DNA of 63,510 bases, filler included, from Asterionella formosa (lineage: Eukaryota): the NCBI GenBank assembly GCA_002256025.1. It is 14 parts of 14 records of this genome, joined end to end, with 100 filler letters (N's around TTAATTAATTAA, not from the genome) between each part and the next. Parts side by side here need not be neighbours in the genome. Positions count along the whole stretch, not along the records: positions 22,900 to 45,601 come from NKIB01002641.1; 13 more parts are not named here. The stretch is one strand, 5' to 3'. The position numbers and the translations under genes were made by a program. Positions within the stretch are counted from its first letter, which is position 1, and every line of letters begins with the position of its first letter. The notes beneath the pieces are model-generated. The model did not search any database, was not told the DNA's origin, and worked only from the letters and a program-made list of their open reading frames with translations. Below are positions 1 through 63,510 of the stretch, one piece after another.

Positions 1-56
1 TTCATTGTCGCTTTGATTGTTATTCACTCCTGGATCCTGAAATTCGAAACTTGCAT

Positions 57-2030
57 CATGTCAAACCTTGATTAGAAATTTGCGATGCTAGAAAGTAGTC
101 GAAATTTGTTGTCACATGCTGCTCAATGTTTGTTATGGTAATCATTTTCGAATTCAAACTGGTTAAGGAATCATCAACAAGTTGCATAATGATTGTTGAT
201 GTTTTGTTTGTCTTCAAAATGAGGGGTTCAATGCGCTTAATAACTAGCTTGATTCTTGAAAATCGTTTGCTTTCTGCTTGAGTGAAATTAAAACACAATT
301 GGTTTTTGACTTTCGCTTCAAGCTGAAAAATGCCGCCCTGGAAACACCCTAGATTATTATTGTGATCAAAGAAGTGTGTACCAAACCATTCATGCCAAGT
401 CAACAGGCAGCTCAAACGATTCTTTTAGAGTTCATACCTCGGACATCCATTTTCATTTTTCTTCATGTGAATGGCACTAACAGATGTCAAAACACTTTGA
501 TCATTCAAAGATCTATTACTTTGTATTGATGATGAGGACTGTGCAGAGGATTAAAAATCGAAGGATGACAAATGATTCAAAAGAGACTGTAAGTGTTGTG
601 GTCGAACTAAGCCATCAACTCTATCGTTCAACTGTGAAAAGTTTGCTCTCATTTCAGAATGCAAATTTGTAAATCGATCTCTAACACCAGGTAAAATAGA
701 GTCAATTCTAAGATCCACTGGATCCTGAACCAAATTCAGATGATGACTCATATTCTTTAAAAATTCATAGGCGGTAGAATTGGTAGCTGCATCAATAGAT
801 TCAATTTCTTTTTCAATAAATGAAAAGATTGTTTGTTGCAGGGTAATTGAAGGTTTGATGTGATCTCGTGGCAAAAAGAACACTTTCTTTTTCATCTGGA
901 TGGCCAGCCATGACACGTATGGCTTTCATTGGCAGTTTAGCTGAATAAAGATCACGTCGAGTATCCCCATTGCAATTTCCAAGGTCATTAATGTTGTAGC
1001 CATCAAGTTCATCCAATTCTGCTTTGACTGAGCCAGCCGATCAACCAAAATGCACGAAATGTTTTGAAATAATGCCAAGGTGTCTGCAAGAAGCATTCTT
1101 CATGTTACTCGCATATGCCTGATCAGTTACTGAAATAGTTTTGTCGAAGCCCCGAGAATCTGTCAACAACTTAATGTTGAACCAGGCTTTGTTTGAAGTA
1201 AAATCAAAGGATTCTGCTTCTCCACTCTGCATAAATCTTGCCATTAAAGAAAATCTATGTGCACCAATAGCACACTCATTGACATTACGATGTCAAATAC
1301 AACATCCATAAAGAGTCTTTAACCCATTTGATTTCCCAGTAGCAATGCGCATCACATGAATTAAAACATCCTCTAGACTATTTTTATCCTTCTTGTGTAA
1401 CAAGGAACAAAGATTGCTAAGTTTGCACTTAAAGAGTGATTTGCCTCTTAAGGTCCCATTTATTGTCATCAAAGAAAGTATCGATCCCATAAAGATGCCA
1501 CTGAATTAATTGATGATAACAAACTTTTTTGAAAGAAAAAATCTTCAAGTCTAGGGATATCTTGAGCAGCAGTATATGGCATGAATTCACTTGTCAATTT
1601 TCATCAAAATTGCTTTTCGCAATTTGTGTCTTTCTCATTTTTACTGTCTTCAGCAATCTTTTGACATGGCCAGACATTAATGCTTCCTTGGGTATGTTGT
1701 TGCATCCTCCATCCTGTTGCTGTGCATGCAAATCTTGGATGGCTGATCAATATTGAATGAGTACACTATATCCAATTGTCTTGTCTGAAATCCAATCAGG
1801 GTTGGAAATTACAGATTCATAATCATCCTTTGAAAATTGTTCGTCCACAGGTTTACATTGACCTGGTCATCCTCTGGGTTGCTGATGACATCTTGATTGA
1901 TACCATAGAAAGCCAAAGAACTTTTTTCTTCTGTCACTGTTGTAGATGGGATGCCATCCACCTCGGACGGAAAGGCATAACGTAAAAAAATCAAGGAATT
2001 CTGAAATTTTTCTTCTATAGGCAAGAATGG
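57..2030 (-). mobile_element. Decayed Crypton-type element (Ndc10/tyrosine-recombinase-like domain plus GCR1_C-like domain), frameshifted
   Basis: Stitched minus-strand frames give GTLRGKSL..IATGKSNG..WFNIKLL..KHFVHFG*SAG..LGNC..RRDLYSAKLPMKAIRVMAGH..FLPRDHIKP (YR R/K/HxxR/W/Y pattern), then WHEWFG..GGIFQLEAK..KRFSRIK (GCR1_C-like). Element ends not seen. Confidence 0.75.
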
Positions 2031-2559
2031 TGTTTTCCGAATGACCAGCCTTATTGTCTGCTACAACCTGTTTCGCTTGAGCTGTGAATTTTCCACTTGT
2101 GGCTGTATGATAGCTATGCTTAAATTGGAATAAATGATTTTAGTAATTTGGGAGGAGGTTGCATAGATTATATGTTGTAACGAATTCAATTCAAATGAAG
2201 AAGGGATGAGACAGGCAAAGAAGAACAAGAGTTTGGTTTTGGTTGTAACAAGTTGATGATAACAGCGAAATTACAAACACTCATGATCACTGCCTGTGTA
2301 AACGGTGTGATTGCTAGTGTACTAGCTGTCACTACGGGTATAATTTTCTGTCCAACAACAAATTATACCGGTACCTGGTACGCTTGTACCAAGTACCTAG
2401 TGATATATGCTCCAGATATGTACACAACATACATAAATGAACTTGATATAAAAGAGAGATGAGGGTTGGTTATTTTAACACGTCCAGACTTGCCACACAA
2501 AATGAAGTCTGATGCGTGGTTTGAACATAATACTAACCTCTACTTCTTTTTATGTACCG

Positions 2560-2674
2560 GTAGCAGGAAGGATAGAAGCAGAGCAGAGAAAAGTGTTACT
2601 AGGGAGTGCTACCAGCACGTAAGAATCAACGTGAAGAAACCAGTCCACGAGAAGGAGTACGAAGCGTTTCAACA
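2560..2674 (+). mobile_element. Remnant of a Copia-type LTR 3' end
   Basis: Ends ccacgagaaggagtacgaagcgtttcaaca, similar to cagacgggaaggagtacgagacctttcaaca ending the putative LTR at 57767 (minus strand). 5' boundary unclear. Confidence 0.5.
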
Positions 2675-3008
2675 CGGTAGGGGACAGTACGCATACCGGA
2701 GCAGAGGGAGTCGTAATTAGCTCAATATATGACACTTGTGACCTTGACTACCGGTAAATCAGTTACCTGGTACCTGGTACCTAAGACATACTTCTATACA
2801 CTGGTTGCGTATGATTCGACTGTATGCTTGTTAACCAACATGCACTGAGTATGCATACCTGGTGAAGTTTCTGGTAGTCAACCTGATACAGGGAGTTGAA
2901 TTGTGACTGAGCTATCGTGGTAACTGGTACTCATTTATTTATGTTGGACTTGTATAATATTATGTCGTTAAATAACGCGCATAACATTTAAGCCCTAAAT
3001 GATAAGCT

Positions 3009-3300
3009 TAACCAATCGCTCTTCCGGGATCAACGAACACTCCGTGCGGAGAAAAGAAGCTTCCTGCCAGGCTTTAATACTCGATGACAAATTGAATGAT
3101 CAATTTTACTAACCAATCGGACCCCCTCCGGGATCAATGAACGCTCCATGACGGTAACCAGAAGCTTCCTTGCTTGTTTCATTCTCCATGACAAATTCAA
3201 TAAATAATTTTAGCCAATCGGACCTCCGGGATCCATGAACACTCCGCGAAAGAAAGAATCTTCTCGGCTTTTATACTCCAAGACAAATTGAGTGGACCAA
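3009..3300. repeat. Three diverged tandem copies of a 101-bp unit
   Basis: Units start at 3009, 3110 and 3211; shared blocks CCAATCG, TCCGGGATC..GAAC.CTCC, AGAA(G/T)CTTC, CTC...GACAAATT. Confidence 0.9.
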
Positions 3301-3707
3301 TAATGTATGAATGATGCAGAGCTTTCTTTTCAATGCTTGTCAAGAATGAACTTGGACCCATACACAATTTTGATACGTAATAAATACCAATGCAGGATTG
3401 AAGCAGTCTCCTCCGAATCTTCTACTGCCTACAACATTTATGTCTATTCATTGATGAAGAGCTATATCAAAAAACTCAAGGGGGCTTAATTAGGAAGTAT
3501 GGATCGCACTAATCGCTCTACTAAGCGATGCCAAGGAACAACCATGAAAGATGTCAAAAGTGCAGCATTTAGATAGTTCACTGGCATTTCAAATTTCAGG
3601 ACATCTCAATGAAATGACCCAACATAATCATCCCCTTGTGTCACGAGAGTTATGATGACTTAAAAACATGAAAAAGAGGGACGCGACATTCACAACGATA
3701 GCAAGCA

Positions 3708-5060
3708 ATGAGAACAACTGTTCGAAAGCAACCTACCACAACTGCCAGTACCTGTTCATTGACTGAAAATACTATCGATGTCGACGATCCCTTGAGCGAC
3801 TTGTTTCATAACAATCAAAAGATGAGCCCTCAATGTCCAAGGAAGAAAAAAACGCAAAGGTTTGCCGAAGAAATGAGAAGCTATCAAGTTGTTCCCAGCG
3901 GCGCGGAAAAGGGAGTGCGAGGAAGTCGCTCAGGGATTCGAACCCAGGAACAATTCGTCAACTCGTCAACAACGAGGCAAAAGGGCGATTGGACTGATCA
4001 ACTTGCTGTCCGTCAATCAGTCGCCAACGAGCCGAAGGCACAAGTCGAGCCAGATATAAATCTCGATGAGCATGGCGCAGATACCATCTCCGAACTGGAC
4101 GACGATGGTACTCTAGGTCACGCCAAATATAGTAAAGGTCTATCATCGGAATTACCAGAAGACCCTGATATTCTCTTTCGCATGCAAGATTTATTGCTCG
4201 GAGCAACAAATGTCAGTATATCGAAAACGACCGAAGATATCCTTGCACCACCCTCCTCCCCTTTATTGCGAAACCACAAACCAGTCCACCCAAAAATTAT
4301 TCATACTAATACGCAACGTCCATCATCAAGCGAGAGAGCAATTTCCAAACCAGGTGTCGTGTTAAATCCTGGAGAAATATCTCGACTCCACCATATTCAG
4401 GGCGCATTGGTAGAACTGGGGTTGAAACGGCAAGGAACCGGGGACGGAGGGGGCAAGTTAAGACATAATACGGAGGCATTCGATTACATTAATGCTTCTG
4501 TTAGTAGAAATCCTTCATCGAAGAAGATTCAAATTGCAAAGGACGAAGATTTGGGACGCTTCAAAAGATCTACCAGTAGTTATCGAAACACGTTGCTCGA
4601 CCCAAGCAGTGTTTCAAGAGCGGCTCTTCATCCTGTCCATTACAAGGTCGATGAAAAGGAAGTGGCAAAAGAAATTGTGGAAAAAATTCATGCCAAGAGT
4701 AGCTCGCCACATACAATTCGACGGCATTCATTCGAGAATGGGGTTTCTCCTGATTTGCCGGCTTCGCTATGCGTACGACCCCGCCAAACGAGAAGTGTGG
4801 ACACAGATTTATACTCTTCAGACGACAATGATAACAAGTCAAGTCCCAAGAAGGAATTTCGAAGGTGGGGTAAGCCAGTTCTACCTGAGGTTTTCTTCCG
4901 ATCAAAGGTGAAAAGTTCTCCTATGACACCGTCAATGTCAACTGTGCCAACATCAATTTCATCCGCCGCATCATCAAGGTCTCAGTTGTTATCATCGACA
5001 TCACCCTTGCAAAGCCCGTTGAGAAAACTTTTGAATGTAGACTTCAATGCTGAGTTGTAA
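3708..5060 (+). CDS. Hypothetical Ser/Pro/Arg-rich, probably disordered protein (450 aa)
   Basis: Long ATG-initiated ORF that retains CpG; no recognisable domain. Confidence 0.65.
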   Translation: MRTTVRKQPTTTASTCSLTENTIDVDDPLSDLFHNNQKMSPQCPRKKKTQRFAEEMRSYQVVPSGAEKGVRGSRSGIRTQEQFVNSSTTRQKGDWTDQLAVRQSVANEPKAQVEPDINLDEHGADTISELDDDGTLGHAKYSKGLSSELPEDPDILFRMQDLLLGATNVSISKTTEDILAPPSSPLLRNHKPVHPKIIHTNTQRPSSSERAISKPGVVLNPGEISRLHHIQGALVELGLKRQGTGDGGGKLRHNTEAFDYINASVSRNPSSKKIQIAKDEDLGRFKRSTSSYRNTLLDPSSVSRAALHPVHYKVDEKEVAKEIVEKIHAKSSSPHTIRRHSFENGVSPDLPASLCVRPRQTRSVDTDLYSSDDNDNKSSPKKEFRRWGKPVLPEVFFRSKVKSSPMTPSMSTVPTSISSAASSRSQLLSSTSPLQSPLRKLLNVDFNAEL

Positions 5061-7809
5061 AAACCTATACTCCATTGAACGAATTTGAAAGTGAGAGGAC
5101 ATATTCAAGCTGGTCTAAGTCTCAAGATATCGTCAGTTGCATAATATTTTAGAAGACATCAGATATCAAACAGCAAATGGTGATTCAGTAAGCTTTGGAA
5201 AGGCTCTCACTCTTCGTCAAGGTTTTGGATGATCAATGATGACCAGCGTTTACATTTGAAAGTATCTATCATATGATGAACCTCAATCGCTCTCAGTTAA
5301 ACAAGAGCATTCAAATTTTATAATATTTATATCAACCATATTTTTCACTGCACACATGTTTAAAATGAAACCATCCAAGCCAGCCTTTACCCTGGATGTG
5401 TGCTTGTAACTAGATTGAAATCATCACTTCCTCAAATTCAGTCCACCTTGTACCTGTAGTCAGTGCTAGAATGTCACGTATGGTACCAAGCAATAACTAG
5501 AGATCCTCTACCAGTCCTCAAACTAGAGTAGATAGTGCTGTATATATCAACTTTTAGTCTACTGGCTCTGTCTATTTGTATAGACTTAGTAACTACTGGC
5601 AAACATTGTCAACAAGGACTTGCCTTTTGATCATAATGTAGCAAATGGCAACAAGAATTACCCGATTATGTCTATTTGCAATTAATTGCTATTGAATTAC
5701 AAAAGGAAGAATTGATGACATTTACAAGCTTGTGGAATTTGAATATAAAAAGGTTCTTTTCTTCAATCATTGGTGCAATCATCTTGCCACTCCACCATCT
5801 CACGAAATAAAAGGAGATCCCAGTCTAGACCTTCCAATACTTGTGTGAAAAAGTCGTGTTAAAGGAATTGTTTCAAGAACAATGAAGGTGATTTGAGAAA
5901 ATATTTTGCACAAATGAGTTAATTATTTCTAACTATGGCCTATAAAAATATCTTATTCTCGGGTACTATGGGAAAATCCTAATGATTGATAAAACTGTAA
6001 CATGTTGATAACCTGCAATCGTGAACGCCACACTGGACTGAATTGAAAGCAGACTTGATGGGTTCAGTGGGTATCAAGTGACGGAAGTCGCACAAACATT
6101 ATCAACACAATCAACAATATCCACATTCTCCAGTCAAGCAGAAGTGACAACATCTGCATTAGCAGGAATGGGGATCAGATGGAAAAGATAGTCAAGATGG
6201 TGCAAGCATTGGTGGCAGAGAGATCCACATAACAGTTACCTAATAGCCTAAGCAACTCATGAATTGATGGAGGATCTAGACTCTGCTGAACAAGAAATTA
6301 CCATCAATCAAGAAGCTGCTCCAGTGGACACAATTCAGCAACCAACACAGTTAAACACACACAGCACCAGTCTAGCCAGAGGCATCAGCACCAAAGTAAA
6401 TAGAGATCAATCCTTTGTCAGTAATGAATATATGGAGTGGCATACAACAAGCAAGATGCAATGCAAGAAAGGCAAGATGACAGGGAATCAAAATGGAAAG
6501 TCCTATTCCACCTCAATCACCGCCAGCAAGGACTGCATCACAGAGAAGAAAAATCAGGAAAGTGAAGGCGGCTCAGACTACAATAGAAAGCTCATCATGC
6601 ACATCTGAGAGTGAAAGCATCCAAGCAGAAACAGAAGAAACAGATAGTGACTTCTCACAGTAGCGCGGAAGGCCAAGAACTAAAAGAATATCTCATGCAC
6701 AAACCAGTGTGGCTAAAAAAGGGATGGGAAAATTTTCACAGGAATGGTGTACAGATAATAGAAATAAATATCTAATAGAATTTATCAAACTAGTCACCTC
6801 GGTCTCAACAAGGAACGTCTCTACATTCTCTTGTTCGTATATTTCAAACTGATCAAAGGACAGAATTCTATCAGCAATTTCTTTTTTTGTTGTCAATATA
6901 TTGCTAGAAAATTAATTATCAAAAATTAACCTCATCTGTGTTAGGCTAGATATACATGCGAAATACGAATGGTTCATTGTTGACTCTTGTGGAGATATTG
7001 GCTGAGTCTGATCCATTTGTCATGGTCAATACAAAGATGTTTAGCTAATCATCAACCTACCGGTATATACATATTTGGCAGTACAAAATCAAGTTTACTT
7101 AAGTATGTGAAACATAATATTCCGCTATAAATATTTGTATAATGAACTGGTAGTCCTATATATGGATACGATAAGAAACCGACGGTATCCGCTGCTGCTT
7201 GGTACCTTGGCTATCATGCAAAGATTTTCATACATGAGCAACATACCGATACAGTACATGCTTTTATTTAAGGAGTTACTGACCTTTGAGATTTCCACCC
7301 CATCTTCAGATATCATTGTAAATTAAACATGCATGTGTTGCGCATTTTCTAAGCATATTAGTACTGCACCAGGTAACAGCATTATATTGCAGCAAGTACC
7401 AGTATGTCGTGAAACAAACCCAAATTTACTGATGATTTCGATAAGAAGCAAAAAGAGTCATCTAAAATTTAGTTTGGAAATTTCTGTCATAGATAGAAAC
7501 TATTATTGATTTGCTACATAATTCGTCAAAAAATTAAGCACGAATTCCCCAGACTAGTAACTCATTATGCAAAAAGTGTAGGGGACCGGAATGCAGGGCG
7601 AACAAAATCCCTGCATGATATCAAAAGATGATGTCTAATACTAACTTATTGTGGCTATCATCTGATTCAGAACCTGGTGAGCAATAACTAGAATTGGAAC
7701 ATACTCAGACATCAATAAAACGCCGACAAAAGCAGATACTGGCTGCTGCAGAGGCGAAACAAAGGAAGGAAAATTAGAAACAAGCACAACCTAGTACATT
7801 GAAGATGGT

Positions 7810-8217
7810 AAAGGAATCCATTGAGACAACAAGGGGAGCGAGCAGCCTCAGCAATCACAGAAGAAACACAAGCACTCAAAACTAAATGGACCAGAAAACA
7901 AAAGAAGGACCGCGTACTAGCTAACTGCTACTGGAACGACAGACAATCATCACCTTAGAAAGGAATACATTGAGACAACAAGGGGAGCAGCCTCAGCAAT
8001 CACAGAAGAAACAAAAACACTCAAAACTAAATGGACCAGAAAACAAAAGAAAACCTGCGTACTAACTGCTACTGGAACGATAGGCAATCATCACCTTAGA
8101 AAGGAATCCATTGCTGAGACAACAAGGGGAGCAGCCTTAGCAATCACAGAAGAACACAAACACTCAAAAATTAATGGACCAGAAAACAAAGAAGTACCGC
8201 GTACTAACTGCTGGAAA
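7810..8217. repeat. About three tandem copies of a 141-149 bp unit
   Basis: Units begin aaaggaat(c/a)cattg at 7810, 7959 and 8100; shared gagacaacaaggggag, agcaatcacagaagaa, aatggaccagaaaacaaa. Confidence 0.9.
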
Positions 8218-8269
8218 AACAAACAAACAACAATACAAACAAAGCTCAGAAAGCCAGCAGAGGTCCCTG

Positions 8270-9905
8270 GGCGAGATACACGGGGACGAGATAAAATCCT
8301 TGAGACCACAGAGTCAACATTTCGAGTACATTTTCAGAATGTTAAAGGCTTGGATCTACAGCGCACCACCTCAGCCAGCAGATTTGACTTCAACCTTGAA
8401 TCCATGCTCGCCCTCAATGCAAGTATGTTTGACTGGGCAGCGACCAATACAAATTGGCTGAATCCTGAAACTCAGTTTGAACTCAAAGAGAGGGCGACCA
8501 GTATTTTCGAGATCTCTACTAAGAGTGTCTTCTCAACCAGCGCTATACCAGTCTCTTCACATTATAAACCTGGAGGCACATCAATGGAACCTGGAGGCAC
8601 ATCAATAATATTCACGGGAAAGTGGTGTGGATGAGCAGAATCAGACTCAGGGATGTATCCATTAGGTGTGCTGCTGGAGCTACGACATGACACTCAACAA
8701 GAGGAATTTGATAGAAATACTGTTCATTACAGCATACAGATTCTCCCAAATCCATGCCACAACACGGAGATGGCACTGCCTATCACCGAGAACACATGAT
8801 GCTATCCAATCAGGGAAATCGGTCTCCCAACCCAAGATCACCACACAGCCATCAGAGTGAGGGCAGGGAGTTATTGTTAATGATAGATGCAAATGAATAA
8901 TTGGGGAATACCACATCACAGGGGCTATCATCAGTGACAAGCAATTGCGCTCTTCATAATATTCTACAAAACAGACATGCAGACCAACTTCCGTTAACAC
9001 GAAACATGATAGAGGCACAAAGACTATTGACTATATTTTCGGGAGTGATCACTGTCTCAGAGCAACAACAAGAGCAGGTGTGATACCGTCTTAAGCCAAT
9101 ATAGTCTTAGTCTACAGGCAAATCACAGGAGGGCATAATACATTGACATGACTGCAACCATATTAATTGGAGGCAGTCAGTCAAATATAGCCAATTCCAA
9201 AAACAGATCATTTAATGTCTACAAAACAGAACAAATGCAAGAAATATATGAAAGCTGTGAGGAAGAAATATTGGCAACACCAAATGCCTTACTAATATTT
9301 AGGACAACAAAAGAGGCAATTACGAAAAACTGGAAAAATTGATCTAGACATAGGGAGAGCCATGGTAATCAATAAAGAAAACCAACGGTAATAATGTATG
9401 GTCTAATCAGCTCAGCAACTCACTCATGTCATTACTGGTGCAGGCGACTGAAAATGATAAAGCTAAAACATAGAAAATGATGAGGAAGGTAACAGGAATC
9501 AAAAGGGATTCAACAGGCATAGGACTGAAAAAAGCAGAGGTATTAACGAAAGCAAAAGAGAGCGAGCTACATCTCAGAACAGTTCAACAAAATCAGTGCC
9601 CATGAGAAGGAAGGAACTTGATGATGAGATTGGGGTTCAACAATTTTTGTCCAAGGTATCCAGCCAGGAAGGAAGTGAAGCAACTTCGGGCTCTCATTAA
9701 TGCAGAAGAGTCTAAAGCTGTTTTACATAGTTAAAAAATGATTATTAATCCTCACAGCCAATGTGGGACGCTGTAGAAGGTCCTCATTCCGGTTAAGGAG
9801 GACAATGATTTGGAAATCACATGGGTAACAGAATTTGAATCATCAGCTCTCAAGGGTGCTGCTCTTCTCGAAAATATCAAAAAGCTTCAATCTCCCAATT
9901 TGTCC
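8270..9905 (+). mobile_element. Decayed non-LTR retrotransposon ORF2 N-terminus (AP-endonuclease region), cut by the gap
   Basis: Frame-stitched HGDEI..TFRVHFQNVKG..TNTNW..HYKPGGTSIIFTGKW..WSY..LFITAYR, the APE pattern of LINE ORF2; many stops and frameshifts. RT not visible before the N gap. Confidence 0.65.
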
Positions 9906-11285
9906 NNNNNNNNNNNNNNNNNNNNNNNNNNNNNNNNNNNNNNNNNNNNNNNNNNNNNNNNNNNNNNNNNNNNNNNNNNNNNNNNNNNNNNNNNNNNNNN
10001 NNNNNNNNNNNNNNNNNNNNNNNNNNNNNNNNNNNNNNNNNNNNNNNNNNNNNNNNNNNNNNNNNNNNNNNNNNNNNNNNNNNNNNNNNNNNNNNNNNNN
10101 NNNNNNNNNNNNNNNNNNNNNNNNNNNNNNNNNNNNNNNNNNNNNNNNNNNNNNNNNNNNNNNNNNNNNNNNNNNNNNNNNNNNNNNNNNNNNNNNNNNN
10201 NNNNNNNNNNNNNNNNNNNNNNNNNNNNNNNNNNNNNNNNNNNNNNNNNNNNNNNNNNNNNNNNNNNNNNNNNNNNNNNNNNNNNNNNNNNNNNNNNNNN
10301 NNNNNNNNNNNNNNNNNNNNNNNNNNNNNNNNNNNNNNNNNNNNNNNNNNNNNNNNNNNNNNNNNNNNNNNNNNNNNNNNNNNNNNNNNNNNNNNNNNNN
10401 NNNNNNNNNNNNNNNNNNNNNNNNNNNNNNNNNNNNNNNNNNNNNNNNNNNNNNNNNNNNNNNNNNNNNNNNNNNNNNNNNNNNNNNNNNNNNNNNNNNN
10501 NNNNNNNNNNNNNNNNNNNNNNNNNNNNNNNNNNNNNNNNNNNNNNNNNNNNNNNNNNNNNNNNNNNNNNNNNNNNNNNNNNNNNNNNNNNNNNNNNNNN
10601 NNNNNNNNNNNNNNNNNNNNNNNNNNNNNNNNNNNNNNNNNNNNNNNNNNNNNNNNNNNNNNNNNNNNNNNNNNNNNNNNNNNNNNNNNNNNNNNNNNNN
10701 NNNNNNNNNNNNNNNNNNNNNNNNNNNNNNNNNNNNNNNNNNNNNNNNNNNNNNNNNNNNNNNNNNNNNNNNNNNNNNNNNNNNNNNNNNNNNNNNNNNN
10801 NNNNNNNNNNNNNNNNTAAACAGACCGGATATTGCCGCACAACTTAATGGCCCATTTTTCCAAGATAAGAAAGAAGTAACATGAAGTACTCTAGGAATTT
10901 GTGGAGAGGCTCCACTAAAACTTCGGTGAAAGTCGAAAAAGAAGTTTTACCAATGGGAAAAACAAGCTAAAACATTCCGGAAAATACAAACGTTTGACTA
11001 ACGGCAAAGGTTGCATGAGTGCTGTCCAATTAATTGCACCCAGGTGTCTCTGTATGGATTATCAATATGTACCAGTACATGATAGCTACCTAGTACCAGG
11101 TATGTACCCTTGTACTTGCTACTCCTGTGTCTATGGGTAGAATATCCTCATCACCAGCCAGGTTCCGTACACTCGTACTCATTAATAGGTACTGGTAGTC
11201 CTTTGTGACCATACCAATACATGGGATATGGCCAAGTGGTCAGTCATGTCTGTTTGTGATACCTTCACTCATTTGTCCTTTTGTA

Positions 11286-12622
11286 AGGCCATTGCTCACC
11301 GCGCGGGAAATTAACTTGTGACTGAAATTTTGTCCTGAAAACCATTCTTGGCCATTCCTTGCCACCACATCGGAAACTTGAGTTTTACCGGGTTTTGATT
11401 TCCCAAAACTTAATTTTTAAAAATCATATCAGGAATTTCGTCGATTTTCCTGATGCAGACAATTTTCGTCGGAAACTTTATTCACGTTTGGGAAATTGAT
11501 TTCACACCCAAAGCACTAGATAGACTAACATAAATAATTGAATTTGACTAGACTGACTATGATTCATTTACATGTAAAAACTAGTATATGATAGCAATCA
11601 ACAATCGCTCACTCATCCGCCATGGCCTCCTTATCCTCGTCCTTGCTGTCCTCCCAGAGGCATTCTACTACTGATGATCCTTGGCAAGATATTGGCAACG
11701 ATTTTGTAGTCAGTGAGGTCTTGGACAAACAAGCATCAAGACGGTCCTAAAAGTAAGTGATGACCAGCAGACTGTATATTGTTGCACATATTTGCCTACC
11801 AGAATCTCACTCACCAGTTGTCCATTTCATGCCTCCTCTCTCTCGCGAATGCAGCGATAACAAGCAATGATATGGGGAATGGGTTCATTTGCAAGAAACT
11901 GGCAAAATGAAAGTCAAAGAAAGATATGTCAAGGCGGACATTGGCAATCAGTAAAGCCACCAATTGGCAGGTTTCAACAATGCTACAATCAACAGATCGC
12001 TCAGCAATGGCACAAGAAGCATCAAACAGGTGGTTCTATGGACATGTGTAGCAATGATTGTGGAGTGCTGAAATGCCATTCTCTGATGAATTGTTGGGAG
12101 CTCAATTTTTGGAATTGCCACTGGTTGCATTGGAACTGCCTAGCAAATGGCCTACAGATCCATTAGATCTTCAAATTTCCCAAAACATATAATAGTATCT
12201 TATCCTCCTTAATTCTTCCTATAATTTGTTATTGTTTATCCTGTTTGTTTGTAGGTCCTCACCAATGCTATCAAAAGTACCACCATCATTGTTGATCAGC
12301 TGATTTGATTTGTTAACACCATTGCTTGCTAGTGGTTTTCTCGTGTTGCTGTGCTCTCCTAGGGATGTATTTCCTCCAGCTATTCTTATGGACGAATTTT
12401 CCAAAATACCAGAAGCAAGGAGTGATGGAATTCTGGTGGGGTAAGGAACAGCTGTTTCCAAAAATTCTAACAACCCCCAAAATGGAATTTTTACACAGTA
12501 GGAAAGCAAAAGCATTTTTTGGCGTCGGACAATCACTCCCGGGTTCGAATTCCTCGGGAATTGAAAAATTTAGTAAAGCAATTTTTCGAGAATGCGATTT
12601 CCCGACCGGCAAGTAAGGGCCC
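11286..12622. mobile_element. Putative ~1.34 kb non-autonomous TIR transposon, PIF/Harbinger-like ends
   Basis: Left aggccattgctcaccgcgcgggaaat vs reverse complement of right end gggcccttacttgccggtcgggaaat; TA/TAA flanks; CpG-poor interior without an intact ORF. Confidence 0.5.
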
Positions 12623-13214
12623 TAAAATTAGCAAAAAAAATTGCTTACGGGTACCGGTACTGCTTATATAACTATACCAGGTTTGCAGAATGAGTGAACG
12701 TACGTACATTTTTACGGACCGATCTCGTGATTGCCGTTATTTTGTAGCATGAATGATCTGTTTTCCTTATTGCCCTATAATCGAATCGTATACCGGGACA
12801 GGTAATAATGGTTCATAAATGTTGAGTAACGGTACCAGGTACAACTAGACCATCACCAGCGGTGGCATCCTCCTATAATTGTTTTCCATTGACATGGTCA
12901 TGTCTATATAGATAGTTGCTATTTCTGACAAAATGGCTGTTACAATGACTTAATCGCCAACTACACTCCGTACGATTTTGCGGGGGTTGCTGTTGTCGCT
13001 CTTGCCATTAATTAATAGCCATCCTTTAAACGAGTTTGAGTGCGGTATGCCTATATTGCAGTTGACTGACCACCAGATTGTCTCTCTAAATTATTGAGGA
13101 GATCACACATTACACGCTCTCGCTCTCCCTCTGTTTTCGATACAAAATCCCAATCAGCAGGGCACAGCGCACCAAACAGAATCATCCTCACACACGTTAT
13201 GCTTCGTACTGACA

Positions 13215-15551
13215 ATGGGCCCCTATATCCCTTACATTACCACGCCATTGCTAATGATGAATTCCAAGGCAACTGCTACAATGCCAAAATCAAGAGTTCA
13301 CAAGCCTAACAATGGCAACAACAGCAGCAGCAGCAGCAACAAATCAGTGCAACTGTCTCCTCATGTCACGGTGTTTGGTGATTTAGAAAAGGCTCATGAC
13401 GATGGCACACATCGGTTTCTCAAGAGTGCCTTGAAACAGTCATCGTCGTACCGAGAGCCATCCTCGTCCTCCTGTCGCAGTCTGACTACCGGTTCTTACA
13501 ACAACAATAGAGCCTCACTAATTGCAGAACAAAACGATACCTACGCATCGTCACGATCGTTGATACAACCAGATGTTCCTGGATACTTTGCGTCCCACAA
13601 TGCTACTACGAATACTAACATTTCTTCAGATGTAAGAAGACAATCTCTACCTGCCATTTTGGAACGGAAACCAAAACCCAAATCGGAATCCAGCAGAAGA
13701 GCAAGCTGTACTAGCACTAGCACTAGCACTAGCACTTGCAGCGTTGAACGACGACGAGAACGAGGAGAAACCTGTAGTCGCACTCCTCCCAGAGAAAGAG
13801 GCAATACAAGTAATCGCACTCCTCCCAGAACCACCAGCAACAGTACGACGACAGCAAGCACGACTACCGGCACTGCCTCTGGACACTTGATGCGATGGAT
13901 GAGACGGGAAGGAAGTGCTACCCACACAGTGTCATCTGGAGAAAGGCAAAGGCCAGCACTGCATCGACGAGGTTCCCTCACTAGTTTTGCTAGCTGTGAC
14001 AGTGCGCCCACTTTTGCATCTGTTCAAACAATGCCGTCCAGACTTGACAAAAAAGATAAAAAGGAAAAGAAAGGAAAGAAGGAAAAGAAAGAGAAAGGCT
14101 CCAAATCACGACGACGTTGCAGCTCACTTACTAAGCTCGTTGAGCCAAAACAGACATTACAAGAAAGTAGTAGCACTACCAGTAGTACTCAGCGTCGACG
14201 CTACTCACTCACGGATATGCATGATTTCTCCTCACTTGCCAATGTTGCATCACGACAAGACAGAGTGGTGTCATCATTAGAGAACTCTCATGTTCCATTC
14301 TCATCAAAGGATTTGCGACAAATGGCAAATGGTCAAGCAACGTCTCCCTTTTCTGTAAGGGAGCAGCAACAACACCAACAACATTTTCTCTCCAGCGACA
14401 GAGAGTCGTCTCTTCAAGGCAAAGCTCTTAGAGATGAACCAAAGTGTCCGAGCAACAGGTCCGTCGATACAACATCCACCAGATCCTTAACCTCAGCGTC
14501 ATCGCGGTCTCTATCTTCTACACCTACAGGTTGGACAAATCAAGCATCGTCCAGCATTGCGAATAGAAGTGCATTGGCTGGACCAATCAGGGCACCAACA
14601 CCATTCCGACCACCATCCATGGCACAAGCAGGCATTACTCCTGAACAACTTGCTCGCCAACATTTACAAACACAACAGCAGAAGGCCAAGGAGTTATCTG
14701 CTGCAAAGTTAGAGCGGGCGATTAAAAAGGAACAACGTCGCTTGTCCGAATTAGAATTCCCAGGTACCTTGAGTGAGTTTCTTTGTACCAAGGTACAATC
14801 TGTGGATCCCACTTATGAATCTGACGAAGGGGATGACATGTTTAGCGTCTTTCAGTGGAGCGTTAGTGGAAGCACTGTAGCTTCTCATAGTGTCAAGAGT
14901 GTAACGTCTGCCATGACGAAGAGGTCCTCGTTGTCGTCCCGCAGCACGTTGGATGCATCGATTCACAGTGGTGCACCAACGCCGACGCTTGCGTCCGCGG
15001 AGAACGACAAGAAAAGAGTCAGTCCGAAGGAAAGAAGCAGCGGCAAAAGTAGCTCTTTTAAAACTCGAGATTCTAGCGTGTCAAGACTGGCCTCTGTGGA
15101 GCATGGGACGGGTAGTGTCAAAACGAAAGAAAGACGCAGTATCAAAAGCAGCTCGTCCATCTCTCGAGATTCTAGCTTGTCTCGACGGCGCTCCATGGAG
15201 AAAGAGACAGACAGTTTCAGTAGGCTTAGCAGCAAAAGCAGCTCGTCAAGATCTCGAATTTCCAGTGTGACTAGACGGGGATCCATGGACAATGAGACGA
15301 ACAATGTCAGTACAATGGAAAAGCGCAATAGAAGAAATAGCGCCGAACGCTCCGTTTCCAGATCTCGGTCCGTAGATAAAGATGAAGTCAAGAAGAAAAA
15401 GAAAAAATCTTCCAAGGACATCAAGAAGGAAAAGAAACGGAGCAAGTCATGCTCGACAGACAAGCTTGAGCGATCTGCAAGAAAGGAACGAAAAGACGAC
15501 TGTCTCTCTGCCTCTGCAAGGCACCCTCATCGCTCATACTCTGTGGACTGA
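13215..15551 (+). CDS. Hypothetical Ser/Arg/Lys-rich low-complexity protein (up to 778 aa; start may be a later ATG)
   Basis: 2.3 kb uninterrupted ORF; recurring RRxSL/RRxSM motifs and basic clusters; no catalytic domain recognised. Confidence 0.75.
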   Translation: MGPYIPYITTPLLMMNSKATATMPKSRVHKPNNGNNSSSSSNKSVQLSPHVTVFGDLEKAHDDGTHRFLKSALKQSSSYREPSSSSCRSLTTGSYNNNRASLIAEQNDTYASSRSLIQPDVPGYFASHNATTNTNISSDVRRQSLPAILERKPKPKSESSRRASCTSTSTSTSTCSVERRRERGETCSRTPPRERGNTSNRTPPRTTSNSTTTASTTTGTASGHLMRWMRREGSATHTVSSGERQRPALHRRGSLTSFASCDSAPTFASVQTMPSRLDKKDKKEKKGKKEKKEKGSKSRRRCSSLTKLVEPKQTLQESSSTTSSTQRRRYSLTDMHDFSSLANVASRQDRVVSSLENSHVPFSSKDLRQMANGQATSPFSVREQQQHQQHFLSSDRESSLQGKALRDEPKCPSNRSVDTTSTRSLTSASSRSLSSTPTGWTNQASSSIANRSALAGPIRAPTPFRPPSMAQAGITPEQLARQHLQTQQQKAKELSAAKLERAIKKEQRRLSELEFPGTLSEFLCTKVQSVDPTYESDEGDDMFSVFQWSVSGSTVASHSVKSVTSAMTKRSSLSSRSTLDASIHSGAPTPTLASAENDKKRVSPKERSSGKSSSFKTRDSSVSRLASVEHGTGSVKTKERRSIKSSSSISRDSSLSRRRSMEKETDSFSRLSSKSSSSRSRISSVTRRGSMDNETNNVSTMEKRNRRNSAERSVSRSRSVDKDEVKKKKKKSSKDIKKEKKRSKSCSTDKLERSARKERKDDCLSASARHPHRSYSVD

Positions 15552-16422
15552 ATAGTTATCCATTTTACGGAAGCTGCATTATTTATTTCCTTATAAAGTT
15601 CTGGTCAACAGATCTTGGCGTTCTTGACTTATCCTAAGTTTCACCTTATAACTCCGTTAAAATATAGAAGCCATTTGATTTTTCTCAAGCCTCCTGCATA
15701 TTCCTCTTACTTGGATGATTAGATTACTTAAGGGAAGGTATACATCAACGAGAGCGAAAACAAGTTAAAGTCACTGAATGCTAACAACTTTGTTAGTCAT
15801 CATTGCTATTTGTGGTAGTGTAATCACGCTGACTTACTATTTTTCCTACCCAAGAGTTGCAGCAGTCTTTATGTATAGCTATGGTTGTTTCCAACAAACT
15901 CATGAGTATACCAATAATCTATTTCTTCTAATATTGCATTTCGACCTAAAATGATTTATTTTCTCCTCACTTTTAAATAGATAGGTGTGGATCTATCGGG
16001 ATCGAAGGTGAAGAATTCGGATTTCTGATACTATACACCGTCTCCGCCATATTTTGTTTTGCAAACTCAGCAACCTAGTCGTAAGTGCAAGCATAATCAG
16101 GAATACTATGTACATGGATTTCCTGGCAAGGAGAGTATAGAGATAATGAACGATAGCATCCAACTTGCAGTATTACCTACCAGATAGCCCCCCCCCCTTC
16201 CCTTTCAGTAAACATTAGTAGAACATTGTATTCATACGCGATAAGATTAATATATTATTGTTTAGCGTGCAACACTCAAGCTCAGACATGATTCTGAAGT
16301 TGAGCCATGTAAGTTTACTAGCCCTCTCCTCGTCTATCAACTTGGTCAGTAGCAAACATAAAAATTCATGTGGTAAGGCGGCTGAGAATTGGGATCAAGA
16401 ATCTAGGACATTCAATTTTCTA

Positions 16423-17031
16423 TCATTCCCCGGAGTAGCAACTTGCATTTGTACCTGTGCGAAGAAGAATAAGTCTCATCATTTCACTGTCAACTTGAAT
16501 ATCAACTAATTCATGTCCAATACGACGTGGGGACCCAGACCTGGATCGTTGGTTGTAACGGAACTGCGTTAGCCTATCGATGTAACAGTTTGTTTTTATT
16601 TCGGCAATCGCCTCTGCTGAAATAAGAGCTTCATCCTTGGCCGCCATGGTCAAAGTCGCTGAGATTTGAGCAATTCCTATGGGGTCATCCACCCCCAAAA
16701 GTCGATTCACCTCTTGCTGCTCCAGTATGAGTCGGATGGCAGTCGCCCTCTGTGTCGCTCTCGTTTCATTGAGTGTCGCGATGTCATCAAAACCGAGTGA
16801 TCTATCGTTCTTATTGTCCTCCGTTTTCTTTCTTTGTTGCAAACCCTCGGCGAGTCTCTGCCTTTCCTCCTCCATTTGAGAAAGTTCTCGCTTGGTGTAC
16901 CACATTTCGGTTCTCTCCTCATGATTGCAATCGAGGAGTTCCACACAATTCGCTCCCGAAAATGATACTCTTCGCTGCATTCGTTCTCGATGTGGGAGAC
17001 CATTGGAGGGATCTTCTACTAGGCATTGCAT
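16423..17031 (-). CDS. Hypothetical protein with RRVSF...MWY..E motif (202 aa)
   Basis: ATG-initiated ORF; VxF...WY...E...VL.EQ-type pattern resembling common diatom hypothetical proteins. Confidence 0.65.
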   Translation of the reverse strand: MQCLVEDPSNGLPHRERMQRRVSFSGANCVELLDCNHEERTEMWYTKRELSQMEEERQRLAEGLQQRKKTEDNKNDRSLGFDDIATLNETRATQRATAIRLILEQQEVNRLLGVDDPIGIAQISATLTMAAKDEALISAEAIAEIKTNCYIDRLTQFRYNQRSRSGSPRRIGHELVDIQVDSEMMRLILLRTGTNASCYSGE

Positions 17032-17473
17032 GATTGATCAGTTGCAGATACGCGAAGAAAATTGACCACTGTAAATTGTTTTTCCTCTTTTTATGATTCT
17101 CTTGTCTGCATGTGTTTAGGTGTTGCTGTACTACCGGTACATGCATTATTACGAAGCAAAATAATGTCCCCATGATATTGTGAGATTGACAGGTTCGTAC
17201 CTGTGTACAGGTATATATGCACTCTCCGACATTATAAGCTTACAGTACCAGGTACAGTACCCTGGTACCACTGATACTTTTATTATACCAGTAGGATGGT
17301 GAATACCGATATGAATATGTAAAATTGTCGATGTATGCTGGCATTTCCCATTTCCCTGAGCGGTATTTGCTACATTCTCGAATATCGTTACCGTACTTGA
17401 TGGTGGAGTCGTCATCATTATAAGAAGCCTAAATCCTGTTTCTTCACATCGCTACCAGGTGGAGCAACTTCAG

Positions 17474-17562
17474 CAAGTTGCGGTTTTTGTGTTGAAACTA
17501 AAACTTAAGCTTTTTTTTCTCCGATATTAAATTGTTTATTCAAGCAAAATGTCCGCAACTTG
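17474..17562 (-). mobile_element. MITE copy (89 bp), TSD CAG
   Basis: cag|CAAGTTGCGG...CAAAATGTCCGCAACTTG|cag; reverse-orientation homolog of 37106 and 46432. Confidence 0.85.
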
Positions 17563-20500
17563 CAGATTCTTTAGCACTCGAAAACAACAGAAAATTACTT
17601 ATCTATAATTGACAAAAAAACAAGAAGCAGTTTACTACAGTAGACAATGTGGGGACGTGTGAATGTTTACATGAGCATACATATGTACACGTCACCATTG
17701 CTATCTTACAACCTGTCATTTGTAAGGCATGCAAGATAAAAAATATGACTACAAGCTGCTGAGTCCAACTTAAATAGGGCAGGTCTTAAAAGAGTTACAA
17801 TTTAATTTTTTTTGTATCTTCAGAAAAAAATCTTTACAGAGATACATTTCACAAATGTATCTCAGTTATGGCAAAACAGTTAGCCTTTTTAGTGTCTCTG
17901 CAAACATGTGCATCAGACTCAAAAGAAAGCAGCAAAATTATAGCAATGTGGTATAAGAACCACTCCTGCTGCACATCATCACCGCCTTCCACTTGCACCC
18001 TGAGTTGGCTGTCAAGACAGCTGATGCATATGCATGTGGTTGCAACTACCAACAGTACTTCACTTGTGCCTTGGCTCCCACATAAGACACATATGAAGAG
18101 GCCAAGGAGCGCATTTGCATCCTGAGAAACCTGTTGTTGCCTCTGGCCTAATGGCATGTGTTCATTCCTACTTTACTCATTCCTCTGCTCCTGAACAAGA
18201 TTCCTTTGCTGAGGCCTTGGAACGCATGCTTGTATTGCAGGATGCTGCATTGTTGACAAAAACACTCCACTTGCATCCACCTGCATCCAGAGTTGCCACC
18301 AGCAGTGAAGGCTACCAAGGTATGCAGTTGTATCTACTTATCCTTGATGGCTGCTCCCAATCAAGACTTGTCTATAGACAGATGAAACAATTATTGGGAA
18401 CCAGGTCAGGAGAGAAAGCTTCAAAGAGCGCCTCCATATGTTGGATGTTGCTAATGCACCTACCAAATCAACTCATCAACTTGGTGATGTGTCTCAGTGT
18501 TACTTCTCCGATTCTTACAACGAAAAAGAAATGAAAGAGAGCTACGATGACCACCATTTTGAATACAAAGAAGACTTATCTCATGAACACTTGTGTGAAA
18601 GTCTCTCAACGGTTATTGTCAATAGTCGTTCAACACTCATGAAACCTTTGTGAGCACAAAGGATGATGGTGAGGGTCAATTGTCGCGCTCTCCTTCTCTT
18701 TTACGTTGTTTGTCTATGACAAGCAAGGGCGCTCAAGCACATCAAACCCTTTTTTATCACTTTGCATAAACCATACAGGTATATATATATTGTCACAAAA
18801 ATGATTAAGTTACAACAACAAGCGTTGTCATGCAGATAAAATAATTTAATTTCACGTGATGTTGAGTGAGTGAAAGCAGTGCATATAGTTTTTAATTATT
18901 GGATTGATAGGCATCCTAGGTATTGAATTGATAGGTATCAAACTGGATCAAAACTGAAGTATACCTTGATGTGAGATGATTTGCATTCTTGTGTTTGTTA
19001 CCTATTTGATTTTTATTTGTCCATGGAGTTTTTGCTATCCATTTACTTGAAGCTAGGAAGAATGTTTCTGAATTTGAGGTTTTGCCAACCTTGCATAGTT
19101 GCAATGTCAGTTTAGAACTGTCGATAATCACGAAAACCTGGCCGCTTNNNNNNNNNNNNNNNNNNNNNNNNNNNNNNNNNNNNNNNNNNNNNNNNNNNNN
19201 NNNNNNNNNNNNNNNNNNNNNNNNNNNNNNNNNNNNNNNNNNNNNNNNNNNNNNNNNNNNNNNNNNNNNNNNNNNNNNNNNNNNNNNNNNNNNNNNNNNN
19301 NNNNNNNNNNNNNNNNNNNNNNNNNNNNNNNNNNNNNNNNNNNNNNNNNNNNNNNNNNNNNNNNNNNNNNNNNNNNNNNNNNNNNNNNNNNNNNNNNNNN
19401 NNNNNNNNNNNNNNNNNNNNNNNNNNNNNNNNNNNNNNNNNNNNNNNNNNNNNNNNNNNNNNNNNNNNNNNNNNNNNNNNNNNNNNNNNNNNNNNNNNNN
19501 NNNNNNNNNNNNNNNNNNNNNNNNNNNNNNNNNNNNNNNNNNNNNNNNNNNNNNNNNNNNNNNNNNNNNNNNNNNNNNNNNNNNNNNNNNNNNNNNNNNN
19601 NNNNNNNNNNNNNNNNNNNNNNNNNNNNNNNNNNNNNNNNNNNNNNNNNNNNNNNNNNNNNNNNNNNNNNNNNNNNNNNNNNNNNNNNNNNNNNNNNNNN
19701 NNNNNNNNNNNNNNNNNNNNNNNNNNNNNNNNNNNNNNNNNNNNNNNNNNNNNNNNNNNNNNNNNNNNNNNNNNNNNNNNNNNNNNNNNNNNNNAACTGT
19801 ATCTCAACAGTCCTAATGTAAATGCAAATGTTCCAAAAGAAATGGAAACATTCAAGGGAGGGCGGTCGATGCCATTAAAATAGCATGAGAGTTCCGTTCT
19901 GTTGAATCATCATACATGGGGAACTAGTGGTAGCAACAAGAGAAAAAAGTAAGCAACGGTGGGAAACCCACACCTAATGGAGAGCAAAGATGCAAAGGTG
20001 CAAGCAAACTGACTCCATGATGCCGAAAAGCCCACACATTGAGCTACTGAAGTCGCCAAGGCTGCTTGATCAACATCACATGTGTTCATGGTAATAAGCA
20101 AGTGGAATTCTTGGCTTGATTGCTCTTGCAGCCAGACAATGCATCCTCCCACCACAGCAACAAACTTAAACATCCCTGTGCACTGTTGATTGATGTGTAT
20201 TCAGCTGAATGGAGCTGCCTTCTTACATCGAAAAATCGCTTGAGTAATGGAAGCACAACCGATGACTGAAAACAGAGCATACATAGTTAATAATCACATA
20301 ATTGCATGCACCGTATCAAAGCATAATCATACTTGTTGTTTTGTGTGTGTCCGTTGACTCAAATGATGACTCAATTATATTCCCGTTGTTATGGAAATGG
20401 CAAATTCCTTAACCCATGAGGCCTCGTTTTGCAATCTCTCCTTCGGAAGTACGTACCGGTACTCCACAACGAGTCCTGCTATCGATGGTGAGAAGCGCGC

Positions 20501-21505
20501 CAATTGGAACTGGTCAGGACGACCAACAATTGAAAATTCGAGCACGGCTTTTTGAACAACAAGCAATTTTCCGTGTTGACTTTTTTAGTCGCGGAAAATG
20601 TAGAAAATTCCTCGATACACGGGGGTTGGGCTATCTATGATACTTATTCAGTCTCGATTTAAATAATAAACCATGTTTGTGCACATGGCTGAATACATAG
20701 GAACAATAATCTACTTAGTTTACCGAAAGTGAAGTTCCGGATACTTCTCATGTCGTACCGGTATATATGTTTTATACTCCGGTATTTATACATCCAAATG
20801 AATATATTATTTCTTACTCTTGAGTGCCTTGACAACAAGTTGACAATTAATACTAGCTAGGTATAGATTGGCTCAGTAGCAGAACAGTCTACATTGAAGA
20901 AATGGAGGACGATAACAAGGGGGAAGNNNNNNNNNNNNNNNNNNNNNNNNNNNNNNNNNNNNNNNNNNNNNNNNNNNNNNNNNNNNNNNNNNNNNNNNNN
21001 NNNNNNNNNNNNNNNNNNNNNNNNNNNNNNNNNNNNNNNNNNNNNNNNNNNNNNNNNNNNNNNNNNNNNNNNNNNNNNNNNNNNNNNNNNNNNNNNNNNN
21101 NNNNNNNNNNNNNNNNNNNNNNNNNNNNNNNNNNNNNNNNNNNNNNNNNNNNNNNNNNNNNNNNNNNNNNNNNNNNNNNNNNNNNNNNNNNNNNNNNNNN
21201 NNNNNNNNNNNNNNNNNNNNNNNNNNNNNNNNNNNNNNNNNNNNNNNNNNNNNNNNNNNNNNNNNNNNNNNNNNNNNNNNNNNNNNNNNNNNNNNNNNNN
21301 NNNNNNNNNNNNNNNNNNNNNNNNNNNNNNNNNNNNNNNNNNNNNNNNNNNNNNNNNNNNNNNNNNNNNNNNNNNNNNNNNNNNNNNNNNNNNNNNNNNN
21401 NNNNNNNNNNNNNNNNNNNNNNNNNNNNNNNNNNNNNNNNNNNNNNNNNNNNNNNNNNNNNNNNNNNNNNNNNNNNNNNNNNNNNNNNNNNNNNNNNNNN
21501 NNNNN

Positions 21506-22799
21506 AAAGAAATGTTCAACGCCAGCAAAATATACAGCTCGGGAGACAACGTTAGATTCATCCAAGAAGATCGGGTCAATTTTGGAGCCTCGTGTCGGTA
21601 CCTTGAATTCGAAGATATCGAGAGTAAACTCAACTATTCTCGCGCGCAATACGATACCAAATCCAGGCAGTCCAGGAAGTCTACCAAGTCAAAAAAAGCC
21701 AAGAGCGATAAGCCGAAGCGAAGGAAGGCGCGAGAATACGAAGATGCCATCCTTCTCACTACTCATCCTTTGAACGAGAATCGTAAATTCCCTATACCAA
21801 CATCCTCGGCCACTCCAATGCGAGATGCACCCATTAAGTTCAGGAGCAGTCGCATGCTTATGAAGCCAGATGAATTGCGTTCTATTCAGATTGACGACAT
21901 TTCCGAATTAGGAAGCTCATTCGAGCTTAAAGAGCTCGAGGATGACTGGCTATTTGATGTCAGAAGCGTCAGGAGCAACAAGAGCAATAGGAGCTCTTCT
22001 AAAATCTTGGAATCCATCAATGCTAGGGTCAAGGAACTGGAGCTGTTGGAACCAATGACCGCTATAGAGCCAGTAGAGATATTAGCCGTGCCACAGAATT
22101 CTTCGCAAACATCGGAAAACCCTACAAAGCGATCGTTTATTAGAGCCCTTTCGAAAGCCTTTCGACGGCCAATTGACAAGAAGAATGTATGTGATGAAGA
22201 CGCAGAGTATTTGTTGAAAAACTTTCAAGAACCATCAAAAATGGCAAAGCCTTCTTTTGGAGAACGTCTTGGAAGATTCAATTGCGAAAAGTCTCTCCGA
22301 ATGGTGAAAGAAAGCAAGATGACGAGTCAACATAGGGGGTTTGCGGGTTTGGAGGAGGAAATGGAAGACGACGACCACTACCTTCCAAGGCGACCTCGGT
22401 TGGGTAGTGCAGACAGCATGGGGAAGCGAAGCATCGATGAATCTACAATTGGCGTTCCTTGGAACACTCGTCGAATGAGTCATTCGACAGATGGCAGTGA
22501 ACAAATTGAAACGAAAAGGCCAGGACTTGTCGCGGAAAAGAATGTTAACAGTGCTAAAACTCCAAGGAGAAGAGGATCCTTAGGAAGTTTAGGGTCAATG
22601 GTACTTAGATCAATGGCAGTGACGGAAACCTTTACTGGTAAGGAAAAGAAACGCGAATCAACACGCAGCCTAGAAATACCGGCGACCGAAGAAATAGTAA
22701 TACCAACAAACAGACGATCTGTCAGGAGTCTAGGTAGCGTTGGAAGTTTGAGATCCAATGAATCAAATAGTATTTCTGGAGATAAGGTAAATAAGAATA
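21506..22799 (+). CDS. Partial hypothetical low-complexity protein, open at both ends
   Basis: ~430 codons open between the N gap and the contig end; RRGSL-type motifs; possible start near 20902 before the gap. Confidence 0.7.
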
Positions 22800-23285
22800 N
22801 NNNNNNNNNNNNNNNNNNNNNNNNNNNNNNNNNNNNNNNNNNNTTAATTAATTAANNNNNNNNNNNNNNNNNNNNNNNNNNNNNNNNNNNNNNNNNNNNC
22901 CCCCTTTTATTTTTGCATTGACGATTCGATTTGTAACTTGCTGCCGGATTGGGTCCAAGCGGATGTGGTTGGGTCTCTTTTGGCAGTTGGTTGATGGCGA
23001 GTCATGCTGCGTTGTAGCGATTCTTCTATTGGAATAATAAGGGTTTTTGAGCGATGTGTTCAGTCCACATTCAGGTATATCTGAATGATGAGGGTCTTCT
23101 CGTCTTGCTGCTGTTTGGTGCATGTTAGACAGGCTAGCGCGTTTTTGCGGACGATGCCCAATGATTATGAGACATATAATTGAAACTAGACTAATCTGTT
23201 ATTGATTTGCGTCTTACTTTGGTTATTGTCAAACTGCATTTATTCGTTTGAATATTTGCTGGTTTCCCTCACCTTTGCTTGAAAC

Positions 23286-24611
23286 TTAAAAATCGAAACT
23301 AGTTTTTCTCCCTTTCTTTTTTCTCAGCTCGTCCAACTTACTCTCAAGCAATTTATTCGAGCCTGCATATTTTTTATTGGGACGCTTCCCTTCGCCTTTA
23401 TCAATCTCGATACGTGTGATGTTTCGTCCTGTTGAAGACATAAAGTCATAAATTCCATCAGAAAATGCACTCTTGGAATGAACCAGGATGTCACAATGCA
23501 TGGCGAGCCGAAAGGTGGCATATATAGCCAGAACCTCCATCACTGGATCATTTGATGGCATATGCACTCCCCATTTACCTTCTGCCCCACGATACCTTGT
23601 CCTGTTCATGTACATCCAGTTGTAGTAAGAGTGAAACTCGAGAGCCTCATCGATAGCATTAGCATCGTCAGTGAAGAGCATAATATTCTTGATTTTTCTT
23701 GACTTGAGATCTGGTACTTTTTCTAGATATTCGGCAATGGCAAAATACTTTCGAGTAAATCCATCTTTGACAACATCAGATCGACGCACATGCATGGCTG
23801 CACATGGTGTTCGCACCTCCCAGGGGAAGCGCTCTTTCATATATTCATACAGGCGCTTACGAAACCACTGCTGAGGTCTCGTGACATGTACCCGTAACCA
23901 TGCTATTTGATGTTGCTTCCTTTCAATCCTTCCTTTTGAATCCATACGCCAGTCGCCCTTGAGACCGACTTGGTGTTTGCCTGCTGGGCACCTTCCGAGA
24001 GGTAAAAAGAAACAAAATGCAGAAGCATTCGGACAGACTTTAAATGTCTTGTCTGGTGAGACTGCATATTTCCATTCATTTCTTATAAGTTGAAACGGTC
24101 GATTGTTCTGGTAGCCGTAAAGAAGTCTATCAGCCAGCCTTGATGTGTCAATGCCGAAACCAAAAGAAAGCATTTTTTTACTGTAGACTTTCGAACAATT
24201 CGTTGAATTGGAAAACTGTAGATTGTAAATTTCACGAAGAAACTTGAACTTTGGTGTATGGTTCGCCATCTTTCTGAAGCAAAAGCAAACGTCATTTTCA
24301 AACGAAACCTCCCATTCTGGATGATGGGTCCACCACGAATCCATGTTCACATCCCATGACGAGCATACTTGATTAGGCTTAGTTCTGCCAAGACTTTGGC
24401 AAGTGTTCGCGTCGGTAAATACTGCTGCTGTCTGATTCCTTGTAACGAACTCTTTCACAGCTGTAGCTGTATGATTGCCAGTGCTACTGGATTTCACCGT
24501 CAAAAAGGGGAGCTGAGTCGCTAGTTTCTGATTGGCCAAATGAAGCAGAGCAACCAAAAAGGCGAATACCAGTAATCTTTTCTTGAATAAAAAACTGCGA
24601 ATTGCCGTCAT
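23286..24611 (-). CDS. Alpha-1,6-fucosyltransferase-like (GT23/FUT8/NodZ-type) type II membrane glycosyltransferase
   Basis: N-terminal signal anchor; AAMHVRRSD (motif I), MLFTDD (motif II), CDILVHSKSAFS (motif III-like). Confidence 0.75.
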   Translation of the reverse strand: MTAIRSFLFKKRLLVFAFLVALLHLANQKLATQLPFLTVKSSSTGNHTATAVKEFVTRNQTAAVFTDANTCQSLGRTKPNQVCSSWDVNMDSWWTHHPEWEVSFENDVCFCFRKMANHTPKFKFLREIYNLQFSNSTNCSKVYSKKMLSFGFGIDTSRLADRLLYGYQNNRPFQLIRNEWKYAVSPDKTFKVCPNASAFCFFLPLGRCPAGKHQVGLKGDWRMDSKGRIERKQHQIAWLRVHVTRPQQWFRKRLYEYMKERFPWEVRTPCAAMHVRRSDVVKDGFTRKYFAIAEYLEKVPDLKSRKIKNIMLFTDDANAIDEALEFHSYYNWMYMNRTRYRGAEGKWGVHMPSNDPVMEVLAIYATFRLAMHCDILVHSKSAFSDGIYDFMSSTGRNITRIEIDKGEGKRPNKKYAGSNKLLESKLDELRKKKGRKTSFDF

Positions 24612-26580
24612 GGCTGGTCAAATAATTGTATTAGTTCGTAGACACTTCTTTGTCAGGTTGAAAGAGAAAGCAGCATGACATGACAATTCGTCAACAGAAA
24701 TACAATAGATATTCATTGTCACAACAGCTTAAATTGCAATGATCATAAAACAAGATTCAGAGAGCCGCCTGCCTACATATTATCTTCGTACATCACAATC
24801 GTATCGTTCAATTGTTGGGCGCGCTCTAATTTAAAAAAATTAAATCATGTGTATTACCGGTACTGGTAAAACATATATTTTTGTACTCATAACCCCAAAT
24901 TTTGTGTTTGTCTTGACCAAATTTGGTAACTCCATTTCACTCCTCAAACACAAATTTTCTTAAAGGAAAGAAACATCAGTGTAATCTATGAAAATATGTT
25001 TATCCATGTGTGACTGTAGATGATTTCCTGGAATATCATTTCATGACTTGCTTGCTCATATCCGAAATGGCTTCTTGCTCACTCCAAAAAAGTTATGCCT
25101 AAAGTTACATTTAATCAACCTCCTCCATTCATCGATCGTCATCTCTTTTGATTTAGACGGTGTCGTCATCCTCTTCCAGAAAAAGGAGATTATCCAGAGA
25201 TGGTTTCCCTTCCTCTCCAAGGCGCCTAGAACATCATTGCCATCTCGTCCAGAAAGAGCAGCAGTCCTCAGAATCCTCGGAAAAAGAGCGAGGAGAAGAA
25301 GCAGAGAAGGAAATGACAGCAGGTTTGTTATGAGGTCTGGTGTCTCTCAGATTGGTGTCTCCCAGTTATCATCAACAGGAACTGACAATTAATCTTCACG
25401 CCATAGTAGTGTTACTGCAAGCAGTTGCGAGAAAACACAGGTGGTAGTAGCTGTTTAACAAAACAAGATGAACATGATGATTATTTTGATCATGTCATCC
25501 ATGTTGAACCATGGGGCCACAGAAAGAACAAATTCCACTGCAAGCATCAAAGGCAGCAGTCCATTTAATTTTGCCCATTTTGACTCATAACATGGTGATA
25601 GTCTTTCAGAAAATATTATTTAATGCATACATGAAGATTTTTGCCCTCAAACCGTGTTTTATTTTCATTCGATGGTTACCACAAAACTTTTTCTTCCTTT
25701 TGATGATACTATAGTAATTTGGTACCAGCCAGCTACCCAGGATTAAGTGCCCATCATAACAGGCAGTAGTTTATTTGTCAAGAATTTGTTCAGACTTTGC
25801 ATATCAATCACTTCAAGTTCTTATCTGTTTGGTGGGGGTCCTCCTCTTGTTTCAACTCATTTCACAGGCCCAGGTGATTGTTGTGATTTCATGAAAAAAT
25901 TTCGTAAGTACTGTTTCAGGTAGTGAAGCCAACATGTTGCAGCTTAAGTTCTCCATTTAGCTTGGTAGAGGAGGAGTAAGCAAAATGACGTCGTTTTGTA
26001 TTTTGTTCCAACAAAAATTCTGTTTGGACAGTAAATGAATCTATTGACAGAAATCCTTTCTGATACCGCCTGCTGTGTATAGATATATAAAAGTTGATTC
26101 CAGCAGCTGAATGGAGTAAAAATTAGTTTAGCTTTGTCATTCCATTTCTTGTTGACAGCAAGAACCTTTGGGACTAAATATGGAAGTAGCTAATGCTAGC
26201 TTATTGATGATGAGTTCAAAGCAAAATCATTATTGATTAGAACATAAATTGCTACAACATTGTATGAATAATTATGTTCGAATCTAGCATATTTAGTCGA
26301 AAACGTGAATTTACTCGATTTAACGTTGACTCTCAGTTCAAAATCTTCCAGACGTTGACTCTCAGTTTTTAGGTGGTTGTTGACTCGGACCACAATCTAC
26401 TACGGTAGTCTACCTGGTACCAGTATGGGTACATACGACGATGGTGGTGTCTGCTGGTGGACAGCAAAACGGAAAGTGATACCAGTACTCAATGCTGTAA
26501 ATTTTATCATTATCATTATTATATTATTTTTTAATTAGCACACCCTTCCATCCTTGTTTACGACCGCTCCTAGTCCTACC

Positions 26581-28535
26581 ATGCATCGCACCCAGACACT
26601 GCAGAAGCTGGTCTCCACCATGGGAGGCATGCGGCGCATTCTGAAGAAGCATCCGCCGGTGAACAAGTACATGCGGCTTGCCATCGATTCTGGCATTTAC
26701 CGCGACCGCGACCGCAACGGCAAGCCGGAATATCTGGAGCAGCGGAACTCTCCGGACGGACGGTCCGTGGAGGACTACCCCATTGAGTACCAGATATTGA
26801 CCCTGCACCCGCCCTATCCGCCTCCGCCGATCCTGCCGGAATTCATGAGGCGCCGTATGGCCCATGCGCAGAAGCCACACGAAACGCAGCGACTGATGAA
26901 GCAACGACTCAAGACCACCACTGTCACGACGAAGAAGACCACCCTGACAGAAGCTGAGTACTATGAGCGATTGCTGGGAGTGCCGCCACCAGCTGCCAGC
27001 TCGGCGTTGGGGAACAAGACGGCACATGTGCAGCAGGCGTACGCGTTTGCGTTGAAGCAATGGCAAATCATGAGGGAGGACGGGGTGTCGGAAACTGAAT
27101 CACTGGAAAGGGTCAACGCGCTCTTGGAGAGGGAAGCCACGGAGGAAAAGACGCGAGCCAGAGACATGAGGAAGGATCTGCAGGCGTGGAGGGAAACGCG
27201 CAAAGCGCAAGAAACAAAATACGAAGCACTGCCCGAGGGGAGCATGGAAAAGAACGACGCGCAGCACGTACTGCAAAAATCAACCGTTCCGTCCGTGTTC
27301 TCCAACAAGGAACGAACCATTGCTGCCATGACCATGTGGAGTCAACGCCTGAGAGCTGTTCCGTACGTGGAATGGACCATTGGGGCCTCGGTGGCATTGG
27401 ACCATTGGGTAGCCAGATCTATTTTGAACATCTCGGAAGAAACATGGCAGACGCTGTTGGAAGGGACTGACCCAAGCTTGGCATCGCGAGGACTAGACAT
27501 TGTTCATGCCAGACAAGCCATGTTTCCAGAAACCATCCTTCGTCACGACGATGACGAGGAACAAGACATAGAAACAATCGACGGCAAGGCGTATTCAGAA
27601 CACTCGATCGAATCATTACTTGCCAAGCTAGGTATGGATGATGACGACGAAGTGAGTGACGATGTCAAGGCTTGGCAAAATCATGCTGATATTGACGAAA
27701 AGATGGCGCGTCTGGTGGAAAAACTTCAGGATTGGAGAGAAAAGAATGCAAAGGCGCCATATGAAGTTTGGAGTGAAAAAGACAAAGGCGATTTTGATGT
27801 AAGTGACCTTCTTACCTTGTTGTTTCATCCGGTTTGTCCAATTATGTGGCTAACGAAATCTATTCGAATTTACCGAAAATCCACTCATAGAAATGGATGC
27901 ATGATTATGTTGATACTTTGAAGGGCACGGACGATAAAGTCGACTATGATGAAACACGCAAAGCACTTCTCTCGCAACCACCCGTCCGGAGAGAGGAATC
28001 TGACGGCTTTTGGACTGCCATTCAAGACGAAACAGATGCTGAGATATTTCTCCAACAACTGCATAAGGATGGAATGCCGCGTGTTTCTCTTCTGAGTGAA
28101 TTATTTTATACCTTACCCTACCATGAACAACTTCAAAAGTTAATTGCCCTTGGCACACTTCGGCCGTTGTTAGACGAATACTCGACGGAACTCAAACGGA
28201 AACAATTCATGGCACAGCATGGACATAAGTTGATGGAAGGAGTCATGACGGAACATTTGGTGGCTGACACCGATGGTCCCATTTATGGACGCGAGCTTGG
28301 TCGTTGGGGTGAGAAGGCTGGTATTAAGGCTCAAGACCGCTTTCGCATGGAGAAAATACCATATGGGAGCGAGAATAGCAGTGATGAGTCCGTTGAGCGC
28401 GCACGTATGCTCTTGGCAGCGTGGAATGAACTTAAAGTGGGTCGAGCTAGGTTTGAGGAATACTTGTTTGGCAAGGGCAAGCTAGGGCTGAAATACAACG
28501 AAGATAAGGCAGCCGAGGACCACAAAGACGAGTAA
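26581..28535 (+). CDS. Two-exon ~620 aa protein with N-terminal region resembling mitochondrial ribosomal protein mS23
   Basis: Intron 27799-27890 (GTAAGT..CTAAC..TAG) joins GDFD|KWMHDY in frame. LAIDSGIY..LHPP and AYAFALKQWQIMREDGVSE resemble mS23/Rsm25. Gene model firm, product tentative. Confidence 0.55.
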
Positions 28536-29391
28536 AGTAGATAAAGATCCCCGAGTCAAATTCGATTCCCAATCCTCTAAGAATGAAAAACAAAAGAAAA
28601 AGGCTGTGACAGCGGTAGTACTACATAGCCTTTTCTAAAGAAGCGATTACTAAGTGCGACGGAGGGAGGGTCCAAAAGTTGGATGGGAGGAGTGTATGAG
28701 TTGTCGGTGTCAGCCTTGTGCATTTTCGTCAGTGGCTTAGGTCTTACTGAGTGTTATTCTACTAGCCTTGTATGTATAACTGCTTTAGGTTACACAAAGC
28801 AATGCACCCATCCTCATCAGCTCGACAACCAGCAACCTCCCAATCGTGACAATCATGCTGGTTCTTGCTTTGTTCCTGTGAATTTTTCAACAGTCCTGTT
28901 ACCCTTCAAGAACCATTGACAACCATATTTGGAAACGTCTTAATACTATTCATTTTTCACCTATTCTTTACATACATCGAATCAAATGCATATGATACAC
29001 CCATCAATATCAATTAATTTACTTTATTCTAACAGCTTGTTTACTACCGGTATTCATAATTGAAATAGTTTCTGACTTTTCTACTTTTGTAGGACTAAAT
29101 ACATCATCCAATAACCAGTGAAATCTTCTTTTCTGCTCGTTTACCGGGTATTGAGTTCGGTTTTGGTTTTGCCCAACAAATGATTGTCGGGTCAAAGTCA
29201 AAAATATCAAGGGATGGAGTCATTTGCAGAAAAAATTGTATCGAGCAACCCATCACTTTTTTTCTCCGAGATTCATTTTATTATATATCGTGATGGCTTT
29301 TCACAAGAGTTCTCATATATTATTTGCCTCATTTCTCCAAAGTTCGTTTTTCTATCGTTGTGGAACGTGACTTATACAAAACGCAAACAAG

Positions 29392-30192
29392 ATGGCAACA
29401 GAAACAGAAAAAACAACAACAGCAACAACAGCGGCAATTCCATATGCAGCTGGTGAGCATACCGATAGTTCAACTTCATCACCTCCCGAGAAGAAACTCG
29501 AGCACTTGGGTGGCCATCGTCAGTACTGGCGTGATATCATTTTGGGCGTTAACGATGGCTTGGTTTCGACCTTTTTGCTAGTCATGGGTGTCTCGGGAGG
29601 AGGTCTCTCCTCGATGAACATCCTCCTCACCGCCATTTCTGGAGCTCTAGCAGGAGCCATTAGTATGTGTGCCGGAGAGTATGTGGCAACAAAATCTCAG
29701 AATCAGGTAATCAGTGGAGAACTTCTCTTGGAACAAAATCATGTCACTTTCTACAAAGAAGAGGAACTGGCTGAGTTGGCGACGCTCCTCCCCAAAATAG
29801 GGATCACCACCAATGAGAGCACTCTTCACGAAAGTATTATGAATTACTACGACGCAAACCCCAATGAACTTTTGAAGGTAATGACTGTTTTGGAGTTTGG
29901 TGTGGTCGAAGAGGAGGTTCGGTCCCCATGGAAAGCAGGTGTGACCTCGTGTTCTCTATTCATAATGGGTTCCCTCCCATCCGTGGTTCCATTTGCAATT
30001 TTCGATTCACCATCGACTGGCGTGATTGTGGCTGGAGTGCTAACTGTACTTTCCCTTATTGTGGTTGGAGGGATCAAGACTTGGGCATCAAGGGGGAGCT
30101 TTCTGAACGCTGCCATAGAAAACGTCGTCATTGCTGGAGTAGGAGGTGCATTGGCGTATGGAGTCGGAATGCTTATTGAATACTTGCAGTAG
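29392..30192 (+). CDS. VIT1: VIT1/CCC1-family Fe2+/Mn2+ transporter
   Basis: RDIILGVNDGLVSTF, AGAISMCAGEYVATKSQ, SPWKAG; five hydrophobic segments. Confidence 0.92.
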   Translation: MATETEKTTTATTAAIPYAAGEHTDSSTSSPPEKKLEHLGGHRQYWRDIILGVNDGLVSTFLLVMGVSGGGLSSMNILLTAISGALAGAISMCAGEYVATKSQNQVISGELLLEQNHVTFYKEEELAELATLLPKIGITTNESTLHESIMNYYDANPNELLKVMTVLEFGVVEEEVRSPWKAGVTSCSLFIMGSLPSVVPFAIFDSPSTGVIVAGVLTVLSLIVVGGIKTWASRGSFLNAAIENVVIAGVGGALAYGVGMLIEYLQ

Positions 30193-30373
30193 CTTTTCAC
30201 TGGTGCCGGGTGGAACGCATAGAGATCACCTCATAATTTTGTGTATAGATATAGATTGCAATATTCGCTAGCTCAACGTTTCGTTCCGATTAATAGAGCT
30301 TTGACACCTGTGAGAAGTATCACATAGATTCCTAATAAATGGCCGCAAATCAATTTGGCAATCCGGAATTTCT

Positions 30374-31636
30374 TCATGAGTCAACACCCATCTCCTTGGC
30401 AACTTGATCTAAGCAAGTGAATCCACAACCCGAATCCCATAGGTAACAATCATGCTTTGTATTTAATGTCCCACCAGGAGAACAGGGAAAAGTAACATTT
30501 CCGCAAGTTTTCTGGGAAACCCGTAAAGAATTTCTGTAAAGCAGTAATTTCTTGTAAAATTCATCTCTCCCTAATGCATTAATAGTCAAATCCAAGGACC
30601 GATTAACAACCAGGTACAATAAATTGTCTCCCTTGGTGTACTGTTGCCATGCTTCGCTCTGTTCTATAAACTCCTTTATTCCTGGTGAAATGTAGGTGGG
30701 AACAATATAGAAACACTTCCCACCCGCTAGCCCATCATCGAAGCCGCCATTCTGTTTGGCAGAGATGTATAGAATATCTGATGTACTTAGGTTCAACATC
30801 ATTTGAAGACAAACAAGACTTTCATGCATACGTTCTGTAATTCCAATAAAATTGTATTCGTCCATAATTTTTGCCACTGCATTCGTGTAATCCTCATCCG
30901 TAGCTCCTTCCACTTTAAATCGATGCTCTGTCGACATGAATTGCAGGTAGTAATTTTGGATTTCCTTTGTAAAAGCAAAATACTGCTGAAAATTTATATC
31001 CGAGGGTTCCAGTTTCCACCTTGATACCGCAAAATGAAAGAATTCACTAATATGTCGATTGGTAGGTTCTCGAATGATACTCCACAGAAAGCTCTGAGTT
31101 TTATCACGTTTATAGTAGTTGAGCAAATGTGCTGGTGGGTGTCCGTACCGAGTATGACAATGAGGAGTATCGATGCGTTGCCGCTGGGCCACATGTTTTG
31201 CAATCCGCAGAGCTACGCCTGCCACAGTACTACTCCCAGCCTTGCGGGCCTTGAAATATAAAAATCCACGATTAGTCGGTCGTCGAAGTTGAAGGATGGA
31301 ATCCCAATTCTCTTCAGAGGGGAAGCAGGGGAATGTTTGATTCCAACGAGCAAATGGTCGCTCAAGTCGAGCGACCGTCGCGCCGTCTACGTTGTAATTA
31401 ACTAGTGGTTGAAGGGTCCGTTGCCGTTGAGTTCTAATTGGCTTGCTGATGCCAGAAGCTGATGCTGCTACGCTTGGATGTTGTCCTGAAAAGTCATCCG
31501 CGCACATCGCCAAGTGTCGATGCCAGTGATAAATTACCCAAAACTGAACCAGCACAAAGACGACCCATGGGAGTTTGATTTGATTCTTCATCAACTGCTT
31601 CCATGCGGGCATTTTTATAGTGCTCGGTCCATGCAT
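30374..31636 (-). CDS. Golgi-type sulfotransferase-like protein
   Basis: Signal anchor; FLYFKARKAGSST (5'-PSB), IIREPTNRHISEFFH (3'-PB), FIGITERMHESL. Confidence 0.8.
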   Translation of the reverse strand: MHGPSTIKMPAWKQLMKNQIKLPWVVFVLVQFWVIYHWHRHLAMCADDFSGQHPSVAASASGISKPIRTQRQRTLQPLVNYNVDGATVARLERPFARWNQTFPCFPSEENWDSILQLRRPTNRGFLYFKARKAGSSTVAGVALRIAKHVAQRQRIDTPHCHTRYGHPPAHLLNYYKRDKTQSFLWSIIREPTNRHISEFFHFAVSRWKLEPSDINFQQYFAFTKEIQNYYLQFMSTEHRFKVEGATDEDYTNAVAKIMDEYNFIGITERMHESLVCLQMMLNLSTSDILYISAKQNGGFDDGLAGGKCFYIVPTYISPGIKEFIEQSEAWQQYTKGDNLLYLVVNRSLDLTINALGRDEFYKKLLLYRNSLRVSQKTCGNVTFPCSPGGTLNTKHDCYLWDSGCGFTCLDQVAKEMGVDS

Positions 31637-32140
31637 ATGATAAATTTGAGGAAGAGGACCTTGCGCAGGAAGAACATTGGGGAAGCAATGAAATGTCCTA
31701 TAGTACTTGTATTAAATGATGAGGGAAATGTTTTGACACATCATATTACCATGTTGATTATTTGGAAGTACCAGGTACCAGGTAGCATTGCTCAGCCATC
31801 ATCACCACAGTACCAGTATATACGTAACGACTGACTCCCGAATTATATTTCTGGAAGGCAACGATTGACCTGAACTGGGCCGAATTCAGGCTAATAGGCT
31901 GGAATCAGTCTGGATTTTCAATCCCTTCCCCAATGTTTACAGAACTGTATGTAGCCCGTCTCCCAAAATTATCTCAAAATTACCTGCATGGGATGGCATG
32001 AAAACGAAAATTGATAATGGGCAAACAAGGTGCCATTATTTCATGCCTTTCCAAATAAATTCCCCTCTCAAATGTTGGTCCAAAATCATCATGATGTGAA
32101 TATCGAAAAGATTCACTGACTGGAATGAATGAGGATAGTT

Positions 32141-32633
32141 CTGTGAAGAGAGCTCAAGAAAATCAGAGTGATGGCAATTGTGGTCACAGCTCATGGGACA
32201 GTGGATGATATTGATACAAATGAGCTGTATGCTTTTGAAACGCAATTCTTTAACATTTCTAAAGGTGATCCAGTATATTGATTTTTAAAAATTTTCTGGC
32301 ATCTGAGAAGAAGTTGTTTTTCCTAATGAAGTCACAAAAAACTAAAATTTTTAAAAATCATTATCATAGTCTAGCTGTAGCAGAGGCAACATAATCCTCA
32401 TCATGAAATGCACCAGTAAAATTGACAAGTTCAAATGCATCAATTCACCTTCTGCTGCCTCTTCAAGTATATAAATTGCCTTGACCATTATATAAGTATA
32501 CTGGATCACCTTTAGAAATGTTAAAGAATTGCGTTTCAAAAGCATACAGCTCATTTGTATCAATATCATCCACTGTCCCATGAGCTGTGACCACAATTGC
32601 CATCACTCTGATTTTCTTGAGCTCTCTTCACAG
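32141..32633. repeat. Inverted repeat, 137-bp arms (32141-32277 / 32497-32633), 219-bp spacer
   Basis: Arms read as exact reverse complements (ctgtgaagagagctc...gatccagtata / tatactggatc...gagctctcttcacag). Confidence 0.92.
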
Positions 32634-34448
32634 GTGCACAAAGACTAAAGTTTGGGTAGCCATAGTACTAAAGCTGGTATGTTATTTTTTAGCTTTCAGT
32701 TGGATGCCAATTCTATCATGCCATTACACTTGCTTCATTCTCTCTGACAATGGTGGTGAATATCTCCAGATCTGCTTTGTCATTAGACCTGCCATGGTTG
32801 TATTCCAACTTATTTCCACAATTGTTCATTGTTGCCAACTGTTGCAATTATTCTTGACTTTCTATCAGTCAATCTTTAGCTAGTCTAATCTCACAATTTC
32901 TAGAACTTTTTTAAGAATCTGCTAAAAGGTGGCTTGGGGCTGCCAAAAGATAGAAACTATTTCAGGACCAAGGTTGTGGATGCTGACAGTTCCCACCCCC
33001 AATTTACATGTTTAGAAAAGGAAAACAATACTTGGACATGTTCCTGTGAATGGTGCTCCATGGGTCTATTTGATTTGATGGTCGCTGTTTATATCATCCC
33101 ATGGAAGCAGCATTGAGTCCTTCCAACCAAGACTGAAGATATGTGTCTTAGTAATTTTTCATGCTATGACTCTTCTTTAATTTATCATATAAAGTATAAG
33201 TAACAAAGAGATATTTAGGTTTTCAAATTGGGCCTCAAAGAGAGTTTGAAATCAGCAAGCAAAAATGTTGAATAAAGTATTTTGAAGACTTTCTTGCACT
33301 TCTTTGGACAACCAGAAAGTAGTTGCCTACATCCAGCACTCTATAGCCACATCAAGTGAATCCATGCTTTCTCCTTTTGATTTGAAGTCAGTGAATTCAG
33401 GTTCATCAGAGATGACATTGTTCTTGCTTACAAATTTCATCACTTTATCACTGCATTACAACACATTAGAGAAGGAGGTGCCAAAGTCCTCTAAGAAATA
33501 AAGGGAACCCCAAAAGGTTGCATGTACTAGCAGAATGACGATAATGTGCTTGATGTATCCATGTATGTTCATGTCCCTATCCTGGTCAACAAGAAACATG
33601 ATTGAGTAAAGGCGGTTGAGCATATTTGTGTTATACTTTCATTAGAGAACATGGTCTATTCATATATTAATGACACAATTGATAGACTAACAGGTACCAT
33701 AGTGGAATACCTATATCAGCTGTTAAATTTGCTGTCAGGAATGTCTTGAAGCCAGTCACCTAATATTTTAATTCAGGCTTGCAGGCATAGCTAACTGAAG
33801 ATACCGGCACTGTGTACCTGGTACCTGTATCCTGGTAGGTTGGAATTTCTTGTTATAAAGAATCAACATCTAGGGTACTGGTACCTGTAAGATCTACCTC
33901 AGCCGTCATGTCCAACCAAAGCTGTGAACTTCCATGATAAATTCATCTGGTAGATGTGTTGGCAAGTACCGGTAGCTATGATATATATAACAATACCCTT
34001 AATATTTTTTATTCTGCTGGCCACCGCACACTGCCTGCTTCAAAAAAAATGTTTGTCCCTTTTGCTCAGCTATGTACCGGTATGAATGCCACTTCATCCG
34101 TGTAGCTATTATACGTACTGAAGGTTCATCCGTTGAGTGTTCTGCCACCATTATACAGTATATTCCGGCATGTATATTATTCTATTTTTATTGACATCCT
34201 TTGCCTTCAGGAGTACGGGTGGTACCAGGTACCAGGTACTATTTCTCAGTGCATTTTGTATACCGTACTCGTCCGGCACTTTTGCAATTGCTAAAACAAA
34301 AATACACCATCTTGGAGAATGCAGATATATTTTAATAATTGTCTCGTAGTCGCTTGATTTCAGCGACAGTCACATTTTATCACTCACCACCACAGTCATC
34401 ATAATTGCAGGCCCCAACAAATTTAACAAAATCTGAAACAGTTTGAAA

Positions 34449-35531
34449 ATGATTGCTCGTTTCGTCCAGTCTCCGGCTGTTGGTTCGTCCATCTCTACTC
34501 TTTGTCGCCACTACTCGACCACGAAAGTCTCCAACGCTCGCTTGGTGATTGCTGTCGGTGGCAATGCCTTGCAGCGACGAGGAGAACGGTTGACCATTGA
34601 AAACATGCTCAAGGCGGCCGCCGATATGGCACCCACCATTGCCGCCTTAGCAAAAGAACACCAATTGGTATTAACGCACGGCAACGGCCCTCAAGTGGGG
34701 GAATTGGCACTGGAGCGATCGGCCGCATCCTTTGATGTGCTGGGTGCAGAAAGTATGGGTCAGATTGGGTATGTTCTGGCACAAGCACTTCATTCCGTCG
34801 GATGTCAAGCCGTACCTATATTGACCCAAGTTGTTGTCGACCCTGCGTCTGACGCCTTTAGAGACCCGAATAAATTTGTGGGGCCCATTTATGGTGCCAA
34901 GGAAGCAACGGCACTGGCACAATCCCTTCAATGGACAGTCAAGCCAGATGGAGAATACTTTCGTCGCGTCGTGCCATCGCCACCACCTTTAGAAATTTTA
35001 CAAATTGATGCCATTACGACCCTTCTAGAACATGCCCCACATGTGTTGCCCATCGCATGCGGAGGAGGGGGCATTCCTGTAGCAAGAGTACCGTCGTGTC
35101 CATCGACCCTCATGGGAGTGGAATGTGTCATTGATAAGGATGTGTGCGGAGCCAAGTTGGCGACGGATATTGAAGCAGACGGATACATTATATTAACCGA
35201 TGGTGGTGGGATTTGGGAACGGTACGGAAAACCCGATGCCAGGGAAATGAAAATGGCATCACCTGAATATTTGGAAGGAACCAAGGCAGGAAAGAATTTT
35301 CCTGGGAGTATGGGTCCCAAGATTCAAGCCGCGATTGATTTCGTCAATAAGAGTACTCGTACGAATGCTTGGGCTGCCATTGGGGACTTGCGGGATGCTG
35401 CCAAATTGGTTAGCAACGAGGAAGGAACAATAATTAGGCACGATGTTGAAGGCGGAGTCATTTGGAGAGAAAGGAAGGGGACTGTAGTGATTTCCCGTAA
35501 GGAGAGCAAGGAAGCTCACAAGAGTGGATAA
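34449..35531 (+). CDS. arcC: Carbamate kinase with probable mitochondrial presequence
   Basis: VIAVGGNAL, THGNGPQVG, PNKFVGP, RRVVPSP, GGGGIPV, VIDKD, GSMGPKI; Arg/Ser-rich N-terminal extension lacking acidic residues. Confidence 0.95.
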   Translation: MIARFVQSPAVGSSISTLCRHYSTTKVSNARLVIAVGGNALQRRGERLTIENMLKAAADMAPTIAALAKEHQLVLTHGNGPQVGELALERSAASFDVLGAESMGQIGYVLAQALHSVGCQAVPILTQVVVDPASDAFRDPNKFVGPIYGAKEATALAQSLQWTVKPDGEYFRRVVPSPPPLEILQIDAITTLLEHAPHVLPIACGGGGIPVARVPSCPSTLMGVECVIDKDVCGAKLATDIEADGYIILTDGGGIWERYGKPDAREMKMASPEYLEGTKAGKNFPGSMGPKIQAAIDFVNKSTRTNAWAAIGDLRDAAKLVSNEEGTIIRHDVEGGVIWRERKGTVVISRKESKEAHKSG

Positions 35532-35987
35532 GCATAATGTCAATTCTGAATGCTACAATTGACAAATTCAAGTTCATCAGATTGAACTTGTGCTATGCAT
35601 AAAAACAAAGAATTTTGTCTTTAGAAAAAATAGACCCAAAGCAAAAAGCTTTAAAAATTGGTTTAGTTTTATTCCGGCGCTTTTTACACCACTGCTGTCC
35701 CACTCTATCCAACACAGACCAGGAAGTCACAATCGAAACCACTCATGCCTCCTTTCTGTTCAGTTTTCTTTTCTGCTTGGTTTACTAGATGCCATTCCAA
35801 TTGCGATTGACTTGTACCATCATACGAAAGTATCATTTTCATTGGAGTCTTGATTCGCCTAATTGTTGTCTAGCAGCTCTATCCTTGCCATGACAACAGA
35901 ATTAACAGCAAATATATTCCATATTGGGCGCTGGGAGCAAACAACTATGGTCTAGCAATGAAAGGCTTGGGCAGCAATAGTATATTG

Positions 35988-36181
35988 TAAACTGCAGCAT
36001 CTAATGCATTACCACCTTCTTGAATGTTGATGACTGTGATGGTGCCACCAGAAATTGGGATGACTGCTGTTGTGATGTCCACAATTATCTTGTAAATTGC
36101 AGCATTTAATGCATCACCACCTTCTAGAATTGTCATATCACGTTGATGACTCTGATGGTGCCACCAGAAATCGGGATGACT
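35988..36181. repeat. Imperfect tandem duplication (~105-115 bp period)
   Basis: tgcagcat.taatgcat.accaccttct and gttgatgact.tgatggtgccaccagaaat.gggatgact each occur twice. Confidence 0.8.
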
Positions 36182-36350
36182 ACCAGCAGGTAACAGGTAC
36201 CGGTAATGTCGTGATCATGTCCACGGCTGGTTGCATCAAGATGATAATTATAGTGGTATGCCACGTAGAACTAGTCCAAAATATTAACCTTATCTCTATA
36301 GGTGTAAGGAATATCACACCAATTTCTTTCCTTCGATCACTTCATAAGAA

Positions 36351-36713
36351 GGGAATGGATTGGTGGTTACTAAGCATGTTGCCTTTGATCTGAGGTTGTG
36401 TGGTTCGATTCCCGCAATTTTTTGAGAAGCAATTGTTGGTTTCGACTCCCACACTCCTTACAGTCCTGCATGGTCATGGCTGGTGTGCAAGAAATGGTGG
36501 GTTGACCCCCTATGCTTGTGCCGCCTTCCTAGGCAGTGGGAGTTTTCCCTAATGCTTCGGCTAATACAATCACCTTTTGTGAAAGATTTGTGCTTGGGAG
36601 TCACCTATGCTAACAAACTAGGGAAGCACAGGTCTTGTTAGCAGGCCATGCTATGAAAGAACCGTGTGTAACCACGAGGTCTTAGAAAGCGTGCTATAAG
36701 TGATTACCCTTTT
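36351..36713 (+). mobile_element. Putative tRNA-derived SINE-like element or structured ncRNA
   Basis: A-box-like tggattggtggttactaagc; B box GGTTCGATTCCC (36402-36413); second B-box-like 36438-36450; body 36497-36635 homologous to 51421-51571. Confidence 0.55.
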
Positions 36714-36791
36714 ATAATAGATATTAGTTTGCAATTAACCTTAAAATGATTATCCTGATACTGTTGTAATGGGTTTCTCAAATTATTGGTT

Positions 36792-37096
36792 CCAATTCAA
36801 GGACTGCCTTTTAGCAGGTCCAAATCAAGGTACACATTCTATGGGCATGTCCAAAACAAGGTATACCTTAAATTGGAACTGATGATCTTGTTGGTTAACC
36901 AATACAAGGTAGATGCGACCCTATTTTGGAGAAACTATTCATGCCTTGTATTGGAAAACAATTATGGTCATTTTGTGAAATACCGTGTATTGGGATAAAA
37001 GAGCCTATTTCCTTGTATTGGCCAAAGCACGGATTCGCAATACTAACTACGAAGCTAGCCAATACAAGGTCAACCTTGTTTGGATTCTTCCAATAC
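36792..37096. repeat. Cluster of ~10 CCAATACAAGG-like 11-mers in both orientations
   Basis: Forward at 36792, 36820, 36851, 36899, 37059; reverse at 36866, 36944, 36983, 37011, 37074. Confidence 0.85.
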
Positions 37097-37105
37097 CGGT
37101 ACAAG

Positions 37106-37192
37106 CAAGTTGCGGTCATTTTGCTTAAACCAACAATTTAACCTAGGATAAAGACAGCTAGATCTTTAATTAAGCAAAATTACTGCAACTTG
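37106..37192 (+). mobile_element. MITE copy (87 bp), 23-bp TIRs, TSD AAG
   Basis: aag|CAAGTTGCGGTCATTTTGCTTAA...TTAAGCAAAATTACTGCAACTTG|aag (21/23 TIR match). Confidence 0.9.
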
Positions 37193-37341
37193 AAGTTATT
37201 TTCGTTGCCTGTGTACCGGGAGTCAATATTGATGTTGACACGAGTAAGACAGCATCTTTCATTCTTTAAAATAGGATTGCTCCAACCAATGTGGACATTT
37301 CTGCACACTGACAATGAATCATCACCATCGTAACAATAACT

Positions 37342-39765
37342 ATGAATAATAAAACCAACAAGCCGAACGACGGGCCATCAGCACACGAGAAATCTTCCGT
37401 GAGCCGCGATGTAGTTGTAATACCGAATGATCGCATCGGCATCCGGTGTTTTCGCAACAATGATGACGGCTTGCCTAGTATCATAGCAAGTCGCTCAACG
37501 TTACTACCGGTATTGGAACCCACCACCACCACAGGCGGACATGAACATCATTCAGCTGCAGCTCCGAGTTCTCCTGGTATGCCTCGACAGTCTGATGATG
37601 GTCTCAATGTGGTATCACAAGCCAACCGACAAGAACCACAAGAAGATACTACTAGTATTCTGGTTGTGGAGGAACAAAAGGGAGACACGGGTGTGCACGA
37701 GAATAACAACGATACACCTGGGATGACTGCTCCGGGCATGTCGACGAGAAACAGAGAATTTCTCTTGGAGAAAGAGACTATTGCCAGAAGAAGTAATAAT
37801 GTTCACAAACATAGAGGGTCGTCAGCAAAGAAAGGTGATGGTGTTAGCGGCACCGTGCAGGTGGCGTCTGCAGGAAGTACCATTGGAGCGGAGAAGCTAG
37901 CTATTGCCAATAGACGCTCTAGAACTAAAAAGGAGCGCAATTTAGACGGAAGAAAATTGGAATATACTAACATGGAGGAGCACAGTTTCACGGATGTTCA
38001 TCAGGGCGAATCACTTGATGAAATGGATGAAGTTTCCGGCAGAAAGGATACTGAATTGATCTCAGCGCCTACTGTAAACGAAGAAAGATCGATTTCCCCC
38101 TTGATAATAACTAACCAAGGCTCAGCAATTCAGGGACGCCCTGCTGTTCTGCCCGGCGCCTTCCATGGCATTCCCACAAATATTCCTACACGGAGCGCTA
38201 GGCTTCAGCAATATGATTCTTCCTCTGAACTTGAGGCGGGAAATCTGGTCCTTAACTCAGATGCTGCTGCTACTGCTGCTGATCGAGCCGAGGATATTTT
38301 ACTGGAAGCTCAAGTTGTCGACGACACGGAACTTATACAGGCGTATCCCCTCGTGGAGTTGCCACTAGTCGAGCTTAATCAAAATGAGGAGTTACCGCCA
38401 AGGATTCAAAGTACTACTCGACAAAAATGGAGAATTGGGCTTGCATTAATTTTTCTGATCGCTGCAGTGATAATTGTATTAGTTGTTGTTACGCATGGGA
38501 ACAGCTCAGGAGCCACGACTGTTTCTCCAATAACATCACCAGCTGCCAACACCACTATTTCACCAACTGAACCAACTCCAACACTTTCTCCGACTGGAAC
38601 ACCATGGATACAAATCGGCCAGGCTTTGAATGGAAAAGCCGCTAATGATAATTTCGGGTGGTCAGTAGCTATATCGGGCGATGGAACGATTGTGGTCGGT
38701 GGTGCTAGGACGAATGATGACAGTGGCACGGACTCCGGTCTTGTTCAAGTCTACCAGTTAATCGACAACCAATGGGAAACCATGGGAAATGCTTTGTTAG
38801 GACTGGCAATTGGTGATAATTTTGGCTGGGCTTTAGACATATCGCGCGACGGACGAACTTTGGCTGTTGGGGCAAACTATAACGATGCAAGTGGGACTGA
38901 TGCTGGAAGTGTTCGTGTATTTCAATTCATCAGTGGGGAATGGCAACAGGTTGGTCAAAATTTGAATGGACCTGCTAGTGGCGATTGGTTTGGTCACGCG
39001 TTAGCACTTTCTAGTAATGGTACCATACTCGCTGTTGGTGCACAGTTTAATGATAATAACGGCTTTAATGCCGGTCTTGCGCAATCGTACCAATTCGATG
39101 GTAACCAATGGCAAGTAATGGGAAATCCCATTTTGGGAGAAGTAGGCGATCACCTTGGTGCTGTGAAGCTTTCCAATGATGGATACACGCTGGCGGTTGG
39201 AGCGGATTTGAATGATAATGGTGTCGATGGCACGAACGCTGGCCATGTTCGAGTGTTTGAGTTTGATGGCGCCGATTGGCAACAAAGTGGACTCGATTTG
39301 CGTGGATCCGTAGCATATTCTCAGTTTGGATATGCAATCGCTATGTCAGGCGACGGAAAAATTGTTGCAGGTGGAGCATACAACGGTAATGAGCCTTATG
39401 TTCAAGTGTACAGTTTCCAAGTCAATAAATGGCAAGAGCTGGGGTCTGCTCTCGTTGGCAACGTTAACAGTGGAGATCGATTTGGCAATCTATTGGACCT
39501 TTCTAATGATGGATATACTTTGGTAGTCGGTGCCCCTGGAGCCCAAAATGGAACTGGGCCAGGTGCCGGCTATGTTCGTGTTTTTCGGTTTATAGATAGC
39601 CAGTGGCACCAGGTTGGTCAAGATTTAGAAGGCGTGGTATTTGGGGATCAATTTGGCGATGCAGTCGCGCTATCAAGTGACGGAATGGTATTTGCTGGTG
39701 CATCCGTTGGAAATGACTACAGTGGGAGGGACGCTGGGAATATTCGTGTATTTTCATCCGTTTGA
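37342..39765 (+). CDS. Single-pass membrane protein with C-terminal FG-GAP-like beta-propeller repeats (807 aa)
   Basis: Disordered N-terminus, TM IGLALIFLIAAVIIVLVVV, Pro/Thr stalk, seven FGxxxxxSxDGxxxxxGA..GxVxVF..W-type repeats. Confidence 0.88.
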   Translation: MNNKTNKPNDGPSAHEKSSVSRDVVVIPNDRIGIRCFRNNDDGLPSIIASRSTLLPVLEPTTTTGGHEHHSAAAPSSPGMPRQSDDGLNVVSQANRQEPQEDTTSILVVEEQKGDTGVHENNNDTPGMTAPGMSTRNREFLLEKETIARRSNNVHKHRGSSAKKGDGVSGTVQVASAGSTIGAEKLAIANRRSRTKKERNLDGRKLEYTNMEEHSFTDVHQGESLDEMDEVSGRKDTELISAPTVNEERSISPLIITNQGSAIQGRPAVLPGAFHGIPTNIPTRSARLQQYDSSSELEAGNLVLNSDAAATAADRAEDILLEAQVVDDTELIQAYPLVELPLVELNQNEELPPRIQSTTRQKWRIGLALIFLIAAVIIVLVVVTHGNSSGATTVSPITSPAANTTISPTEPTPTLSPTGTPWIQIGQALNGKAANDNFGWSVAISGDGTIVVGGARTNDDSGTDSGLVQVYQLIDNQWETMGNALLGLAIGDNFGWALDISRDGRTLAVGANYNDASGTDAGSVRVFQFISGEWQQVGQNLNGPASGDWFGHALALSSNGTILAVGAQFNDNNGFNAGLAQSYQFDGNQWQVMGNPILGEVGDHLGAVKLSNDGYTLAVGADLNDNGVDGTNAGHVRVFEFDGADWQQSGLDLRGSVAYSQFGYAIAMSGDGKIVAGGAYNGNEPYVQVYSFQVNKWQELGSALVGNVNSGDRFGNLLDLSNDGYTLVVGAPGAQNGTGPGAGYVRVFRFIDSQWHQVGQDLEGVVFGDQFGDAVALSSDGMVFAGASVGNDYSGRDAGNIRVFSSV

Positions 39766-40468
39766 AGATAGGTTCATGCTGCATGCTATACCTTTCGGAA
39801 AATCTGCACATACTCTATGCATTTTTTCATAGATCGACCTCAGAATGTATAGAATGAGCAATGCCAGGATTTTGTTTTTGGTTACGTGCATATGATAAGT
39901 AGGGTTACAAATGAATATTCGAAGGTTCATGGTTTGTAATATCTTTCAGCTTTCCCGCAATATGATTGTAGCTGGCATCTTGAATAGGCTCGTGCAAGAT
40001 TTTCCGTGATAGTTTGGTATTGCAAGAGATTTTTGGTTTTGTGGCTACAACAGGTCGGAGAGAAATCTAGGCCTTCAAAACAGTGATCAAAGATCATGTT
40101 TGACCAAATCGGAAAGCAGATCGTTGATTATTTTACCTATTGACAAAATCACGCATGATGTAGCAACCCCCTTTGTAACTTTTCCTTCGATTTGACACAT
40201 CTCTCGCAAATATCTAAATCTGTGGTAGTTCTGTGAGAAGAATTTCCAACCTTAACGAGTCTCGGCAAAGTGTACGATGAATTTTCAAAAAGGTTTGAAT
40301 CTCATCGACGAGGAAAAGTGAAATAATGCCAGTGCCGTAATCGGAGCCAAAATCACCTTGTGTCAGTCTGGTTCAGATCAATAGGTAGTTAGGTGCCTAC
40401 AATAAGTTTCCACCAAATACCAAAATATAAATTGTGTGACGTACTAACACACAATATAGTTTTTCGCC

Positions 40469-41753
40469 TCATGCCAAAGTATCAGCCCGAATATAAACAA
40501 TCCTTCTTCTTTCATTCATTCGTCGGACCATTAATGACGTTACATCTGCAGCAGACATTATCGATGTATCAATTTCATCAATTTGAACGATACGATCGCC
40601 CTTGGCCAGAAAACCCTCTAGGGGTGAACCATTTTTTAGTGAATGAACAACAGGTTGACCATTCACCACGTCAATAGCAACTCCTAGTTTTCCTGCTGGC
40701 GCCCAAAGTTCAACTCGACTCGCCTCTTGTTCTATAGAGGTGAATAACAGAGACTCGTCCGCCGATAATCGACTGTGTCGGGCTCGACGTGAATAAGGTG
40801 CTGGCGATTCTGGGGGTGAATCGGTGTCAGCATAGTTCTCCGACGGTCGAAACGCAAACTTAACCTCAGATTCATGGGATCCTTCTTCATCATCCATAAT
40901 TAAAGTGTCCTTGTTGCTTATGTCAACTTCCTCAAAGAGTGATTTGTACTGCGACTTTTCAGCATGGGTCCTCGGTGCCCTCCACTCACGAAGGAGACTA
41001 CCACTGTTGGGTGCAATCTCACGCCTGCAAAATTAGATTTGAAAAAGTGCGGTTAGAATAGATATGCGAGAGAAACCAATCGAGGAATAGAGCCGATCGC
41101 GAGTAAACGTACTTATAGAGGCGATAGGATGCCAGTAAGGCAGCAATCATAACAATCCCTCCTATCGTCAATGCTACAATAGCCCATTCGTTCAAGGCCC
41201 AGTAACTTTCTTGCTGCGAATTGTTTTCCATTTCTAATGGATGAGCATTGACATTCGCTACATTCTTGAATGACATTCGTTGAGTTTGTAGGTAGCCCAC
41301 AAAATGGTCGTCGTACTTGTTTATAAGCTGAAGCAATATCCGTTTCAATTCATCGTCGGTCAGAATTTGATCATTGGATGCTGGTCGGAAATTGACAGCG
41401 ACTACAGTTTGAAGGGACAACGTATTTTCGTTCTTGGATACCATTCCTTGTTGAATGACTTCGACGGTTCGGCACTTGAGTGAATAGTCTGTCTGCGATT
41501 CAAAGATTCGTTCGTAAAAGAGCTTTAACGAATCACCAAAAACAGTTATCTCCGCTAACGTAAGAACTTGCTCTAGCGGTTTCATATCAATAATAATTGT
41601 GCTGTCATGATATTCCGGCCATTCAATGGTAGAATTTGCTGGTGCTTGGTTTGTCTTGAAAAAGTAGCTGTATTCGTCGACATTCAACATCTTGGCTTGT
41701 GCAGCGAGCATCGTCCAGCCTCCTGATAGTAGTAGTAATAGTAACGATCTCAT
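40469..41753 (-). CDS. Two-exon type I membrane protein with cytoplasmic C-terminal PDZ domain
   Basis: Signal peptide MRSLLLLLLSGG; TM WAIVALTIGGIVMIAALLA; intron 41112-41025 (GTACGT..CTAAT..GCAG) gives an in-frame join to APAGKLGVAID..SPLEG..GDRIVQID. Confidence 0.82.
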
Positions 41754-42202
41754 GTTGCGTTGCTTCGATTTTATCGTTCGTGGAGTGGGAGTGAAACATG
41801 ACGACAAGGGTTATTTTGTTCTCAAAATTTGAACAGAGCGCAACTGCTGACCCATGTTCCACAGGATGAACAAAAATGTGAGCAGAGTCAACGGCTCAAC
41901 GGACCAAGAAATATTGAATTTTATCCAGCCTTGTGAGCCTGTTATACTCAAATATCACCGGGTGAACTTTATTTCGCCTGTACGTCATCAATATGCTTTG
42001 ACCTCATCTGCTCCTCCTCCATGTTTTGTATTCCGTATGTAGTACCAGGTACTGTACATTATCAAATTAATTTTTAACAAAAATGTATACCGGTACTTAA
42101 AAAGTAGTTTTACATGCATCAAATAATGTTATTTTTGGTGGTGGCACTATTCCTGTACCTTCCCCCTTGTTTGGATTCACCAAGAGCAAGCAGCCACGAA
42201 AC

Positions 42203-43750
42203 ATGCCCATTGATTTGGATCTGTTGCGCCATGAGGAAACACGCGAGCAAGTTATCCAATGGCAAGAGTTGCGGTACCCCAACAATAGCGATCACAGGGG
42301 AACCATCCTGCCACGCATCCAAAGGGCGGATGAAGCGCTTCGAAAGACGCAGCGAGACATCAATGTCAATCGAAATTTGCTCAAAAGCTTACAAAAATCC
42401 TTAGCACCAGCGGCGGCACTTCTGGACAACCGGCTGGAGAGGATAAATGAGATTCAGGCTCTAAAAACACGTTTAATTGACATGGAAACCACTATTTTGG
42501 AACTCCAAGAAGAAATTGATGTCAACATGTCTCTAGTGGCCAATGAACTGGATATGGGAGTTTCATTACAAACTGATAATGTGGTTGTTCAGCAATGTAA
42601 GCGCAAGAACAGCAAAACAAAACAGGTCATCTCCAAAGCCGTGTTGGACCCAATGTTTTGTATACGTGGCTACGAACGAATTCGTTGTACCACTGCGAAT
42701 GGCCAATCGAGCACATTGACATTCCTAACAGGAGTCGGAGCTTCCTTGGATCGTGCCTTGACAAGCTACGCTTTGACGTTTCTTCATAATGCAACTCTCA
42801 TTTCATTACCCTCCAATATTCCTTCCGTCATGAGTGCTACTACAGGTACAATTGAGTCGCATGCCACGATGCCGGCGATGTCAACATCGCTAATAGGCCT
42901 TTCCCTATTACATCAAAGCACCAAGTACCTGGATCGAGAATTACCACTACGCAATGTTTGCATAACCCCCCATGAGCTCAACGATAACAAAGCTCCATCG
43001 CAACAACAACCACACAAGTGGTTTCATTCTTCTAGAGGTGGACACAGCATCAATGTCTTTGCAATTACAGGTGGAACCATGACAGAATCCAGGGCTGTTC
43101 AAATGGAATTCTTGAACACGATGAAAACATTTTACTCTTCCTTGCTGATGATGCAGGATGATTTTGTAGATTTTGAATTGGTCGCCCTGGATCCAGCACA
43201 ACTTTTGCCTCAAGAAGCCAGTAGGGTAGTATTGTATTACGATACTGTCATAGTGGGACATGTGTCCAATATGACAGATTACATCACCCGAGGGATCAAC
43301 ACCAAAAGTCAAAATGGCACTCCTGTCCATACGGTACATGGCTGTTTTTGTGTTATTCATGAAACATTGGAATTTATGGTACAACGGAATGTGATTTGGC
43401 AAGATGAGACAGCATCAGGTGTAGGGATTCCACGAGGTGTTGCACGTGGGATGCAAGAATTTGTCGATGGGATTGCAGTACCAGAATCGTCGTTCTCATG
43501 GGCATGGATTCCATTTCATCGTCAGTTAGAAGCCAAAGAAAATGGAAAAGTATGTTTGACAGTCCTCCATAATGTCGTGACTGGTCCACGTTGGATGCCT
43601 GGTGCAACAACTAACAGTTCTACAATTACATCAACGATGAACAAACCGAAGCGTGCCCCATTTGCCATTCATCACAATGGCGTTCCAACAAAAAGGGAAA
43701 TCCAAGCAGAAGCACTCACGTTACCATTTACATTTTTACCAATGCTATAG
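42203..43750 (+). CDS. Seryl-tRNA-synthetase-like protein with degenerate catalytic motifs (515 aa)
   Basis: Colinear SerRS landmarks: IDLDLLR..QELRY, coiled arm, FLTGVGASLDRAL, ELPLR, TFYSSL, VSNMTDY, VHTVHG, GVGIP. TxE, FRxE and motif-3 Arg not found. Confidence 0.75.
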   Translation: MPIDLDLLRHEETREQVIQWQELRYPNNSDHRGTILPRIQRADEALRKTQRDINVNRNLLKSLQKSLAPAAALLDNRLERINEIQALKTRLIDMETTILELQEEIDVNMSLVANELDMGVSLQTDNVVVQQCKRKNSKTKQVISKAVLDPMFCIRGYERIRCTTANGQSSTLTFLTGVGASLDRALTSYALTFLHNATLISLPSNIPSVMSATTGTIESHATMPAMSTSLIGLSLLHQSTKYLDRELPLRNVCITPHELNDNKAPSQQQPHKWFHSSRGGHSINVFAITGGTMTESRAVQMEFLNTMKTFYSSLLMMQDDFVDFELVALDPAQLLPQEASRVVLYYDTVIVGHVSNMTDYITRGINTKSQNGTPVHTVHGCFCVIHETLEFMVQRNVIWQDETASGVGIPRGVARGMQEFVDGIAVPESSFSWAWIPFHRQLEAKENGKVCLTVLHNVVTGPRWMPGATTNSSTITSTMNKPKRAPFAIHHNGVPTKREIQAEALTLPFTFLPML

Positions 43751-43908
43751 TAGATGGACTAACGTACGAAGTTCCTGTTTTGTCGTAACGTGATGCACAA
43801 TAGATAAGACTGCACGCACACAAAACCAATCATTTCCATTCACCTTCTCTGCAGCACTCCTGGAGTCCTGAATAGATACTGTCTCACTTTTCAGCCAGTC
43901 GTTGCCGT

Positions 43909-44720
43909 TTAGGACACAACACAACAAGCATTGGTCTTTTTTGCCGACTTGTAAAATATTTTGGACTGTGTCGACAAATCATTGGATCGCTCCACTAGTG
44001 AATCTAATTTGACACCTCGTTCCAGCACCGAGTCAATGGTTTTGTGTAAGATTTGCGTCGTTTCGTCCAGATCCTTTTGAATTTTGGTGACCTTGTCCGC
44101 CGCGGCCGGGTCTTGATACTTTTGCAAATATTCCTCGATTGGAGGAAAAGAGACTGAGTCCACAGCCGTCACCGACTTCCACGAATCTCCGTGCGCGGCG
44201 GTGAATTCCTCTAGCAATTGTCCCAGCAAGACAAAGGCCACCCGGGCTGGATACTCTGCATCGGTGGTGACAGTTCCGCCCAATCCGTCCGATCGCACGT
44301 AGCAATGAACCACGTATCCCTCATGAGTCACTGATTGGCGTTGGCCGCGTTCTGTTCGTTTCATAAAAGTCTTGCTGAGAAAAGTGAGCATTTCCTTGAC
44401 AGACTTTGAGGAAGCGAAAGGAGTGTTAGCAGGAATCAGAGGCATGAATACTGTATATGAATCGTGCAGTCTTCTACCGTAGTAGTCTACTACCAATACC
44501 GGTACTAGGCGAGCTCCCAGCAGGAAATACAGGTGGTGGGTACCCGGTAGTATTCTAACGTGAAACGCTTGTACGATTTCGGACTGCAGGCGAAGCAATG
44601 ACCTGACCGTACCTGTCGTTGGAAGAAACCAAACGAACTCAAATCATTTGCCGTTGTCAATGGAACCGGATCATTCAACTCTGCCGATGTGCGAACAATC
44701 GAAATCCCAAGAATCTTCAT
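43909..44720 (-). CDS. YKT6: Longin R-SNARE YKT6 (200 aa, two exons)
   Basis: Exons 44720-44613 and 44403-43909, 209-bp GT-AG intron with CTAAC branch; DLSSFGFFQR, EYPARVAF, KYQDP, VLERGVKLD, C-terminal CCVVS. Confidence 0.96.
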
Positions 44721-45524
44721 TGTGTGAATTATAATAGAATCAAAAGGAGTCAGAAGGATATGGTGCAAAGTGGAAGTCAACAGAATAATGTCACCAACCC
44801 GGTGTGAATGGGAATTTTGAAACATGAAACGAAAATATGCATGGACTAAATAAATATATATACTTGTATCTTCATGATGGAATATTTATATATATACTGG
44901 TAATTTTGCTTTACCAAGAGTGCTACGTACGTCTTTGCGCGGACAGTAGTGATTCCAATTCCAAATTTATACATGTGTATCATTTTGATTCCCATTCAAT
45001 AAACCAACCCAGCTCGCTGGCTTGTTGTTTCGTATTATATTTATAGCTGTAGTTTGATTCAGCCTTAAAAATTAAGACCAATCGATTTTGCTTATTCAGC
45101 CACCATTTGCTTCCATACATTATGATTAAAGTGTTACCATTTTGCTTAAACTTGCTTGTTTTGCTTACTAGCTAACATTGGTTTGCTTAAAGTATTAATT
45201 TTGCTAAATGTGTGACATCATCATTTCAATCAAGCTGCCATCACACCCACCACCTACCTACATAATGCATACTAGTATACATAAGGTGAACTAAACAATG
45301 AATTGCCTAAAATATATCATAGACCTTGTCCTGGATTCATGCACAGCAGGGTAGTACTACCCAGGGGGAAATACAATTTTAGAGTACTTTATATCTAGCT
45401 AGGCATCTAATCGCACTTGTGCTGTGAAGGAAACGAAAGGAAAGAGAGGCTCATTAAGAGGGTCTAAATCATGTCCTTGGTTGTTTTCCTTCCAACATTT
45501 CGATCTGATGCTGTGCAAAAACTG

Positions 45525-45601
45525 TTAGTGTTAGGGTTAGGGTTAGGGTTAGGGTTAGGGCTAGGGTTAGGTCTAGGGGTTAGGGTTAGGGTTAGGGTTA
45601 G
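45525..45601 (+). repeat. Telomeric-type (TTAGGG)n tract running off the contig end
   Basis: About 12 hexamers including variants TTAGTG, CTAGGG, TTAGGT; G-rich strand points toward the contig end. Confidence 0.88.
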
Positions 45602-46431
45602 NNNNNNNNNNNNNNNNNNNNNNNNNNNNNNNNNNNNNNNNNNNNTTAATTAATTAANNNNNNNNNNNNNNNNNNNNNNNNNNNNNNNNNNNNNNNNNNN
45701 NAGATTTGTGACAAAAGGAAATAACATCGTAGTCACAAATCAAAAAAAGAATAAACATTTATTTTAAAATTATCAAACATGCTTTACTACTTAACTTGCA
45801 TCAACTATTCAATGACTTCCTGCAAGGCTTGCCAAGTGCAATAAGCATTTGCCAAGAGAATGATAAATGTGGGCAGCCATCAAGATTTGCAGCAATGAAA
45901 TGATGGAACAATGATGCCATGGTCTGTAAGCGTGTTGATCGTGATGCATGTATCAAAATTGTTTCAAACACAGTTGAACTCATGAAAACCTTATCTGTGT
46001 ACACAACACAGGATTCCATAAATTAATTTAGCCTTTGGTAGGATGCAGCTTCGATCTAGTACAAGGCAGCTACCGGACAATCGTCTTGGAGATCGCCGTG
46101 AAGGTGCTGATCTTCACTATGACTTCAACCGAAAATCATGGCTTCACCGTGTTCGTCTTGATGTTAGTAGGCAGTTTGATCATTTCTTTCTCGAACTATG
46201 ATAAGAACGATTGTCCGGTCGAGGTACACAGAATCCTGGTACTTCGTCAGGTAGAACTGAACTGATGAGGATGGTCTCCCTGATGTGTACATAGCAAATA
46301 TAATTTTTAACAGCGGCAAACTGTGTGTGGAACGTACGCGGTGGTGCTATTATCGTAGTTTCGGTATTCATGGTCTGCTGCATGGTCGCCTTGGGCGGTC
46401 GCTGACGACCTATGGGGGTCGTACATACCTC

Positions 46432-46519
46432 CAAGTTGCGGTCATTTTGCTTAAATAAACAATTCAATATGGGATAAAGATAGCTAAAGTTTTGGTTTCA
46501 GCACAATTACCGCAGCTTG
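46432..46519 (+). mobile_element. MITE copy (88 bp), flanks CTC/CTG
   Basis: CAAGTTGCGGTCATTTTGCTTAA...TCAGCACAATTACCGCAGCTTG; interior aligns with 37106 (caatt.aa...ggataaaga.agcta). Confidence 0.88.
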
Positions 46520-46734
46520 CTGTGATGGCGGCGATCAGCCATGGAGTATATACGTGTGTATCATACTACAGTATCGGTACATAGGACATTGCTTCTGCTT
46601 ACATTCACAAAAACCTCAAGGCCACAACTCAAGATTACATATCGGTATATTTATTACCGTAGCGATATAAGCAAAATAAAATAAACGGCAACTTTTGCTT
46701 GTCGTAACTTTACTCTTCCACCACCTCGACCAGC

Positions 46735-47053
46735 ATGGCTGACGAAGGAGAATCAACAACGACAACTGTGGCCCCCGTCAAGGCAACAGCTGGAGGAGGA
46801 GCTCCCCCTCCTCCGTCACAGTTGGCTAAAATGAGAGATGCCAACAACAAATGTAAGAATGTTCGTCTAATTACAACTGGACAAACCGGTAGTATAGCAT
46901 GACATTTCCTTTCCTTGCTGATGTTGGCTCACCACCACACTCTGTCTATATAATGATCTATTATATGTTTGTATTAAAACTCAGACAAGGCATTACTGAA
47001 AATGGCCAAGGAACGAATTCAGGCTCAAGAAGAAGAGTTGGAGAGTTTAAAAG
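46735..47053 (+). CDS. 5' fragment (two exons) of a coiled-coil protein, absent from the ORF track
   Basis: Exon 46735-46852, GTAAG..CAG intron, exon 46985-47053, then GTGAG; reads MADEGES..LAKMRDANNKYKALLKMAKERIQAQEEELESLK. Confidence 0.7.
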
Positions 47054-50000
47054 GTGAGTGCTCATTTCGTTGTTTCTGATTCTGTTTTGGCGTCNNNNNN
47101 NNNNNNNNNNNNNNNNNNNNNNNNNNNNNNNNNNNNNNTTAATTAATTAANNNNNNNNNNNNNNNNNNNNNNNNNNNNNNNNNNNNNNNNNNNNTTTTAA
47201 TGGGTGTACTTTTATGTATGCTATGCTTCGTTGTCTACGACCCCCAAAATGTACACTATCGTGACTGAATTTGACTCATACTACTGGGTCTTGGACTATG
47301 ATAAGATTTCCCTTATATTTCATTTTTATGAGTTCTACAGTATGGCGCACAATGAATATTAAAATGATCACTATTTCCGTCAAGCGAAAATTCACCATGC
47401 AGCCAAGCACAAGTGACCTCACAGTGCTATTGGCGACTTCAATTTTCTTTGTCAATAATCGTGTTGTTACAATAATTCTTTTTCGATTGTATTGACTTTA
47501 TTGTGCTTAATATCTGTGCCTAATAGCACAGTGTCTTTCTCAATTTTTGTGGTGATAATTTGTATATTTGTCATCATGGTCAAGGGTGAGATGTCATGAT
47601 GCAGGATTCTTCAGCTGCTCTCAACCACTACATGCTTGATATGTACAAAAGAATCGAAACATCTTAGCAAAAAAAATTTATAATGTTATACTGGTGGCCC
47701 AAATGAGGACCAACAGAATTATAGCAGCCATGTGCGTTACATTGTCTACTATGTGTCTAGAAAATCATTGGGTATTTGGTTCAACCTCAAGCAAATTGTA
47801 CAGAGGAGGGGGGGGGGGGGGGGCCGCCACGGTGGGGGTGTGAACTAATGGCCAAATGCTGATTTTAGTACCATCTGGCCAAGATTTTTCAGGAAAGCGA
47901 TGCAAACATGTTACTATCAATATTATAATAGTATTCGAGCGCGCTGTTCCAAATACTATGTATAGTTGTTTTATCAATTTTGAACCGGCCCACCAAATAT
48001 TAAAAATTTCCAACCACTAAAGCGAGCCCACCATCTATTTCGTCCTCCCCAGCAGGTCCTCATTTGAGGTTCCGCAGGCAACAATCCAACAAAAGTTGAA
48101 AGTCTTCTGGTGTTATACCTTTCTCTTGTGCTTGTTGAGAACTATCCAGCTCAATTGCACTCTTGTGCGGCTTGCTCTAAACTCCAGATCCAAGTATAAA
48201 ATCGTTTGAAAATATGTTTTCATGAATTTTTGATTTTCACTTTTTCCCATCTCGAGAAAAATGGAGATGAATGAGAACGCCTTTTGCCATCACCTCTTCT
48301 CAACAAGCAAAAGTATCTATCAGTGGAACAACGTTAACTTGTCTTCGATTTTTATATACAAGAAGTGCGCACTTGTGCTACCTTGGGTACTACCATGAAC
48401 ATAAATCCAGCTAGCAATACATATAGCAGAAAAATGGGCGGTTATATTGGGTACTAGTAGTTGTAACATGCGACCGAGCTGGCATGTGCATATTCAAATC
48501 CTAAAGTCATCAGAATCATTCATTATTGGTTTTTTCATCATCTCCACCACGCAAAGAATGTCAACATAGCTCATTTAGCACAAGATANNNNNNNNNNNNN
48601 NNNNNNNNNNNNNNNNNNNNNNNNNNNNNNNTTAATTAATTAANNNNNNNNNNNNNNNNNNNNNNNNNNNNNNNNNNNNNNNNNNNNAAGTCATTTCAAG
48701 TACAAGAAGGAAATCAGTGTGTGAGGATGCATTCATGTTGCAACTTCGTAGAATGATGCCTGTCAAGAGTGAATAATTTCCCCCTTCTGAATGAATGGCT
48801 TCCCCTTGTCTTGCAATGTCCTTACAGATGTCTCATAATGCCTGCCTTCTCAAGACTGAAGATTCCATTCTGATAGAACAGCTTTGTTTGATTGCATATC
48901 GAGATTTGTTTCCCATGTAATGTGAAATACCGGTTGTTGAATTAGTAATCAACATATTTGATTGTACTTTTAAATTACGTAAAAAAATTTAATAATTATG
49001 TGAAGTATTTCACAGATTTAGTATTTCAAATAATTATGTGAAGTATTTCAAATAATTATGTGAAGGTGATCACGTAATATAGTGATGATAGGAATGCATG
49101 CATGATACTCTGATCAAATAATTAACGTGATATATTCAGATAATATATAGATATATTCAAGTAAGCATTTTAATGTATTCAACTAATTCATGTGATCCAT
49201 TCAAAATCAACTAGGCTTATTTACGTAATGGTCACTTCACGTAATATGCGGCTTAGATGTAGCTGCCCTCGAAAATACTTGTAAACTGTAGAGTTAAAAT
49301 AGAATGAGTATTGTCATGCTCTTCACCATGTGCTAATCGTTTTTTAACACCAGTGTTGTTCATGACTCCGGTGACATAATCCTTCTTTCTTTTTGGTTTA
49401 TGTAAATGTGATCCAGTTGTCATCATTTCTTTTTCCATTTATCTCGCTTCCTAAATCTTTTGATTTGGCATGTGATTTGTTTGTCTTTCAATCTTCTAGG
49501 TCCAACAACATCATTGAGGATGCCAATGGCAGAGCATTGATTCTAAAGTTGTTTGCGAAGACTATTAGGGTCATGATAAAGTGCTGGATGACAATCACCT
49601 TGGTATTAATGCGGTTTGTCATTACCCTTTTCTGGGTTCTCATCAAGATCAAATAAAACTTTTACATCACTTGGATGAAGTTCATGAATTATATAATGGA
49701 TCATAGAGGTAATTGTTTCGAGGTCCCATATGAAAGATCTTTAAAATCTGAAGATGATTTTTTGATACCTTTGACTCCATAAAATACAGAGGCGTAATTA
49801 CATATTTCTTTTGGGGTAAGAGTGTACAACTCTTTCAAAAATTTTAGTTGTCCACGTGATTTCGGCAAACTCAAGGAAAATGCCGTTTGTTTTGGCATAT
49901 TAACTCTATGTTTGCTTTGGCATAAAACTCTACACATTTCACATGCCGACTTTTCACAAAAGTAGATGCCTTCTGGATTGTTTTCAATGATTTTACAAAG

Positions 50001-51420
50001 AAATTCTTTTTCTTCCATGTATGATTTGGAAAAAGATTCAATTTTGTGTTTCTGACTTTGTTTCCTAATCAGAGCATCANNNNNNNNNNNNNNNNNNNNN
50101 NNNNNNNNNNNNNNNNNNNNNNNTTAATTAATTAANNNNNNNNNNNNNNNNNNNNNNNNNNNNNNNNNNNNNNNNNNNNTGAGATCGAAGCAACAGAGCG
50201 TGATGAATTTGAACTTGATTATTCCACAGCGGCCACTGTCGCAAAGCGGGTAGCGGAAGTATAATGACGCTACCTGTGTGTCTGCCTCGTATCAATACAG
50301 GTTACTCCTTTTCAATCTAGAACCAGCAGCTAGAAAACCTTACAATACCCGAGCTGCCGCCAAACGTAGGATCCTGCCTTTTTGCTATGTACATTCATTA
50401 AAATATATATATGAATGATGTAACAGTCATTAACGGTTAATCATCATGACCCTTTTAATAATACATGTCACATATGGTGGCTGCAACTTTGCAATCACTC
50501 ACTTCACTCACCATGATGCAAATCTCTGTTTGTCTTGCTATTCCAATGATCAACCAGCAATGACTTCATCACTGAATCTTGGTTGTTCTTTGTGACAGTT
50601 AGCACTACCTCAGGTACCATTTGTTCCATTTTCCATGGGCTTGTTGGATACCTGAAATTGATTTTCAGTGACAAAGGGGAAAGAATAGGAAGGAACATGA
50701 CAAACAATAATGAGACCAACAAATCAAGGCACAGAAGGAGATCATTGCCTAATAGCATAAATCCAAAGCACAAGTTTTTTGATATGAAGAGACAATTAGT
50801 CAGAATTGCCAAAACCTTGGCGAGGTGAATGTCTTCAAGTTTCAATAAAAGTACAAGGATAGGAGAACAACATCTACAAATTTCAACATAAAGTAGAAGA
50901 AGGATATGATCCATTGACAGATTGAAAAAGGTTGCAGGAAGAAGGTAAAATAAAAATTGGAAGTGAAATGAAATGAGACAATTTATCAGTGTGTCTTGGA
51001 AGGGAGGGTTAATTGATTTTTGTGTCAATGAAAGAATGTCTTGTGTCAATCAAGGATACATGGTGGATGAAAGTTTTGACGATCTTCTGGCAAGCCGAAA
51101 ACATCAAGGCTAGCTGTGCCTGAGCCTGTATCATTCAGCTGGACAATCGTGCCACACCAAGCTTGCAACCTACAGGTTCGACTGTTTAAATTGATCTCAG
51201 GCCAAGGATATTGCCATAGCGAATGTCATTGGCAATGCTTGTGATGTTGTTGAAAGTTGTTTCAAGATGGTGACCAGTAAGAATACAATAATAGTATAAA
51301 TGTATTAACAAATAGATAGAATACAATAGTTGCTGTTTTTTGTGTATCCATAAAATATTTGAGACTGTTGCGCCAGATGTACAAGGAGGGTAAAGGACTA
51401 TGGGAGGTACAAGGCACCAA

Positions 51421-51571
51421 GTGGGTTCCCCCCCCCCTACAAGCAGCATGTGCCACCTTCTTAGGCAGTCAGAGTTTCCACTAATGCTGCATCTAGCTAA
51501 GAGACAATCACCTTTCGGAAATGGTGAATGGGGACTCACCTATGCTAACAAAGCTAGGCAAGCACAGGTCT
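51421..51571 (+). repeat. Second copy of the structured module at 36497-36635, truncated by contig end
   Basis: Shared gtgggtt..cccccta, tgtgcc.ccttc.taggcagt, ctaatgct, gctaa, acaatcaccttt, tcacctatgctaacaaa, ctagg.aagcacaggtct. Confidence 0.85.
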
Positions 51572-51671
51572 NNNNNNNNNNNNNNNNNNNNNNNNNNNNN
51601 NNNNNNNNNNNNNNNTTAATTAATTAANNNNNNNNNNNNNNNNNNNNNNNNNNNNNNNNNNNNNNNNNNNN

Positions 51672-51971
51672 AGCAATTCCGCGCATAGGATGGACGTTGT
51701 CCGTGACCTTGCCTTCTATTCCGGCGTTCGCAACATTCTCGTGGATGATCTGTCGATTCTTCTCCGCCCGCTCCCCATCAAAGCCAAGTACATCAGCTAG
51801 TATATCAACTGCAGCTCCTCCTATCTGATCGATGGCTCTATCGGTCACATCAGTTAGGTGTGTTGTTCTCTTTTGAAGGCTTTTCGCCTCCGCATTGTCA
51901 ACTTCTGTTTCCGATGATGACTCTTGATTCAAAGGGTTAACGACGGCTTCAGGAGATTCAGCGTCGGTCAT
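51672..51971 (-). CDS. 5' fragment of a hypothetical protein
   Basis: ATG 51971, ~100 open codons to the contig end (MTDAESPEAVV...); divergent from the gene at 52699. Confidence 0.55.
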
Positions 51972-52698
51972 GGTATTTCGTGTTGCTGGAAGGATCGCAA
52001 TCTGAAACAATATATGTGAACAGAGGCAGTTCTCGATCTCGATTGAATTTGACGATCACGCTTAACATACAAATAATGATGAGGGTTCGCGGGAGCGCAG
52101 GAGGCAACGTATAGGTATAATGGATATGCCGGCATTTTTATGCATAAAAATAGAATTGCGAACATACTATCGCTTCTATAATACACCTGGTGATACATAC
52201 ACCGCCATGTGCGTACCGGTATGTACTTCATATTGAAGTACCGGTAAAAGAAAACCAACAATGCATACCGACTGGGATCATGCATCTCGAGAAGCTTGCT
52301 GAGGAAGGGAAAATGGGGAGAACTTGTGTACGGTACCTGGTACCAGGTACCAGGTAGCTAGTTCGTAAGGATAGCAGTACAAAAATAGTACGGTAAGTGG
52401 ACATGAATACAAAATATTGTGTGTGTAGGAACAATACTGTGTACCCCAGGTACCGGAAACCACAGCCCTCCAGCCATGATCAAACAATGTGTAGCACCGA
52501 ATCTGCTGCTGGTGTGCATCACTGCATGTAATGAACCGTACTACCGGTATATTGGTAATATATACCGGTATTGCATATTTACTGTATACATATAGCATAC
52601 CGGTAAGCAGTGCATGATGCGGCTTGCGGCTCGCCTCGTCGTCCCATCTTGTCATATAATTTTACCTCTTTTGTCGACATGGCGATCATCCAACAAAA

Positions 52699-53063
52699 AT
52701 GGCATCAACAAAACCCCAGCAAGCAACAGAAAAAGATGATAATCATATAGTCCTCTTCTATCGATACCATGAGCTATCTTCCGATCGAGCTCTCATGGAA
52801 GAATATAGAACAGCGTTGGCACGACTTTGTTCAGTTCTGCGTCTGAAAGGTCGCATTTTGGTTGGCTGCAGTGACAAGGCAGAAGGCATCAATGGGACTC
52901 TGGCTGGAATGCTCAACGGCGTTCGAATTTTCACCTACGCCCTCCTCGGGAAGGATTACCTTGAAAGTCAGAATCATATCATTATCGACTTGGACGAGCA
53001 AGCAACTTTCATCCTCAATACCTTTTGGGGCGACTGCAAGGCCTTCGCGGACAAAGCAGGCGT
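52699..53063 (+). CDS. 5' fragment of a UPF0176/TrhO/TSTD2-type rhodanese protein
   Basis: IVLFYRY..LKGRILVG..EGINGTLAG, the N-terminal signature of this family. Confidence 0.8.
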
Positions 53064-53377
53064 NNNNNNNNNNNNNNNNNNNNNNNNNNNNNNNNNNNNN
53101 NNNNNNNTTAATTAATTAANNNNNNNNNNNNNNNNNNNNNNNNNNNNNNNNNNNNNNNNNNNNAGATGAGGTATGTACCACTGCCAAAATTCTACATGTA
53201 GAATTTTCAGTAGAATATATGCCCTCATTTTCGTAGAATATTCTACTCAGTCATACAAATTGGGTTAGGGTTAGCTGTGGGTTAAAAAAATAATTCTGTC
53301 TACCGGTAATCATTTGTACACACTGGCTGACCACCTGCCATCGTGCATTGTTTTGATAATAGGAGTACTTGTACCTG

Positions 53378-53400
53378 CAAGTCGCGGTCATTTTGCTGAA
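53378..53400 (+). mobile_element. Solitary TIR of the MITE family
   Basis: ctg|CAAGTCGCGGTCATTTTGCTGAA followed by non-MITE sequence; no partner TIR seen before the contig end. Confidence 0.65.
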
Positions 53401-56400
53401 ATTGATGACGTGACGCAGGACAGGCGTTGGATTAGATAGAAAACATCATCAATTCACTCTTTAAAATCTTCAGCATGCATGGTGATCAACAATTAGTGAT
53501 CTACTAGGTTTTATGCTAATTTTATTCTTCACAACAGGGAAACATCAAGAAAACACAACAATGACCGAGGCAATAGAGGGGCGGCCTGAAGCAAAGGACG
53601 TAAGAAACTAAACATAGCTTTATTCTCTCCAAACTCAAAATCGTATGATCATAAACATTTTTTTACCCAATAACAAACAAACGATTATATCTACAGTATG
53701 TCAATGCAAACAATGAATGATATCGACGGATTGATAGTTATAGTGCAGCAGGCAGCATTCAATTCGTTTGACCCAAAGCAATTAAATTTTCTTTCTTAAC
53801 AATACAGGAGGATCTTCTCAGATCCAATTTAGGCTCGAGAAGGCTGATTTCCTTGTTGAGGAATCGGTAAAAATGGCAAGAAGGGGGCAGCAATTTATCC
53901 ACACATTCCTTCCTAGTAACAGCAGCACCCCTCCACTCAATTGTGTGGCCAACCAAACCACCACAAGCACAAATGTCGACTCACACTTTCTTCACTGGTC
54001 CCAAGACAAGGTGATAGATTGATCCATATCGACGCATCTTTAGCACCTCCTCTCCAGAACCACTTTGCACTCCTTTACACATCAACAGCAGTTCGAGTGA
54101 GTACCACCACCAAACTTATCCCACCTGACAGCGCCAGAAGTCAATTCATGCGCTTTGCTGATATCAGGAGGGTTCAATTTGTACAACCCAGGCTGTTCAC
54201 ACCAGGAAACGCCATGCCAGCTGCCCTGTGATTGCAAATAGAGAAGTTTATTATTGGCGCTATAAATGTGAAGTTATAATAATAAATTATCAAAGTGCCG
54301 GAGTAGACTAATACCGGAGCAAGCACTACTACATGTTTAAGATATATTCTTTGTTTCCTTGCATACATCATGAAGTGCATCCCTGAGGACCTCTTTTGAA
54401 AGAGGTAAGGACAGAGAACAATGACAAGCATGAAGGAGGAGAGGAAAAGTTTAAGGGCCCCCAATATTGATCCTGACAAGGTCAAGTCCTCTTACAGTTT
54501 TATGACTCTGCAATCAGTCTGTAGTGTCACTACTAGGTAGTTCTTTGGACCATAGNNNNNNNNNNNNNNNNNNNNNNNNNNNNNNNNNNNNNNNNNNNNT
54601 TAATTAATTAANNNNNNNNNNNNNNNNNNNNNNNNNNNNNNNNNNNNNNNNNNNNTCACCAGAAACTATTGTCAGTTGACCCCAAAAATTATGTGGGTTT
54701 CTAAAATAATTATGGAAGTTATTGAAACTAATTTAGTTCGTTCCTATCATATACTAACTACTAGACGAAAACAACAAGGGTGGTGGTGGTGTGGTCGACA
54801 GTCTCTTCCTCGCAGACATCAAGAACCCGGTGTGTAGTATCGCCTCTAAACGGGTCAAGGAGTCGTTTACCGGTCGTGTACCGCTACGTGGTACCCTGGT
54901 ACCAGGTTACTATAGTCTAATTGTATCGTATATACGCACAGGTACACGTATCCTGGATTCAATCTCTGTCGATTTCGCGCGGAAATACTCACTCTTTTGT
55001 TGTTGTTGGGACTCAGCGTGTCAAGTCGTTTGGAGCACCGAACACACATGCCAACGCATAGCACCAAAACTCAACCACTTGAGGGGACATTTAAAATTAA
55101 AATGACTGCCGCCGGCGCGCAGTTCCGATCGAGCAAATTTACATACCGGCCGGTAATGGGGTACCCCTGGTACAAGGTACTATGGTAGGCCAACAAACTG
55201 ATCATCAAATTCGAATGTGCTGAAGAAGGGCTTATAAATTCAGCGGTTTGCAATTGTGACCTAATGCAAGCACACTCATTTGTATAGAATTTAGCGAAAT
55301 GCCTGCATGTGTGTTCCGAAACAATACTCCGGAATCCGAAGTGTGGTTACGAGTACGGTTCGACAAATACCGTAGTTATTTTACCCTACATACACACGTG
55401 TGAATCCTGAATATCATGTGATACTAAAGATCTAGTACCGGGTTACTCCAGTACTATCAGGTAAATAGATCCAAAGGTAGTGGTACTTCGCTGATAAACC
55501 ATAGATTTAAACCCATGCCTGTAGCCGGCAATAGCTACCAGTGGTAGGTGCAAATAATGATTGTGCTTAAAACCAAGACTTCAACGGTTAGTCTCGTGAG
55601 TATTTAGATGCCCACACAGGACTCGTCAATACATACCAAGGATAGCGCAATTCATGTATGCATATTATCAGCGAGCTTGCAGTACTTGTGTATGGCTGTG
55701 AAGCCATTGGACTCAATTGCAATATACATATATATATCGATGAATACCAGGACTAATCTCCTCTGTCACGTAGATTTCTATATATTCTTCATGCGCTTAA
55801 TGTAGAATCCTTATTTGAATTTGAATCGGCAGCGAGTCAGGCCGTCACTGGTTAGCGATTTGAATTTTGACAGTGCAAGATACGAAGAAACGTTTCTTGT
55901 CAACAAATTTTCATAGGATCATCGCTCTTTCGGGTGTGTCATAAAAGGGATTCTAGGCCATCTTGCTTACCTATTTACCTTCCTCCGTCCATGATGCTTC
56001 ATCTCGTTTGCTTAGCTCTCCTCGCTGTTGGGGTGGTCGCCCAACCCNNNNNNNNNNNNNNNNNNNNNNNNNNNNNNNNNNNNNNNNNNNNTTAATTAAT
56101 TAANNNNNNNNNNNNNNNNNNNNNNNNNNNNNNNNNNNNNNNNNNNNTGTTTGGCAGTAGTTGTTTTGTTTATTTCAACCATTTTGGATTTAGTGTCTCC
56201 AGTATTGCAGATTTCTTGTTGTTTCGTCATGTCTGCTGGAGTATAGTATGGAGTATAATAATCGATACTTGCATAAGTGCATTCTTTGCCTTGAAGACTT
56301 TTTTGATTTAGTTTATCTGCGTAGATGTTGCTTCAGTAATGGGTGGACTTTCAACCTTGCCGTAATCTCAAATCTAGATATGCTTAGCAATGTTTGTCTG

Positions 56401-56749
56401 CCGTTTCATTAGACTGCCAGTATTACTAGATGATATACTAGCACTTACCGCTACCCTAACTACTATTTTAAACATATATGCCATTAAATCCATTGGTGAA
56501 GTAAAGGTGAAATGGTTCGATTATGGTAGTTAAAAATTGGTTCGCTTCAGTTTCCAGTCTTGGTGGTTGTTCATTGAAAGCTTGGGTCACTTGTTTCTGG
56601 TCTCGGTGTTTGCCGGTTCATTGTGAACCAAAGAGCAAACACATGAACCTGAAGTGCGACGCTTAGAAGGCGGAACATAGGATTGCGTGGGTGTTCTATT
56701 GGCATTGCTGGTATCAGTAGGAAAAAATGGTAGTAGACATGCGAAGTCC

Positions 56750-57539
56750 TTAGGGTACTACATGTCCATGGACATGGGGTACATTGTCCGGCGGCAATTC
56801 TTCGTCTATATATACAAACAAAGCTACAGGCTCGTGAGGAGATTCTTCTAAGGTGCACTGTGGGTACCCAGCAGTTCCCCCTTGTTGTGATTGGCTAATG
56901 GAAGAAGAACTATAGGGGGTAACCGGGCCTTCTGTGATAGGAAAATGTTGGCTCTCATCAGCTTGAAGTGTTGGCGTTGGTTCATTGAAACCATGGATCA
57001 CTTGAGTATCCTCGGCTGGAATTGGTCTTCGCCGGAACTTGGTGAACCAAAGAGCAAAAAAGCAAACCGGAAGTACTATGCCCAGAAAGACGGAAAGTAG
57101 AATTACTTTTCCATTATCGGCATTGCTGGTATCGGCATTGCTTGTATCGGCATTGCTGGTATCGGCATTGCTGGTATCGGCATCACATGAAGTTGATTCT
57201 TTAGGGATGCAGCAAATTTCTGGCTGCAAAGCAAATCAGTGATGCTGGTGAGATGCCAATATTGTTGAAACATGTCCTCAGAGGCTGGCACTCACCTCAT
57301 TCTTTTTTTCTCTGCTGGTATTGTTCCTGAATGGGTTAAAACCCCCGTAATCCTCAGCTGGACAGTCCGAGGCTGCCTTTGGTGTAAAATTAGTTTTGCA
57401 AATGGAGTCATCGACAAAACTCCGAAACGTTTCAAATTGAGAGCGATTGAACATGAGATTTTTGCAGGACTGTCGAGCATCTTCCTGCCTTGTGGAAAGA
57501 ATTTCATTCCAACTGTTTCTTCCTTCGTCTGCTTCATCT
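56750..57539 (-). CDS. 3' fragment of a single-pass membrane protein with (ADTSN)4 stalk
   Basis: Exon open to 57296, 72-bp GTGAG..GCAG intron, exon 57223-56750 with Cys cluster, 15-bp tandem repeat and TM VILLSVFLGIVLPVCFFALWF. Confidence 0.65.
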
Positions 57540-57766
57540 NNNNNNNNNNNNNNNNNNNNNNNNNNNNNNNNNNNNNNNNNNNNTTAATTAATTAANNNNN
57601 NNNNNNNNNNNNNNNNNNNNNNNNNNNNNNNNNNNNNNNGTAGTATTCCAAAGTGTGAGAAGGATGATCAGCACAGTCTTAGGTCGTCCTGTTATAGCCC
57701 CATCAGGACGGTCAACCGGCATCAGAAAGTATCTATCGTATGTATGAATATACCTCCTGGCTGTAT

Positions 57767-59031
57767 TGTTGAAAGGTCTCGTACTCCTTCCCGTCTGACG
57801 GGTTCCTCTTACGTAGAACTTACCTGCAATACCACTAGTATTGTTATCTTCTTTCTGCTGCTAGCCTTTGTGCTAGTTTTCGTTATTGACCTTACTCTGT
57901 CAATTCTCACTGTTTCTTAATTATAAGATTAAACTAAAACTAAGTTTCAATCCCATTCATCACACTTCGAGAACCTGTTCTTCGTGTTCCCTTTTCGTTG
58001 ATGTAAACCTTCTTCTGATTGATCTAAGACATCAATCTCGTTAGCAAGCTTCTTGACATGGGAACGCACCATTTGACTCATTGGACTATAGTCGAGTCCA
58101 CAGTCCTTGTGACTCATTATAGCCATTGATGCTATATTCTTGACATCCTCCTCGTTACCATGTTCAAGAAGTTCTAAAATTGTACCACTCAGCACAGGTC
58201 CAGATAACCTTGTAAAAATCTGCTCTTTGACATTCTTTGTCAAAATGTCTGCTGGATTGTTTTCTGATCTTAGAAAAACAATATGCAACTCACCCTCATC
58301 TATCATGTTCTTGACATGATGAAACTTAATATCAATGTGTTTTTGTAGTGGACCTTGTTCCGTGATATTAAAATCCTCCTTGATCATATTTTTCATATAG
58401 TCGACTACATTCCTGGTACCACAAATAATTCCATCATCCACGTAGTTTGCCAACAGCCCTTCAATTTGTCCATCGTTGTTACGGTAGATAAACAACATTG
58501 GGTCTATTTCACTTTTCGTTATACCTGTCTTGCTGGTGACGCATTTCGCAAATGTCTTAGACCAGCATCTTGGAGCTTGTACAATTCCATACATAGCCTT
58601 AATTAATTTGCAGATATGTATATTCTGATCGATCCCTGTCAATCCTTCTGGGGGCTCAATATAAATGTCTTCGTCGACGTCAGCATTTAGAAACGCTGCT
58701 TCAACGTCAATTGCTTCCGCTATCCAACCGTAGTACAAAGTAACAGCCAGAACAGTTTTTATTGTAGCATCACTTGCAACAGGAGCGAATGTTTCAGTAA
58801 AATCAACTCCCGGGATCTGTTCATATCCCTTTACAACCAACCGTGCCTTGTATACTGTCTTTCCAGTTATAACGTCCTCCTTAATACGGAAGACCCATCT
58901 TGTCTTAAGAGCTCTCTTGTTCACGTCATTTCTCTTAACTATTTTCCATACTCCTCTTGCTTTGAAGTTTTCAAATTCTTTCTTTATAGCTTTCATCCAC
59001 TCTTTGCGATCAGGTCTTACCATTGCCTCAT
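57767..59031 (-). mobile_element. Ty1/Copia retrotransposon 3' part (RT, internally deleted RNase H, PPT, putative 3' LTR 58145-57767)
   Basis: KTRWVF, YKARLVVKGYEQIPGVDF, DVEAAFL, LIKAMYG, YVDD, KHID, NPADILTK; PPT gaggagga then TGTCAAG...TTTCAACA. Confidence 0.93.
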
Positions 59032-59131
59032 NNNNNNNNNNNNNNNNNNNNNNNNNNNNNNNNNNNNNNNNNNNNTTAATTAATTAANNNNNNNNNNNNN
59101 NNNNNNNNNNNNNNNNNNNNNNNNNNNNNNN

Positions 59132-60040
59132 TTGAACGACAGAGTTGATGGCTTAGTTCTACCACAACACTTACAGTCTCTTTTGAATCATTTGTCATCC
59201 TTCGGTTTTTCATCCTCTGCATAGTCCTCATCATCAATACAAAGTAATAGATCTTTGAATGATCAAAGTGTGTCAACATCTGTTAGTGCCATTCACATGA
59301 AGAAAAATGAAAATGGATGTCCAAGGTATGAACTGTATAAGAATCATTTGAGACACCTGTCGATTTGGCATGAATGGTTTGGTACACACTTCTTTGATCA
59401 CAATAATAATCTAGGGTGTTTCCAGGGTGGCATTTTTCAGCTAGAAGCGAAATTCACAAACCAATGGCGTTTCAATTTCACTCAAGCAGAAAGCAAAAGA
59501 TTTTCAAGAATCAAGCTAGAAGTTAAGCGCATTGAAGCCCTCATTTTGAAGACAAACAAAACATCAACAATTATTCTGCAAGTTGTAGATGATTCCTTAA
59601 CCAGCTTGAATTCGAAAATGATTACCATAACAAACATTGAGCAGCATCTGACAACAAATTTCGACTTTCTAGCATTGCAAATTTCTAATCAAGGTTTGAC
59701 ATCTTCACCATCAGCTACTGAGATGCCTGCAGTGAAGGCAAAAAGTGTCATCAAACCTACAGTTGAATTTGAATTGACAGCTAAACCTGCATACAAGGAT
59801 CATATTCCACAAACCAAAGTTGGAACCATTACTGAAGCAATTGAAGTAGCCAAAGTTGTGAAAGTTGGTGATGCATACAATTCTACATTGATGACAACCA
59901 GTATGTGTGATGTGTGTGGTGACATCGTCATTCAATTGCATCAATGTATCATCTCTTACAAAAAATCACATATCAGGCTATCAAATTGCAGGTGAGCAAG
60001 GAACAATATGTTCTAATTGTCTTGTCAAAAGTAAAGACGT
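59132..60040 (+). mobile_element. Second Crypton-type fragment (GCR1_C-like region plus Cys/His-rich tail)
   Basis: 59132-59702 closely matches the reverse complement of 57-636, then continues to CDVC..HQC. Confidence 0.78.
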
Positions 60041-60623
60041 CGAATTGGATAAAGATAATTAAGATGAATTAAAAGGAGATAAATTTTATTATACACCTAA
60101 TAGAATATGGAAAGAAATCCGAATCCCACTCAGGAGCTTTGAAGAATGCATACTGTGCCATTTCTACCTTTAAATAGCATTTTCGTCTAAAGTCATTCAC
60201 TAAATCATTTTGGTAGTCTCAATACTCAAAAATCCTTCAGTATCAAATTTGCATTATTGTTAACAGTAATTGCATGCCAAGTCATTCTACAGTCATCTAC
60301 ATTATTTTTGATTTCTTTATGATTTGATGCTAACTTTGATGATGTGCTTTTTCTCTCAAAAAATAGTTTTTCTGCTCCTTGTAATTTCGGGAGAGGAAAT
60401 TAACAAATCAACTGCTATAAGAATGATTTTGTAATAGCAAGTATGCATGAGAAGAGAAGCGATCCTGGATTTCCTTGCAGGAATTGTCAATGAAAACGGA
60501 TGCTGCAATGATTTTTTTGTACTNNNNNNNNNNNNNNNNNNNNNNNNNNNNNNNNNNNNNNNNNNNNTTAATTAATTAANNNNNNNNNNNNNNNNNNNNN
60601 NNNNNNNNNNNNNNNNNNNNNNN

Positions 60624-62018
60624 GATACAAGTATCAGAGTTGTCTTTGCAATCACCATGCACAAGAAGACATGGACTTTGGAGGTCATTGACGTCGAAGC
60701 ATCCTTTCTTGAAGGAGACTTAGAGGAAGACATCTACCTTGAATGGCCTGAAGGCGTTGTTGAGTTTGGCTTTGAAGACAACAAGGTTGTCTCAGAAAAT
60801 TGTATTCTTCTAAGTAAAGCCATGTATGGAACAACGGTGCAGGCTGCGCGACAGTGGTACAAGAAACTTGTGGAGCGTCTGATTCTCATTGGAATGAAAC
60901 AGAGCAAAGTGGATCCATGCATTTTCTTCTTGAAACGTGATTTGAAATTGGTTCTAATTGTTTGTATCTATGTTGATGACTGCATTGTTGCAGGAGAACA
61001 AGCCGATGTTGACTGGCTTAAGGCTGAAGCCAAGAAGCATTTCACCATAAAGGAACTCGGACCAATCAAGAAACATTTAGGAGTTTGGTATGACTGGGGA
61101 GAGGATGCTGATGGAAGATTTCTTGAATCTACTATGAAGGATTTCGTTGAAGGAATGTTTGAAGACTATAAGAATCTCTTTGGACGTTATCCCGCAATTG
61201 CACCAACTCCCGGATTGCCAGGTACAAGTTTGTCCAAGAATGATGCCCACACTGTTCTACATAGTGAATACAGATCCATGGTTGGAAAAATCTTATACTT
61301 TGTAAAGAAGATATCTCCAATTTGTGCCAATGCATGTCGAGAATTGTCTCAGCATCTGGAGAATCCAGGAGAGGCTCATTGGAAGGCGGTTGAACGTCTG
61401 TTGGGATTCTTATATGCAGACAAGAAACATCGGCGTATGAAGATGCGAACCCCTAAAGAAATGCGCCAATGGATGTTGTTGACAGTGCATTTGCAATTAA
61501 CCCTGATACTCGCAAAAGTACAAGTGCATATCTCGGAACTATTGGAGCATGCTCCTTGGTGACTTGGTCATCCAAAGGACAGAACATTGTAACAACATCA
61601 AGCATAGAAGCTGAGTATGTCAGCCTAAGCGACGGTGTCAAGGATACTACATTTGTTACAAATCTATTGGATGAGGTCTACTATGTGGAACTGCCAGCAA
61701 TAATTGCTGAGGATAACACTGGAGCGATTTTCCTAAGCAAAAACCAACAAGTTGGATCAAGGACAAAGCATATTGATGTCAGATATCATTTTATACGTGA
61801 GAAGACTGAAGATGGATATGTTGTTGTGGTCTATGTACAAACATGTGAAAACCCTAGTGACCTGCTGTCAAAGAATGTAACTCAGAAGGTGCATGAATCG
61901 CATGCATATGATATTTGCAATGGGACAATGGATTGTTGGAACTGGAACAGGGAGGATGTCAAGATTTAGTACTGCGTGCATATTAGTTCAGTCGAACTAA
62001 TCAATCTTGAATAATATT
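60624..62018 (+). mobile_element. Ty1/Copia RT-RNase H fragment, frameshifted, with PPT and LTR start at 61957
   Basis: DVEASFL, LSKAMYG, YVDD; frameshift near 61465; then DSAFA..TRKS, EAEY, EDN, TKHID; agggagga-TGTCAAG. Confidence 0.95.
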
Positions 62019-62118
62019 NNNNNNNNNNNNNNNNNNNNNNNNNNNNNNNNNNNNNNNNNNNNTTAATTAATTAANNNNNNNNNNNNNNNNNNNNNNNNNN
62101 NNNNNNNNNNNNNNNNNN

Positions 62119-63510
62119 AATATTATTCAAGATTGATTAGTTCGACTGAACTAATATGCACGCAGTACTAAATCTTGACATCCTCCCTGTTCCAGTTCCA
62201 ACAATCCATTGTCCCATTGCAAATATCATATGCATGCGATTCATGCACCTTCTGAGTTACATTCTTTGACAGCAGGTCACTAGGGTTTTCACATGTTTGT
62301 ACATAGACCACAACAACATATCCATCTTCAGTCTTCTCACGTATAAAATGATATCTGACATCAATATGCTTTGTCCTTGATCCAACTTGTTGGTTTTTGC
62401 TTAGGAAAATCGCTCCAGTGTTATCCTCAGCAATTATTGCTGGCAGTTCCACATAGTAGACCTCATCCAATAGATTTGTAACAAATGTAGTATCCTTGAC
62501 ACCGTCGCTTAGGCTGACATACTCAGCTTCTATGCTTGATGTTGTTACAATGTTCTGTCCTTTGGATGACCAAGTCACCAAGGAGCATGCTCCAATAGTT
62601 CCGAGATATGCACTTGTACTTTTGCGAGTATCAGGGTTAATTGCAAATGCACTGTCAACAACATCCATTGGCGCATTTCTTTAGGGGTTCGCATCTTCAT
62701 ACGCCGATGTTTCTTGTCTGCATATAAGAATCCCAACAGACGTTCAACCGCCTTCCAATGAGCCTCCCCTGGATTCTCCAGATGCTGAGACAATTCTCAA
62801 CATGCATTGGCACAAATTGGAGATATCTTCTTTACAAAGTATAAGATTTTTCCAACCATGGATCTGTATTCACTATGTAGAACAGTGTGGGCATCATTCT
62901 TGGACAAACTTGTACCTGGCAATCCGGGAGTTGGTGCAATTGCGGGATAACGTCCAAAGAGATTCTTATAGTCTTCAAACATTCCTTCAACGAAATCCTC
63001 CATAGTAGATTCAAGAAATCTTCCATCAGCATCCTCTCCCCAGTCATACCAAACTCCTAAATGTTTCTTGATTGGTCCGAGTTCCTTTATGGTGAAATGC
63101 TTCTTGGCTTCAGCCTTAAGCCAGTCAACATCGGCTTGTTCTCCTGCAACAATGCAGTCATCAACATAGATACAAACAATTAGAACCAATTTCAAATCAC
63201 GTTTCAAGAAGAAAATGCATGGATCCACTTTGCTCTGTTTCATTCCAATGAGAATCAGACGCTCCACAAGTTTCTTGTACCACTGTCGCGCAGCCTGCAC
63301 CGTTCCATACATGGCTTTACTTAGAAGAATACAATTTTCTGAGACAACCTTGTTGTCTTCAAAGCCAAACTCAACAACGCCTTCAGGCCATTCAAGGTAG
63401 ATGTCTTCCTCTAAGTCTCCTTCAAGAAAGGATGCTTCGACGTCAATGACCTCCAAAGTCCATGTCTTCTTGTGCATGGTGATTGCAAAGACAACTCTGA
63501 TACTTGTATC
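62119..63510 (-). mobile_element. Near-identical copy or allele of the Copia fragment at 60624-62018
   Basis: Reverse complement with the same end points; differs by a 3-bp indel and a few substitutions, including a CGA/TGA stop at 62797-62799. Confidence 0.95.

Follow-up and report, generated by a model that had tools for sequence, protein, structure and literature searches.

The internal T-run and body helices of a tRNA-derived SINE family in the diatom Asterionella formosa

The segment at 36350-36713 of the DNA analysed here is almost certainly a member of a family of tRNA-derived SINEs. The window, that is the whole stretch of 63,510 nucleotides taken from assembly GCA_002256025.1, is a patchwork of contigs with N spacers between them, and neighbouring pieces need not adjoin in the genome; the copy itself lies on contig C2641 (NKIB01002641.1). 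A freshwater diatom host agrees with the clusters closest to a retroelement protein nearby, mostly Bacillariophyta, and with the labels, largely algal or freshwater, of the sequencing runs that contain the element. It has the layout of a tRNA-derived SINE, a head, a body without known source and a tail, in about 365 nt, and it is an old, dead insertion. As a whole, the account that we regard as likely is one in which a tRNA-Ala-derived SINE would be transcribed by Pol III with read-through, and be inserted by target priming through a LINE of the stringent type, its body not being a catalyst.

A sequence-only reading of the same DNA had offered two possibilities, a diatom SINE or a structured Pol III RNA, perhaps ribozyme-like, with a pseudoknot-capable core. 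The former is borne out by the linkage of head and core in most copies, by TSDs, by a T-rich end and, in the main subfamily, by a LINE-related tail. The motifs quoted in that reading are all present where it placed them (Table 1), but its perfect 9-bp stem and its 9-bp GACTCCCAC pairing are private mutations of this one copy.

The family, its tails and a candidate LINE

A genome search with the copy gave 716 candidates, 40 of which were scored and yielded 41 matches, at 78-86% identity once the copy's match to itself is set aside. From 70 loci a set of 69 copies was assembled; 58 cover the core, or 54 once four near-duplicates are dropped. The consensus measures 363 nt, with a sharp common 5' start and a T3-4 end, and no ORF of 120 aa lies over the element. 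TSDs of 11-19 bp flank 30 of the 46 full-length copies, compared with 10 of 2070 mismatched flank pairs, and begin mostly with TA (17/30) or TT (8/30). The earlier remark that no TSD is evident holds for the copy in the window, where the best candidate is 9 nt long with two mismatches, but not for the family. Within the tail-B subfamily a TSD is kept in one of six copies. Head and core are linked: among 30 loci picked solely by their last 98 nt, a set that probably includes a few allelic pairs, 24 are still headed, two of these being interrupted by a gap or insertion, and six are 5'-truncated, with breaks at columns 51, 130, 146, 169 (two loci, with like flanks) and 242.

Two exchangeable 3' tails were found, tail A (415 candidates) and tail B (28 of 28 candidates). 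Mean divergence is about 6% for tail-A copies and about 13.5% for tail-B copies, and the copy in the window departs from the consensus in 40 of 297 columns. CpG sites have changed in 22.5% of cases and other sites in 6.8% across the family, the pattern of neutral decay. Copies also occur in tandem or in close pairs (L010:856-1600, L060/L061, L070, L208); at L010 the second copy stands after the TSD of the first, which suggests target re-use. Two sister SINE families, C1 (570 candidates; L216-L245, L006:1064-1300) and C2 (L198, L067, L016, L003, L026, L038), share its tRNA-Ala-type 5' end but have a shortened anticodon arm and carry tails of their own.

Table 1. Positions of the SINE copy, its parts and a second core copy in the window
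Feature	Position	Strand	Remarks
Full-length SINE copy, tail-B subfamily	36350-36713	+	intergenic; no recognisable TSD left
tRNA-derived head, first unit	36350-36417	+	acceptor 5' strand, D arm, first T arm
A box-like motif, in D arm	36357-36371	+	3-nt insertion in this copy
First B box, in first T arm	36402-36412	+	
T6 run (consensus T7)	36418-36423	+	place of tRNA acceptor 3' strand or terminator; predicted internal Pol III terminator
Second tRNA 3' half (putative duplication)	36424-36462	+	
Second B-box-like motif, second T arm	36438-36449	+	
Helix GACTCCCAC/GTGGGAGTT	36444-36452 / 36536-36544	+	
Strand complementary to element 5' end	36453-36459	+	
Discriminator-CC-like triplet	36460-36462	+	one change in this copy
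Proximal body, small hairpins	36463-36513	+	5-nt deletion in this copy
Core/body	36514-36645	+	
Upstream partner strands of loop	36514-36521 and 36526-36532	+	CTTGTGC..TTCCTAG at 36515-36532
Core hairpin	36520-36537	+	
GCTAA blocks	36560-36564 and from 36609	+	
Long core hairpin	36569-36594	+	broken in this copy
Stem TGCTAACAA/TTGTTAGCA	36608-36616 / 36635-36643	+	18-nt loop 36617-36634
Tail B	36646-36713	+	short arm, hairpin 36661-36680, complementary arm, TATAA motif, T4 end 36710-36713
Second core copy, head-less	about 51407-51571	+	end of contig C2651

The copy lies between ORFs at 34437-35531 and 37318-39765. Upstream of it is an 81%-identical tandem duplication (35981-36065 and 36086-36181), and downstream an imperfect hairpin (36813-36881). 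A MITE-like repeat of about 90 nt with terminal inverted repeats occurs at 37104-37199, 46425-46522 and 17471-17565, and weakly at 53348-53401. Near-identical pieces on separate contigs, 1-631 with 59132-59702 and 60624-62018 with 62119-63510, are probably alleles. The recurrence of the core near 51421, which the sequence-only reading had reported, is genuine (78% identity over 130 nt, E 7e-21), but that copy belongs to another contig, is head-less and is interrupted by the join at 51572. On contig C317 a probable allele of it, 97% identical, runs on into a shortened A-type tail.

An RNase H search brought out one decayed RNase H-bearing, LINE-like element (E 4.6e-5; L215:3905-5700, minus strand, contig C8526), the 3' end of which recurs at four other loci (69-77% identity; fragments in L197, L193, L058 and L206). 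Earlier tail profiles matched its 10-kb locus weakly, at best with E 0.75 at the right place. A profile built from four LINE-like 3' ends matched 36 of 39 tail-A copies within their last 45 nt (median 8.3 bits), as against 5 of 195 shuffled tails (best 1.7 bits), and none of 1000 shuffles did as well as tail A with any of three LINE-like ends. The same profile recognised 22 of 33 C1 copies weakly (median 1.2 bits) and none of five C2 copies. In tail B it matched one of 20 copies, at -1.4 bits, and 70-816 of 1000 shuffles were as good against a LINE-like end. Comparison with LINE-like 3' ends gives a match for tail A but not for tail B, the tail of the copy in the window.

The closing pair of the GAAA hairpin in tail A is T-G in 14 and A-T in 13 of 33 A1 copies, and T-A in all eight A2 copies, the kind of change that recognition of a stem by a LINE protein should leave, going by the available part of PMC4176376. 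By eye, tail B is laid out like tail A (arm, hairpin, complementary arm, TATAA, T end) and is presumed to be a LINE-recognition tail; searches of the genome for its partner LINE found none. The RNase H element is a candidate LINE by virtue of its RNase H frame and shared 3' end. Its reverse transcriptase was not seen in an RVT_1 search that scored 150 of 224 candidates. A protein search with the RNase H piece found none among 4298 candidates, Pfam applied to the two parts of that piece separately gave no RNase H, and PF14529 gave 0 of 42. The abundant RVT_1 LINE was rejected as a partner; it ends in poly(A) and has neither tail nor core in common with the SINE. Two LINE-type elements of the same genome gave no match to the SINE body. 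A young LINE family (L075, L105, L127, L130, L133) is spread over many small contigs in copies about 99% identical, with an endonuclease, an RT, a C-terminal zinc motif and a poly(A) end; at L133 it is rearranged in tandem and adjoins telomere-type repeats.

The head, the T-run and the route to full-length RNA

The head aligns with that of sister family C1 (0 of 2000 shuffles as good), and a C1 profile matches a nuclear tRNA-Ala(AGC) gene through the T arm and acceptor end. When the head is scored directly against tRNAs, nuclear Ala and Lys tie at 48 each. By way of C1, the parent of the head is probably tRNA-Ala. In C1 a full acceptor strand comes directly after the T arm; in the present family a T-run follows the first T arm, and the strand complementary to the 5' end follows the second. 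This arrangement suggests that the tRNA 3' half was duplicated and that the first acceptor strand decayed to Ts. No functional tRNA gene with cloverleaf and anticodon arm was found, ARAGORN reporting no tRNA genes in the whole window and Rfam no family of any kind at gathering score. An intron-containing tRNA was considered for the head and rejected, the bulge-helix-bulge being absent by inspection. A 7-nt repeat-like stretch was weighed as a telomerase template and set aside as too short.

The T6 run behind the first B box had been thought to stop Pol III in this particular copy. The run is indeed present, but it is a family trait, with a consensus of T7, and not a defect of the copy: among 48 headed copies, 28 have at least T6 and 44 at least T4, the youngest included. 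The boxes flanking the run on both sides are matched exactly at 51 places in the genome, and 30 of 33 copies of sister family C1 carry a T5 internally. For comparison, 30 of 62 tRNA matches were taken and organelle loci left out; in each of the 20 nuclear tRNA genes obtained in this way, the first run of T4 or longer lies no more than 14 nt from the gene end (nine T4, five T5, six T6). Given a family-wide T-run and host tRNA genes that end on T4-T6, no full-length RNA would be expected from plain Pol III transcription; such RNA probably needs Pol III read-through or some other route. In yeast, T6 is an efficient terminator, yet termination in vivo is only partly efficient, according to the accessible part of a preprint (bioRxiv 10.1101/2021.08.27.457903). 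Our literature search, which left most subscription journals outside, returned general papers on Pol III termination and no described SINE with an internal terminator. A family-wide internal T6-7, against a background of tRNA genes that end on T4-T6, offers a clean test of how SINE RNA passes a terminator.

We regard the following sequence of events as likely. Directed by the A and B boxes, Pol III would start at +1; the internal T6-7 would stop most transcripts, after about 70 nt, and a minority would read through. The partner LINE protein would bind the stem-loop of the tail, and the RNA would be inserted by target-primed reverse transcription, its terminal Us pairing with a TA-led target. 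The core would act as the SINE body rather than as a catalyst. As for the source of full-length RNA, we lean modestly towards read-through of the T-run.

A different origin, which we consider unlikely, would have the mobile RNA cut from Pol II read-through transcripts, with RNase P making the +1 end; what these two routes leave would fall to others. In that case the head would adopt an extended tRNA fold: its acceptor stem would pair the 5' end with the strand that follows the second T loop, bridging the T7, which would do no harm. At pair 1:108, A-T is found in 26 of 33 A1 copies, and 7 of 12 B copies have G-C, as such a stem might have it. The switch is suggestive but no proof, being a single event among 22 diagnostic columns and lying at the variable 5' edge (A-T in four of eight A2 copies). 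The Rfam model of tRNA-Sec aligns the head in the same register, although its E of 2.6, like the 6.2 of PreQ1, is at chance level. Forcing the fold costs 4.5 kcal/mol relative to the free fold, and the consensus has kept its A and B boxes intact, both of which count against this route. Contig data from four runs hold 930 family pieces in one metatranscriptome and four in a poly(A) library. All four of the latter continue into unlike sequence, which fits this route, but contigs show no RNA strand, start, end or expression level, and DNA may be among them. Among the contig pieces listed, none spans the entire SINE stretch. A composite scheme, in which the SINE amplified to hundreds of copies despite a strong Pol III terminator through RNase P release via the T7-bridging fold, with pair 1:108 compensated from one subfamily to another, and in which an old long-range helix, also present in two sister SINEs, works as a two-state module beside the LINE-binding tail, strikes us as rather improbable.

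Helices of the core

The stem TGCTAACAA/TTGTTAGCA, described by the sequence-only reading as a perfect 9-bp stem, is perfect in the copy in the window and in no other of the 54 copies. The consensus has five Watson-Crick pairs in a row at this place, or eight with G-U, and 12 of the 54 copies reach nine with G-U; the copy in the window gained pairs at decayed CpG sites. Likewise, the 9-bp pairing of GACTCCCAC with GTGGGAGTT exists in this copy but in only one of 51 measurable copies, the consensus having seven. Decay can produce helices that look perfect in one copy of a repeat. The complementarity of the loop to the upstream strands, another element of that reading, is a property of the consensus: it comprises 8 + 7 bp, and 3 of 500 shuffles match both helices, although 222 of 1000 match the 8-bp helix alone.

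Folding is not exceptional for 36440-36720 (z -1.49, 15 of 200 shuffles), and the consensus core gives z -1.11 (25 of 200). Competing folds were computed at -48.1, -46.6 and -44.7 kcal/mol, the stem and the upstream helices lying within 3.4 kcal/mol of each other. Since about 15 bp formed from a closed loop of 18-19 nt would be sterically doubtful, alternative folds appear likelier than one pseudoknot, and the loop-upstream helix most likely alternates, at similar energy, with the stem that encloses the loop. In 26 copies, none of the 32 pairs compared has changed on both sides, where shuffling predicts 1.6, and the 54 copies together show no excess of two-sided changes. Covariation is thus not seen, in a test of little power: the family is young, and its subfamily masters are nearly alike in the core. 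Paired non-CpG sites of the core have changed in 5.7% of cases and unpaired ones in 3.7%, so that paired sites are not slower. With copies decaying neutrally and paired sites not spared, the structured Pol III RNA of the sequence-only reading is not supported as a conserved gene; given the low power of the covariation test, the core may nonetheless have a structured role inside the SINE RNA.

It is tempting to speculate that the core is a two-state RNA module, a kissing loop or a switch, selected in master copies for a function such as presenting the tail or protecting the RNA. The idea seems to us possible but doubtful. The 15 bp of loop-upstream pairing in the consensus would suit it, as would the sister families, which retain a helix before the tail with a paired change. 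In the C1/C2 body, the 3' strand of this helix stops just short of the tail; the helix has T-A in 10 and G-C in 6 of 18 rows at one pair, and its covariation score exceeds those of 500 of 500 shuffles, with the kinship of the copies uncontrolled. Collinearity of the core with the C1 body is matched by 14 and 26 of 1000 shuffles, but the figures rise to 117 and 44 for the C2 body, local alignment of the C1 body with the core is not significant (651 of 2000 shuffles), and a covariance model of the sister body, with 20 matches at E 3.2-9.5, hit no core in sense and none of the cores in 16 loci. The lack of two-sided change also weighs against a selected switch, as does a subfamily-wide change by which the long hairpin loses pair 111-124 in 10 of 26 rows. 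Judged by these comparisons, kinship of the C1/C2 helix with the core is uncertain, and the loop-upstream helix is possibly an old helix common to two sister SINEs.

A role of the core as a self-cleaving ribozyme, now or in the past, whether HDV-like or of a new class, is very improbable. In its favour, the small hairpin with TCC in its loop, directly 3' of the long-range helix, and the GCTAA blocks resemble HDV-type parts. A strict HDV-type descriptor, run without a positive control, matched neither the consensus nor any of the 54 copies; a relaxed one matched 45 of 54 but also 29 of 100 shuffles, and at a different hairpin. The nested double pseudoknot of P1, P1.1, P2, P3 and P4 with a catalytic C in J4/2 was not found. 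Rfam models of the hammerhead, twister, pistol, hatchet and hairpin ribozymes gave no match in two copies at E up to 10, and a hammerhead or twister box is absent. In the part of PMC5786205 at hand, 5' ribozymes are described in several LINE clades, and an internal cut would strip the head. Most copies retain the head, which argues against self-cleavage, and 5' ends do not gather at a cleavage site, 24 of 30 loci being headed and truncations falling at five columns. The absence of covariation adds to the case against the ribozyme-like pseudoknot first proposed. We give scarcely any credence to the idea that the repeats are pseudogenes derived from a conserved non-coding RNA gene under Pol III transcription. 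The A and B boxes and the family sequence in RNA-library contigs might be so read, but a composite anatomy with swapped tails, the lack of an Rfam match and the lack of diverged relatives in metagenome or viral contigs point the other way. The metagenome pattern scan returned eight loci, two family copies and six unrelated, with exact patterns that would miss diverged relatives; viral contig patterns gave 0 and 7 matches, all seven unrelated outside the pattern.

Related elements and other observations

The tRNA-derived SINEs known as SINE2, as presented in the available portion of Kojima's 2018 article (PMC5786205), resemble the present family in the tRNA head with promoter boxes, the body without known source, the LINE-related tail, tail exchange, TSDs and high copy number. 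The present family differs in having the tRNA 3' half twice, with a T6-7 inside the element, in its diatom host and in ending T-rich rather than A-rich; its body was compared with Rfam and with two LINE-type elements of the genome, and no source came to light. With the stringent LINE tails of ZfL2-1 and ZfL2-2 (PMC4176376, in part) it shares a 3' stem-loop, in tail A, kept by paired changes and common to a resident LINE-like element, but here the partner is a decayed, putative LINE with an RNase H, and tail B is without a partner found. The HDV-like ribozymes of R2, RTE and L1Tc, cited in the accessible text of PMC5786205, likewise offer a pseudoknot-capable segment in a retroelement, and the GCTAA motif, whereas in the present family the segment is internal and not 5', P1 and P1.1 are missing and the head is retained.

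A diatom SINE class has been listed for Phaeodactylum tricornutum: the part of PMC5859163 available to us counts 13 putative elements totalling 1,454 bp, in contrast to the hundreds of copies, TSDs, subfamilies and sister families described here. Diatom SINEs are otherwise barely described in the literature searched, most subscription journals lying outside it, and PMC8147415 does not contain the whole word 'SINE'. A group of related diatom SINE families, described together with their TSDs, tail exchange and candidate partner, should help annotation.

Two coding-like sequences were also met. The translation of a 642-nt contig (C9266, L118), probably a contaminant, resembles what we take to be mammalian L1 ORF2, and a 1058-aa open frame on the minus strand of contig C10287 (L108:3333-6506) presumably resembles a telomerase reverse transcriptase.

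A circularly permuted tRNA-Arg(ACG) gene, its 3' half before its 5' half, lies at L032:1553-1642 (contig C317, probable allele of C2651), and further permuted loci at L212:1-90 and L213 (contig C5169, about 5110-5220). The accessible part of a 2026 review (PMC13578239) names no diatom case. The search gave three of three candidates only, with no unpermuted copy among them. The complementary flanks differ between two of the loci, and the halves, when rejoined, form a clean cloverleaf.
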